DNA of 64,000 nucleotides from NCBI RefSeq assembly GCF_963921235.1, contig NC_086108.1:85996001-86060000 (forward strand). The letters are read 5' to 3'. The notes beneath the pieces were generated by a model that did no database searches, was not told the origin of the DNA, and saw nothing but the letters and a program-made list of their open reading frames with translations. The DNA is from Mobula hypostoma (Eukaryota). Made by a program: the position numbers and the translations under genes. Positions within the stretch are counted from its first letter, which is position 1. Each line of letters starts with the position of its first letter. This document shows positions 1-64,000 of the stretch, piece after piece.

Positions 1-1287
1 CACATTGATGTGGTCAAACCAGCACTCAGGGACTTCGAAAGGTCCCCAGGGTGCCCGAACGCGACAGTTCATTTTTGCCTGCTGACACACAACACAGGCA
101 GGACTACAGTCTCGCATATCCTTCCTAAGGACGTGCCACATAAACTTTAAAGCAACCAGTTTCTCTGAAGTCTTCCACCTGGACAGGGGAGGCTGTGGAT
201 GGAGTTAAAAGCAGTAGGCCTCCAGTTTGCAGGCAGTATAGGGTGAGGGCGACCAGTTGAGACATTGCACAGGAGAGAAACTCCTGCGTCCCTGAATTTA
301 ACATCAGCCAATAGCAGCCTGTGACTGTTGTCCCCTAAACCTGGACCTCTGGATAGGTAGCTTGGTCAGCTAGCCTGCTGGCATTGCCATACACATTGGG
401 GTTGATGTTGATGGCAGGTCACGAGAGGCAATTGGCCACTGCATTGTTTTTCCCTTCAATGTACTGTCAGTTGTGAATTCTGAAATGTAGGCCAGGCAAT
501 GGTGCTGTTGTGCAGACCAGGGCCCTGATGCTTTGGCCATTGTGTGGAAGGTGGTGGGGCAGTTGTGATCAACGAACACTGTGAAATGCCCACCCTCTAG
601 TAGAAACGAGAGTGACGGATGGCCACATAGAGACCGCGAATCTTATGGTCAGATATGCTGTAGTTCCTCTCGTCTGTAGTGGAGCTGCCTGCTGAAGAGG
701 GCGTGTGGCTCCCTCGCACTCCCAACCGTTTGAGCACAGCACCCACTGTCCGAGGTGTCAGTAGTGATGGCTTTAGGTGCATTGGGGAGTGGGTGCGGCA
801 GTAGGGTTGCGCTCGAAAGAGCTTGTTTGGTGTCATCAAATGCTCTGGTCATGTCTGCTGACCATCCAAGTATGCAATTAGGAGCACTATACAAGGGTAG
901 CACAAGTTCAGCAGCTTGTGATAGAAATTCACTATACCTAAAAACTCTTGCTGTGTGGGCCAGTGGAATGTCCATAATAACGATGACTTTGGATGGCAGG
1001 GATGTCAAACCTTCTGCAGAGATACAGTGGCCAAGAAAGTCAATAATAGACAACCTGAACTGGCATTTAGAGGGGTTAACCATCAGCCCATGTTGGCGTA
1101 AGTACTTGAAAAGTATACAAAGATGTAATAACTGTCCTGTTTTGGATGCACTGCCGACAAGCATATTGTTTGCGTAAACATAAAGAATATTGAAGTCTTT
1201 TAACAGAGTCCATTAGTCACTGGAAGATCTATGCTGCATTTTTCAGCCAGGATAGCATGAGCAGAAGCTCAAATAGGACAAATGGAG

Positions 1288-1915
1288 TTAGATTAGATTA
1301 TGAAGGCACGTAGTCTTCTTTTATTGTCATTTAGTAATGCATGCGTTAAGAAATGATACAATATTTCCTCCGGTGTGATATCACAAAACACAGGACAGAC
1401 CAAGACTGAAAAAACTGACAAAACCACATAATTATAGCATATAGTTACAACAGTGCAACAATACCATAACTTGATGAAGAAGTCTATGAGCACAGTAAAA
1501 GTTCAAGGTCTCTCAAATGTCCCACATCCCACACAGAGGGGAGAAGGAAGAAACACTCTCCCTGCCATGCTGACCACGATCCGACTCTGAGTCATCCGAA
1601 AACTTTGAGCTCTGATCAGCCCTCCGACACCGAGTACTGAGCGCCATCCTTGTCCGAACGATTCGATCTCACCCTCGGTCGCCAACAGCAGGCAAAGCCG
1701 GGGATTTTGAGGCCTACCCTCCAAAAGTTTCCCTATCACACAGTAATGACAGCAGCGAACGAGCGTTTCAGAAATTTCTCCAGATGTTCCTCTGTGCTTT
1801 CATGTCCATTCTCCATCAAATCAGAATTGTCCACGGCCCCTATTTAACAGATATGATATTATTTTCCACCGGAGGGCTGCGCACGCGCAGGCGTGCTGCT
1901 CTCTCTCCTCCCACT
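1288..1915 (-). mobile_element. Non-autonomous, ORF-less non-LTR retroposon inserted in the Gypsy RT
   Basis: Splits the RT motif PKTAVVT|PFxLFE. Minus-strand 3' end has AATAAA followed by an (ATCTA)n tail. Confidence 0.65.
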
Positions 1916-3383
1916 GTGACAACAGCAGTTTTGGAATTTCTCCAGTGCACACAGGCTTCTGATGGTAGCCCCTGACTAAGTCCATTTAAGAAAAATTATC
2001 TTTCTGCCTAAACATGCCAAAAAGTCTTGAGTATGAGGTAACGATTGGGTTGGCGGTCTCATTAAGGCGGCAGTAATTGCCACATGGACAGCAACCACCA
2101 ACAGACTTAAGCACCTTGTGGAGGGGTAAAGCCCAGGGGCTATTTGACCTGCCTACAAAGCCAAGCATTTCCATGTTAGCAAACTCAGCCTTCATGCTGG
2201 TCAACTTTTGCGTCCAGTCTATGTGCACAGGCGAGGACGAGTGAGTCAGTTGTGGAAGGGTGGTGCTCCACCCCATGTTCTGTGACCATAATGGAAAGTG
2301 TCGGCTTTGTAAAGTTTGGGAATTCGCCCAGCACGTGAGTGAATTCACATGTGGTGGTGCATGCTCTACACAGTTGTCGTGGGGAATTTAGTGGGGACAT
2401 ACGATAATGACCCAAAGTCCCTTGTGTCCACAACTGGCAGTTCTTAAGATCTACTAGAAGTTCTTTATGCAGAGGAAATTTGTGGTGAGCAAAGGTCTAG
2501 CAGCTTTAGCCAAGGCAAAGTCCCATGCGTACGAGCTCTGCTGAAACAGAGCAGCATGCATAGTGTGCCACAAGTCCAGATCCAGCTGCCACTGGTGGCC
2601 TCCAGCGAGGGTCCATTGCTTTCTATTTTATACTCAACTGGCGATGTTGACAGCACACTCATCTGAGTGCCCGTGTCACACAGGAAGCATTGCCCTGAAA
2701 GGTTTCCGTAATGAGCAATAGATGATCCTGCAGCTGGAACTCACGGTGTTCACAGATCTCTGACATCCTGATGCACAAGCACTGTCGAAGCTGCAAGGCG
2801 GTCAGCACATCTTGCTGATTATGCGGAAGTGTGCGCCGTAAAAACATAGGCCCAATGTTGTTTGCTTTGAAGCTGCGGGTCTGAGTGTGCTGGAGGCTCT
2901 GCTGACAGGCCTTATTGAGACAGGGAAAGGAAAGTGAAAGATGCATCTCTGCGTGGTTGAGTGTAGACTATCAGCCATTTTAGCAGGCTCCTCATAGTCC
3001 CTCATGGGTATATTAGCAAGGACTGTACAAACTTGATCAGGCATTTGTTGCATAAGGAGCTCTTTAAAAATAAAACAAGGATGATGATTACCAAGGAGAG
3101 ATAACATGTGGTCCGTTAGCTCTGAAGGCCTAGCATTACCCAAGGCCAGGCAAGGAGAGCAACTGTTTGGCCCACTCACACTCAGGCAGACCAAAAGTCT
3201 GTTATAGACGAGTTTTCAAGTGGCATATTTATCACGTGCAGACTGCTCATCTAGTTGACTCACCTCTCTGGCTGCAGTAGAAATACTAAATGGGGCTACG
3301 ACGTAGTAAAATTTGGTATTGTCCGCCATGATTTCTTGCAGCGCAAACTGGGCTTTCACCTACGCAAATCACCCAGCAGCTTT

Positions 3384-4255
3384 TGTTACATGCTCAAGGA
3401 GATCTGTGTTTTTTGTGAGAATGATGTAATGGTCTTTTGGAGGTCACCTGATGTGATTTTCCCGCTGATGTGAGGTCACGTGATGACATGTGCCCCCGTG
3501 ACTATATAAGGGTCGACCCAGGTGACACAGTTAGTTTTTGAGTTTGTAGATTTCCAGGTAGAACGTGTTGTGCCTCCGTTTCTGTTGTGTGTTTGTTTCT
3601 GTGACGCAGTTTCATTTTTAAAATGGAAGGTGTGTGCTCTTACAAGGTATTGTATTTGGACTGGAAATTTGTGGCTGGAAGTGCCAATTTACTCAATTCC
3701 GACAGTTTTGAAGGGAGAGTGAAGAATTCATCGAAGTGAAGGATCGAGACAAGTCGGCATGGTTTGGCAGTTTAATAAAGGATCGACCTTATTGAGTCTT
3801 CGTTGAAGAGAAGCTGCATTGAGATAACTCTTGTAAAAGCGCAATGAGTTCATGCACAAAGGCTCTCTCTCTCTAAACAATTTAAGGTTAGTTGATTTAA
3901 ACTGTTTATTTTCGGCATCGGGAATCCTGTGGACAGAACCGGCAGTAAAGGTGCGTCGGTGAAGAAATCGTCCTCCAGCGAAGTCTCTCCCAGTTGAATG
4001 TGTAAAACTGCTGGACTTTCGAAGTTATTGCTTTAAGAACTATATCAGACTGTATCGCTTTAAGAACTGTTTCCACATTTAACGCTTTAAGAACCAGGGC
4101 CAAGTGGAGTTGATGAACGGCTGCGTACCTGTTAACCTCCAGTTAAAGTTTTCCTTTGTTTTCTTTTCCTTATCGCTTATACGTGTTTAATAAGTGTTTG
4201 GTTGTTTTTATAAAACCTGTATCGATTAATATTCATTGTTGCCGGTTACGTAACA
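3384..4255 (+). mobile_element. Solo LTR (872 bp) inserted in Gypsy gag
   Basis: TGTTAC...GTAACA termini, perfect 4-bp TSD CTTT (3380-3383 / 4256-4259), TATATAA at ~3504. Confidence 0.9.
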
Positions 4256-4328
4256 CTTTAAAGGGACTGCATTGGTTGAACTGTCATTGAGTTACTTTGG
4301 AATAACCCAAGAGTATCAGGGTCGCCAA

Positions 4329-4550
4329 TGTAGGATTTTGCGACTAAACCATGCGAAAGTCATATTATGTGCTTAACAAGAACCGCAGCCCTTTACTTCC
4401 ATTATGAACAAACCAAAAGTGGCTACCTTACACTGACGTCATTATGTCAGACCCTGTCTCTTAAAGTGAACACAACAACTCAATGACGGTGTGGAATACT
4501 CTCTATTCTGAACAATATAAATCTTCTGTCACCCATTACATTACCCTACA
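4329..4550 (-). repeat. 5' LTR (222 bp) of the Gypsy element
   Basis: Inverted termini TGTAGG...CCTACA, followed on the minus strand by the PBS-like T-TGGCGACCC; homologous to 52373-52586. Confidence 0.85.
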
Positions 4551-5599
4551 GTGGGATGATGGCAGCCATCCATGATTGGTGTTCTACTGAAGAGGTCATG
4601 TTGGCTTGGGAGTGTCCAATGAGAGGCAGCCTTAGGATGGTATGATCCAAGTAGAGCAACGTGCCGCGAGCCACATCATCACCATATGTGATAGGGATCA
4701 TTAAATCAGTACAAGAAGAGACCAGTGCATGAAAGTGCCTGATCAAATTTCTGAATGTAAAATGACCTTGAAATTGCTATTATATTTCACACTGGGGAAA
4801 GGAATGGTTTGTACTTTCACAGCACGGAGACAAACACTACAATGCATTTGAAATTCTGGGTCACTCTTTCATGCACACAAGAAAAAAAAATGTTCAGCCC
4901 AAACACGTTGTAGTGTTCTGCTGAGTTCATCTTCACACTGAAACTGAATTTGAAATGGGAAAGATGGGTAAAGTTTAACAAATACCAAAGAAAGATAACA
5001 AGAACCAGCGAACTCACAGGATGAAGAGCATTGAGTATTTTAGAATGTTTTTGAAACTGTAAAAACAGCACCTTGAAGTGGGAAGACTAGAAAGCACATG
5101 GTAAGGGAATGTGATAATTAGTGAATCAGATTTTTAAATTAATAATTGCAGATAACAAGCACATGCAGGAAGAATTGATCTCATCCTGATGTTTTCAATG
5201 GGTTATCAGACCACAGGAAATAACATTTGTGTGCAGTGTTCATGCCAGTGTTTGCCCATGATCATACTGGGCATCTGAAATGAGTTTACTGCTGGCTGGA
5301 GACAGCTGCTCAACCCCACGCCACAGTAGGTGGAAGGTTTACATGGAGGCTGTTAGTACTGCGATGATGTAATTTATCCATGATAAAGTTGTATAATAAA
5401 ATTAGCAACATCAGTAAACAGTAAAAGGGGTAGATGTAGGTGTGGTGAGGGGATTGAATGTGAGAAACAAGGCAAAAGACAGCTGATTACATATATTGTT
5501 AATTTTAAGTCTTTTCCCCTTTTTCTTTTTTTCCTATTTACTTCTCCCTTTGTTACACCAGTCTTTACCACCCCTTTTTAGCTGGCAGCATCACCACTT

Positions 5600-5815
5600 G
5601 GGTCACCCTTTTTCTCCAGGTCTATCCCCATAGGCATTCTCATAGTTCTACCACCACCAAAGGATGTTCTTCAAAGCAATAAAGTCTAGCGAACTCATTT
5701 GGGATTTAGGTTAATTGGTTATTGTAAACTGTTCCATGATTAGCCTAGGATTAAATCAGGGGTTGCTGGGTGCGCGGCTCAAAGGGCCAGAAGGGCCGAT
5801 TCTGTGCTGTATCTT
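5600..5815 (+). mobile_element. Degenerate SINE (V-SINE/HE1-like) with CR1-like 3' tail
   Basis: Contains 'ttaggttaattggttattgtaaactg' and ends in 'gggccagaagggccgattctgtgctgtatct'. Confidence 0.5.
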
Positions 5816-6189
5816 TTATTGATCTTATCTATTTATTTCTTTGTTTGTTCATTTACTACCTGGCCCAGGGAATTTCTGTTCATTTTTTTTCTGCCTTGTA
5901 AACTTGAATTTGAAGTGTGAGTTGTATCTCTAGATTCCAATGACCTATCCCCATCGTATTATCAACAAGACAGTTTTTAGTCCATATTAAAGCCTGCCTT
6001 TGGATCCCATTCTTTCTTTCTATTTTAAGTTGGAGTGGTGCCAATCTACAGGGTGGTCTATCTGCTGACTATTCTTCCTTACAAATTGTTTTTTTTACCC
6101 CAAATTAACACTCTGTCTGTGAATTCTATTCACACTTACCTTTCAAAGCATTGGCCATTGTATTTTTGGGTTTCTATTGGAGGCAGTTG

Positions 6190-6470
6190 GCTCAGGTCCT
6201 GTTCTGGAAAGACTTGAGCACAGAATACTGCTTTAACATTCCAGTGGAGAACTGAAACCCTATTAATGGTTCCATATTTTGGATAAGTTGTTAACACGAG
6301 TCTCTGTTGGCCCTCTTATGTGCATGTGAAACGTCACATGGTTTCTCAAAGAACAGAAAGATTATCTTCATCTTAGATTGGAAAACAGGTTTTATGGTCT
6401 TTGTCAGATTAGTGCTTGTGAGAGTTTGTTGTGGAAATTCTGACTTGCCGTGTTTCTTGGAATAAAATAG
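6190..6470 (+). mobile_element. Ancient Deu-domain-like SINE relic, copy 1
   Basis: 'ggataagttgttaacacgagtctctgttggccctcttatgtgcatgtgaaa..cacatgg' resembles the Deu core (ggatgagacgttaaaccgagg...gtggacgtaaaagatcccatgg). Confidence 0.5.
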
Positions 6471-6899
6471 TGTTTTCTCTTCAGAGGAAGATTATTAAGT
6501 TTAAAGTAATTAGCAATGTTCTGAAAGGGCTGTAAGAGTTGATATATAAAGGCACTTCTTTCTTTCTTTCTTTTTTCATTTACAGTAATCATTCCATCTT
6601 TGGCTGTGGGTGTGAAATCTTTCTACAATGGGGATTACTAAATGAGTTAAATGGAAGATCATTTGTCCTCCCTTTATCCTGCCTTTAGAAATCAAAACAG
6701 ATTGAAACTCTCTAGCCTGATGTCCTTGAGACTTGACCAATACTAGGCCACAGAAAACGCTGGACTAGAAATGACTGCAAGAACCCCCAATGTAAATATA
6801 TGCTTAACCCCCTAGACTTAAACTCTGTACATCCCTTAAATGGCCTCTCGCTTTGAACAAGCAGCTGCACGCATCAACAAAGGAGATTGGTCTTGTCAG

Positions 6900-7115
6900 T
6901 TTCCAAAGGAGATCCCTTAATTGTCACTCCTAGATTCAGAACTGAGACTATGTTGATGGTGCCATTGTTTGGATAAGATGCTATCGTGAGTCTCTGTCGG
7001 CCTCTTATGTGGAGGTCAAGGTCACCTGGTACTTTGACAAGCAGAAAGATTGACTTCATCTTAGAATGCAAAACAGGTTCAGTAGTCATCATCAGAGAAG
7101 TGTTTGTAGAAGTTT
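6900..7115 (+). mobile_element. Ancient Deu-domain-like SINE relic, copy 2
   Basis: Aligns by eye to 6240-6440 (ggataagatgctatcgtgagtctctgtcggcctcttatgtgg...agaaagattgacttcatcttaga). Confidence 0.5.
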
Positions 7116-7129
7116 GTTTTATTTAATTA

Positions 7130-7400
7130 TTTTATTTATTGAGATATAAGGTGGAATAGCCCCTTCAAGCTGTGCCATCCAGCACTTCCCCTATTTAACC
7201 CTGGATTATCCATAGGAAAATTTACAATGACTAACTAACCTACCAACTGGGTACATCTTAGGACTATGGGATACCCTGAAGCACCTGGAGGAAACCCACA
7301 CAACCACAGGGAGAATGTACAAACACTTTACAGGCAGAGGCAGGATTTGAACTCCGGTCTTCTGTACTGTAAAGCATTGTGCTAACTGCTACACCGCCAC
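7130..7400 (-). mobile_element. tRNA-derived V-SINE-like element
   Basis: Minus-strand head ggcggtgtagcagttagc (A box) and gagttcaaatcc (B box); 'gtgggtttcctccaggtgct' core; (AATA)n tail. Confidence 0.7.
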
Positions 7401-9580
7401 TGTGGAATTGCCTGTGGACATTGACCACAGTAAACTTGCTCAGTTCTGTTTATTTATTTACTGACATCAATTTGTTAAGAGCAAGTTTTTATTACTTATT
7501 TCAAAATCTGCTACTTCAGAAAAAAAAACCCTTATAAAAATGCTGGTACAGTCACCCAGATGGTTTGTCTGCAAATCATTGATGCCAGATTCAAAGCATG
7601 ACAGATTGTGGGAATTGCTGGACTACAAAATGCCAGACTAGAGAGCTTAGACCTGCAGTGGCAAAATAGTAGCTGCAGAGAGAAATGAACAATATACTGC
7701 AGGCAGTCTATACGCATTCTGTTCAAAGTTTTTCCTTGTTGTCAATACATCTGTTTTGCACCAATACCTGAGGCACACTGACTGCCATTGACCTGTCCTT
7801 CTCTCACTCCCTCTTCCACCCCCCCCCCGAAAAAGATAACAGTAAAGTACGGAAGTGGATGCTCCACTTTTACAACATTTATTGCAGAGTCAGTTCTCTT
7901 CTAGAAACAGACAAGAAATACCTTGCAAATCCCTCAAGTCCTTTCAGAAAATAGTTCATAATTATATCTTGCCATTTCATCAGATCACTTAAGCAGGTTA
8001 GAAGTACAATATGGTCTCTTTCTGCAGCAGCTGAAACCCATCTGGAACAGGCGTTACAGTATCTGTTGAGCGGCAACACGGTTATTCTTGCAAAGAGATT
8101 TAGAGAACATAGAACATTACAGTACAGTACACGCCCTTTGGCCCACAATGTTGTTCCGACCTTTTAACCTACTGTAAGATCAATCTAACCATTCCCTGGA
8201 AACAAATAATGGGTTAATCATGGGAGTGATCCTGACTTAAATGATTTCAGTTTACAAGGTACTCTTATCTATCCTCTCTTCAAGTGGGGGAAATAAACAA
8301 AGCATTTAAGAGTCTACAACAACTTAAAAGGAGTCACTATAAAGATTAATGCCTGGGTTTAACAAAACAAGAGCTATTTTTAAGGACCACAGCCAGGCGT
8401 ACGAGAGGTCCAAGGATGAGGTGATGAATATATAACTGAAAGATCTACAGTAATGTAAGATGATCAACTGCAATTCCTTGCATTGCTGCAGCTAAGAGAT
8501 GTCAAGAGAAATAGGGAAAACTCAAAGAATAGTGGATGCACATTCAATTAACCCCTGGAGCTTGGCGGTATCAGCAAGAGGTAATGACCTTACCAGGAAT
8601 ATGAAGTAATGAGAAGCCATCAATATCTTCCAAGAATGCGCTGAATTTAGCTTATTTGCCAAGTAAGTTGATCTCCCTTCCTGATATTTAATTGGTTAAA
8701 TAAGCAGATCTCTACCCAGTATCTAGACAGGCGCAAAACACATATACAGAAAATGCTGGACATACTAAGCAAGTCAGAAAACATCTGTTCAGAGGGGAAT
8801 AATGTCAATCTAAGAGGGTGAAGGGCTTCTATCAGAGTTCAGGCTTCTGCGTTGATAAAGAAAGTTTACTTCATTTCATGGTAAGGAAGAGTAATTTTCA
8901 GTTTTGCATTCATTTTTCAATGAAAATCTGATCACACCAGAGACAGAGAGTGAGAGAAAGGGATATGGAAAGATGAATGATGCATGCTCTTGTAAACTGC
9001 AACACTTCTCTGGTATGAAGAATGGTTAAATTTTAGTGAGAGAGGCTTTAGAGAATGTTATTGATGGAGAAGCACGTGTTAATTGCTGGTTCGTGACGAA
9101 CACCCCTCTTCTTCTCTCTCACCTTTTGTGTGCGGTCAGCAACGTGTCTCGTTAAATCCCTGAAGCACTTCTGGAGTTGGCATCCACATGAGAAGTCTGT
9201 AGGTCAGAAATATTTTCCTGTATTACTTCTCTGCAGGTCACTGAAGAAGAATATGGAAACCCAAATGTACTTGACCCACTGTTAATTCAGAACATACAAT
9301 GTTTCTTGTTCCTGTGTTAACCTGTCATCTATCTTAAGGTAAAGGGTAGAAGATAAAGAGGGAGCCATTTGGATAAGTATGTGTGGGTTATAAACCTCTC
9401 ATAGACCACGAATAACTTAAACCTGATAGAGAAGATCTTGTTGTTGGAACATTACTCCTGAAGGTCTTAAGAACCGAGATCCAAGAACTGAGCTATACTG
9501 GATAATGTTCTGTAGGTGATGGCATAAGCAGAGCTTTGGGAAGTGGCTGTGCAACGATGCTGCATGATAGGTGACATCTA

Positions 9581-9802
9581 CAAGTACACCAACAGCAAAA
9601 CCCAGCGTGCAACACACAAGTACACCAACAGCAAAACCCAGCGTGCAACACACAAGTACACCAACAGCAAAACCCAGCTTGCAACACACAAGTACACCAA
9701 CAGCAAAACCCAGCGTGCAACACACAAGTACACCAACAGCAAAACTCAGCATGCAACACACAAGTTCATCAACAGCAAAACCCAGCGTGCAACACACAAG
9801 TA
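9581..9802. repeat. Minisatellite, about 6 copies of a 36-bp unit CAAGTACACCAACAGCAAAACCCAGCGTGCAACACA
   Basis: Directly visible head-to-tail repeats with few substitutions and no spacers. Confidence 0.97.
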
Positions 9803-10129
9803 ATTGTTTGAACTTCTTCCATCAAGTCAACTCGAGTCAGACACCAAGTGGCAGAGACAGAAATGGAAGGCCTAGAAATTCAATTGTCTAATGCCCCAGC
9901 AACAGTTGGACAGACAAAGTGAATTATGACAGTAGGCAATGTTTTCTTGGATACCCCATCCCATTAATTTAATCTTTCATGCATGTTGATGCAGGACCCT
10001 AGTTCAACAATTGTTATGGGGAGCTTTGTTAATGAGGTTCTTTGTTAATGTTCTTAAGACAAGTCTTTGCAGTTATAAAGGATGTGTATTATCAAAGTCT
10101 AGAAGAAATGTATAAGAAAATGAGGCCTG

Positions 10130-11065
10130 CCATCTTAAGTATATATCTTAAAGTATGTATACTTCATACAATTATGAGAGTTGTCCCCTTACCAGCAGCC
10201 ACAAAACAAAGAAACCTAAGTGGAGGACTCGATGGGCCAAATGGCCAACTTCTGCTCCTTTGTCTTATGGTCTTAGAACCCATTAAAACACAAGCAGGTC
10301 ACCAAACACCCAATGTGCAGAGAAGAAAGACAACAAATTGTGCGAACATAAAAGCAAACATATAGCATTTAGATCTGCAGTTCACAAAAGTGAGTCCACA
10401 GCCCATAGAAGCAATTAGATGCAAGCCGTAGCCTCAGTTCAGTGCAAAGACAAGTAAACCTTGTTGAGCAGCAAGCTGAACTGGCCCGTCCTTTGCCTCC
10501 GGCCCCAACACCCTGACCTTTTCAATCTGGCCCAGTGCTTAAATCATCCAAACCTTGCTCTTGGACCCAGCCCTGCGGCTTCAGTATGCTCTAGGGCCTG
10601 ACCCCCACCACCTAGATTTGGCATGTATCTGACCTTTCCAATTCTGCTCGGCACCTAATCAAACCTGAGGTCTTTCCTGGCCCTTGGGCATGGCTCCACC
10701 TTGGCTCTGCCTACCCCCTGCTCACCTCGGTTCTGCCACTTCAAATTGTTTCCCAGTCTGCTGTAGCAATGGCCATACATTGGCTCACTCTTCACTCTCC
10801 GGCCCAGACACTGCCACCTCGATTTGGACTATACAAGCCGCACCACAACAGTCCTGCACCTTTGAGACTTCAGTTCACTGCAAAAATGCCAGATCGTACA
10901 GGCGGTTGAAAAGCACAACTCTGACAGGGAAGTTACAGGCTATTGCTTGCAGTGATCATTTGCAGGAAAAAGTGCAATAAATGAAGTATTTAGCTGTTTT
11001 TTTTTGCTTTATTTGACACCAGAAAGTCGTCACTGAGCAACAACTGTGCCCTCTTAAACCGGAAA
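10130..11065 (-). mobile_element. Non-autonomous LINE-tailed retroposon, same family as 37580-38130 and 60470-61186
   Basis: Shared internal motif 'accctgaccttttcaatctggcc..g.gcttaaatca'; LINE-like 3' UTR 'cagccacaaaacaaagaaac'; a short CR1 tail is embedded at ~10220-10275. Confidence 0.6.
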
Positions 11066-12611
11066 GACAGACCAGAGCACTTTACTTCACTAGATGTACA
11101 AGCACTTTCTGATACCAGAAAGCGGGAACTTTAACAGGGTTCCTCTGTGGGACTAACAGATGTTCCTCTTAATGACCAAGAGTGCCATAATGTGAGGGTG
11201 AACGAAGGTCTGCTTAATTTTGGAATCCATGTCATCCTGTGGAGGTCCCCAGGGAACATTTTCATTTACAGGCTCAATAAAGGAGTAACTGTTGAACTAA
11301 GAAGTTTGAACATCGAAGTTGCCATGGAGTTCCTGTGCATCACAAGTTTTATTTTCTTTATGAGTCCTGGTAACTTACGTAAGTGCAATGTGAATATATA
11401 CTATAGAGTTTCTTACAAACCCAGCAATGGCAGAAATACAAAGGACTGCAGGTCAGGCAGATCAGAGAATAATTTCTTGAACAGAATGAGAGTGGCAAAC
11501 AATCTATTATAGACTGCATAATACAAGCCTATTAATTTGCACAGAAACTATCTTTACCATTTTATTTTCTTCAGAACTTGATTGAAATGCTCTTATCAGA
11601 ATTTAAGACGATACTTTTGTATCAGTTTGACTCTTGTATGAGATTAACTCTGATTGAGGTGTGTTACATTGACTTCACTTTCTCTGTAATCTGAGTGGGC
11701 TGACTATTTTCCAGAGAATTGATTGGACGGAATTAGGTTGACTCTTGGTGATTGAGGGAAAAAAATAATTGGACTCTGATACTTAAAGGATGAACATGCG
11801 GAGAAACTAATTAGAAAATACGATAAAAAAATCAACTTTGATTGGCGTACTGCACAGATGCAACAGAAACGTTCCGCTCAGGTCCGGTGAAGAGTTTTAA
11901 AAAGGAAGAAGTTTTTCGATGCGGGTCGTTGACTGGAGTACTATGCAGATGCAACAGAAATATTCTGGTGAAGAGCTTTAAAAACACAGTCTCTATAAAA
12001 GAGGTACCGCCTAGAGTAGTGGTCCTCAGAGTGGTCTGAGTCAGAATAGTAAGGGTTTTGTGAGAACAGGCAGAGGCAAGGTAAGTAGGAAAGTTCATTC
12101 CCTATTTCTTATTTCTTTTTCTGAATTAACTCTTGAGAGAATAGGGGGTATGTCTGCAAGCCAGGGTTCTGTTCTGAGTGTCAGACATGAGGTTTCTGGG
12201 AGACTTCCAGCCTCCCCGATGGCCACATCTGCACCAGGTGCATCGAGATGCAACTCCTTAGAGACCGAGTCAGGGAACTGGAGCTGCAACTAGATGACCT
12301 TCAGCTTGTAATGGAAAGTGCAGCAGTGATAGACAGGAGCTAAAGGGAGGTAGTCACCCCAAGGCTACAAGAGACAGATAAATGGGTGATTGTCAGGAGA
12401 AGGAAGGGAGAACGTCAGATAGTGGAGAACACCCCTGTCACTGTCCCTCTCAACAATAAGAACTCTATTTCAAGTACTGTTGGGGGGTGAGGTGGAGCGA
12501 CGTGGAGGAAGCAACAGCGTCCGTGCCTCTGGCACTGAGTCTGGCCCTGTAGTTCAGATGGTTAAAGAATGGCCGCAGTAATAGGGGACTCGAAACTTAG
12601 GGGGAAGAGAT

Positions 12612-13002
12612 TGTTGCAAGGACGAGGCTGAGGACGAACCCAAGTGCAGGACACAGGCGTGGAGGCGGAGTCGTGAGGCGTTAGCACTGCTGCGAATGGG
12701 GAACTGGTGTCCAGGAGAGTCTTTACACGGATTCAAGGTTTACATAGAGTATCCAGGAAACAACGTGGAACTTAGAACTGACAGTCCCAAGGAATCAGGA
12801 AACAAGGTTTACTCACACTAGAGTCAACCAACGAACTGGCACAGCATGGCTGTACCGCCTGAGTTTTATCCTATGTTGCTAATGGGAACCAGGTGTGCTG
12901 TAATTAGTGGAACTGGGAATGACTGGAAATCAGACGAGGGGATTAAGGCCCAATTTAAGGAGGTAATAGCAAGATGGGGAATTGCCAGAGAGGACCATGA
13001 CA
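12612..13002 (-). repeat. 3' LTR of the chromovirus
   Basis: tgttgcaagg...ccatgaca, adjacent to the polypurine tract; colinear with 18230-18620. Confidence 0.95.
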
Positions 13003-13059
13003 GTACCCCCCTCCCCCCCAAAACGGGAGTCTCCAGGCGATCCTCCAGGCTTGTCCGGA

Positions 13060-16000
13060 TGGCACCCAATGGAAGTCTTGGATGAGGGAGGGGTCCAGGA
13101 TGAAGGAGTGGGGAACCCAGAAATCTCCTCTGGGCTGTACGCTCCCAGTCGACCAGGTATTGGAGGTCCTTGCCCCGACGGCGCATATCTAGTAGCCGCT
13201 GGATGGTTGTCGATGATCCGGGCGGGTGGAGGGGTTTCAGTCGGAGGACACAAGGGGCTGACGGAAAGTGGTTTTAATTGGGAAATATGAAAAGTCAGGT
13301 GGATGTGCAAAGATCTTGGTAGTTTAAGTTGGACTGCTGTGGGGTTGATGATACTTTCGACCTTGAAAGGTCCCAGGAAGCAAGGGGCGAGTTTCTTAGG
13401 CTTGTTTCTGAGAGAGATGTCTTTGGATGAAAGCCATCCCATCTGCCCAGGTCAATACTCAGGCGCAGGAGTCCGGTGTCGATTGGCAATCCTCCTATTG
13501 CGATTGGCTGATCTGAGCAGGGTCGTGTGTGTCTTCCCAAACCCTGCGGCACCAATCGCTATGGGCCTGAACAGACGGCACCGCAATCTCCTCTTCTCGC
13601 GCGGGGAGCAGTGGGGGTTGGTGCCCAAAGGAGCACTCGAAGGGAGACCTTCCGATGGCAGTACTAACCAGAGGGTTGTGGGCGTACTCAACCCACGCAA
13701 GGTGGTCACTCCAGGTAGATGGGTTGTTGGTTGTAATACAATGTAGTGTCACCTCCAAGTCCTGGTTGACCCGTTCCATTTGCTCGCTCGTCTGTGGGTG
13801 GAAGCTGGATGACAGGTTGACTGAGGCACCTAAGGCTTGATAGAAGGCCTTCCATACCTGCGAAATGAATTGGGGACCTCGATTGGAGATGATATCCGCG
13901 GGCATTCCGTGGAGGCAGAAGATGTGGCAGACGAGGTCTGCAGTTTCCTGAGCAGAAGGGAGTTTAGGGAGGGCTACAAAGTGCACCGTCTTGGAGAACT
14001 GGTCTACCATGGTGATGTTTCCGTGTAAAGGGGGTAGACCAGTGATGAAATCTAGGGCGATGTGTGACAAAGGACGACCGGGATAGATAGGGGACGAAGT
14101 AATCCCGCAGGTGGCCGATTGGAGTCTTTTCCACAGGCACAGATGGAACATGCAGAGACATAGGAACGGGTATCCACCTCCATGGAAGGCCACCAAAAGT
14201 GTCTTTTCAGGAGAGCTAGGGTCTGATCACTCCCATGGTGGCAGGTGAACCGAGATGTGTGCCCCCACCGGAGAATCTGAGATCTGACGGAATCAGGCTC
14301 AAAAAGGCGATCGGCGGGTCCATTGCCAGGGTCACGGACATCCCGTTGGGCTTCCTTTACTATGGACTCAGTCTCCCAAGTGAGGGTTGCCACCACACAG
14401 GATGGTGAGAGGATCGTCTCTGGGCTGGAAGTGTCCTCCTTGGAGTTGTATTGGCGGGAGAAAGCGTCTGGCTTCCCATTCTTGGACCCTGGACGGCAGG
14501 TGAGGGAAAACTTGAACTGTCCAAAAATAATGCCCAACAGGCCCAGTGGAGTTCAAACGCTTGGTGGTCTGAATATATCCCAGGTTCCTATGATCAGTCC
14601 AAACAATGAAAAGGTGTTCCTTCCCCTTCAGCCAGTGCCTCCACTTGACTAACTTGACCATCAGTAGTTCCCGATTCCCCACATTGTAATTCCACTCGGC
14701 GGGGGACAGTTGGTGAGAAAAGAAGGCACGGGGATGAAGCTTCTTGTCTGGACTTGATCGTGGGGACAGGACTGCTCCTACCCCGGAGTTGGAGGCGTCA
14801 ACCTCAACAACGAATTGACGGGAGGGGTCCGGTTGGACCAGAATGGGAGCGGTTGTGAACCGCCTCTTCAGGTCAGTGAATGCCGAATCAGCCTTGGAGT
14901 CCCAACAAAAAGGTGTTGTAGGTGAGGCAAGTCGGGTAAGGGGCGCTGCCACCCGACTGTAATCCCTGATAAATCAGCGATAAAAGCGCGCAAACCCCAA
15001 AAACCGCTGAAATTGCTTGCAGGTTGTGGGTCCGGGCCATTCTTCCACCGCCCGGATCTTCTGGGGATCTGCCCTCACCTGCCCACTCTCGATGATGTAG
15101 CCCAGGAAGCTGATGGAAGGGACATGAGATTCACATTTCTCCACCTTCACAAATAACTTGTTCTCCCACAGTCTCTGGAGGACTAGACAGACATGGTGAA
15201 TGTGTTTCTGGGGGCTGCTAGAAAATATTAAGATATCATCTAGGCAGTGTGATGAGAGTACACATAGATTAAGATGTTAACTGTCCTGTGCTGGCACCAG
15301 TGGGATCAGCAGTTGGTCTGCCACCTATCTTCAGGAGAAAGAGAGATAAGGAAAACAATGGAGCAGCATTTGGAGATGTTAATGAAGGGACAGAAGAAGA
15401 GCTGTCAAGATCGGCTCCCCCTTTGAACCCTGAGCTGTTTGAAGTGATGGACAGGTGATACCCAGCAGGGGGATAAAAAGGGGACAGGTTCACTGGGGCA
15501 AGTCACACATGACACCACGAGGTAACGAGACTCTGGAAGTGGTGCGCCTCCCACAAGTCGGTGGGAGTTTTGGAGGGCTGGTCGCGGGACCAAGCCATAG
15601 ACGCACAGGGTGGAAAGGTACGATCGGCGGGAACCTGGTGTGTGTCCGCCCTTGCCTGGGTGCCAGGTTCACCGCAGAGAAACGACCGTATCTGGAAACG
15701 GAGGGGTCACAGTCGGTGACCTCAGAAGACATCACAAAGGGCTCGCCCGAAAGCTGACTGCGAAGAATATCGAAGGTCTGTGTGGAAGCCGTTTGAATAT
15801 TCATTCGTTTTTGCTCTCTCTCTCCTTCCCCCCACTGTCCTTCGCCACGGCAGTGATTACTGTGAACTGAACTGAACTAAATTGAACTGAACTTTGCGTC
15901 ACTTTGAAACTGGTCATTTACCCCTAGACGACGATAGAGCTTGATTGATCCTGTTATCCTAATTCTGTGTACGTGTGTGCTTATCATTGCCAAACAGTTG

Positions 16001-18212
16001 CATTTATTATCCTTTGATTAGAGTACTGTGTTGCTCGTTTCTTTAATAAAACTTTCTTAGTTCTAGTAATCCAGACTCCAACTGAGTGATCCATTTCTGC
16101 CGGTTTGGCAACCCAGTTACGGGGTACGTAACAGTAGACGAACATGAAACGATTAATAAAGTCCCTCAGTACATCATTGATTTGGGCTTGAAAAATAGCG
16201 GGGGCACTAGTGAGGCCAAATGGAATGACCATGTATTTGAAGTGGCCCAAAGGTGTATTAAAGGCCGTCTTCCACTCGTCTCCCTCCCTCATCCTGACTA
16301 GATGGTAGGCGCTACGAAGGTCCAACTTCGAGAAGATGGTGGCTCCGTGAAGTGGTTCAAATGCCGAGTTAATGAGGGGTAGTGGGTACTTATTTTTAAC
16401 TGTTAGATTGTTTAGGCCTCGGTAATCAATACAGAGATAAAGTGACCCATCCTTCTTCTCTACAAAGAAGAAACCGGCGCCCACCGGGGAGGATGAAGGT
16501 CGAATAATGCCTGCCGCGAGGGACTCACTAATGTATTTCTCCATGACCTCTCTCTCTCTGGTCGGGATGTTATTAAGACAACTGGTGGATAACGAGGCCC
16601 CGGGGAGAAGGTCAATAGCACAATCGTATGGTCAGTGCGGAGGCAGGGAAAGAGACCGTTTTTGCTGAATACCTGTCCCTGATCATGGTATTCTGTGGGG
16701 ACTCCGGACAGTCGAGCGGTTCCAAGACAGGCTGGGTCACGGTAGCCTCCCTATGGGATGGAGCTGACCTCAGACAGGTGGTGTGGCAAAACAGGCTCCA
16801 ACTGGCTATCCTCCTGGTAGACCAGTTGATGTAGGGGTTGTGGTGGTTCAGCCAGGGATATCCTAGAACTACAGGGGCTTGAGGAGAATGGATGAGATTA
16901 AATCGTACCTCCTCTCGATGGCTTCCAGACAGAATCAAGGTCGGGGTGTCGTACAGTGGGTAACTCGAGCCAGCAGTTTTCCATCCAGCGCCCGGGCCTC
17001 CAGAGGGGTACTTAACAGCTCCCGAGGTATTCTGGTCTGGGAGGCTATGTCTTCGTCCAGCAGATTTCCCTCGGCACTGGAATCCATCAGGGCGGATAGG
17101 GACAGGGACTGTTGTTGATAATTCACAGTAGCCAGGATCTGCACCCGGGTCTGGGGGACTGAAGGGAGTGTCGTCCGGCTCACCAGGGTCCCCCTTTCTA
17201 CTGGTGAGCTCTCCCTTTTGGCTGCAGAGGATAGGTATCCCGGAAATGTCCCGGCTGGCCGCAATAGTAACAATCCCCAGCTCTCCGCCCCGAAGTCCCT
17301 CGGCAGGGGAGAGACTGTTCCGTCCCAGCTGCATCAGTTCCTCCCCCAGGGTAGTGGGGATGGTTGGAGCAGGAGCTATACTTGGAGCAGCTGGGGAAGG
17401 GAGGCTGGCTAAAGATGGTAAGGTGGGACGTGGGCTGACCCGAGGAGCAGGGCGACTGGTCTTTTCTCTCAGACACTCTTGAAGTCAATTATCAAGCCTG
17501 GTGGCTAGAGAGATCAGAGAGTCCAGGCTGTCCGTGTCATCTCTTGCTGTCAGTTCATCCTTTATCTTATCTGAGAGGCCCTGTCGGAACACTTCCCGTA
17601 GTGCCTCGTCATTCCACTCAGAGTCGGTCGCTAATGTTCGGAACTCAATGGAGTATTTTGCTATGCTTCACAAACCCTGACAGAGAGTTAGCAAGCGCTT
17701 AGCGGTGTCCTTACTGCGAATGGGCTGTTCAAAGACCTTCCTCATTTCGGAGACGAAGGAGGGGAAGGTGGAACAGACTTGTGGTCAGTTGGCCCAGATC
17801 GCGGTGGCACACACCAAGGCATCCCCTCATATACAGTCTGTGATCTGTCTGAGGTGTACATACATGGCTGTTGCTCAAAGACCAAAGAGCACTGTAATAA
17901 GAAGGCCCGGCACTTCCCTAGGTCCCCAGCTTAGGGTTCCAGTTCAGGTACGTACGGCTCTCAAGGGGATGCTGTTGCCAATCCAAGGGGCATAGCCATC
18001 CCAGGCTGTGCAGTTTGGTCAGTTGGGGTTTTTGGAAGGGACAGAGTAAGGGAAGCGGATACCCGGTCAACCTGTTCACTAACCTTCCTCACATTCATGG
18101 ACAGTGCACGAAGGTTTTCTGTGACCTCTCCAAGCAGTTGGTCATGGACACCCAGTGGGTAGCCCTGGCTGGCAAGGGCCTATTGCATGGTGTCCATGTC
18201 CGTTGGGTTCAT
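13060..18212 (-). pseudogene. Chromovirus gag-pol (gag, PR, RT, RNase H, integrase, chromodomain)
   Basis: ORF pieces 17198-17488 (zinc knuckle), 16935-17273 (PR), 15984-16544 ([27 protein letters not shown]), 14368-14952 (RNase [15 protein letters not shown]), 14052-14537 and 13495-14196 (integrase), 12930-13442 (GPF), 12866-13186 (chromodomain). Confidence 0.95.
15248..16133 (+). mobile_element. Solo LTR (886 bp) inserted in the chromovirus RT
   Basis: TGTGAT...GTAACA termini; 4-bp TSD GCAG/GTAG (one mismatch); RT resumes on both sides; AATAAA near 16045. Confidence 0.9.
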
Positions 18213-18229
18213 TCTTGGCCAGTTCGTTC

Positions 18230-18620
18230 TGTTGCAAGGAAAAGGTTGAGTACAAACCCAAGTGCAGGACACAGGCGCAGAGGCAGAGTCGTGAGGCATT
18301 AGCACCACTGCAAACAGGGAACCAGTATCCAGCAGAGTCTTTATAAGGAGATAAGGTTTACGTAGAGTATCCAGGAAATGATGTGGAGTTTAGAACTGAC
18401 AGTCCCACAGAATCAGGAAACAACACTTACTCACACTATAGTCAACCAACAAACTGGCAAAGCATGGCTCTGCTGCCCAGGTTTTATCCTATGTTCGGTA
18501 ATGGGAATCAGGTGTGCTGTTATTAGTGGAACTGGGAATGATTGGAAATCAGATGAGGGGATTAAGGCCCAATTAAGGAAGTAATAGCAAGATGGGGAAT
18601 TGCCAGATGGGACCATGACA
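18230..18620 (-). repeat. 5' LTR of the chromovirus
   Basis: Same termini and length as 12612-13002; gag ATG follows at 18212 on the minus strand. Confidence 0.95.
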
Positions 18621-19259
18621 GAGATAGGCGATTCTGTGGATGCAGAAAGGGAACATGGATGGTCGTTTTCCTCCCAGGTGCCAGGGTCTGAGAATGGTCC
18701 ATGATATCCTGAAAAGGGAGGGTGAGCGGCCAGAAGTCGTGGTACATATTACCAACAACATAGGTAGAGAAAGGGAGGAGGTCCTTAAAACAGAAATCAG
18801 GGAGTCAGGAAGGAAGCTGAGGAGAAGGACTTCAAGGGTAGTAATCTTGGGTTTGCTGCCTGTGCCACGCAACATTGAATATAGAAATAGAATGAGGTGG
18901 CAGATAAATGCGTGGCTGAAGGTTTGGAGCAGGGAGCAGGGATTCAGATTGCTGGATCATCGGGCCTTCTGGGGTGGGTATGACCTGTACAGAAGGGAAG
19001 GATTGCACTTGAATCTGAGGGAGATGTATATCCTTGTGGGCAAGTTTACTAGAGCTGCTGGGAGTGGTTTAAACTAATATGGCAGGGGATGGGAACTAGT
19101 ATGATGGAGCTGAGCATGAGCCAGCAGGTTTACAAGTAGATGATGCAATAATATGTGATATAAATGTAAGGAAGGACAAGCTAATGACTGGGCACAACTG
19201 CAGACAGAGCAAACAGTTAAGTTGTACCATAGAGGCAAAATTCATAAGGGTATAGAATG

Positions 19260-22200
19260 CAGGACTCAAGGTGCTGTATTTGAAAGCATGTAGCATTCGG
19301 AATAAGGTGGACGAACTCGTGGCGCAATTAGAGATTGATCAGTACAACCTTGTGGCAATCACTGAGTCGTTGCTGAAAGAAGGTCATAGTTAGGAGTTTA
19401 ACATCAAAGGATGTACTTTATTGAAAAGACAGGCAGGAAGACATAGGTGGTGGTGTGGCTCTGTTGGTAAGAGGTGGAATTATATCATTAGAAAGAGGTG
19501 ACATAGGGTCAGAGATTGTTGAATTTTTGTGGGTGGAGTTAAGAAACTGCAAGGGTAAAAAAAACATTCTGGGAATCATATATAGTCCTCCAAATAGTTG
19601 CCAAGATGTGGGGTTGAGATTGCAAAGGAAGCTGGAAAGGGCATATAATAAGGGTAATGTTACAATTGTAATGGGGACTTCAATATGCAAAGGGAATTAG
19701 AAAATCAGGTTGGCATTGGATCACAAGAGAGGGAATTTGTTGAATGCTTATGAGATGGATTTTTTCAGAGCAGCTTCTGCTCGAGCCTACTCGGGGAAAG
19801 GCCTCCTTATATTGGCTGTTGTGTAATAACCCAGATCTTATTAGGGAGCTTAATGTAAAGGAATCCTTAGGATGGAGAGATCCTGATAGAATTACAAATC
19901 TACAGCACATTACAAGTCCTTCGGCCCACAACCTTACACTAACCATGTAATCTACTCTAGAAACTGCTAAGATTTACCCTGCCACTTAGCCCTCTATTTT
20001 CCTAAGTGTCTTAAAAGACCCTATTTTATCTGCCTTCACCAACGTGGCCGGCAGTGCATCCCACACACCCACCAGTCTCTGTGTGAAAAACTTATCCCTG
20101 ACATCCCCTCTATACCTGCTTCCAAGCACCTTAAAACCATGACCCTCATGACAGCCATTTCAGCCCTGTGAAAAAGCCTCTGGCTATCCACACGATCAAT
20201 GCCTCTCATCATCTTATACACCTCTGTCAGGTCACGCCTTATCTCCCATCGCTCCAAGGAAAAAAGGCCAAGTTCACTCAATCTATTCTCATAAGGCATG
20301 CTCTCCAATCCAGGCAACATCCTTGTAAATCTTCCCTGCACTTTTTCAAAAGTGTCCACATCCTTCCGGTAGTGAGGTGACCAGAACTGAACACAGCACT
20401 CCAAGTGGGGTCTGACCAAGATTTTATACATTTGTAACATCACTTCACGGCTCTTGAACTCAATCCCGTGGTTGATGAATGCCAAAACACCATACAATAT
20501 GATTGAATTCATACTGCAATTTGAGAGAGAGAAGCACAAGTCACATGTATCATTATAGCAATGGAATAAAGGGAGTTTCAGAGGCATGAGAGTGGAGCTT
20601 GCCAGCTGGATTGGAGAGGGATACTGGCAGGTACGATGGCAGTACAGAGGTGGCTGAAGTTTCTGGGACTAGTTCACAAAACACAGGATAGGTATTTCCC
20701 ACAGAAGTAATTCTCAAATGGTGGAGCTAGGCAATTGTGACTGACAAGGAAAGTTAAGGACTGCATAAAAGCCAAAAAAAAGGGCAAAGTAGCAAAAGTG
20801 AGTGGGAAGTAGGATGATTGGGTAGTTTTTAAAATCCAAGAAAAGGCAACTAAAAAAGCTATAAGAAGAGACAAGATGAAATAAGAGGGCAAACTAGCCA
20901 ATAATATAAAACAGGATACTAAAAGTTTTTTTTTCAGTTATATAAAGAATAAAACAGAGGTGAGAGTTCATATTGGGCCGCTAGAAAATGATGCTGGTGA
21001 GGTAGTAATAGGGAAGGAAAAAATGGCAGATGAACTTAATAAATATTTTCCTTCAGCCTTTACCATGGAAGACACGAGCTGTACGCTAGAGGTCTGTGAG
21101 TGTCAGAGAGCAGGAGTGAGTGGCATTGCTATTACAAAGGAAAAAGTGCTAGGAAAACTCAAAGGTCTTAAGGTGGATAAGTTACCTGGACCAGATAGAC
21201 TACATCCCAGAGTCCTGAGAGAGGTTGCTGAAGAGATAATGGATGCATTGGTCATGATGTTTCAAGAATCACTTGATTCTGGCATGGTCCAGGAGAACTG
21301 GAAAATCGCAAATGTCACTCCACTCTTAAGAAGTGAGGAAGACAAAAGAAAGGAAGTTATAGGCAAGTTAGCTTAACCTCAGTGGTTAGGAAAGTGCTGG
21401 AGTCCATTATTAAGGATGAGGTTTTGGGGTTCTTGGAGACTAATGATAAAAACAAGTCAAAGTCACTATGGTTTCTTTAAAGAGAAATTTTGCCTTACAA
21501 ATCTGTTGAAATTCTTCTAAGAAGTAACAAGCAGCGTGGACAAAGGAGAGGCAGTGGATATCAGTTACATCGATTTTCTGAAGGAATTTGATAGGATGCA
21601 TCACATGAGGCTGCTTAACAAGATAACAATCCTGTGATGTTACTGGAAATATACTAGCATGATAGAGCAATAGCTGACAGGCAGGAGGCAGCGAATGGAA
21701 ATAAGGTGGGCCTTCTCTGCTTGGCTGCCAGTGACTGGTGGTGTTCCTCAGGGGCAGTATTCAGACCCCTACTTTTCACATTGTTTAACCATGATTTAAA
21801 TAATAGAATTGATGACTTTGTGGCAAAGTTTCCTGATGATACAAAGATAGGTAAAGGGATAGGTAAATTTTGAGGAAGCAATGTGTTTGCAGCAGGGCTT
21901 AGACAAATTTGAAGAATGAGCAAAAAAGTGGCAGATGGAATACAATGTTGAAAAATGTATGATAACGCATTTTGATAAAAAGAACAAAAGTACAAACTAT
22001 TATCCAAATAGGGAGAAAATTCAAACATCAGAAGTGTGAAAGGGGTTTAGGTGTCCTCGTGCAAGACTCCCAGAAGGCTAATTTACAGGTTGAGTCTGTG
22101 GTAAAGAAGGTGAATTCAATGTTGGAATTTACTTCAAGGGGAATAGAATATAAATGCAAACATAATGCTGAGGCTTTAAGAAACTAGTCAAATTGCACTT

Positions 22201-22530
22201 GGTATATTGTCCACAGATTTGGGCCCTATATTTCAGAAAGGACGTGTTGTCATTGGAAAGAGGCTGGAGGAGATTCATGAGGATGATTCTGGGAATGAAG
22301 GGATTAACACGAGGAGAATTTGGCAGCTTTGGGCCTGTACTCACTGGAATTCAGAAGAACGTGGGTGTTCTCGTTGAAACCTTGCTAATGTTGAAAGGAC
22401 TAGACAGGGTGGATGTGAAGAGGATGTTTCTTATAGTGGGGGTAACCAGAACTAGAGGGCACAACCTCAAAATTGAGGGCTGACCTTTTAGAACAGAGAT
22501 AAGGAGGAATTTTTTTTTTGCCGGAGAGTA
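19260..22530 (+). pseudogene. CR1 ORF2 (APE endonuclease + reverse transcriptase), frameshifted
   Basis: LKVLYLKACSIRNKVDEL, LWVELRNCKGKK, KLPGPDRLHPRVLREVA, HLVYCPQIWA; many stops and frameshifts. Confidence 0.9.
19890..20495 (-). mobile_element. 5'-truncated CR1 3' fragment inserted antisense in the host CR1 ORF2
   Basis: ORF 20036-20587 contains YKILVRPHLECCVQFWSPHYRKDV; CR1 3' tail at ~19890-19950. Confidence 0.9.
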
Positions 22531-22535
22531 GTGAA

Positions 22536-23810
22536 TGATAAAATTGGCCGAGCCAGCATTGTTTCCTTAAGCGGAGATTTTGCCTGACAAATTTGTTAGA
22601 TTTCTTTGAAGAAAAAACAATCAAGATACACTAAGGAGAATTGGTGGATTTTCAGAAAGCCACCAATGTATGACAAGGTGCTATACATGAGTTTGCTTAA
22701 CAAGTTAAGAGCCTATGGTATCACAGAAAAGATACTAGCATGGATAGAACACTGGTTGATTGGCAGGAGGGAATAAAGGCAGGCTTTTCTCGCCAGTAAC
22801 TACTAGTATTCCATGGGGGTCTCTGCTGGGACTGCTTCTTTTTCTATTATATGTCAATGATTTGGATGAAGGGATTGATAGCTTTATGGCCAAGTTTGTG
22901 GATTATATGTAGATAGGTGGAAGGGCAGGTCATGCTGAGGAAGCAGAGAGGCTACAGAAGGACTTAAACAGATTAAGAGAATGGAAAAGAAATTGCAATT
23001 AGAATAGAGTATCAGGGAGTGTATGGTCATGCACTTTGTTAGAAGAAATAAAAATCTAGCCTGCTTTCTAAATGGAAAGAAAATTCAAAAATCTGATGTA
23101 CAAAAGTACTTGAGAGTCCTTGTGCAGGATTCCCTGAAGGCTAATTTGCAGGCTGAGTCAGTGGTGAGGAAGGCAAATGCAATGTTAGCAGTCATTTCAA
23201 AAGGACGAGAATATAAAAGTAAAGATGTAATGTTGAAACTTCATGTTGAGGCCTCACTTGGAGCATTGTGAGCAGTTCTGGGCCACTTAACTTAGAAAGG
23301 ATAAGCTGACGTTGGAGAGTGTTTAAAGAAGGTTCACAAAAATGATTCTGGGATTCAAAGACTTACCATATGAAGAGTATTTGATGGGTCTAGGCCTGTA
23401 TTCACTGAAATTCAGAAGAATGAGGTGGGGAATCTCGTTGAGACTTATCAAATGTTGAAAGGCCTCGACAGAGTAGATGTGGAGAGTGTTTCCTATGGTG
23501 GGGAAGTCTGAGAACAGAGGACACAACCTTGGAATAGAGGGATGTCTACTTACAAGGGAGATGAGAAGTAATCTCTTTATACAGAAAGTTGTGATGCTGC
23601 GAAATTCATTGCCACAGGCAGCTGTTTCCAACTCTTTGGGTGTGTTTAAGTCCAAGATTGATAGTTTTTGATTAGTCAGGGCACGAAGGGTTATGGGGAG
23701 AAGGCAGGAGATTGGGGCTGAGAGGGAAATAGATCAGCCATGATGAAATAGTGAAGCAGACGTGATGGGCCAACTGGCCTAATTCTGCTCCTATATCTTA
23801 TGGCCTTATG
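22536..23810 (+). mobile_element. Second CR1 3' fragment (RT to tail) joined to the first
   Basis: Restarts in RT (DKIG.SQH.F..K) after the first copy's C-terminus; ends 'ctcctatatcttatggccttatg'. Confidence 0.85.
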
Positions 23811-23814
23811 CAAG

Positions 23815-24445
23815 TCCATAGTCCTCTGAAACACAAGTAGGTAGGGTAGTAAAGGAGGCATGCTGAATCCTTACCTTCATTGCTTGGGATGTTGAGCATA
23901 AAAATCTGGAAGTCAAGTCAAAGCTGCATTGGGAATATTGTTTGGAGATCTGTTTGCCACATCCCAGGAAGGATGCGAAGACATTGGGGAGGATGCAGAA
24001 GAGATTCACCAGGATGTTGCCTGGATTAGAAAGAAGAGGTTAGAGAAACATGGATTGTTTTCTCCGAGTATCATAAATTGAAGGATGACCTGATAAATGT
24101 ATGCAAAATTATGAGCAGTGTAGATAGCGTAGACAGTCAAAGCCTTTTGTCTTGGATGGAAATGTCAATATCTTTATGGTCAGGTGGGAGTGGGGCTTTC
24201 AAAGGAGATTTATGAGGCAAATGCTTTCCACAGAGTACTGTTGTTGTCTAGGGTACAATGCCAAAAGAGATAGTGGAAACGGAAAAGATAGCGGCATTTA
24301 AGAGACGTATAGACAAGTATGTGAATAAGCAGGGGATGAAGGAATATAGTCTATGTGCAGGAAGATGGGATCAGTTTAGTTTGGCATCTTTGTCAGCACA
24401 GATATCATGGACTGAATTGCTGATTCCTGTGCTGCACTCTTCCAT
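23815..24445 (+). mobile_element. Old CR1 3' fragment
   Basis: 'gagattcaccaggatgttgcctgga' (RFTRMLPG) and a CR1-type 3' UTR. Confidence 0.75.
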
Positions 24446-26515
24446 CTTCCTTGTTCTTCAGAGAACCATGAATATGCATGACCAAAAATTAATAAATATT
24501 CACTGAAAAGACCTATTTTGAAATGGTTAACCCTGGTATAGTTGGATCTGTGGACATTATAAGTAGAGATTAATTAGTCCATTGACTACTGCTGTAAGAG
24601 CTGTTTGTATAGACTTACAAATGTGAAAACAGAAAATTCTTTTGAATAAGAAAAATTTAAAGTGGTGTAATCCAGTTAGACAGTCACTTCTGTTATTTCC
24701 ACAATAGCCAAGAGCTTATAAGCCCACCTATGAAAAGAAAATACCTATCAATCCATCTGAAACTTATTTTTAATAGGGTCAGTCAACACTAGCATAATAA
24801 TGCAGTGTACCACAAAACAAACTATAGTCTGGCTCTGGAATTCATTGTATCACCTTACATTCATGAAGCTAGATTGTTGCCAGCTCTGGTTTACACACTC
24901 TTGTGCTTTAATCACCTCTCAGTTCCTGTATTCCAAAAGACAGCATTTTGCGGTGATGATTATTAGCACAGCCGCAGAAAAAGGAAGAATCAAAGTCACC
25001 AGACACGGCACAGAATTGGCAACTTATAAGCATTACAGAGGCATCACAATGATTGAACTAGAACATTAACAAAATTCCATTCTCTTTCAACATGGCATTA
25101 GCCACATCCAGTGTGCTAGTTGCTAATTAAAGATAAAAATTCAGTATATGCAGTCTCAAAATTCTTTGTCTTGTCAAAAGATGAAAACTGAAATTTTTAG
25201 TTGCACAATATAAATTAATTAATTTGCAACCTTAGGAGATCCCTGTTTGCAATGATGAAGCACTTAATCTCCTAAAGGAAAGACCTTTGAGGTCTCAAAG
25301 TTGATCTTTTGAAAAGTCTCACCTTTTTGCTATCTGTGCTGAACATATGGTAAGCAATAACTAAAGCCAGTAAACACACACAGTTGAATATCTTTTAAAG
25401 TTCTGCTTCCCTCTGTAACAAAATATTCTGTGTCATTGTGAAATTGTCTAACTGTACTTTCCTGAATAGAACAGTGTCTTAATTCAATTAATATTTGAGG
25501 ACAAGAGAAAGGCAAATGCACAAACAATGGTTCACAGGAGTTGGAAATTAAATGTTTGATTGTATCATATAATTGCAGAAAGAAACCCCTGACGACTGTA
25601 AACTAATATAATTTGAATCCTATTGGCACATTAAGAAAGGAGAAATTATATGTAATGCATTGGCATAACTGGCTTTGTAATAAAAACGTGATTTTAAAAT
25701 GAACTAATCCTTTTAGAACACCACTTGTGCAAAATTATTTTGGAAATCTATTTTCAGCATTTAATCAGACCATTTATTGGGACAAAAATTAGCCTTATTA
25801 TAAAGTCACTTTTTGCTCCTTTGGTAAGTCCCCATTAGGATTGTTATGATCATATTCAGTGCACCGACAGATTGTAGGGTGAGCTGGCAGATTCTCATGT
25901 TGGCATGCTGTAAGTGAATTCTAGTGACATGTTGAAGGGTTTATGGTTAGCACTGTTGTTTGAGCATTCCCTGCAAATGGGTAAAATGTTGCCAGGTTTG
26001 CGGTCTACAATCATTGTGATTTTTAACGGTTTCTCATCTTTGGTGCTATCAGTCATAGCCTCCCTCATTGAAATGAGTATTCATAGAATGGAACAGCGTG
26101 GTAAGGGGCTATTTGATCTACACATTGAAAGAGACAGCCAATTAATCCCACTGCCCTGCAAACTTCTGCATTTAAGCAGAAGTTCAATTCTCTTTTGTAA
26201 ATTTACAACCAGTAGTATAATAACTCGAGTGAAGTGTGATGAACTGCAAAGGGTTTGTCAATTGGCAGGTGCTCAGGTGGTCATAGAGATTAATCCAGGA
26301 TCCATATAACTAGTGTAACCCTTAGGTTCAGCTAGCAACTTAATCTCGGGGAAGACATCCTCCAGCCTGGCCAAACTTGAGAAATCTTGTTTGGGTGGAT
26401 ACTGCATGATGTGTTTCCCTGTTACAAATTATTACCACGAAATAACAAACAGTACACAATATGCAATTAAATGATTGAGCTTTATAGTTATTAATTTGAG
26501 TATAGATTAGTAAAG

Positions 26516-26759
26516 GAAAGGTACGTCGCATCCGGAGTTTCTCCGGTTAGCGGACGATTTCCCTCCATGCCTCTCTGACGTAGTGGGGAACCGCGTACGA
26601 GGCAAGTTATAACAGTGGTTTGCCATTGCCTTCTGCCGGGTGAGTTTCCAAAGATATCACCAGCTCGATGGAAAGCATGCAGGGGAGCCAGCTGGATTCG
26701 AACTTGGGATCTTTCGTCCCGAAGTGCGACGCTGATGTCACTACGCCACCTGCTGGGTC
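26516..26759 (-). mobile_element. tRNA-derived SINE inserted in the 3' LTR
   Basis: A box TGGCGTAGTG, B box GTTCGAATC on the minus strand; 'gaaggcaatggcaaaccactg' RTE-type tail; 14-bp TSD ATAGATTAGTAAAG (26502-26515 / 26760-26773); absent from the other LTR. Confidence 0.9.
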
Positions 26760-27379
26760 ATAGATTAGTAAAGAAACAAAAAATAGTAAAAGGGCCCAGT
26801 CACATGAAGCAGTCAAGTGCACACATTGGAGCTCACGGTTCCGTCCATTCATTCCCCATTTACGGACCCTCGGACCCTCACTCCAAATCCACTCCATCCA
26901 GTGGTCTACCAATTCTCTCCCCTTGCACCCTCCTTCTCTCTTCATCTCTCACCGACAAAAGCCCACCAAAATCCCTTCTTTCAGACCCACAAGAAAGAAC
27001 AACATGCCTCTCATTGGATGGCACACAATGCAAAGCCCCCATTATCTCTAGTCATAACCCAAACATTGCTGCTACAGAGAAAACATTATATTAGGTGTGA
27101 AACATTACAGAAAGGCCATTACAGTTGCAGTGAAACCTTACAGTGCATTGCATTCTCCCCCCACCAAATTTAGTCATGTCATCATGATGTTGAGATAATT
27201 CACCAACCCTTCCTGCAAAACACAAAGTCCAAACCAGGTGTAAAAGGCAGTGACATAACTCCCCAAAATGGTGGGGGTCACACTCTGGTCCCCCAGTGCT
27301 ACATAGTCCAGCCTATCTGGTGGTCTCCTAATTCTCTGAGACCTCTGTTCCCCCTCGCCTAACTCTTCAGGTTCAAACA

Positions 27380-30300
27380 CTACTGGGGATACTTCAGGTA
27401 TACCTGGTGAGGCCTCCCCTGGCCTGTCACTCGTGCCCTCCCACAGCTCGGACCCCTCTGTCCCGTGGCCAAGCCCCGCTTCCAACCCTGCAGTCCCACT
27501 GCAACCCAGGCTGCCCAGATAGCCCCCGCCCCCCCAGTCTCTTCCTCAGTCAATGGGGAGTTAGCAAAAAGCAGTATATACCGCACATCCAGGTCCTCAT
27601 CCTCTGAATCAGTTTCCCTCTCAGGGGTGGGGGCCAGCTTAACCTCTCCTGCATTTGGCCCTGCAGTCGCCCCGCATTTCTGCGAAGTCCTCTTACTAGG
27701 TGTAGGCTCCAGGTTGGGATCTGGGTCTGCCTGCACCTCTTGTCCCAGGGGCAGCAGGTGGTTCTGATGGAGAATCTCGACAGGCCCATTCCCATCTTCT
27801 GGTTTCACCTGGAAAACTGGTAGGGTTGGCATCTGACTCTCCACCTCACAGGGCATAGCTGCCCAGTGGTCAGCCAACTAATGGGGATCTGGTAATATCC
27901 ACTCCTCATGTCCTCAAGTGCACTGATCCACTTCACACCACTCAGACAGGCCAGCGCGTCTTTGATCCTTGGGACTATATATTGGTCAGGGACAGTATGC
28001 CTGTTCAGAGTCCTATAGTCCACACACCTGAACCTTCCGCTACTACTGGGAACGCATAGAAGCTTTGGGACTCGGTGATGATCCCAGCTTCCTTCAACTT
28101 ACACAAATGCTGCCGAATGTCTTCCATCTCTGCAGGGGCCAGTCACCACGACCTCTCTCTGAACGGGGTGTCATCGGTCACTCGGATAGTGTGAGGAGTG
28201 CTCTTGGAACAACCCACATCAAACTCATCAGTAGAAAAGACACCTTCCAGCTTCAACATCTTCTCTACCAATTTCCTCTTCCAACCCGCAGGAACCGGGG
28301 AGTCCCGGAAGTTGAATGACTCAGCGGTCAACTTACCCCCTTTTTTCAATAGTTTCTCCCCGGCGTGTCTCACAGGGACACTAGACATTACCGTCACCGG
28401 GAACAGGTGCGCCAGGGGCATCCCCTGCTTGAAGGTGACCTCCCTCTTCGTAGTGTTCCTGACAATCACTGCCATCCTGCTCACCTGTACAACTGACGGC
28501 TTCTGCAATTCGGGCCGCGCCAGTACCCCAGTAGGAAACCCTGACTCCCACTCATGATTTTTCGGAGTGTTCACTAAGAAGGCCTTGCTCTTAGGCACTC
28601 CAGGAAATTCGGGGGTCCCCATCACTCTTGCTACTTCCCTGGGCCGTACCACCATTGGCTTCGACTGGGTGAACCACACAGTCACACGTCTAAATTCGGT
28701 TTCCGGCCCAATGCAGCCACACACTTCCTCAAAAGCAACTTGAAACACCGGATGCACAGACAATGTTCCCAGAAAGCTTTCTCCAGCCTTCGCCTTTCAG
28801 GCTCCCATGAGCCTCCTCACAAGAGGGGTGTTGGTCCCCACCAGAATTGAAGCGCTGCCCTTCTCAACGGGGTCTGGACAAACCAGCACTAATGTATCCG
28901 ACACTCCGAGGACTCTAGCTTCACTGACAAATAACCGTTGTACAGATAATCATTGGCACTGAGACCTCAGATCTCCAGTGCCCTGAATGGGGTCAATGGT
29001 AAATGCTTCAGATACAGGTTGTAAAACAAATGGTACAACGACATGACTTGCGATCCGGTGTCGAGTATGGCTTTAGCATAAATACCCTCTATCCATAGCG
29101 ACACACTGGAGCATGGCCCCACTAAGCCTTCAGGAATAGGGCCTTTCGCTTTCAGGGGTTGCTTGGTACATTGCTGGAAACGTGTTTCCCCAGAGATATC
29201 AGGCCGTTCCCTCATTGGGTCTCCTCTAAGTTTTCCCAATGACTCTCTCCACTTCTTTACCCAGAGACTCACTTTCCTTTTCACGTGAAACTTGCTGCCA
29301 GCAGCCCTCCACATTGTTCGTCCCCTTAGGGGATCTACCCCACATCAGCTCCATCATTTGGGGGTATGGGGTCACACCTGCTGATAACAGCGGAGACATC
29401 TCAGTTCTCAACTGCGCCACAATCTCCTTTACTACTCCCCGGGATAGGCTATCGGTGGTCACTTCACTGCAGGGGACCATTACCGAGGACTGTACCCTGC
29501 TGATGGAGGCCTCCTGTGCCTCTGGCGCATTCTCCTCCTCTCGTACCGCTTTGATCAGCTCAACAAAAGAGGGAGGGGAGTGTATCTTACGAGAGTGTCG
29601 GAGACCCTAAGCGATCAGGTCCTGGGACTGGGCATCCCTGGCTACCTGGTCCATTCTTAACTGATACACTTCAGCTACCTGAATGACCCCTCTGAGCAGC
29701 AAGCAATTTAGCTGCCTCTCTACCCGAAAAATTGAAGCAGAAAGCTTCTTCCCCTTCTCCTGACACATGTCCTGAAACCCCACCATTGGCTCCACTGGGG
29801 TTCCTGGGGTACCAAAAGTATTCCCCAATGCTTGCATGTAATCATTTACAGTTGCTAGGGGATACCGCAACCTGACAGCTCTCACAATGTCAGCAGCCTG
29901 CCCACTCCAACTCTCAACCAATCCCCATCGCTTTACATCATCAGAGCACTGCCATTCATCCAACAACTGAGAGGTTTGCTCCGCCCAAGTCTCACACTCG
30001 TCTTCCCCTTTAGGAGTGAGCGTTATTTCTGAGAATAGGTGGAGCCTACCATAGCAGAGACTTTGAACCTGGGCACTTTTCCGTTCATTTGCCAGAGAGG
30101 CAAGGGCAGATACTAACTCAGAATTCTCACTCTTCACCGGGGGACGGGGACTAATTAGACATTCCAAATCTGACCACTCCTTCCCCTCACTCCTCAGAAA
30201 ACTTTCTTTGAAATCTCTGCCCCCAGCTACGGGAAACTCGACCTGTGATTCGGCCCGCTCCGCCACCGCTACGTCAGCGCTTGTCTGCAGTAAAACAAGA

Positions 30301-30400
30301 GCTGAGCCCGCCCACAATCACAACTTTAGCAGTACTTAATAGGCGAATTAACAATTCATCCAGAGTACAAATATCTACCCCACTGGATCAATCCCAGAAC
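27380..30400 (-). pseudogene. PNMA-like gag, protease, linker domain, truncated RT fused to integrase C-terminus
   Basis: ORFs 29607-30317, 28967-29314, 28143-28763, 27805-28023, 27380-27877. Confidence 0.85.
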
Positions 30401-30904
30401 AATACCCCTACAATTGTAAACCTCAAGTTCAGTTAGCAGTTTAATCTTGTGGAAGACAGTCTCCGGCTGACAAATCAGTACCATGAAGTAACAAACAGTA
30501 CTCATTATGCAATTAAACGATTGAGCTTTATAATTGTTAATTTGACTATAGGTTAATAAAGAAATAAAAAAGAAAAAGGGCCAAGTCATATAATGCGTGT
30601 GTTGGATCTCATTGTTCCATCCATTTGCTCCCCATCGGCCTCCTCTGAGCATTGCGGACCGTCGCTCCAAGTCCACTTTGTCCGGCGGTCTACCAACTCT
30701 CTCCCCTCGCGTCTTCCCTCTTCATCTCTTGCTGACAAAAGACCGCTGAAACCCCTTCTCTCAGACCCACAAGGAAGAACAACATGCCTCTCATTGGATG
30801 GTACACATTCCAAAGACCCCATTATCTCTAGTCAAAACCCAAACATTGCTGCTACAGAGAAACCATTACGTTATCAGTGAAACCCTTACAGCACGTTACA
30901 CTTG

Positions 30905-31190
30905 GATGCTGGAGTGGATTCCCTTAATGGAGAACCCCTGTGCATGACTTTGTTTAACATGGAGAGGCTGATGCATGGGAAGCCACCACATGGTCCTTGG
31001 CAGACTGGGGTCAGTGCCCAGTAGTATGGAATGCATGATTACTGGGGACATTTCACAACTGGTTGGATTGCTCTTTTTCTGGAACCTCCGCCTTGACCTT
31101 AGCGCTAAGAGTGACCTTAGCGGGAGCTTAGTGCCAGATGGCTAAACTTCAGACAGCATCGCTCTTGGGTTGTCAGGAACTCACAAGCCA
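30905..31190 (-). mobile_element. Probable RTE-type LINE 5' fragment
   Basis: Resembles an RTE 5' region ('ggcttgtgagttcc..gacaacccaagagcgatgctg'); recognised by eye only. Confidence 0.35.
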
Positions 31191-31569
31191 TCATTTTGTC
31201 ACGAGAGGAAATGCTATCTCAGGCAGTGCTTTCCATGGACGTGTGAAAATGTCTCTTCATCTTGCCCACTGATTCTTTTACTTTATTTTGTGTCGGTTCG
31301 TTAGACAGTATGACCATCATGCATTCCCACAACATGGTCACTTTGTAAAGAAGGCATAAACTGAGCAATCTGATCATTGGTTGCAGGACTACAACAGCAA
31401 ATTAAATATCCTTGTAAATCCACATTGCAGTCCATTATATTTTTGGCAGGGAACCAATAGCTGATGTTTCTCAGATGATTTCACAAGAAAGGAAGCTGGG
31501 TTGATTGACTTAAAATTAATAGCCATCATTTTCAAAGGAACAGTTACAGAATGAAAAAGTGTAGAATAT

Positions 31570-32330
31570 TAGCTAAATTAAACATATTGCTGGCAGTGAG
31601 CAATGCTGTATCTTCTGCATAAAATTACAAAGAGACATTGATAGATTAAGTGAGTGGACTAAATGTTGACAGATGGATTTCAACATAAATAAGTCTGAAG
31701 CTGTCTAATTTGTACCAAAAAAAAAAAATAGGATAGTCATTATTCAAATAGCAAAATCTGTGAATCGTGGAGGTTCAAAGAGATCTAGATGTCCAGGTGC
31801 ATAGGAAGTAAAGGTGCAATTATCAGGTACCAAAACATCAAATAAACATCAAATGAGTAATGACTGTTACGGCTTTTCCAAATGGATTGACACAATATAC
31901 AGGGGGTGAAATTTTGCTACAGCAACACAAAGCTGTGGACTGACGTCAGCTCTAAACTTTTCCATAGATGCTGTCTGCTGTTCCTCCAGCATTTTGTATG
32001 TGTTGATTGGATTTCCAGTATATGCAGATTTTCTCTTTTTTGCTGTGGTTAACCCACATTTGGTGCTTGGTGCCTAGTTTCACATACTGCACCATAAAAA
32101 GAATGCAATGGTGTGGCAAGGAAATGACCTGAATTTTGTCAAAGCCCCTGGGTTAACTCATGCGAAGAAGTCACACAGATTAAGAGTTCCATCAGCTGCA
32201 GTATAAAATGATGTGGAGTGGCTTGACTGTGATTTTTAAGACTGAATGCAAGTGATAAATAACCTGGTGAGGAAGTTTAGAACAAGAGGACATAATTCTT
32301 GCTCTAGGTCAGTTGTTGGGAATCATGGGA
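31570..32330 (+). mobile_element. Very old CR1 RT fragment with a nested Penelope-like tail (31939-32041, TSD GCTGTGG)
   Basis: 'ttacaaagagacattgatagattaagtgagtgg' (LQRDIDRLSEW); the nested piece carries 'catagatgctg...ttcctccagcattttg'. Confidence 0.65.
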
Positions 32331-33684
32331 GAATGTTTGGCCAGCTGAAGCACAGCTAAATAGCTTAACCCCACTTTGCAACTCTTACATCATAGTCTTG
32401 TGAACTTTGGCTTGATTTCTAGAACTCCTTTACCAATAGTACAAGTGTAGTTGAATTTTTCAGAGCATGTCTTTGACACGTGCTTGAACAACAGATAAAG
32501 CAACAAAACTAGTTGTTATGGCAGATGGCACAGAATGTTGTAATGAATCAGACCCTCATATTCTTCTCCTTATCTTAGTTTCTCTAGCAAAAACATTCAA
32601 ACGTTAAAATCAGATACTGATGGACTTTTGCAAGATATTTTTTGAGTGCAGGCCAAGCAAGAAGTTAAGATATATCTTGATGCATGGACTAAAATTTCCT
32701 TTGCTAATGACAGCAGAAACAGAACACAGCTAGCTATTTCCTTTTTATATCATTTTGCTTGTCAAACATATATATTAAGAAGAGTGTGGTTAGGTGGTGA
32801 TCAATTTATTGGAGTAGTATGTGAAGGTTTGAGTTCCAATCCTATTGTGGAAGTATGGAATTTAAACCCAAATGAATAATTAAGCCTGAAATTAAATGTT
32901 TTCCTTGCATTACTACAAGCATCAATGAATTTACTGGTTTGTTATTTAATTGTTTGGCCAATGCATTTTGGACAATTAATTGTTTGAGCTATGCATATCA
33001 GAAAAGGAAATACATCGTCCTTGCTCCGTATCTGTCACAGTAAACCTCCTGAAATTACCTGGAAAGTCACCCAGGTATATCATAACTATTAAAACAGACA
33101 ATTGATAAAACTTAATGTGCCACCTCTCTGACTCAGGCACCTAATTCAAACATGGCCAAGTTGCTCCCAGGTCAGTCAACTTTGCAGTGGCATTTTCAAA
33201 GATATCTCTGCCCATGTCCTGTCCTACCAACATAGCAGACCAGCCAGAGGTATTGATGTATTGCTTGCATAGAATGGATCAGTCAGTCCTCAACATTGCT
33301 TCAAGATTTCATGGCATCAAGACAAACATGGGAGAATTGTCTAACCCGATAACCAAGCAGTCAAACACCTCTGTTGCATTAATAAAGCACCTTTTTAAAT
33401 GTATAAAACACGTCTGCATCAGTGTTATCTAGTATTTCCAAACAATGTTACATTAGGCTGTTACACATCTATTGTCAGAGAAGTACTTGCATAAATAGGT
33501 AAGCCACCTTCATACAAGCAAGGATAGAAAACAGGGCAAAGTGAGTATACTTATTTATTCAGTAAGCTATGGGTCAAAGTATTTGTGAGTACACTTCTAA
33601 CTGTTCTGGCTTCAGTCTTGTTGCTGTCTGTTCTGAAATTGTTAGGTTGTGTGGGGGGTTGCGTTCAAGAAAGCAGTGAAATAC

Positions 33685-33916
33685 CACACTGTCGCCATCT
33701 ATTCTGGCACGTCATGACAGCGTTTTTAAAAATATTCGTTCACCCCGTCCACAGTGCTCTGCACAATCGGTGTTTTCAAATTTACACACTCTGGAGGGCG
33801 GTTTAGAAAATCTCCATTTTCGGGGGAGGAAAACGCCATTTCAGTGTGGACAGAGGGTCAAAACGAAGAGAAAATGCTTTGGTTACGGATTTATCCGGTC
33901 TAGTGTAGATGTAGCC
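33685..33916. mobile_element. PIF/Harbinger-like MITE half
   Basis: Right terminus 'agtgtagatgtagcc' (reverse complement GGCTACATCTACACT) with internal gtccacac/gtgtggac subterminal repeats; left TIR not found. Confidence 0.55.
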
Positions 33917-35688
33917 AAAGCATTATATCTCAATGCATAGAATACTGTATTAGAAATAATGATCTTATTGCACTTTTACAGATTGTCAAGTATGATGTTG
34001 TGGTTATCACTGAATCATGGCTGAAGGGTGGTTGTAGTTCAGAGCTGAATGTCCAAGGTTACAAGTTGTATTGGAGGGAGAGGAAAGTCGACAGAGGGGG
34101 TGGTGTGACTCTGCTGGTAAAGAGTGGCATCAAATCATTAAAAAGATGTGACAGAGGATTGGAAGATGTTGAATCCTTGTGGGTTGAGTTAAGGTGCTCA
34201 AAAAGCTAAAAGACCTAAAGGTAAATAAGTCACCCAGACCAGATGAACTGTACCCTATGGTTCTGAAAGAGGTAATGGTAGAGATTGAGGAGGAATTAGA
34301 AATGATCTTTCAAAAATCATTGGACTCTGGCATGGTGCCAGAGGACTGGAAAATTCCAAATGTCTTTAAGAAAGGAGGGAGGCAGCAGAAAGGAAATTAT
34401 AGACCAGTTTGGAAGATGTTGGAGTCAATTTTTAATTGCGTACTTGGTGACACAAAACAAGATAGGACAAAGTCAGCATGGTTTCCTTAAGGGAAAATCT
34501 TGCCTGACAAACCTGTTGGAATTCTTTGAGGAGATTACACATAGGATAGATAAAGGGGATGCAGAGGATGTTGTATATTTGGACTTTCAGAAGGCCCTTG
34601 ATAAGGTGCCACACATGAGGCTGTTTACCAAGTTAAGAGCCCATTACAGGAAAATTACTGGCATGGTAAGAATATTGGCTGATTGGTAGGAGGAAGCGAG
34701 TGGGAATAAAAGGATCATTTTTTGGTTGGCCGCCAGTAACTGGTGGTGTTCTGCAGGGGTCAGTGTTGGGACTGCTTCTCTTTACACTGTGTATCAATGA
34801 CTCGATGGTGGAATAGGTGGCTTTGTTGCCAAGTTTGCAGATAGTACAAAGGTTAGCGGAGGAGCAGGTGGTATTGAGGAAACAGGCAGGCTGCAGATGA
34901 ACTTAGATTAGGAGAATGGGCAAGGGAGTAGCAAATGAAATACAATGTTGGAAAAAGCATGGCAATGCACTTTCATGCAGACTATTATCTAAAAGGGAAT
35001 AACTTGGGAGTCCTTATGCAGAAAGGTTAACTTGCAGGTAGAGTCGGTGGTGAGGAATTCAAATGCATTGTTAGCATTAATTTCAAAAGGTCTTGAACAC
35101 AAGAGCAGGGATGTGATACTGAGGCACTGGTGAGCCCTCACCTTGAGTATTGTGAACAGTTTTGGGTGCCTCATCAAAGAAAAGATGTGCTGGCATTTGA
35201 GAATGTTCAGAGGAAGTTCACAAGGAAGATTCTGGGAATGAAAGGGTTATCATAAGAGGAACATTTGATGGCTCTGGGTCTGTACTCACTGGAAATTAGA
35301 AATATGAGGGGAGGATCTCATTGAAATCTATTGAATGTTGAAAGGCGTTGACAGTGTAGATGTGGAAAAGATTTTTTCCATGGTAAGGGAGTCTAGGACA
35401 AGAGGACACAGCCTCAGGATAAAGGGGCGTCCATTTAAAATAGAGATATGGAGAAATTTCTTTAGCCAGAGGGCGGTAAACTTGTGGAATTTATTACAAC
35501 AGGCAGCTGTCGAGGCTAGGCCATTGGGTGTATTAAAGTAGTTCTTGACTGGACAGGGCATCAAAGGTTACAGGGCGAAGGCTAGGACATGGGGCTGAGG
35601 AAGGGAAAAAAGGATCAGCCATGATTAAATGGCTGGGCAGACTTGATGGGCCAAATGGCCTATTCTGCTCCTATGTCTTATGGTCTTA
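33917..35688 (+). mobile_element. Internally deleted CR1 (APE start joined to RT, intact 3' tail)
   Basis: VITESWLK..LWVELR jumps at ~34193 to LKKLKDLKVNKSP; GKSCLTNLLEFFE, YLDFQKA; tail 'ctcctatgtcttatggtctta'. Confidence 0.9.
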
Positions 35689-35748
35689 TCCTTCACCTCA
35701 TTGGCCAAGATCTGCCACAGGGAATCCCAACCATGTATAGAATGGACA

Positions 35749-35848
35749 TGTCCTGATGAAGGGTCTCGGCCTGAAACGTCGACTGCACCTCTTCCTATAG
35801 ATGCTGCTTGGCCTGCTGCGTTCACCAGCAACTTTGATGTATGTTGTT
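35749..35848 (+). mobile_element. 100-bp Penelope-like mini-retroposon carrying a hammerhead motif
   Basis: Perfect 13-bp TSD TATAGAATGGACA (35736-35748 / 35849-35861); near-identical second copy at ~36117-36224. Confidence 0.85.
35750..35783 (+). ncRNA. Minimal type I hammerhead ribozyme motif
   Basis: GUC-CUGAUGA-A-GGGUcucgGCCU-GAAAC-GUC-GAC: conserved CUGANGA and GAAA boxes, stem I GUC/GAC, stem II, palindromic ACGU stem III, predicted cleavage after C35780. Confidence 0.65.
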
Positions 35849-36116
35849 TATAGAATGGACAACAGGCTTTTCAATCTCAACCAGTTCAAGGTCAAGAACA
35901 ATATCAGCACTACCATATCCTGGAGCTTCGGTACACAGATGACAACGCCATTGCAGCACGTTCTGAAGAAGACCTCCAATGTATCCTGAATGCCTTTGCC
36001 AAGGCATATAGAGTCTTGTTTTGAATATTAGAAAAAGATACAGGTCTTATATTTGACAGCACCCAACTAGCCATTTATCTGGCCATCCATATAAGTTGAT
36101 GATATTGTCCTTGAAA

Positions 36117-36224
36117 ACCCTTCGTTAGTCCTGACAAAAGGTCTCGGCCTGAAACGTCGACTGTACCTCTTCCTAGAGATGCTACCTGGCCTGCTGTGTT
36201 CACTAGCAACTTTGATGTGTGTTG
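36117..36224 (+). mobile_element. Second hammerhead-motif mini-retroposon; core mutated to CUGACAA
   Basis: agtc-ctgacaaaaggtctcggcct-gaaac-gtc-gact; downstream sequence nearly identical to 35784-35846. Confidence 0.8.
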
Positions 36225-36919
36225 GTCATATCATTGGGATGCTTAACTCATGTCTCTCCAAAAGATCCCTTACTCCCAGTTGAAGGAAGGTCAGTGGGCC
36301 CCTGGTGGGCAAAGGAAACACTTCAAAGATGAGATCAAAATCAGCCTGAAGAAATTCAATGTTACATCTAAAAACTGAGAAGACGCAGCAGTCAACTGAG
36401 GCACCTGGAGGAACTCTGTTAAAGAGGGATCTGTGCTACATGAAAGCAACCTCTGCTGTGTCAGCTGCAAAACGAGCGCCTGAACAACTGAAGCATCCAA
36501 CCACTAACCAGAGCCGCCATTTTTAATCTTGCCCACACTGCATCAGAATATGTGGGTCCCAGACTGGCCTTTACAGCCACCCGAGGACCCACCAATAGAC
36601 AACCCTTTAAGAGAACATTATATTCAACTCGAGCGATCACAGTACTACTACTGGAGTTTGCTGGGAATGGGTCTGGAAGACCTTAGTATTTTCTTCAGAC
36701 CCAGTGAAGTCTCATGACATCAGGTCAAACATGGCAATGTTCACAAAGCATGATTCTTGGAATTGCCACCGACCATTCTCCCTCAGCTGATAATTCAGTA
36801 TTCCTCCAGATTGAACAACGGCTGGAAGAAACACAAAGTTATAAGGGCACAGAACATACTTTGTGAAGGACAAATTGCTATCCATTACCAAGAGTAGGTT
36901 GCTAGCACCACTACCAACA

Positions 36920-37070
36920 AACTTGACTTCATCCTCACCAGTCAACCTGTAGCAGATGCAGCTGCTCACAAAAGCACTAGTGGAAGCAATTATCACGCAG
37001 TTCATGCAGAGGCAAAGCCCCGCTTTTATCTCAAAGAACCCCTCTTCTGTGCTGTGATATACAATCACCA
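36920..37070 (+). mobile_element. LINE APE endonuclease C-terminal relic
   Basis: Plus frame KLDFILTSQPVADAAAHKSTSGSNYHAV resembles the LDL.L....SDH..V motif. Confidence 0.5.
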
Positions 37071-37269
37071 CATTTAGTAAAATAAAGGCTATTTGTCAAA
37101 GGAGGTGTTCGCCCTAAAATATGAACTCTGTATTCTCCCTCTTCACAGATGCTGAATGATTTGACCATTTTCTGTCTTTATTACAGATGTCCAGCATCAT
37201 CAGTTTTAAATATAATTTTTATCATGTTTAATGGGTGGTCTAACATCACAGCACAATAAAAAGATTCTA

Positions 37270-37540
37270 TCTCTTCAAACATTTGGTTCTTGAACCAACT
37301 GGCACAACCCAAATCATGGTCTTAGTTTAGCCAAACTGAGTACTTTCATCATTTTGCACTACAATGGACTTCTTTGTTATTCTAACTGTGTTCTTTATTG
37401 TAATAATTGTGTGCAAATTATGTTTTTCTTGTGAATGCTGCTTATATATTGTAAAGTTCCAGTGATACTGTGGCTAGTAAGAGTTTCATTGCATACATAT
37501 TCTTGTGCGTGTGACAATAAACTTGACTTTGACTTTGATA
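37270..37540 (+). mobile_element. LINE 3' UTR fragment (Rex1/L2-like)
   Basis: Ends in AATAAA followed by an (ACTTTG)n tail. Confidence 0.6.
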
Positions 37541-37579
37541 TGTTAAACCAGCCATATACACATAGCTTGACATATTCCT

Positions 37580-38130
37580 CACTCTCCCCTGTTCACAGAG
37601 AAAAAAGCAAATCCTGCAAACAATAAAAGTAAGCAAATGGTGTTCAGAACTAATGTCCTTGGAAAAAGAGTTCTGTCAGTGTAGAGCATAGTAAACCTCG
37701 TGGAGCAGTGAGCCAAACTGGTCTGTCTCTTTCTTCTGGCCCCTACACCCTGACCTTTTCAATCTGGCCTGGCGCTTAAATCATTGTCTAAACATCAGGG
37801 TCTGTTGCTTCGATATGCCCTGGGGCCTGGAGCCTGCCACCTTGACTTGGCCCATACCTGACCTTTTCAACTCAACTTGGTGCTTAAATCAATTGAATCA
37901 TGGGTCTTTCCTCGCTCTTGGTGATGGGCCCACTGCCTCACCTCCATTCACCCTGACTGCCTCGCCTAGGTTCTGCCACATCGAATCTACTCCACGTCCA
38001 AAGGGAAGTTACAGACTATTGTTTGCGGCGATCATTTACCAGAAAAGGTGCTTTCAATAAAGTATCCAATCATTTCCTTTGATTTGTCGGCTTTGATAAG
38101 TAGTCGCTGAGCTTCACCAATGCCACGCAT
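37580..38130 (-). mobile_element. Non-autonomous retroposon, same family as 10130-11065
   Basis: Colinear shared blocks: accctgaccttttcaatctggcc, gggaagttacag.ctattg.ttgc..gatcatt. Confidence 0.65.
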
Positions 38131-38185
38131 TTAGAGATGTTTGCACATGATGTAGAGATAGCATCAAGCATTCCAAAAAAATGAG

Positions 38186-38410
38186 CAGCACACAAAATAT
38201 TGGAGGAACTCAGCAGGATAGACAGCATCCGTGGAAAAGAGTAAACAGTCAACATTTCCGGCCGAGACCCTTCACCTATCCTGATGAAGGGTCTCGGCCT
38301 GAAACATTGACTGTTTACTCTTTTCTACAGATGCTTCCAGGCTCGCTGAGTTCCCCCAACATATTGTGCATTGCTCGGATTTCCAGCATCCGCAGATTTT
38401 CTCATGTTTG
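38186..38410. repeat. Palindromic (inverted) duplication of the hammerhead-motif element
   Basis: Arms ~38186-38274 and ~38285-38372 are reverse complements (aagagtaaacagtcaa..gccgagacccttca / tgaagggtctcggc..ttgactgtttactctt); CTGATGA at 38281-38287. Confidence 0.85.
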
Positions 38411-39459
38411 GAATTGCTAAGAAAGACCTTGCTGAAACCGCAAGACAGGACGACCATTGCTAAACCACAGAGACAATATGCGATGGACAGAGCTAAGCAA
38501 TGGCCAACAGATCTGATTAAAGCCCCTGTCATGAATTTGAATATCACACACGAGCATGGACGGAAAAGCTGTAAGAGAGATTTGTGCTATTGAAGTATGA
38601 GAAAGTGACAATGGTGAGATTATAACCAATTACTTTAAACTTTCAATAGTACTTCCATCTTAAACCCACTCATTCAACTTCAACCCTCTGGGGTCATTAC
38701 ATTCAGCACAAACTCAGCTGGATCTATCCCAGTGATAAGGTGGGGCATAAGAGGAGGGTAGGGCTGTGTAGGCTTTGGCATGTGATTAACCTTCAGGTTT
38801 CCCAATACGTATCCACCATTGAAACAGCATGTCGGGATTGTGATGTAGTCGTATGCAGTTGCAGACACAAGGGACACCACCTCCTGCAGATTCCCCTTCA
38901 AACTCTGATTCGGAAGCATATTGCGGGTCTTTCATTGCTGCTGGGTCTCATTTCTGAAACTCCCTATTTAACTAAATGCATTGGACAAAAGGATTTAGAG
39001 ATTGCAGAGGTTCAGGCAAATAACACAAGGACACTGAAGGATGGTCTTTAAATAGTGACTTTATCAGCAATGTCCACATCCTGAACAATAACTTGAATAA
39101 GTAACCTAAACACAAGAAATTCTGCAGATGCTGGAAACCTCCTGCTGAGTTCCTCCAGCATTTTGTGTTTGCTGTTCAAATAATTAGCCTTTTCCTGTTC
39201 ACACTGAGTGAATTCTCTTTAAATACTGCTTCATATGGTATTCCATAGAGATAGTTATATGGGTTTTCCTAATGATATCCAATGATGGATCTAAATATAC
39301 ACACAACATGACTGATAAAAAGTGCTGTATGTTAAAAATTAGGATTTCTGAAATGATGATAAGCCCTGTTTTGCTCAGGCTGTTGTATTCAATGGATCTT
39401 CTCCATCATGAAGTTAATATTCAAACGGACCCCTTGAGGATTATAAAGCAGCCAGAAAA

Positions 39460-42400
39460 ATACTCAAGAACAGAATTAGGAAAGCCAGGAAAGTACATGG
39501 CAAGTTGGGTTAAAGAGAATCCCAAGGCATTTGATACATACATTAAGAGGAAGAACTAGGGAGTGGGTGGGACTACTCAAGGATAAAGGAGGAAACAGTC
39601 TTTGAGGATGCAGGTGAAGCTCTAATGAACACTTAGCATCAAAATTTATCAAAAAGTAGTTCAGGAGTACAGAATGAAGCTTATTAATTTGCCAAGGCAT
39701 TTCCAGATAAAGAAGGAGGTTGTTTTGGGTCACTTAAAGAGCATTAAGGTGGATAAGTTCCCAGGACCTATGGCATATATCCAAAGTTTCCGAGATAGGC
39801 AAGAGGTGAGATTGATGGGGCCTTGGCTGATATATTTATGTCCTCACCAGCCACAAATGAGGTCCTGGAGGTCTGACGAGTAGCTAATGTTGTTCTATTA
39901 TTCATGAATGGAAATAGGGATAATCGTAGATATTACACTGTACTGTACAGTGGTGAATCCCACATCAGTGGTCGGGAAGTTACTGGAAAAGGTTCTTCGG
40001 GATAGGATTTATGAGCATTTGGAAAACCAAGGCCTAATTTGGGGTAATCTGTACAGCTTTATGCAAGGCATATTGTGTTTAATTAACAAGGTTTTGTGAG
40101 GAGATGATGAGTGTGACTGATGAAGGTATAACTGTGGATGTTGTCTACGTGGATTTTAGTAGAGCTTTACAAGGTCCATCATGGAGGGCTCATCCAGATT
40201 AAGATGCATAGGATCCACAATGTATCCATCATTTAGATTCAGAATTTACTTGCTTATAGAAGACAGAGCTTAGTTGTCGATAGGTCTTATTGGGGCTGGA
40301 GGTCAGTGACTAGTGGTGTTCTGCAGGGATCTGTACATGGACCTCTGCTATTTGTGATAGGTACAAATGACTTGGATGAAAACATAGATGGCTGGATTAG
40401 GAAGTATGTGTACAATATGAATATTGATGGTGTTGTGCATAGTGTAGACTGGCAAATGATATAGTAGGATAAAGACCAGTTGTAGATATTGGTTAACCCA
40501 GCTAAATGCGAGGTGTTGCACCTCAAGAGGGACACAAATATGTAATGACATGACCTAAACAGTATTAACATGCATAGGGATCTTGTGGGCCAAGGTCCCT
40601 GAAGGTGAGTACACAGGTTGAAGAGAAGATAAAGGCACCATGCTTGCCTTTAATAGCTGAGGAATTGAGCTCAAGAGTTGGGGAGCTTTGTGGCAGCAGG
40701 AGTATTGCATTCTATTCTTGTCACCCCATTATAGGACGGATTTTGAGGCTTCTCCTCCGACTATCTTTGTACCATCTGCAAACTCAGCCAAAAACCCCTC
40801 AATTCTGTCATCCAAATCATTACTTTTCACATGATATGTTAGTGGACCTGACACCGACCCCTGCAGAACATCCACTAGTCACTGACGACCAACCAGTAAA
40901 GACACCCTTTATTCCTACTCTTTGCCTCCTGCCAGGCAGCCTATCTTCTCCCATGTCAGTAGATTTGCTATAATACCATGGGTTCTTCACTTGTTTAGCA
41001 GCATCATGTGAGGCACCTTGTCAAAGGCCTTCTGAAAATCCATGCATACACCTGACTCTCCTTCATCTATCCTGCCCGTTATTTCTTAAAAGAATTCTAT
41101 CAGATTTGTCAGACAAGTCAAATCTGTTGGAATTCTTTGAAGAATTAATGCTACATTATGCTGCTCTGTAATGAATTAAACCTTGCTTAATGCCGAGGCT
41201 GTATTCCCAGGGATGAGAGTGCTAGTGGGACCATTATAGCACTATATATATAGAAATGTGTTACGAACAGTCATGCTGTGTCATGAAACAGTCTCAAACA
41301 CCTGCCTTTCTCCCTGCTGTTACACACTACTCTGCTGTGATCCTGGCAAACATTTTATCCTTCAATGAAGCTCCTGAGGCAATGAAATATTGCTCTGAAG
41401 CTCAGTGTGAATTCACCCGTCAGGGAGACATGCAGAGGCTGCCTGGCAAGGCTTTGCAAGTTCAAAGATCCTTCAAGGCGGCAGAACATATAGATAACAT
41501 TGTTAAGAAAATAATATGGAATACCAGCCTTTATTAGCCGGAGAATGTAATACATAAAACATTGAGCACTACAGCACAGTACAGGCCCTTCTACCCAAGA
41601 TGTTGTGGTAAATGTTAAGGCCAATCTAACCCTTCCCTACTATATAGCCCTGCACTTTTTTATCATCCATCTGTCTATCTAAGAGCTTCTTAAATGCCCC
41701 TAATGAATTTGCTTCTACACCACACCTGGCAGGACCTTCTATGCACCCACCACTCTCTGTTTAAAAAAAAACAAAATCACCTCTAACATCTCCCTTATAC
41801 CTTCAACCAATCACTTTAAAATTATGCCCCTTCCATTAGCCATTTCTGCCTTTGGAAAAGGTCTTTGGCTATCCACTCAGACTGCCTCTTATCATCTAGT
41901 ACACCTCTATCGAATCACCTCTCATCTTACTTCACTTCAAAGAGATATAGCCATATCTAGCTCAACCCACCTTCATTAGTCACACTTGTTAAATCCAGGC
42001 AGCATCCTGGTAAATCTCCTCCACAGCCTCTCTAAAGCTTCCGCATCCTTCATGTAATTAGGCAACCAGAATAGAACATAATATTCTAGGTGTGGACTTG
42101 CCAGGGTTGAACTCAATCCTCTGACTAATGAAGGCCAACGCACCATGCACCTTCTTAACAACCTGAAGAACTTGTGCAGCAACTTCGAGGTATCTATGGG
42201 CATAGACCCCACTATCCCACTGTAACTCCACTTTGCTAAGAATCCCGCCGTTAACCCTGCCATTAACCGCTGCCTTCAAATTTGACCTTCCAAAGTGAAT
42301 CACTTCACAATTTCCCCGGTTGAAATCCAAGAAGAGAGAGGTTACATTCCAACTGTATAAAATATTTGTTGGAGCTCAGCTCTCACCACATTGCAGGAAT

Positions 42401-42590
42401 CAGGTGATGGCACTAGAAAGGGGGTTGAAGAGATTCACTGAATGCTGCTCAGGATGGAGCACCTCAGTTATGAAGAAAGACTGAGGAAGTTAGATCTGTT
42501 TTCCTTAAAACATTTAAGAGGGGTTATGATTAAATATATGAAATTACATGGTGTATAGATACGGTAGTTTGCACAAAAATTTACCCCATA
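39460..42590. mobile_element. Mosaic of old CR1 pieces: a plus-strand copy interrupted by antisense fragments (~40790-41120, ~41550-42330)
   Basis: TSVVGKLLEKVLRDRIYEHLE (39908-40099); PHLEYYVLFWLPNY..RFTRMLPG on the minus strand (41976-42263). Confidence 0.8.
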
Positions 42591-42599
42591 TCAGAGATG

Positions 42600-42890
42600 G
42601 ATTACGTTAGTCTTGTGAGACCATGGATTTGTGCATTGGAAGGTTTCCAGGGCGCAGGCCTGGGCAAGGTTGTATGGAAGACTGCCAGTTGCCCATGCTG
42701 CAAGTCTCCCCTCTCCACGCCATCGATGTTGTCCAAGGGAAGGGCAAGGGCCGATGCAGCTTGGCACCAGTGTCATCGCAGAGTAACGTGTGGTTAAGTG
42801 CCTTGCTCAAGGACACAACACACTGCCTCAGCTGAGGCTTGAACTAGCGACTTTCAGATCACTAGACCGACACCTTAACCACTTGGCCAC
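42600..42890 (-). mobile_element. tRNA-derived CORE-like SINE, tail type 1
   Basis: Minus strand: gtggccaagtggttaagg (A box), agttcaagcc (B box), tgtgtccttgagcaaggcacttaac (CORE-like). Confidence 0.75.
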
Positions 42891-42964
42891 ACAATAACAC
42901 GTAGCTATAGGTCAAGAGAATTCAAACAGATCAAGGGGAGCTTTTTCCACTCAGAGAGTAATGA

Positions 42965-43345
42965 TTATCCGGACCATTGTTGGTAGAATCTCAGGTGGTG
43001 ACAAGAAGGCGTACAGAAGTGAGATATGCCAACTAGCGAAGTGGTGCCACAGTAACAACCTGGCACTCAACGTCAGTAAGACGAAAGAGCTGATTGTGGA
43101 CTTCAGAAAGGGTAAGACGAAGGAACACATATCAATCCTCATAGAGGAATCAGAAGTGGAGAGAGTAAGCAGCTTCAAGTTCCTGGGTGTCAAGATCTCT
43201 GAGGATCTAATCTGGTCCCAACATATTGATGTGGTCATAAAGAAGGCAAGACAGCGGTTGTACTTTGTTAGGAGTGTGAAGCGATTTTGCATGTCAGCAA
43301 ATACATTCAAAAACTTCTATAGTTGTACCGTGGAGAGCATTCTGC
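42965..43345 (+). mobile_element. Rex1/Babar-type LINE RT fragment
   Basis: TIVGRISGGD..AYRSEI..LAKWCHSNNLALNVSKTKELIVDFRK..VSSFKFLGV.ISEDL.WS.H..KKARQRLYF. Confidence 0.85.
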
Positions 43346-43530
43346 AACTGGTGAAGCACCTGGACAACAGTTGTTGTATATGTTGCTTCTCCCATCTCAG
43401 CTGCCGAAGCTTGTATTCCTTCAGAGTTGTCACTGGTCTCTTTATGGCCTCCCTCACAAGTGCCATTCTTGCTAATCTCTCAGTTTTTGAGGATGGCCTG
43501 CTCTAGGCAGATTTACAGCTGTGCCACAGC
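43345..43530 (-). mobile_element. Probable Tc1 transposase N-terminal fragment
   Basis: Minus frame resembles LPRAGHPQKL..LARMALVREAIKRPVTTLKE.Q (Tc1 HTH region). Confidence 0.55.
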
Positions 43531-44519
43531 TATGGTCCAGCTGTGGGTCGATGGGACTAAGCAGGGTGACAGATTGGCAAGGACTAGATGGGCCAAAGGG
43601 CCTATTTCTGTGCTGTAGAGCTCTATGGCTCTATGACTGTATCTTTCTTGATTCCACTTACTCTGTGTGCAGTCATAAATCTGCACCAGACTTTGCATCC
43701 TTTTAAGAATCAAAGCAGCTGGAATAAGCACATAATGTAACGCCTCAAATGAAAAAATATAAACAGCCCTGAATCACGTATATGATTAGAGGAATACCTT
43801 TATTATGGATCCAGGGTTCACTGAAAGACATGTTATTTCTGATTTCACACTTCCGAGTTAGATAGTTTTCTCTTGCTTTGAGATTATATTCTGAATGTGA
43901 AGTACTCTAACATCTCTGGCAGAATGCCTAAGTGGAAGATCAGCTATTCTGTTGGGAAGTAATTTCAGGAAACAATGTAACTCTTCTTTCTACTGTAAGA
44001 TTTCACTGTCATCCAAAATTCTGGCCATTGACATACAGATAGATAGATGATAATGACATCTTAGTAATAATTCCTTTCAGGCCAGGCTGTTACAGGTATA
44101 GTTACTCACTGTCAGGTAGACAAGAATGTCTTAATAAGACTTCCAATTGGGCTTCCCTAGTATATGCTGTGAGTCAGAGCTGATGGACGAGAAAGCTTAC
44201 CAGAGTCCTTCTGTGCATCATAGTTATTAAGAAAGGTGATATATATGGGCAGGATTATTCTGTTAACAAACCCATTTGGACACACAAGGAGAGGGACACC
44301 CAAGGAATGGGGAGAAGTTATCAGCAATTCCTCTCAGGGCATCGCCAGAAAAGATACATACACTTCAATAGATATACAGGTCCCTGTAATTACTCGGTGA
44401 AGACCAAAAGCTTGCAGTCCTTTCCGCTGGAGATCCATTGAGGTGCAGACACACATGCACCTTGAGACTTAGTAGCATTACACTGCAGATTCAATTTAAC
44501 CCTGTCATAGTATTTAGAG

Positions 44520-44810
44520 TGTGGCGCATGGCCAAGTGGTTAGGGCGTTGGACTAGTGATCTGAAGGTTGTGGGTTTGAGCCTCGGCCGAGACAGTATGT
44601 GTGTCCTTGAGCAAGGTACTTATCCACACAATGCTTCAGTCTACCCAGCTGAGAATGGGTACCGGCAAAAATACTGGGGGTTAACCTCGCGATAGATTGG
44701 CGTCCTATCTGGGACGGGGGGGAGAGTCATGTACTCTCAGTTGCTTCACGCCACGAAAACTGGCATAAGCACCAGCCTGTTGGACCACAAGGCTCGTTGC
44801 AGACCTTAAT
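44520..44810 (+). mobile_element. tRNA-derived CORE-like SINE, tail type 2
   Basis: tggccaagtggttaggg (A box), ggtttgagcc (B box), tgtgtccttgagcaaggtactta; 3' half differs from 42600-42890. Confidence 0.75.
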
Positions 44811-45832
44811 CTTTAATAGCATTTAGAGGGGGGCATTTGCTTCAATGGAGAGCTGATGAATGAAACAGAGCATTCAACGTGAATGAGGGAAGTTAGTTTG
44901 TCTGGTTCAGTTACAGCAACATGCAGTTTTGTTGTGATCAAAATTCTGAGCAGGACTAAAAAAAATTTGTTCTTGAAGATTTTAGCAAAAGTCAGATGAG
45001 TAACCGATTGTAGAAGGCAGGTGGGAAGGGCTAGAAGATCATCGAGGAAGTTCATTTACTACACTTTGACTCATTCCAGAAAATGAATTATTAAGGAGAA
45101 TTGTTCAACACAGTAACAAACTTCTGTAAAATTCTGTACAAGGCAAATGTAAACCAAACCAAGCAAGACACCTATGAGCTTATCCTAGGACAAATTATTA
45201 GGGCAGGGACTTTTGAATTGGATTTGAAATATAATTTGAAATGCTGAAATTACATAACAATCACAGACAAAGCTGAGTTTATTCTCATATGCACAAGTAC
45301 ATGTATGCACAGGAGCAGTGAAAATTTTACTTGCAGTGGCATCACAGGGGCATAGCATCATATAAACAGCATTAAAAAAAAAAGTACATTATTCACAATT
45401 TTTACAAGAACGATCACAATTAAAACAAAAAAAAATCCATGGTAGTGAAAAGTAGTGAACGTGGTCATTGTTTGCTAAAACATAGTGGACTGTGTTGAAG
45501 GGAAGGGATGTACCTGTTCTTGAACTGTGGAACTTCCAGGTTTCTGTAACTCCTACCTGATGATAGCTGTGAAATAAGGCATGCCCAGGATAATGGGGAT
45601 TTTTCGTGATGGATGTTGCCTTCTTGCACCTCCTGTAGATACTACGGATGGGAGAGAAAAATGTCTCAAAGTTCAAAGTAAAATTTATCATCAGAGTCCA
45701 TACATGTTATCACATACAACCCTGAGGCATATTAAGCAGAGTCTACTACTCTCTGCACCTTCTCACACCCAGAACATTCCAATTGCTGTACCAAATCTTG
45801 ATAAACCAGTCAGGATATTTTCAATGGTACAT

Positions 45833-48800
45833 AGAACATAGAGCAGTACAGCACAGTACAGGCCCTTCAGCCCACAATGTTGTTCCGACCCTTAAACCCA
45901 GCCTCCCATATAACCCCCAACCTTAAATTCCTCCATATACCTGTCTAGTAGTCTCTTAAATTTCACTAGTGTATCTGCCTCCACCACTGACCCAGGCAGT
46001 GCATTCCACGCACCAACCACTCTCTGAGTAAAAAACCTTCCTCTAATATCCCCCTTGAACTTCCCACCCCTTACCTTAAAGCCATGTCCTCTTGTATTGA
46101 GCAGTGGTGCCCTGGGGAAGAGGCGCTGGCTATCCACTCTATCTATTCCTCTTAATATCTTGTATAACTCTTATCATGTCTCCTCTCATCCTCCTTCTCT
46201 CCAGAGAGTAAAGCCCTAGCTCCCTTAATCTCTGATCATAATGCATACTCTCTAAACCAGGCAGCATCCTGGAAAATCTCCTCTGTACCCTTTCCAATGC
46301 TTCCACATCCTTCCTATAGCGAGGTGACCAGAACTGGACACAGTACTCCAAGTGTGGCCTAACCAGAGTTTTATAGAGCTGCATCATTACATCGCAACTC
46401 TTAAACTCTATCTCTTGACTTATGAAAGCTAACACTCCATAAGCTTTCTTAACTACCCTATCTACCTGTGAGGCAACTTTCAGGGATCTGTGGACATGTA
46501 CCCCCAGATCCCTCTGCGCCTCCACACTACCAAGTATCCTGCTATTTACTTTGTACTCTGCCTTGGAGTTTGTCCTTCCAAAGTGTACCACCTCACACTT
46601 CTCCGGGTTGATCTCCATCTGCCACTTCTCAGCCCACTTCTGCATCCTATCAATGTCTCTCTGCAATCTTCGACAATCCTCTACACTATCTACAACACCA
46701 CCAACCTTTGTGTCATCTGTAAACTTGCCAACCCACCTTTCTACCCCCGCATCCAGGTTGTTAATAAAAATCAGGAAAAGTAGAGGTCCCAGAACAGATC
46801 CTTGTGGGACACCACTAGTCACAATCCTCCAATCAGAATGTACTCCCTCCACCACCACCCTCTGCTTTCTGTAGGCAAGCCAATTCTGAATCCACCTGGC
46901 CAAACTTCCCTGGATCCCATGCCTTCTGACTTTCTGAATAAGCCAACCATGTGGAACCTTGTCAAATGCTTTACTAAAATCCATGTAGATCACATCCACT
47001 GCACTACCCTTATCTATATGCCTGGTCTCCTCCTCAAAGAACTCTATCAGGCTTGTTAGACATGATCTGCCCTTCACAAAGTCATGCTGACTGTCCCTGA
47101 TCAGACCATGATTCTCTAAATGCCTATAGATCCTATCTCTAAGAATCTTTTCCAACAGCTTTCCCACCACAGACGTAAGGCTCACTGGTCTATAGTTACC
47201 CGGACTATCCCTACTACCTTTTTTGATCAAGGGGACAACATTCGCCTCTCTCCAATCCTCCGGTACCATTCCCATGGACAAAAAGGACATAAAGATCCTT
47301 GGCAGAGGCTCAGCAATATCTTCCCTCACCTCGTGGAGCAGCCTGGGGAATATTCTATCAGTCCCCGGGGACTTATCTGTCTTAATGTATTTTAACCACT
47401 CCGACACCTCCTCTGCCTTAATATCAACATGCTCCAGAACATCAACCTCACTCATATTGTTCTCACCATCATCAAGTTCCCTCTCATTGGTGAACACCGA
47501 AGAGAAGTATTCATTGAGGACCTCGCTCACTTCCACGGCCTCCAGGCACATCTTCCCACCTTTATCTCTAATCAGTCAAATCTTCACACCTGTCATCCTT
47601 TTGTTCTTCACATAATTGAAGAATGCCTTGGTGTTTTCCTTTACCCTACTCGCCAAGGCCTTCTCATGCCCCCTTCTTGCTCTCCTCAGCTCCTTCTTAA
47701 GCTTCTTTCTTGCTACCCTATATTCCTCAATAGACCCATCTGATCCTTGCTTCCTAAACCTCATGTATGCTGCCTTCTTCCCCCGACTAGAATCTCCACC
47801 TCACTTGTCACCCATAGTTCCTTCACCCAACCATTCTTTATCTTCCTCACCATGACAAATTTATCCCTAACATCCTGCAAGAGATCCCTAAACATCGACC
47901 ACATGTCCATAGTACATTTCCCAACAAAAATATCATCCCAGTTCACACCACAAGTTCTAGCCTTATAGCCTCATAACTTGCCCTTCCCCAATTAAAAGTT
48001 TTTTGTCCTCTCTGATTCTACCCTTTTCCACAATAATGGTAAAGGCCAGAGAGCGGTGGTCACTGTCCCCCAGATGCTCAGCCACCGAGAGATCTGTGAC
48101 CTGACCCAGTTTGTTACCTAATACTAGATCTAGTATGGCATTTCCCCTAGTTGGCCTGTCAACATACTGTGACAGGAATCCGTCCTGGACACCCTTAACT
48201 AACTCTGCCCAGTCTAAACCACTTGAACTAATCAGGTGCCAATCAATATTAGGGAAGTTAAAGTCACCCATGATTACAACCCTGTTATTTTTGCACCTTT
48301 CCAAAATCTGCTTTCCAATCTGCTCTTCGGTATCTCTGCTGCTACCAGGGGGCTATAGAATACTCCCAATAGAGTATCTGCTCCCTTCCTGTTCCTGACT
48401 TCCACCCATACTGACTCAAAAGAGGATCCTGCTACATTACCCACCCTTTCTGTAGCTGTAATAGTATCCCTGACCAGTAATGCTACCCTTCCTCCCCTCC
48501 CCCACCCCCTCTATCCCTTTTAAAGCACTGAAATCCAGGAATATTGAGAATCCATTCCTGCCCTGGTGCCAGCCAATTCTCTGTAATGGCCACTACATCA
48601 TAATTCCATGTATGTATCCAAGCTCTCAGTTCATCACCTTTGATCCTGATGCATCTTGCATTGAAGTACACGCACTTTAGCCCTTCTACCTTACTACCTT
48701 TACACCCTTTATTCTGCTTCCCTGTCCTCAAAGCCTCTTTATTTGTTAGATCCTCCACCTCACTATCTGCTCTAACACTCTGCTTCCCCTCCCCCCTGCA

Positions 48801-48880
48801 AATCTGGTTTAAAACCCCCAGAGCAGCACTAGTAAACTTCCCCACAAGGATGTTAGTCCCCTCCAGTTCAGGTGCAACCC
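45833..48880 (-). mobile_element. Young CR1 LINE, 5'-truncated within the end of ORF1, with the whole ORF2 region
   Basis: TSD GTACAT (45827-45832 / 48881-48886); APE (LKCVYFNAR..VAITENWL; GDFNFP; LGDSDH), RT ORF, 3' tail with (TTCTATG)-like repeats. Confidence 0.95.
46139..47551 (-). pseudogene. CR1 ORF2 RT segment (470 aa open; frameshifts upstream and near the C-terminus)
   Basis: NYRPVSLTS, MDFSKAFDKV, SGVPQGSVLGP, FTDD, VRPHLEYCVQFWSP. Confidence 0.92.
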
Positions 48881-50159
48881 GTACATTTGTAGAAGTTTGT
48901 TAGTGCCTTGTGGCATGCTGTATTTCTTAACCTCCCATGAATGTAAACACTCTAGGATGCTTTGTTTATGATTGCACATATGTCTTTAGGTCAGGCAAGT
49001 CCAGGAAATTAAAGTTCACAGCTGTCTCCACCATAAATCCCTCAATGTAGGACTGGTACATGTTCACCCTCCTTCCTCTTGCTAAATTCAATAACCAAAT
49101 CTTTGGTTTTGCTGACATTGAGTGAGAGGTTGATTTTGAAACTCCATTCAACCTATGACTCATCGGCAATTGTAATTTGTCTAACGTCGGCGGTGTTACC
49201 ACCATATTTGAAGATGACATTGGAGCTGTGCTTAGCAATGTAGTCAAATTATTTTAGAGAGGAGAGCAGGAGGGCGAAGCCTGCAGGTCTGAGGTGTACC
49301 TGTGTTGATGATTAGTGAGGAGATGTTGCTAACCAATCCTCACTGATTGAGGTCTGTAGGTGAGGAAATCGAGTATCCAGTTGCAGAAGGAAGTACAGAG
49401 GCCCAGGTCTGGAAATTTGCTGATGAGTTTTGACTCATGATTGTGTTGAACACTGAGTGAGTGAAGAACAGCAGCCTGACGTACAGGTTTCTGTTGCCCA
49501 GATATTCCAGAGCAGAGTGAAGAGCCAGAAAACGTGCTTCTGCTGTTGGCCATATGGGTAAACTAGAACGATCCAAGTCGTTTTTGAGGTCATAGTTGAT
49601 TCACATCATAACTAACATCTGGAAGCACTTCATTATGGTTGCTGTCTGATGATGGTCACTGAGGAAGATCACCATGCTCTTCTTGGGCATAATCGATGCC
49701 TTTTTAAACAGATGGGAACCTGAATCTGCAAAGGTGAGAGCTGTAGAGCATGCAGTACACACCAGTGATTGTAGTTTAGTCTGAAATTGCCTTTTTGCCC
49801 ATGCAAAGCCCTTTCAGAGGTTGTATCTGGACTTCTTACATGGCTTTAGGTTGCCAGCCATAAAATCCTAAAATCTAGCCCTCAGGAAATTATGATTTTC
49901 CATTGTCATCCATAGCTTCTGATTGGAGAAGACACAAAATGTTTTTATGCGTACACACTCGTCCATGCATGTCCTTATGATATTGGTGAAGACTACGACT
50001 TATTCAGTTAGGGCCACTTCCACTGCAAATCCTTGAACATGGTCCAGACCACTGACTTGAAGCAATCCCAAATTCATCCTTCTGCTTTTGCAATCGAGCT
50101 CTTTAGATTTCACTTCACTCCAGGTAGTAGGTTTTCACAAATACAATGTGAGGCATTTT

Positions 50160-52586
50160 ATGTTTCAGAAAACCCATAGCAACTCATTTATTGAACCTCA
50201 AAACAGCCATGAGGGGTTGCCACACATCCCTAACCAACTGTTCCTGCTCAGTGCCACAGTGTAGTCTGAGGTGTCGGTAGCAATAGCTATGGGTGTATTG
50301 GGGAGTGGGTATACTAGTAGGGTTGCATTAGAAAGAGCTTGTTTGGTATCAAATGCGCTGGTCATGTCTGCTGACCAAACACGTGATTAGGGTTATTGCC
50401 TTTAAGCACACTCTACAGGGGAGCATAAATTTCACCAGCTTGTGGAATGAAGCAGTGATAGAAATTCACCATGCCTAAAAACTCCTGTAGTTACCTCGTG
50501 GTGCGGTGCAGTGGGAAATCCATAATCGCGGCTACCTTTAATAGGAGGGGTTTCATATTTTCTGCAGAGATGCAAAGGCCGAGAAAGTCAACGGTTGACA
50601 ACCCAAACTCATTTAGCAGGGTTAATAATCAAACGATGTTGGCTTAAGTGCTCGTGAAGTGTGCAGAGATGAGATACGTGTTTGATTTGGAGGCACTGGC
50701 AACAAGTATGTCATCCAGGAAAATTAAAAGAAGATCTAAGTTTGTTAATATGCTATCCAGCAGCTGTTGGAAAGCCTGTGCTGTACTTTTCAGCCCGAAC
50801 AGCATGCACAGAAACTCAAAGAGGCCAAATGGGTTATCACAGCTGTTTGGGGACTGTCCTCCGAGCAGGCAGGTACCTGATAGTGGCCCCTAATTATATC
50901 GACTTTGGAAAAAATTAACTTTCTACCCAAACATGTCGAAAAGTCTTAGATGTGTGGGACTGGGATGAGGAGTGGTAATCTTGTTAAGGCGTCAGTAATC
51001 GCCACAGGGGAGGCAACCACCATCTGACTTAGGGACCCTATGGAGGGGTAAAGCTCAGGGGCTATTCGACTGGCGTTTAATGCTGAGTCTTTCCATGTTG
51101 GCAAACTCAGCCGTCGTGGTTGCCAGCTTTTTGGGTCCAGTCGACCCGCGCGGGCATGGACTGGCGAGTCAGTTGTGAAAATATGGCGCTCAACCCCCAT
51201 GTTTTGTGACTGTAGTGGCGAATGAAGGCTTAAGCTTGGTGAGGTTTTCGAATTCGCCCAGCATTCGAGTTAACTCATATGCAGTGGTGCATGTGCTTGA
51301 CAGAGTTATTGTTGGGAACTTACTGGAGGAGCAGGGTAACAACCCAAAGTCCTTAACATCCAGAAGACAGCAGTTCTTAAGACTGACTAATGGTCCTTGG
51401 GCACTGAGCAGAGGTTTTGCCACTGCAGCTAGGACAAAGTCCCATGTACAATAATGACCACTGAAGCAGAGCATCTCTCTTCGTGTCCCATAAATTTGGA
51501 TCCTGCTGCCACTGGTGGCCTCCAGTGAGGTTTCATCGCTCTTTGCCTTCTCGTCAATAGACGTTGCCGGCAGCACACTCACTTGAGCACCCATGTCACA
51601 CGGGAAGGCGTGTCACAAATGGACAGTAGATATTTCTGGCAGCTGGAACCGACGCTATGCACAGACCTCTGACGTTCCGATGCGCTAACTAATGCTACCA
51701 CTGCCAAAGCTAAAGGCGGTCAGCACTTCCTTGCATTCGTACCAAGGTGAGCATGGTGAAAACACAGACCCAGTGTCATCTGTTATGTTAGTAGTCTGCT
51801 TCACATGCTTATGTTGAAGGCCTTGCTGACCGGGCTTACTGAGGCAGGGACATGAAGAGGAATCAAGCACTGCGGCCTGGATGAGTGTGGACTATCAGCC
51901 ATTTTAGCAAGCTCCCTATACTCCATCATGGATGCATTAGCGAGGGTTGCGTGAACTTGATCAGGCATTTGCTGCATGAAGAGTTCTTTAAAAATCAAGC
52001 AAGGATGGTGATTTCCCAAGAGAGACAGCATGTGGTCCATTAACTCTGACAGCTTAGTGTCACCAGGGCTGGCAAAAAGAGCAACTGTTCGGCACGCTTA
52101 GACTCTGCTAGTCTAAAAGTCTGTCAAAGGTGAATTTTCAGCGACTGGTATTTATTGTGGTTCAGGCAGGTGTTCTCGTAGACTCACCACTCTCGCAGCC
52201 ATGGAATTACTGAGTAATGCTACTTCATAAAAAAATCTGGTACCATCTGCAGGCAATTTGGGCCTCAGCTTGTACAAACTAAACAACAGCATTGTTACTC
52301 CCAAAACTCCTGCAGTTTCAAATTGATATGTTCAATAACTCTGGAATTGTCCTAGAGCATCCAGGTCACCAATATAGAATTTCACAAGTGAAACAACATG
52401 AGGTACTTTTATGCTTAAGGAAAACCGCAAACACTCATTTATTGCAGTTAAAAAACTGAACATGAAGCACAGTAACAGAACTTCATGTAATACATCATCT
52501 CGTAAGTCCAGCGTCTTAAAGTAAACTCCAACTCAATGCTGGAGGTTGTGAATTGTGTACATTTCCACTAATTTCGTTATCCTACA
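50160..52586 (-). mobile_element. Second decayed copy of the Gypsy family at 1-4550 (LTR 52373-52586, PBS, gag, PR, RT, part of RNase H)
   Basis: MDHMLSLLGNHHPCLIFKELFMQQMPDQV matches ORF 2802-3194; PBS TTGGTGACC; LTR ends in CCTACA. Confidence 0.88.
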
Positions 52587-52919
52587 GTAGTGGTCAACCT
52601 TTTTAAGCCCAAGATCCCCTACCTCGACCTCAGTGAAAGGCAAGATCTACCTACTAAATCGTTTAGAGAAAAAACAGCTTAGATTGTACTTCCAATTTGA
52701 GGCCTTTTATTTGGACGAATTGTATTTGAATTACACAAAATACTTTTGTCAAACTTTCAAATTAATTCAAACAAGAAAACACTGTAACTAGCATACCAAA
52801 CAGGCCATATCTGTCTTTCTTTAAGAATATTACAATACTTCACACCTTTAATTCTAAGTTTCATTATTTAGTTTTATTTCAACACGAAATATAAATGAAT
52901 AAAAATTGACTGTTGCACT

Positions 52920-54325
52920 CAGTGTGATGACTGGTGCTGAATTCTTTCTGCTAGTTCCCTGAAATTTGGTTCATAACTACAGACAGCCAGTCTGAGACAG
53001 TCTGTGAGGTGTAGGGTTGCCAACTGTCCCGTATTCCCCCCGGTAAGGTAGAACGTTCCTATGAAACCTTTCGTGCCGAAATGCTTTACGCCGAAGAAGC
53101 AATTACCATTAATTTATATGGAAAAAAATTTTGAGTGTTCCCAGACCCAAAAAAATAACCTTCCAAATCATACCAAATAATACATAAAACCTAAAATAAC
53201 GCTAACATATAGCAAAAGCAGGAATGATATGATAAATACACAGCCTATATAAAGTAGATATAATGAAAATTAAGCCAAAACTGATTCGTGGGGTAAAAAA
53301 AAATCGGCATGTACGCACATGCGCACACTGGTGCCCCCGCAAGACTTCATGGTCATGGTAGTCCTTCTCGGGGTAAACACAAATGTCCCAGGATTTGACT
53401 GCTATTTTTGTCCGTTATTTGGGAGTGAGAAAGTTGGCAACCCTAGTGAGGTGTCTGTCAGTAAGTCAGCTCCTGTACTTAAATTTAATAACTTTCATCT
53501 GTGAAAATGCAATTTCACATAGATAAGTTGATCCGAAGTAGGCACTGACTTTTAGAGGTATAAAACCAACGCGCACACCGCGCATTACTCGCCCCCATCA
53601 GTAGTAATTGCCACCAGTTTATGAATGGGGATGTCATTTTCACAGAAATTTTTTTAAACTCATTGTAAATATCCTCACCTCTCATTCTTTCCTTTAATTG
53701 CAAAAGAGTGAGGAAGTCCTCCTTTGTTGTAAAATCCGGGAAAGCCATTCTGACAAATACAACAAGCTGAGCTGTTTGCATTACATCCAGGGATTCATCC
53801 AACTGTAGTGAAAAATATTCACGTCCTCTGACAGTGACTCTACCCTCCTTGTCACTATTGCAGGGTCAAGAAGTATATTACGTATTGCAGTTGTGATGCC
53901 GTTTTTGTTTTTAAAGTCATTAAAAACAATGTCTGCGGTAATGACCATTGCTTCCTTGAATAAATCGCCATCTGTAAAAGGCTTCTCGTGTTTAGCCAAA
54001 AGGTGACTTACATGAAATGATGCTTCAATAGCAGCCTTATTTTGAGCAGCATGTTTTGTGGAAAACGATTGCTGGGCCTTCAACCCCGATTTCAGCTCAA
54101 CCTTCCTGGCATGAATTACGCTCTTTGGGGGGTAGGTGTCTTTAAATTTCTAGTGGTTGGTGTTGTGGTGCTGCTCCAGATTCCCTCTTTTAGTCCGTGC
54201 TTGTGTTTGGTGGCACAACATGCATACACACTTGTCTTTCACCAAGGTAAATAGAAATTCCTCTTCCCATTCTGGATGGAACTTGTATGTTTTCGCCTTC
54301 TTTCTTGGAGCCTCCGCTATGCTAT
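52920..54325 (-). pseudogene. hAT transposase remnant
   Basis: KKAKTYKFHPEWEEEFLF..KCVCMLC; ASFHVSHLLAKHEKPFTDGD; LDESLDVMQTAQLVVFVR; jumps to the C-terminal STYLCEIAFSQMKVIK (dimerisation domain). Confidence 0.88.
53012..53445. mobile_element. hAT MITE nested in the transposase C-terminus
   Basis: TIR TAGGGTTGCCAACT / AGTTGGCAACCCTA; perfect 8-bp TSD GTGAGGTG (53004-53011 / 53446-53453). Confidence 0.93.
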
Positions 54326-55270
54326 CAGGATATCACAGGCAATTGCCGATTGCATCGCCTCTGATCTGGGCCGACATTCACGTGCCGGGTGGCACCTAAT
54401 TAATTAGCTTGTTCATTTCAGCATTTTTTCTTAAAGATGTGCTGTGTGCATCCTGACTACCGCTGCACCCCTGCATGCTTCGTGGCCCGGAGGTTGGGGA
54501 CACTGCCGAATATTGATGTTTGCGACAGTCTGTACTCTTACCTAATCTGATTGGTCACTTTGATGCAGCACAGACTACGCTGAAAATGCGGTGCATGGCG
54601 GAGGAACTACACACATGCGCACTGGGCAGAAAGAACGGAACTAAACCCCCTCAACCCGGAAACAATCTCTCTTTACAAACAGCTTTTTAGTGAAAATATT
54701 GCTATATTACCATTATCCTAATTAGTATTACTTACTTTTATAATGCTCACATTACAACAGTATTTGTGTATTTATTTTTGATTTTTCTTCTGGATTTACT
54801 GGGAAAGTCTCAAAGATCGACTGGTCGATCGCGATCGACGGGTTGGCAACCTCTACCCTACAGCATCTGTGGAGAGAAGAATTACTTTTCCTCCTACTGT
54901 TCTTCATGCACATGGGGTTTTCATTAATCCCATTCACCAAGGCCCTCCCATGTCCCCTTCCTAAATTTCTTCCTGGCTACCTCATAACTCTCAAGAGCCC
55001 TGTCTGATCCTTGTTTCCTGAACCTTATACATGCTTCCTTCTTCCACTTAACTAAATGATTCATTTACCTCAAATGCAATATTAGTTCAGTTCCAAGGAA
55101 CTTTTGCATCAGTAGAGGTAACAACCTTTGACCCTAACTCTTGTTTCCTCAGTACTTTCTGAAAGAATGGCAGGTTTCTTCTCTAGTTTTCTGATCAGTA
55201 TTTATTCCCTTACATCTCCATCAAAAAAACATTGACTGGTCATTCAATTTGTGCTGTTCATTCAGCTTAT

Positions 55271-57109
55271 AGAAACATAGAAAATATGTGCAGGAGTAGG
55301 CCATTCGGCCCTTCGAGCCTGCACCGCCATTTATTATGATCATGGCTGATCATCCAACTCAGAACCCCGCCCCAGCCTTCCCTCCATACCCCCTGACCCC
55401 CGTAGCCACAAGGGCCATATCTAACTCCCTCTTAAATATAGCCAATGAACTGGCCTCAACTGTTTCCTGTGGCAGAGAATTCCACAGATTCACCACTCTC
55501 TGTGTGAAGAAGTTTTTCCTAATCTCAGTCCTAAAAGGCTTCCCCTCTATCCTCAAACTGTGGCCCCTCGTTCTGGACTTCCCCAACATCGGGAACAATC
55601 TTCCTGCATCTAGCCTGTCCAATCCCTTTAGGATTTTATACGTTTCAATCAGATCCCCCCTCAATTTTCTAAATTCCAACGAGTACAAGCCCAGTTCATC
55701 CAGTCTTTCTTCATATGAAAGTCCTGTCATCCCAGGAATCAATCTGGTGAACCTTCTTTGTACTCCCTCTATGGCAAGGATGTCTTTCCTCAGATTAGGG
55801 GACCAAAACTGCACACAATACTCCAGGTGTGGTCTCACCAAGGCCTTGTACAACTGCAATAGTACCTCCCTGCTCCTGTACTCGAATCCTCTCGCTATAA
55901 ATGCCAGCATACCATTTGCCTTTTTCACCACCTGCTGTACCTGCACGCCCACTTTCAATGACTGGTGTATAATGACACCCAGGTCTCGTTGCACCTCCCC
56001 TTTTCCTAATCGGCCACCATTCAGATAATAATCTGTTTTCCTATTTTTGCCACCAAAGTGGATAACTTCACATTTATCCACATTAAATTGCATCTGCCAT
56101 GAATTTGCCCACTCACTCAACCTATCCAAGTCACCCTGCACCCTCTTAGCATCCTCCTCACAGCTAACACTGCCACCCAGCTTCGTGTCATCCGCAAACT
56201 TGGAGATGCTGCATTTAATTCCCTCATCCAAGTCATTAATATATATTGTAAACAACTGGGGTCCCAGCACTGAGCCTTGCGGTACCCCACTAGTCACCGC
56301 CTGCCATTCTGAAAAGGTCCCGTTTATTCCCACTCTTTGCTTCCTGTCTGCTAACCAATTCTCCACCCACACCCGTACCTTACCCCCAATACAGTGTGCT
56401 TTAAGTTTGCACACTAATCTCCTGTGTGGGACCTTGTCAAAAGCCTTTTGAAAATCCAAATATACCACATCCACTGGTTCTCCACTATCCACTCTACTAG
56501 TTACATCCTCAAAAAATTCTATGAGATTCGTCAGACATGATTTTCCTTTCACAAATCCATGCTGACTTTGTCCGATCATTTCACCGCTTTCCAAATGTGC
56601 TGTTATCACATCCTTGATAACTGACTCCAGCAGTTTCCCCACCATCGACGTTAGGCTAACCAGTCTATAATTTCCCGGTTTCTCTCTCCCTCCTTTTTTA
56701 AAAAGTGGAGTTACATTAGCCACCCTCCAATCCTCAGGAACTAGTCCAGAATCTAACGAGTTTTGAAAAATTATCACTAATGCATCCACTATTTCTTGGG
56801 CTACTTCCTTAAGCACTCTAGGATGCAGACCATCTGGCCCGGGGGATTTATCTGCCTTCAATCCCTTCAATTTACCTGACACCACTTCCCTACTAACATG
56901 TATTTCGCTCAGTTCCTCCATCTCACTGGACCCTCTGTCCCCTATTATTTCTGGAAGATTATTTATGTCTTCCTTAGTGAAGACAGAACCAAAGTAATTA
57001 TTCAATTGGTCTGCCATGTCCTTGCTCCCCATAATCAATTCACCTGTTTCTGTCTGCAGGGGACCTACATTTGTCTTTACCAGTCTTTTCCTTTTTACAT
57101 ATCTTTAAA
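55271..57109 (-). mobile_element. Very young 5'-truncated CR1 LINE
   Basis: TSD AGCTTAT (55264-55270 / 57110-57116); uninterrupted ORF2 to its natural stop; tail (TTTCTATG)-like. Confidence 0.97.
55359..57038 (-). CDS. CR1 ORF2 reverse transcriptase domain (559 aa open, lacks endonuclease; probably not expressed)
   Basis: SPGPDGLHPRVLKE, YLDFQKAFDKV, SGVPQGSVLGP, FADDTKL, VRPHLEYCVQFWSP, with no stops or frameshifts. Confidence 0.85.
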   Translation of the reverse strand: MIMGSKDMADQLNNYFGSVFTKEDINNLPEIIGDRGSSEMEELSEIHVSREVVSGKLKGLKADKSPGPDGLHPRVLKEVAQEIVDALVIIFQNSLDSGLVPEDWRVANVTPLFKKGGREKPGNYRLVSLTSMVGKLLESVIKDVITAHLESGEMIGQSQHGFVKGKSCLTNLIEFFEDVTSRVDSGEPVDVVYLDFQKAFDKVPHRRLVCKLKAHCIGGKVRVWVENWLADRKQRVGINGTFSEWQAVTSGVPQGSVLGPQLFTIYINDLDEGIKCSISKFADDTKLGGSVSCEEDAKRVQGDLDRLSEWANSWQMQFNVDKCEVIHFGGKNRKTDYYLNGGRLGKGEVQRDLGVIIHQSLKVGVQVQQVVKKANGMLAFIARGFEYRSREVLLQLYKALVRPHLEYCVQFWSPNLRKDILAIEGVQRRFTRLIPGMTGLSYEERLDELGLYSLEFRKLRGDLIETYKILKGLDRLDAGRLFPMLGKSRTRGHSLRIEGKPFRTEIRKNFFTQRVVNLWNSLPQETVEASSLAIFKRELDMALVATGVRGYGGKAGAGF

Positions 57110-57869
57110 AGCTTATGGTCATATATACAGTGGATCACAGTGTTTAAACACAGAGCACAAACCATTACAATTCAATACCACAATCCATTAGATCTAAAGG
57201 GATATCCCGGGAATGTAAGAGGTCTCTTTAAATCTCTTTATATTGACAATAAATTACAAGAATTTGTTTTGTGTGCTTTTAAATTAAATTAACACATGAT
57301 TCAAACCAAATGACTTTAAATGAACAGAACTTTGAACTGTATTCAGATTTAAAAACTACCTGCCAGAAATAGTGGAGTTATTCATTTTTGAAGGGGATGT
57401 GAGTGGCAATACAGCTCATTCGCACCGTGGGAACATCCTTCATGTATGTTTACTTTTAGCTTATGGAGGCGTAAAGCTGCAATTTAGAAGTACAGTCTCC
57501 TTGCCCTGCTTTGACGTTGTGGATGATCAGATTGAGTGAACACTGAACTCCCCTGATAACAGACTTGTCCTCCTACACAGGTCAGCAAGAGTGAGGAGGA
57601 ACCTTCCTGCTGATCAGGGCACAGCAATAAGGCTAATGGGAACCTGGATGGTTCAAGGATACTCAATTAGCATCAACCTTACCGTATACAGTGCCATCAA
57701 TATATGCAATATTGACAATTGATTCTGCAGACAATATTGACTGCAGAATATGGCAGGTTAAGCCCTCTGCTATAAAAGCTGGTCTGCTATTACATGCAGA
57801 GAATGCATCCTTCTTATGACTAGAGTTAGAAAACAATCTATTTCACTATTTTATTTACTATTATTTATT

Positions 57870-59110
57870 TAGAGATACAGCACAGTAACAGGCCCTTATG
57901 GTCCATCAAGTACACATCATCCAATTAACCCATGTCACCCATTAACCTACTAACTCCTACATCTTAAACTCCCAAGGCATTACAGGAAAGATACTGGCAT
58001 GGATAGCGGAATGGCTGACAGCGAGTGACAATGAAGGGGGCCTTTTCTGGTTGGCTGCCAATGACTAGTGGTGCTCCTCAGGGGTCAGTACTGGGACTGC
58101 TACTTTTCGCATTGTTTGTCAGTGATTTGGATAATGGAATTGATGGTTTTGTGGCAAAATTTGCAGAAGATACAAAGCTAACTGGAGGGGTTGGTAATGC
58201 TGAGGAAACAATATGATTGCAGCAGGACTTAGAAAAATTGGAAGGATGGGCAGAAATGTGGCAGATGGAATAGAGTGTAGGGAAATATATGATAATGCAT
58301 TTTGGTAAAAGGAACAACAGTGCAGAAAATTATCTAAATGGGGAGAAGGCTCAAACATCAGAAGTGCAGAGGGACTTAGGAATCAGTTCTAGACTCCCAG
58401 AAGCTTAATCTACAGGTTGAGTCTGTGGTAAAGAAGGCAAATGCAATGTTGGCATTTATTTCAAGGAGAGAATATAAAAGCAAGGAGATAATGCTGAGGC
58501 TTTATAAGACACTCATCAGGCTGCACTTGAAATCTTGTCAACAGTTTTGGGCCCCATGTCTCAGAAAGAATGTGTTGTCATTGGAGAAAGTCCATAAGAG
58601 GTTCATGAGGTTGATTCTAGGAATGACAGGGTTAACATATGAGGGGCATTTGGTAGCTTTCAGCCTGTACTCAAAGAATGCAGGGGGATCGTATTGAAAT
58701 CTACCAAATGTTGAAAAGTCTACATAAAGAGGATGTGGAGAGGATGTTTTCTATGGTAGGTGTGTCCAGAACTTGAGGGCATAGCCTCAAAATTGAGGGA
58801 TGACCCTTTAGAATAGAGGGTAAGGAGAAATATTTTTAGCTAGAGAATAGTGAATCTGTGGAATGCTCTGCCACTGTTAGTTGGATCAGCCATGATGGAA
58901 TGGTGAAGCAGACTCAATGGGCCGAATGGCCTAAATCTGCTCCTCTGTGTTATGGTCTTATGGTCTTTGGAATGTGGGAGGAAACCAGGGCACCCAACGA
59001 AACCTGATGCGATCATGGGGAGATTGCACAAATTCCTTACAGACAGTGGTAGGAACTAAATCCTGGTTGCTGGTTCTGTAGTAGCACAATGTCTACTGGT
59101 ACGCTAAAAT
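57870..59110 (-). mobile_element. V-SINE-like element split by a CR1 insertion (halves ~57870-57965 and ~58963-59110)
   Basis: The two halves together are colinear with the SINE at 7130-7400. Confidence 0.65.
57966..58962 (+). mobile_element. CR1 3' fragment
   Basis: SGAPQGSVLG, FAEDTKL, VKKANAMLAFIS; tail (TTATGGTC)n. Confidence 0.9.
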
Positions 59111-59429
59111 GTTGCCCCAACATTTTAAGAAAATACCGTATATTGTTTATTTCATAGAGTCATGGAGTTGTACCGCATTGAAACAGGCCCTTCAGACCAA
59201 TTCAGCTATGTTGACCAAGGTGTCTTCCTGAGCAAGTCCCATTTGCTTGCATGTGGCTTATATCCCTCGCAAACTTTTCTACCCATTTCTATTCTGAATA
59301 TGTTTCAGTTAAATCTTGAAAGTCCAAAGGGCAAGAGTAGGATGAGGTGAATAGCACTTCATTGTCCTTTTGAGTGCATTCACCTAACTAAATTATTAGC
59401 AATGCTGATAGAATAGTTTGGCTAGAGAA

Positions 59430-60245
59430 CAACTTTGATCAATTGCTAAAATGGGTGGAGCAATGGCAAATGGAATTTAATCCCGAAAAATGTGAAGTGA
59501 AGCATTTTTTATAAATGACATAATAAAAGTAGGACTGGCACAATGAATGGTAGGATCCAAGGAAATGCAATGAATAGATGGACCTAAGCATACGTTTGCA
59601 AGGATCTCTAAATGCAGCAGCACAGGGAGCTAAGGTGATTAAAAAGACACGCAGGATACTAGTGTTCATTAGCTGAGTGTGGAATATAAGAGCTGGGAGA
59701 TTGTGGTATAATGCTATCAATCACTATTTATGCCATAGGTAGAATATTGTGTGCAGTGCTGGACACCACACTGTATGAAGGCCATGATTACACCTGAGAG
59801 GACTCAGAGCAGGATGATCAGGCTATTGTCTGAAATGCACCATTTCAACTATGAGGAGAGATTGGGTAGGCTGGGCTTGGAATCGAGGAGGCTAGCAACA
59901 TTATGAGGGGGATAGATAAGGTAACTGTGAGAAAGTATTTCCCTTAATCAAGGTATCTATAATCAGAAGGAATACGTCTAAGGTGAAAGGTAGGGAATTT
60001 AGAAGTGATGTAAGGAAGATTTTTTTTTCAGTCAGAATTTGGCTGACATCTGGAATGCTTTTCCTGAGGGAATGGTGGAGACAGAATTACTCCCAACGTT
60101 TGAGAAGTGTTTCGAAGAGCATTGAAATGACATGGCATGGATGGCAATGGACTGAGTACTGGGTAATGGGTTCAATATGGATAGGTATTTGACAGCCGGC
60201 ACAGACCTGGTGAGCTGCAAAGTCTGTTTCTCTGCTCTATGATTT
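59430..60245 (+). mobile_element. Old CR1 3' fragment
   Basis: 'tggcaaatggaatttaatcccgaaaaatgtgaagtg' (WQMEFNPEKCEV), EYCVQCW, CR1 3' UTR. Confidence 0.8.
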
Positions 60246-60469
60246 TAACACAAAATAACAAACAGGATATGTAAATAAACATTAGAGTATCAACCTCGAA
60301 ACTAATGTCATGTTTTCTCAGGGTCAGCCATTTTCCCAAGGTACCCCAGACACACCATAACACTAGGAAATTCTCTCCAAAGTATTAATGTTACTGAGAC
60401 ATCAGGAATACCTTCATCAATCCTGCTACAATTAAAATGTAAAAGTACAGTTAAACAAATGAGGATACT

Positions 60470-61186
60470 TTAGCAGTGTATGTTCGCTTTAATATTGTCA
60501 CATCTGTGGCATGGTATGTACAGGCTGAATCAAAGTGGTGAGGTCTGAGTTGGAGAGTGGGGAATGAGCCAATATTTGGCCAATCCTGGAGCAAACTTGG
60601 AGGCAGTTTGATTCAGCAGAACTGAGGCGAGGTGAGCAGAGGTGATACAGAGCCTGGATCTGGGCCTGAGAGTGAGGAAAGACCTAAGGTTTGATCAGTG
60701 TAAGTTCTGAGCTGAACTGGAAAAATTGGGTACAGGCCGAATTGAGGTGGCAGGGCACCGGCCCAAGACCATATCGAAGCGACAGGGTCCGGGTCAGAGA
60801 ACAAAGTCTGGACAATCTAAGATAGATCTGGGATAGATTGAAAAGGACAGGGTTTCAGGGCCAGAGGCAAGGCACCGGCCAGTTAATCTTGCTGCTCCAC
60901 GAGGTTTACTCATCCCTGCACCGAACTGTGGCTGTGGCCTGCAACTGTCACAGTGCAAGCTCACTTTTGTAACCTTCAGTTCTAAATGCCACTTCCTTAC
61001 TTTTATTATTTGCACATTTTTTCTTCCTTTTTTTTCTCTGCACATTGGGTGTTTGACAGTCTTCTTTTGCTTTAATGGATTCTATAGCGTTTCTTTGTTT
61101 TGTAGCTGCCTGCAAGAAGATGAATCTCAAGGTTATATAAAGTATACATACCTTGGTAATAAACGTACTTTGACTTTGGCTTTGAT
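60470..61186 (+). mobile_element. Non-autonomous retroposon related to 10130-11065 (opposite strand)
   Basis: 'gatagattgaaaaggacagggt' motif; 3' UTR ends in AATAAA + (ACTTTG)n. Confidence 0.6.
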
Positions 61187-63849
61187 CTTATTTCATTTGA
61201 TTTAACATGAGCAATTTACTATTTTAGCTTGCATTTTATTGTTTATTGTTATTTATTTTAGTTACTTTTCTTACAAAGTCTTCACTGTTCTACATCTACC
61301 CTAGTCAGGATTCATACGAGCCAATTGTGTTCACGGTCATAATCCTCAAGCCATTCAATCAATAGTACATAAATAAAATCTCTGTGCATCATTACAGAGA
61401 TCAGGGCAAATTATTGTCATATTCTTATTTAATTCAGTGCTAAAATTGCTTTTTAATTGTAATGAGAAAAAAACCAATACAGGCGAAATCAGCTAGCAGT
61501 ACACTAAGGGTTAAAATACAAGGAATATATCACTTTATATTGCATCCTGCTCTGTAACCTACACTGCACCGCCTATCCATGCTGAGTTTCCTCAACAAGA
61601 TATATATTAGGAACTATTTAATCAAATTTGTGTAGAAATGTACTGTTTTCTTGTTTTATTCTGTGTAATGTTTCTCTTTCCTTCTTGATCCCTTTGTGAA
61701 AATGATGGGTCCACATACTAGCCAGGTAATGGACTGGTGCTTGGGAGCTAGATGCTTTGGTGATTTATTCTCCCCAGTCTTACATTAGCTCATTGTCTCA
61801 AGGAGAACGTTGAAAAGAAGTAGAAAAAGGGACCAATTTGTATCCCGTTTTCCTCTACTTTCCATTCTCTGAAGATTTAAGATCATTTGTTTAACCTGAA
61901 TTGTGTTTTGCTGGAGGGTCCGTGGAGCAAAATGGAATTTCCCACCTCTTGTGTGGTGCAAAGAAATCTGATTTTCCTTTGTCCAGAATTAGAATATTAG
62001 AAGCAATTAGCTATGTAAAGAGATAGATTTAACCTTTAAACATCTGGAACTACCTTCACCTGTGAATTATCTCTGAATGCACCTGACCTTTCTGAGATAC
62101 TGTATTTCATACAATGAGAACATTTTCCATTTACTGCAGCCTGACTAGCAGATTAGCTATTTGCTTTAAAGTAGTTGAAAGCAGCTCTGGAAAGGAAGAT
62201 TATTTATCCCAGAACTTAAATTGGTCCTAAATATAGTTACTAATACTTTCATCTTACCATAATTACTTAGTTGTAATCACTTCAGTGCTATACTTTGATA
62301 GCAGTTAAAAAAACTCCTGGAATTTCATCCAACCCTGATAGTGCATAACATGTTGTATAGTATCATCAACATGTGGCAGCCCTTGTTCAACATTCTTCCT
62401 ATTGAAGTCAACAAGGGTAAAGTTATAGGCAATCTTGTTTCCATAAATTGCTGCTTCTGTTACATCATGTCCGCCATTGAACCAGTCCTTGGGATAACAC
62501 TGGCAACACCTTGTGACTGAGCATCAGTTCTCTCCAATAATCATCCTCATATGAAATGGCAGCTCTAATAATTTCCCTGCTAATACAAACCCAAGTTTTA
62601 CATGCTCCAAATAAATTGTAACTTTGAGAATTAGTGTTGGAGCTTCTCTGGGAGCCTGTAACCATAATCTTCAGTTTGGTTCTGCAGCATCTCAAGGGCT
62701 TATTCTGTAGATAATTTCAAACTGACAGTTAAAATAAAGGTTTTGCCTCTATAGATTATACATTTCAGCTTTAAAATGTACATATGTTGCATAACGCCTT
62801 ATAAGCAGTGAGATTAGTTTTGGTCTGAAATTTGAAATGTCTGCATTTCAATCATTTCAAACCAAGTGGGGCCCTTCTGAATCATTAATATTGTCTTATG
62901 ACAGCTGCCTTCAGGAACACTCACAATTAGTGAGTCATGTCAGTAAAAACTATGCAGCAAAAATACCCACGGCTAAGATGTTGGCAGTAGATGAGTAGAC
63001 GCTATACATTAGAGAAATGTTGTGAGCCAGTCAGAAGATGATTGCTGTGAAGCAGATGAACAAGAACATAATGTTAAATAAAAGAAAGGAAATAAGAAAA
63101 GGTTGAATGATGAGATAATATTATATTATGCTGTTATGATGAACATTAGAAATAATGAAAGAACTAATAAAATATTGATTCTATTAGGTAAGAAAATAAC
63201 TTAATACAAGTGGAAAAGGGCAAGTGATGTTACTGATACAGCCTACATAAAGAAGATATTTCTTTCATGGATGTGAACAGTGAATACATCAGGCTGAACC
63301 TAGCACCATCTTTTTCCATTTCTTTCCTACTTTTCACAACATGGATCCACCTTCATTGCACTAGTGTATAAATTATCAGTTTCTATTGTGTCTGGTGACC
63401 ATATCCAGCATATATTTACAGCCTGAACTTCTTTGTCCCTTTTTGCCTTCTAAACTTTCTCATGGATCCGCTAATCATGCATCTCAACAGAATCACTTTT
63501 CCACTTCCTTCATACTGATCGTGCATCGCCAGGTATTTTCAATGTTCTTGGGTCTGGTAAATCTCCTGTCTTTTTGCCCTGTGCTCACCTATCATTCCAA
63601 TTTTCAAGGTGATTTACACAGACTTCTCCAACCTAGTATACTCCGTTCCATGGCCCCCGTCCTACTGCCGCCTGTGTTCCAGAACTTACCGTGTTTACTT
63701 ATTTTATCTTACCTGCTTATTCTTTATTTTCTAACCTAGTTTTACCAAACAACTCCTCTTCTGGACCCCTTGTTCCTCTCTTTTACAAACGCTGACTTTA
63801 TCAATGTCTCACCTTAACCAAATTTCTTTATTTCTGATCTCACCTTCAT

Positions 63850-64000
63850 AGAATTATGGAAACGTACAGCACAGAAACAGGTCCTATAACCCAGGTCCTG
63901 CAGTCTCAGCAATATCCTTGTAAATTTTATCTGTACCCTTCAACTTTATTTACATCTTTCCTGCAGGTAGGTGACTAAAACTGCACACAATACTACACAT
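63850..64000 (-). mobile_element. CR1 3' end fragment (continues past the window)
   Basis: 'tacagcacagaaacagg' tail and antisense YCVQF.SP motif. Confidence 0.7.

Follow-up and report, generated by a model that had tools for sequence, protein, structure and literature searches.

Minimal hammerhead ribozymes (min-HHRs) in the pLTRs of metazoan Penelope-like elements (PLEs) were described by Cervera and De la Pena in 2014 (PMC4209133), and according to the available text of that study their monomers do not cleave and their dimers cleave weakly. In the Penelope element of D. virilis, the 5' end of helix I is where an intron ends (PMC4209133), and the accessible part of another report places this intron end 121 nt (46 + 75) from the start site (PMC2377424), so the RNA of that element does not start at the hammerhead. 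For the Poseidon element PAc of Anolis carolinensis, the available account states that the RNA is cleaved only with the protein of the element and that insertion needs no hammerhead cleavage (Frangieh et al. 2024, PMC11167929). Hammerheads in PLE pLTRs have been known since 2014, and the insert described here is an ordinary instance. Its family is young, has near-intact ORFs and comprises about 80,000 motif copies, and it provides a record of where PLE reverse transcription starts and stops, a poorly understood matter. The sharp 5' boundary of its copies at stem I bears on the origin of pLTRs, palindromes and retrozyme arrays and on the purpose of the ribozyme. The available text of PMC4209133 lists 40 species, among them no cartilaginous fish, and reports no pile-up of 5' ends. 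No published account of this Penelope family in cartilaginous fish, or of a 5' pile-up, was found in the literature searched, most subscription papers, Repbase and Dfam being outside its scope.

The insert lies in a 64-kb window, which is the whole stretch of DNA that was analysed. The 13-mer TATAGAATGGACA occurs on the plus strand at 35736-35748 and again at 35849-35861 and is absent elsewhere in the window on both strands; even with 400 placements allowed, such a pair is expected by chance with a probability of about 1e-5. The two repeats form a perfect 13-bp target-site duplication (TSD), within the family mode of 13-15 bp, around an insert of 100 bp (35749-35848), which bears out the preliminary description of a retroposed 100-bp insert with a 13-bp TSD. 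With the insert removed, the flanks form a single open frame, and the rejoined flanks match an RT relic in another locus (L132) across the junction, though weakly (tblastn E 0.002). In one contig of a public run (X6), 35735 is followed directly by 35849, with 113 bases left out, 13 of which fit either side; this is an empty site, orthologous or paralogous. The sequence broken by the insert (35690-36100) is an old non-LTR RT relic, which we take to be RTE-like. The stretch before it (35000-35689) is the 3' end of another abundant LINE, presumably CR1/HER1-like, and its last 28 bases recur at many loci.

The minimal type I hammerhead motif of the insert occupies 35750-35783 on the plus strand and is the single match of the minimal-hammerhead descriptor in the window. 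Stem I (35750-35752 / 35781-35783) has only 3 bp in this copy, the core (35753-35759) is followed by an extra A, and stem II (35761-35764 / 35769-35772) has a G10.1-U11.1 wobble and a 4-nt loop; the motif also contains GAAA and a palindromic ACGU, and the predicted cut falls after C35780. Positions relative to the cut are given below on a scale on which 0 is the first base after it (window 35781). This anatomy agrees with the minimal type I hammerhead of the Penelope kind that had been claimed from the letters, and it fits the consensus of PMC4209133 (Fig. S3). As far as the accessible part of that source goes, the features in common are a U-rich lead-in, a short helix I, CUGANGA with one extra base, a helix II starting with G, GAAA, a palindromic 15.2/16.2 and NUH, and G10.1-U11.1 is found in several published motifs. 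Over 934 kb, the descriptor gave 186 matches in the real sequence and 0 in the reversed-sequence control. The covariance-model search that had been proposed as a check came out negative, as Rfam returned no hammerhead at gathering score and none even at E<=10. In stability, the fold of the motif did not exceed that of shuffles (z +0.6 to +0.7), which is expected because the motif is so small.

Most young copies have an intact core, C at N7 (214 of 250; U in the window copy) and U at 11.1, which makes the G-U at the base of stem II a feature of the master and not decay of the window copy. The 186 descriptor matches all belong to one lineage, and since this is a single sampled lineage and the descriptor itself requires pairing, it is within these bounds that they contain only one-sided changes (G-C/G-U, U-G/U-A) and loop changes, with no two-sided compensatory helix change. 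The motif is near-identical in young and older subfamilies while the sequence on either side diverges, which suggests that the hammerhead is under selection in the master elements. The hammerhead of the window copy is itself likely to be inactive, given its 3-bp stem I and the lack of an intact partner in the window.

To place the insert within the genome, its sequence and motif were counted and followed upstream. The 3.48-Gb genome contains 2,507 exact matches to a 36-base stretch of the insert and, for a degenerate hammerhead core pattern, 81,255 matches compared with 0 for the control, in line with the high copy number that had been claimed. The available text of PMC4209133 gives about 4,000 motifs for coelacanth and 9,000 for Xenopus and likewise describes thousands of solitary motifs from truncated PLEs; a section title of PMC7229834 gives 120,000 for axolotl, more than the count here. 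Among the first 30 loci, many stay alike over as much as 1,085 bases of upstream sequence, the longer of them extending into a GIY-YIG frame. An 80-aa RT piece used as a query found 50,670 candidates in the genome, and 12 loci were taken from the longest frames among the 150 that were scored. The insert sequence is present downstream of the long ORF in all 12 (93-98% identity in 11, 85% in the twelfth), in most of them at a distance of about 300 bp from the ORF stop, with 94-98% identity in L061-L065. The longest frames show a 1,014-aa ORF with RVT_1 (E 3e-5) and C-terminal GIY-YIG (E 1e-3) matches, both under the Pfam curated cut-offs, together with the motifs DKG, YIDD and YIGET and a C-X4-C-xx-C linker at residue 881. 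This ORF has 1,481 database relatives, the best of which is a Chiloscyllium punctatum protein (71% identity), so that a cartilaginous fish is the likely host. The pLTR sequence is also found directly before the ORF, with 356 exact pLTR-ORF junctions and the ATG at +138. The suspected link to Penelope is thereby made, through the 93-98% match behind an ORF with RT and GIY-YIG.

The parent combines an ORF carrying RT plus C-terminal GIY-YIG with a pLTR both 3' of and before the ORF, an optional tail, adjacent inverted copies and TSDs. Judged from this architecture and from its linker, which is common to Nematis, it is an EN+ PLE of the Neptune/Nematis type. Such elements, in the accessible part of Craig et al. 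2021 (PMC8557442), likewise have one ORF with RT, a C-terminal GIY-YIG and a CX2-5CxxC linker, and they show 5' truncation, partial tandems, adjacent inverted copies and an optional tail of 30-40 bp (here about 35). PAc belongs to the Penelope/Poseidon clade, which according to the same source is without the Zn linker that the parent element has here. In three near full-length elements (L062, L063 and L061), the ORF runs for about 1,010 aa without interruption and has a proline/serine-rich region ahead of the RT; inverted pairs in L063 and L072 are 97-98% alike. From the uninterrupted ORFs and the similarity of the inverted pairs, the family is judged to be young and may still be active. Long minisatellite arrays with periods of about 53 and about 26/52 bp were seen near element copies (L070:6066-9901 and L067:109-2002).

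The insert itself (35749-35848, plus strand) reads as a short pLTR copy of this Neptune-type PLE, extending from -31 to about +65. It is identical in 95/96 positions to the end of an ORF-linked copy (L089); T35749 and the final two bases of the insert deviate from the reference pLTR. When 77 short and 130 long young copies were compared, the commonest diagnostic haplotypes occurred in both classes; one haplotype (7 copies) was confined to long copies, and none was particular to short copies. This identity and the haplotypes common to short and long copies indicate that the stubs derive from autonomous masters, and the separate non-coding mobile family that had been proposed is not supported.

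An anchor downstream of the cut has 82,748 exact matches, and the ends of individual copies were scored in a sample made up of the first 100 of these, which all lie on contig C1; the two arms of a palindrome were scored separately. The 3' ends fell at +62..+73 in 38 copies, at +92..+112 in 61 and at +256 in 1, which gives two 3' ends about 35 nt apart, around +66 and +101; the window copy is in the shorter class. A TSD of at least 9 bp was present in 62/100 copies, with a mode of 13-15 bp, and an adjacent inverted arm in 53/100. Three palindromic inserts on the same contig (L189, L190 and L191) share the same odd junction and have different TSDs, as if one palindromic copy had been re-copied.

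The insert had been described as beginning with the hammerhead, and this points to a real regularity, as the first bases of stem I are where 5' ends pile up. In the same sample, 5' ends fell in -36..-25 in 21 of the 77 copies reaching -25, compared with about 5% per 12 nt nearby (p 2e-10, for an interval chosen after looking), and the other 56 run on upstream past this interval. Genome-wide, starts with four mismatching flank bases numbered 120 at +12, 416 at 0, 2,028 at -31, 238 at -34 and 220 at -41, as raw counts that are not normalised and rest on a different 26-nt anchor at each position. When the 100 matches listed out of 3,699 were tallied by eye base by base, there were 2 starts at -34, 20 at -33, 32 at -32, 25 at -31, 10 at -30 and 11 at -29, so the pile-up is at -33 to -31. 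When 30 of the -31 starts were inspected, 11 were simple inserts with a TSD, 5 were simple with no TSD found, and 14 had an upstream element piece, mostly an inverted arm; 3/30 (1/30 in another 30-copy check) were older subfamilies with a different upstream sequence and not true ends. An upstream element piece was found in 19/30 inspected copies, nearly always as an inverted arm, and microhomology at such places can shift the apparent end.

These observations make it highly probable that the insert is a short pLTR copy of a PLE with RT and GIY-YIG, whose enzyme likely took an uncut RNA as template and copied no more than its first ~100 bases into a staggered cut. In such an insertion, the GIY-YIG domain would nick the target DNA, and the RT would start internally, at either +65 or +101, for which the anole Poseidon element is an in vitro precedent; in the available text on PAc (PMC11167929), two internal RT starts also lie a tail-length apart. 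Reverse transcription would then halt at about -32, where the RNA likely begins, either at a transcription start or at a processed end, on an AG resembling a 3' splice site. Repair would leave the TSD of 13-15 bp. A role in the master's life cycle, in protein-assisted cleavage or in dimer cleavage in tandem transcripts, is the likely reason that the hammerhead is kept, and in solitary stubs such as the window copy it is likely a decaying passenger.

The pile-up at stem I is likely to represent run-off cDNA from the 5' end of the RNA, a reading favoured by the sharp upstream edge and by re-copied motif pieces before -31. In its fuller form, which we hold only tentatively, the stubs would be complete reverse transcripts of an RNA leader, the Penelope equivalent of strong-stop DNA, with the RNA 5' end at stem I, at the conserved AG of a 3' splice site. 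If this is true, a splice or start site would switch the 5' arm of the ribozyme on or off, and palindromes, partial tandems and retrozyme arrays would originate in template jumps from the RNA end. The starts at the cut site, which exceed the +12 control (416 compared with 120), were counted against this explanation.

Alternatively, the stubs may have the same origin and the pile-up may be an RT stop on a longer RNA, through a stall at a protein-bound 3' splice site or polypyrimidine tract, or through fold-back of the cDNA by the stem I arms, terminating or self-priming; we regard this as possible, although not the reading we would choose. In the young family, stem I is directly preceded by a branch-point-like motif, a pyrimidine tract and two AGs, the tract leading to a YAG. 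Of the older copies (73-85% identity), at least 13 of the 30 listed contain another pyrimidine tract, which likewise reaches a YAG in this position, and contigs of related organisms have the same consensus upstream of stem I; all of this would suit a stall. The layout of the D. virilis element, with its intron ending at helix I 121 nt from the start (PMC4209133, PMC2377424, in the parts available), favours a stop on a longer RNA as well, as does the finding that 2/20 pLTR-ORF junction copies reaching -25 stop in -36..-25, which is below expectation for a fixed RNA start, though the numbers are small. Of 12 inspected starts at 0, moreover, 7 are palindrome junctions in which the other arm ends at -25..-32, as fold-back would give. 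However, the upstream edge is very sharp (20 starts at -33 and 2 at -34, of 100 listed), and several junctions have short re-copied pieces of the motif before -31, as is expected of jumps from a template end. No short copy among 77 is spliced: 4/77 have a direct upstream piece, and none of these ends at the five donor-like sites. Among the inspected -31 starts, no shared short first exon was seen before -31. The lack of spliced genomic copies here is consistent with the intron retention reported for PLEs, as far as the accessible literature goes. In the L062 element, splice-donor-like sites are present at -656 and -577 in the linker/EN coding region and are possible partners of the acceptor-like AG.

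It is improbable that self-cleavage by the hammerhead sets the inserted unit and that self-cleaving RNA comes from the stubs on a large scale. In most young copies the core is intact, it is near-unchanged across subfamilies while the flanks diverge, and starts at the cut are 3.5 times the +12 control, as this explanation would have it. However, the predicted cut is read across in 85/100 sampled copies and only 2/100 start within 2 bases of it; among the pLTR-ORF junction copies, 22/30 extend upstream across the cut and 0/30 start there. None of the 12 inspected position-0 starts is a simple TSD-flanked insert: besides the 7 palindrome junctions, 1 follows an ORF piece and 4 are without a TSD. 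A clean class of 5' ends at the ribozyme cut was looked for among 100 copies, 30 junctions and 12 position-0 starts and was not found. Because palindrome junctions make up 7/12 of these starts, the excess at position 0 is most readily attributed to fold-back by way of the complementary arms of stem I. The window copy, with a stem I of 3 bp, begins 31 nt upstream of the cut. In PAc, according to the available text, the uncut RNA is the template and no ends were found at the hammerhead cut, and the same is probable here; the PAc hammerhead overlaps the start codon, whereas here the predicted cut is 138 nt upstream of the ATG. That the stubs are a high-copy source of self-cleaving RNA, as the preliminary description had suggested, is doubtful, since the copies are mostly solitary or head-to-head, the insertions continue across the cut, and the minimal hammerheads described in the accessible parts of these sources are inactive as monomers (PMC4209133) or dependent on their protein (PMC11167929).

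It is likewise improbable that the units of 100-135 bp form a non-autonomous family of their own (SINE- or retrozyme-like), itself transcribed and re-copied, for although a discrete size class exists, a tandem array of hammerhead-bearing units occurs at L185 and PLE-derived retrozymes are reported from vertebrates in the available text of bioRxiv 10.64898/2026.07.22.740005, the 77 short copies have no haplotype of their own next to the 130 long ones, the window copy matches an ORF-linked end in 95/96 positions, and it is a monomer with no tandem repeat. Like the non-LTR retrozymes in the accessible parts of PMC7229834 and that preprint, the window copy has a type I hammerhead, is non-coding and is derived from a pLTR; the preprint's retrozymes include chondrichthyan ones. 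Unlike them, it is a TSD-flanked monomer with a minimal and not a canonical hammerhead, with no tandem unit and no sign of circular RNA. Considered as a retrozyme, for which the hammerhead recurs in at least two consecutive units, the window copy was rejected, being a monomer. The L185 array (G000:C2:157812000-157821900) is on the minus strand and consists of four tandem 310-bp units, each running from near -34 into the ORF start. Each unit carries a hammerhead motif, two with a GUC triplet and two with GUU, and the whole is a natural retrozyme-like array.

At least three motif-bearing copies within 3 kb had been counted in this part of the window. Three such places were indeed found, and the hammerhead is intact only in the 35749-35848 copy, the motifs at 36128 and 38279 being broken. 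The second young short copy (36125-36224, plus strand) has a broken core on inspection of the sequence, as G8 and G10.1 read A. The third (38183-38410) is an older head-to-head, palindromic copy that is 77% identical to the young reference, with an inverted arm at about 38183-38274 and a direct arm with the tail at 38279-38410, and its cleavage triplet is decayed. An Rfam match to MIR6020 (E 1e-5, far under gathering) was rejected, as it is the palindrome at 38229-38330. As for the four tail-only relics that had been listed, blast found nothing at E<=0.5 for the two near 8745 and 37110 and recovered the two near 31940 and 39110. The first of these (31957-32043, plus strand; E 8e-9) is an old relic of the 3' end and tail without a hammerhead, and the second (39108-39178; E 1e-5) is an old relic in which an inverted tail is joined to a piece of the 3' end.
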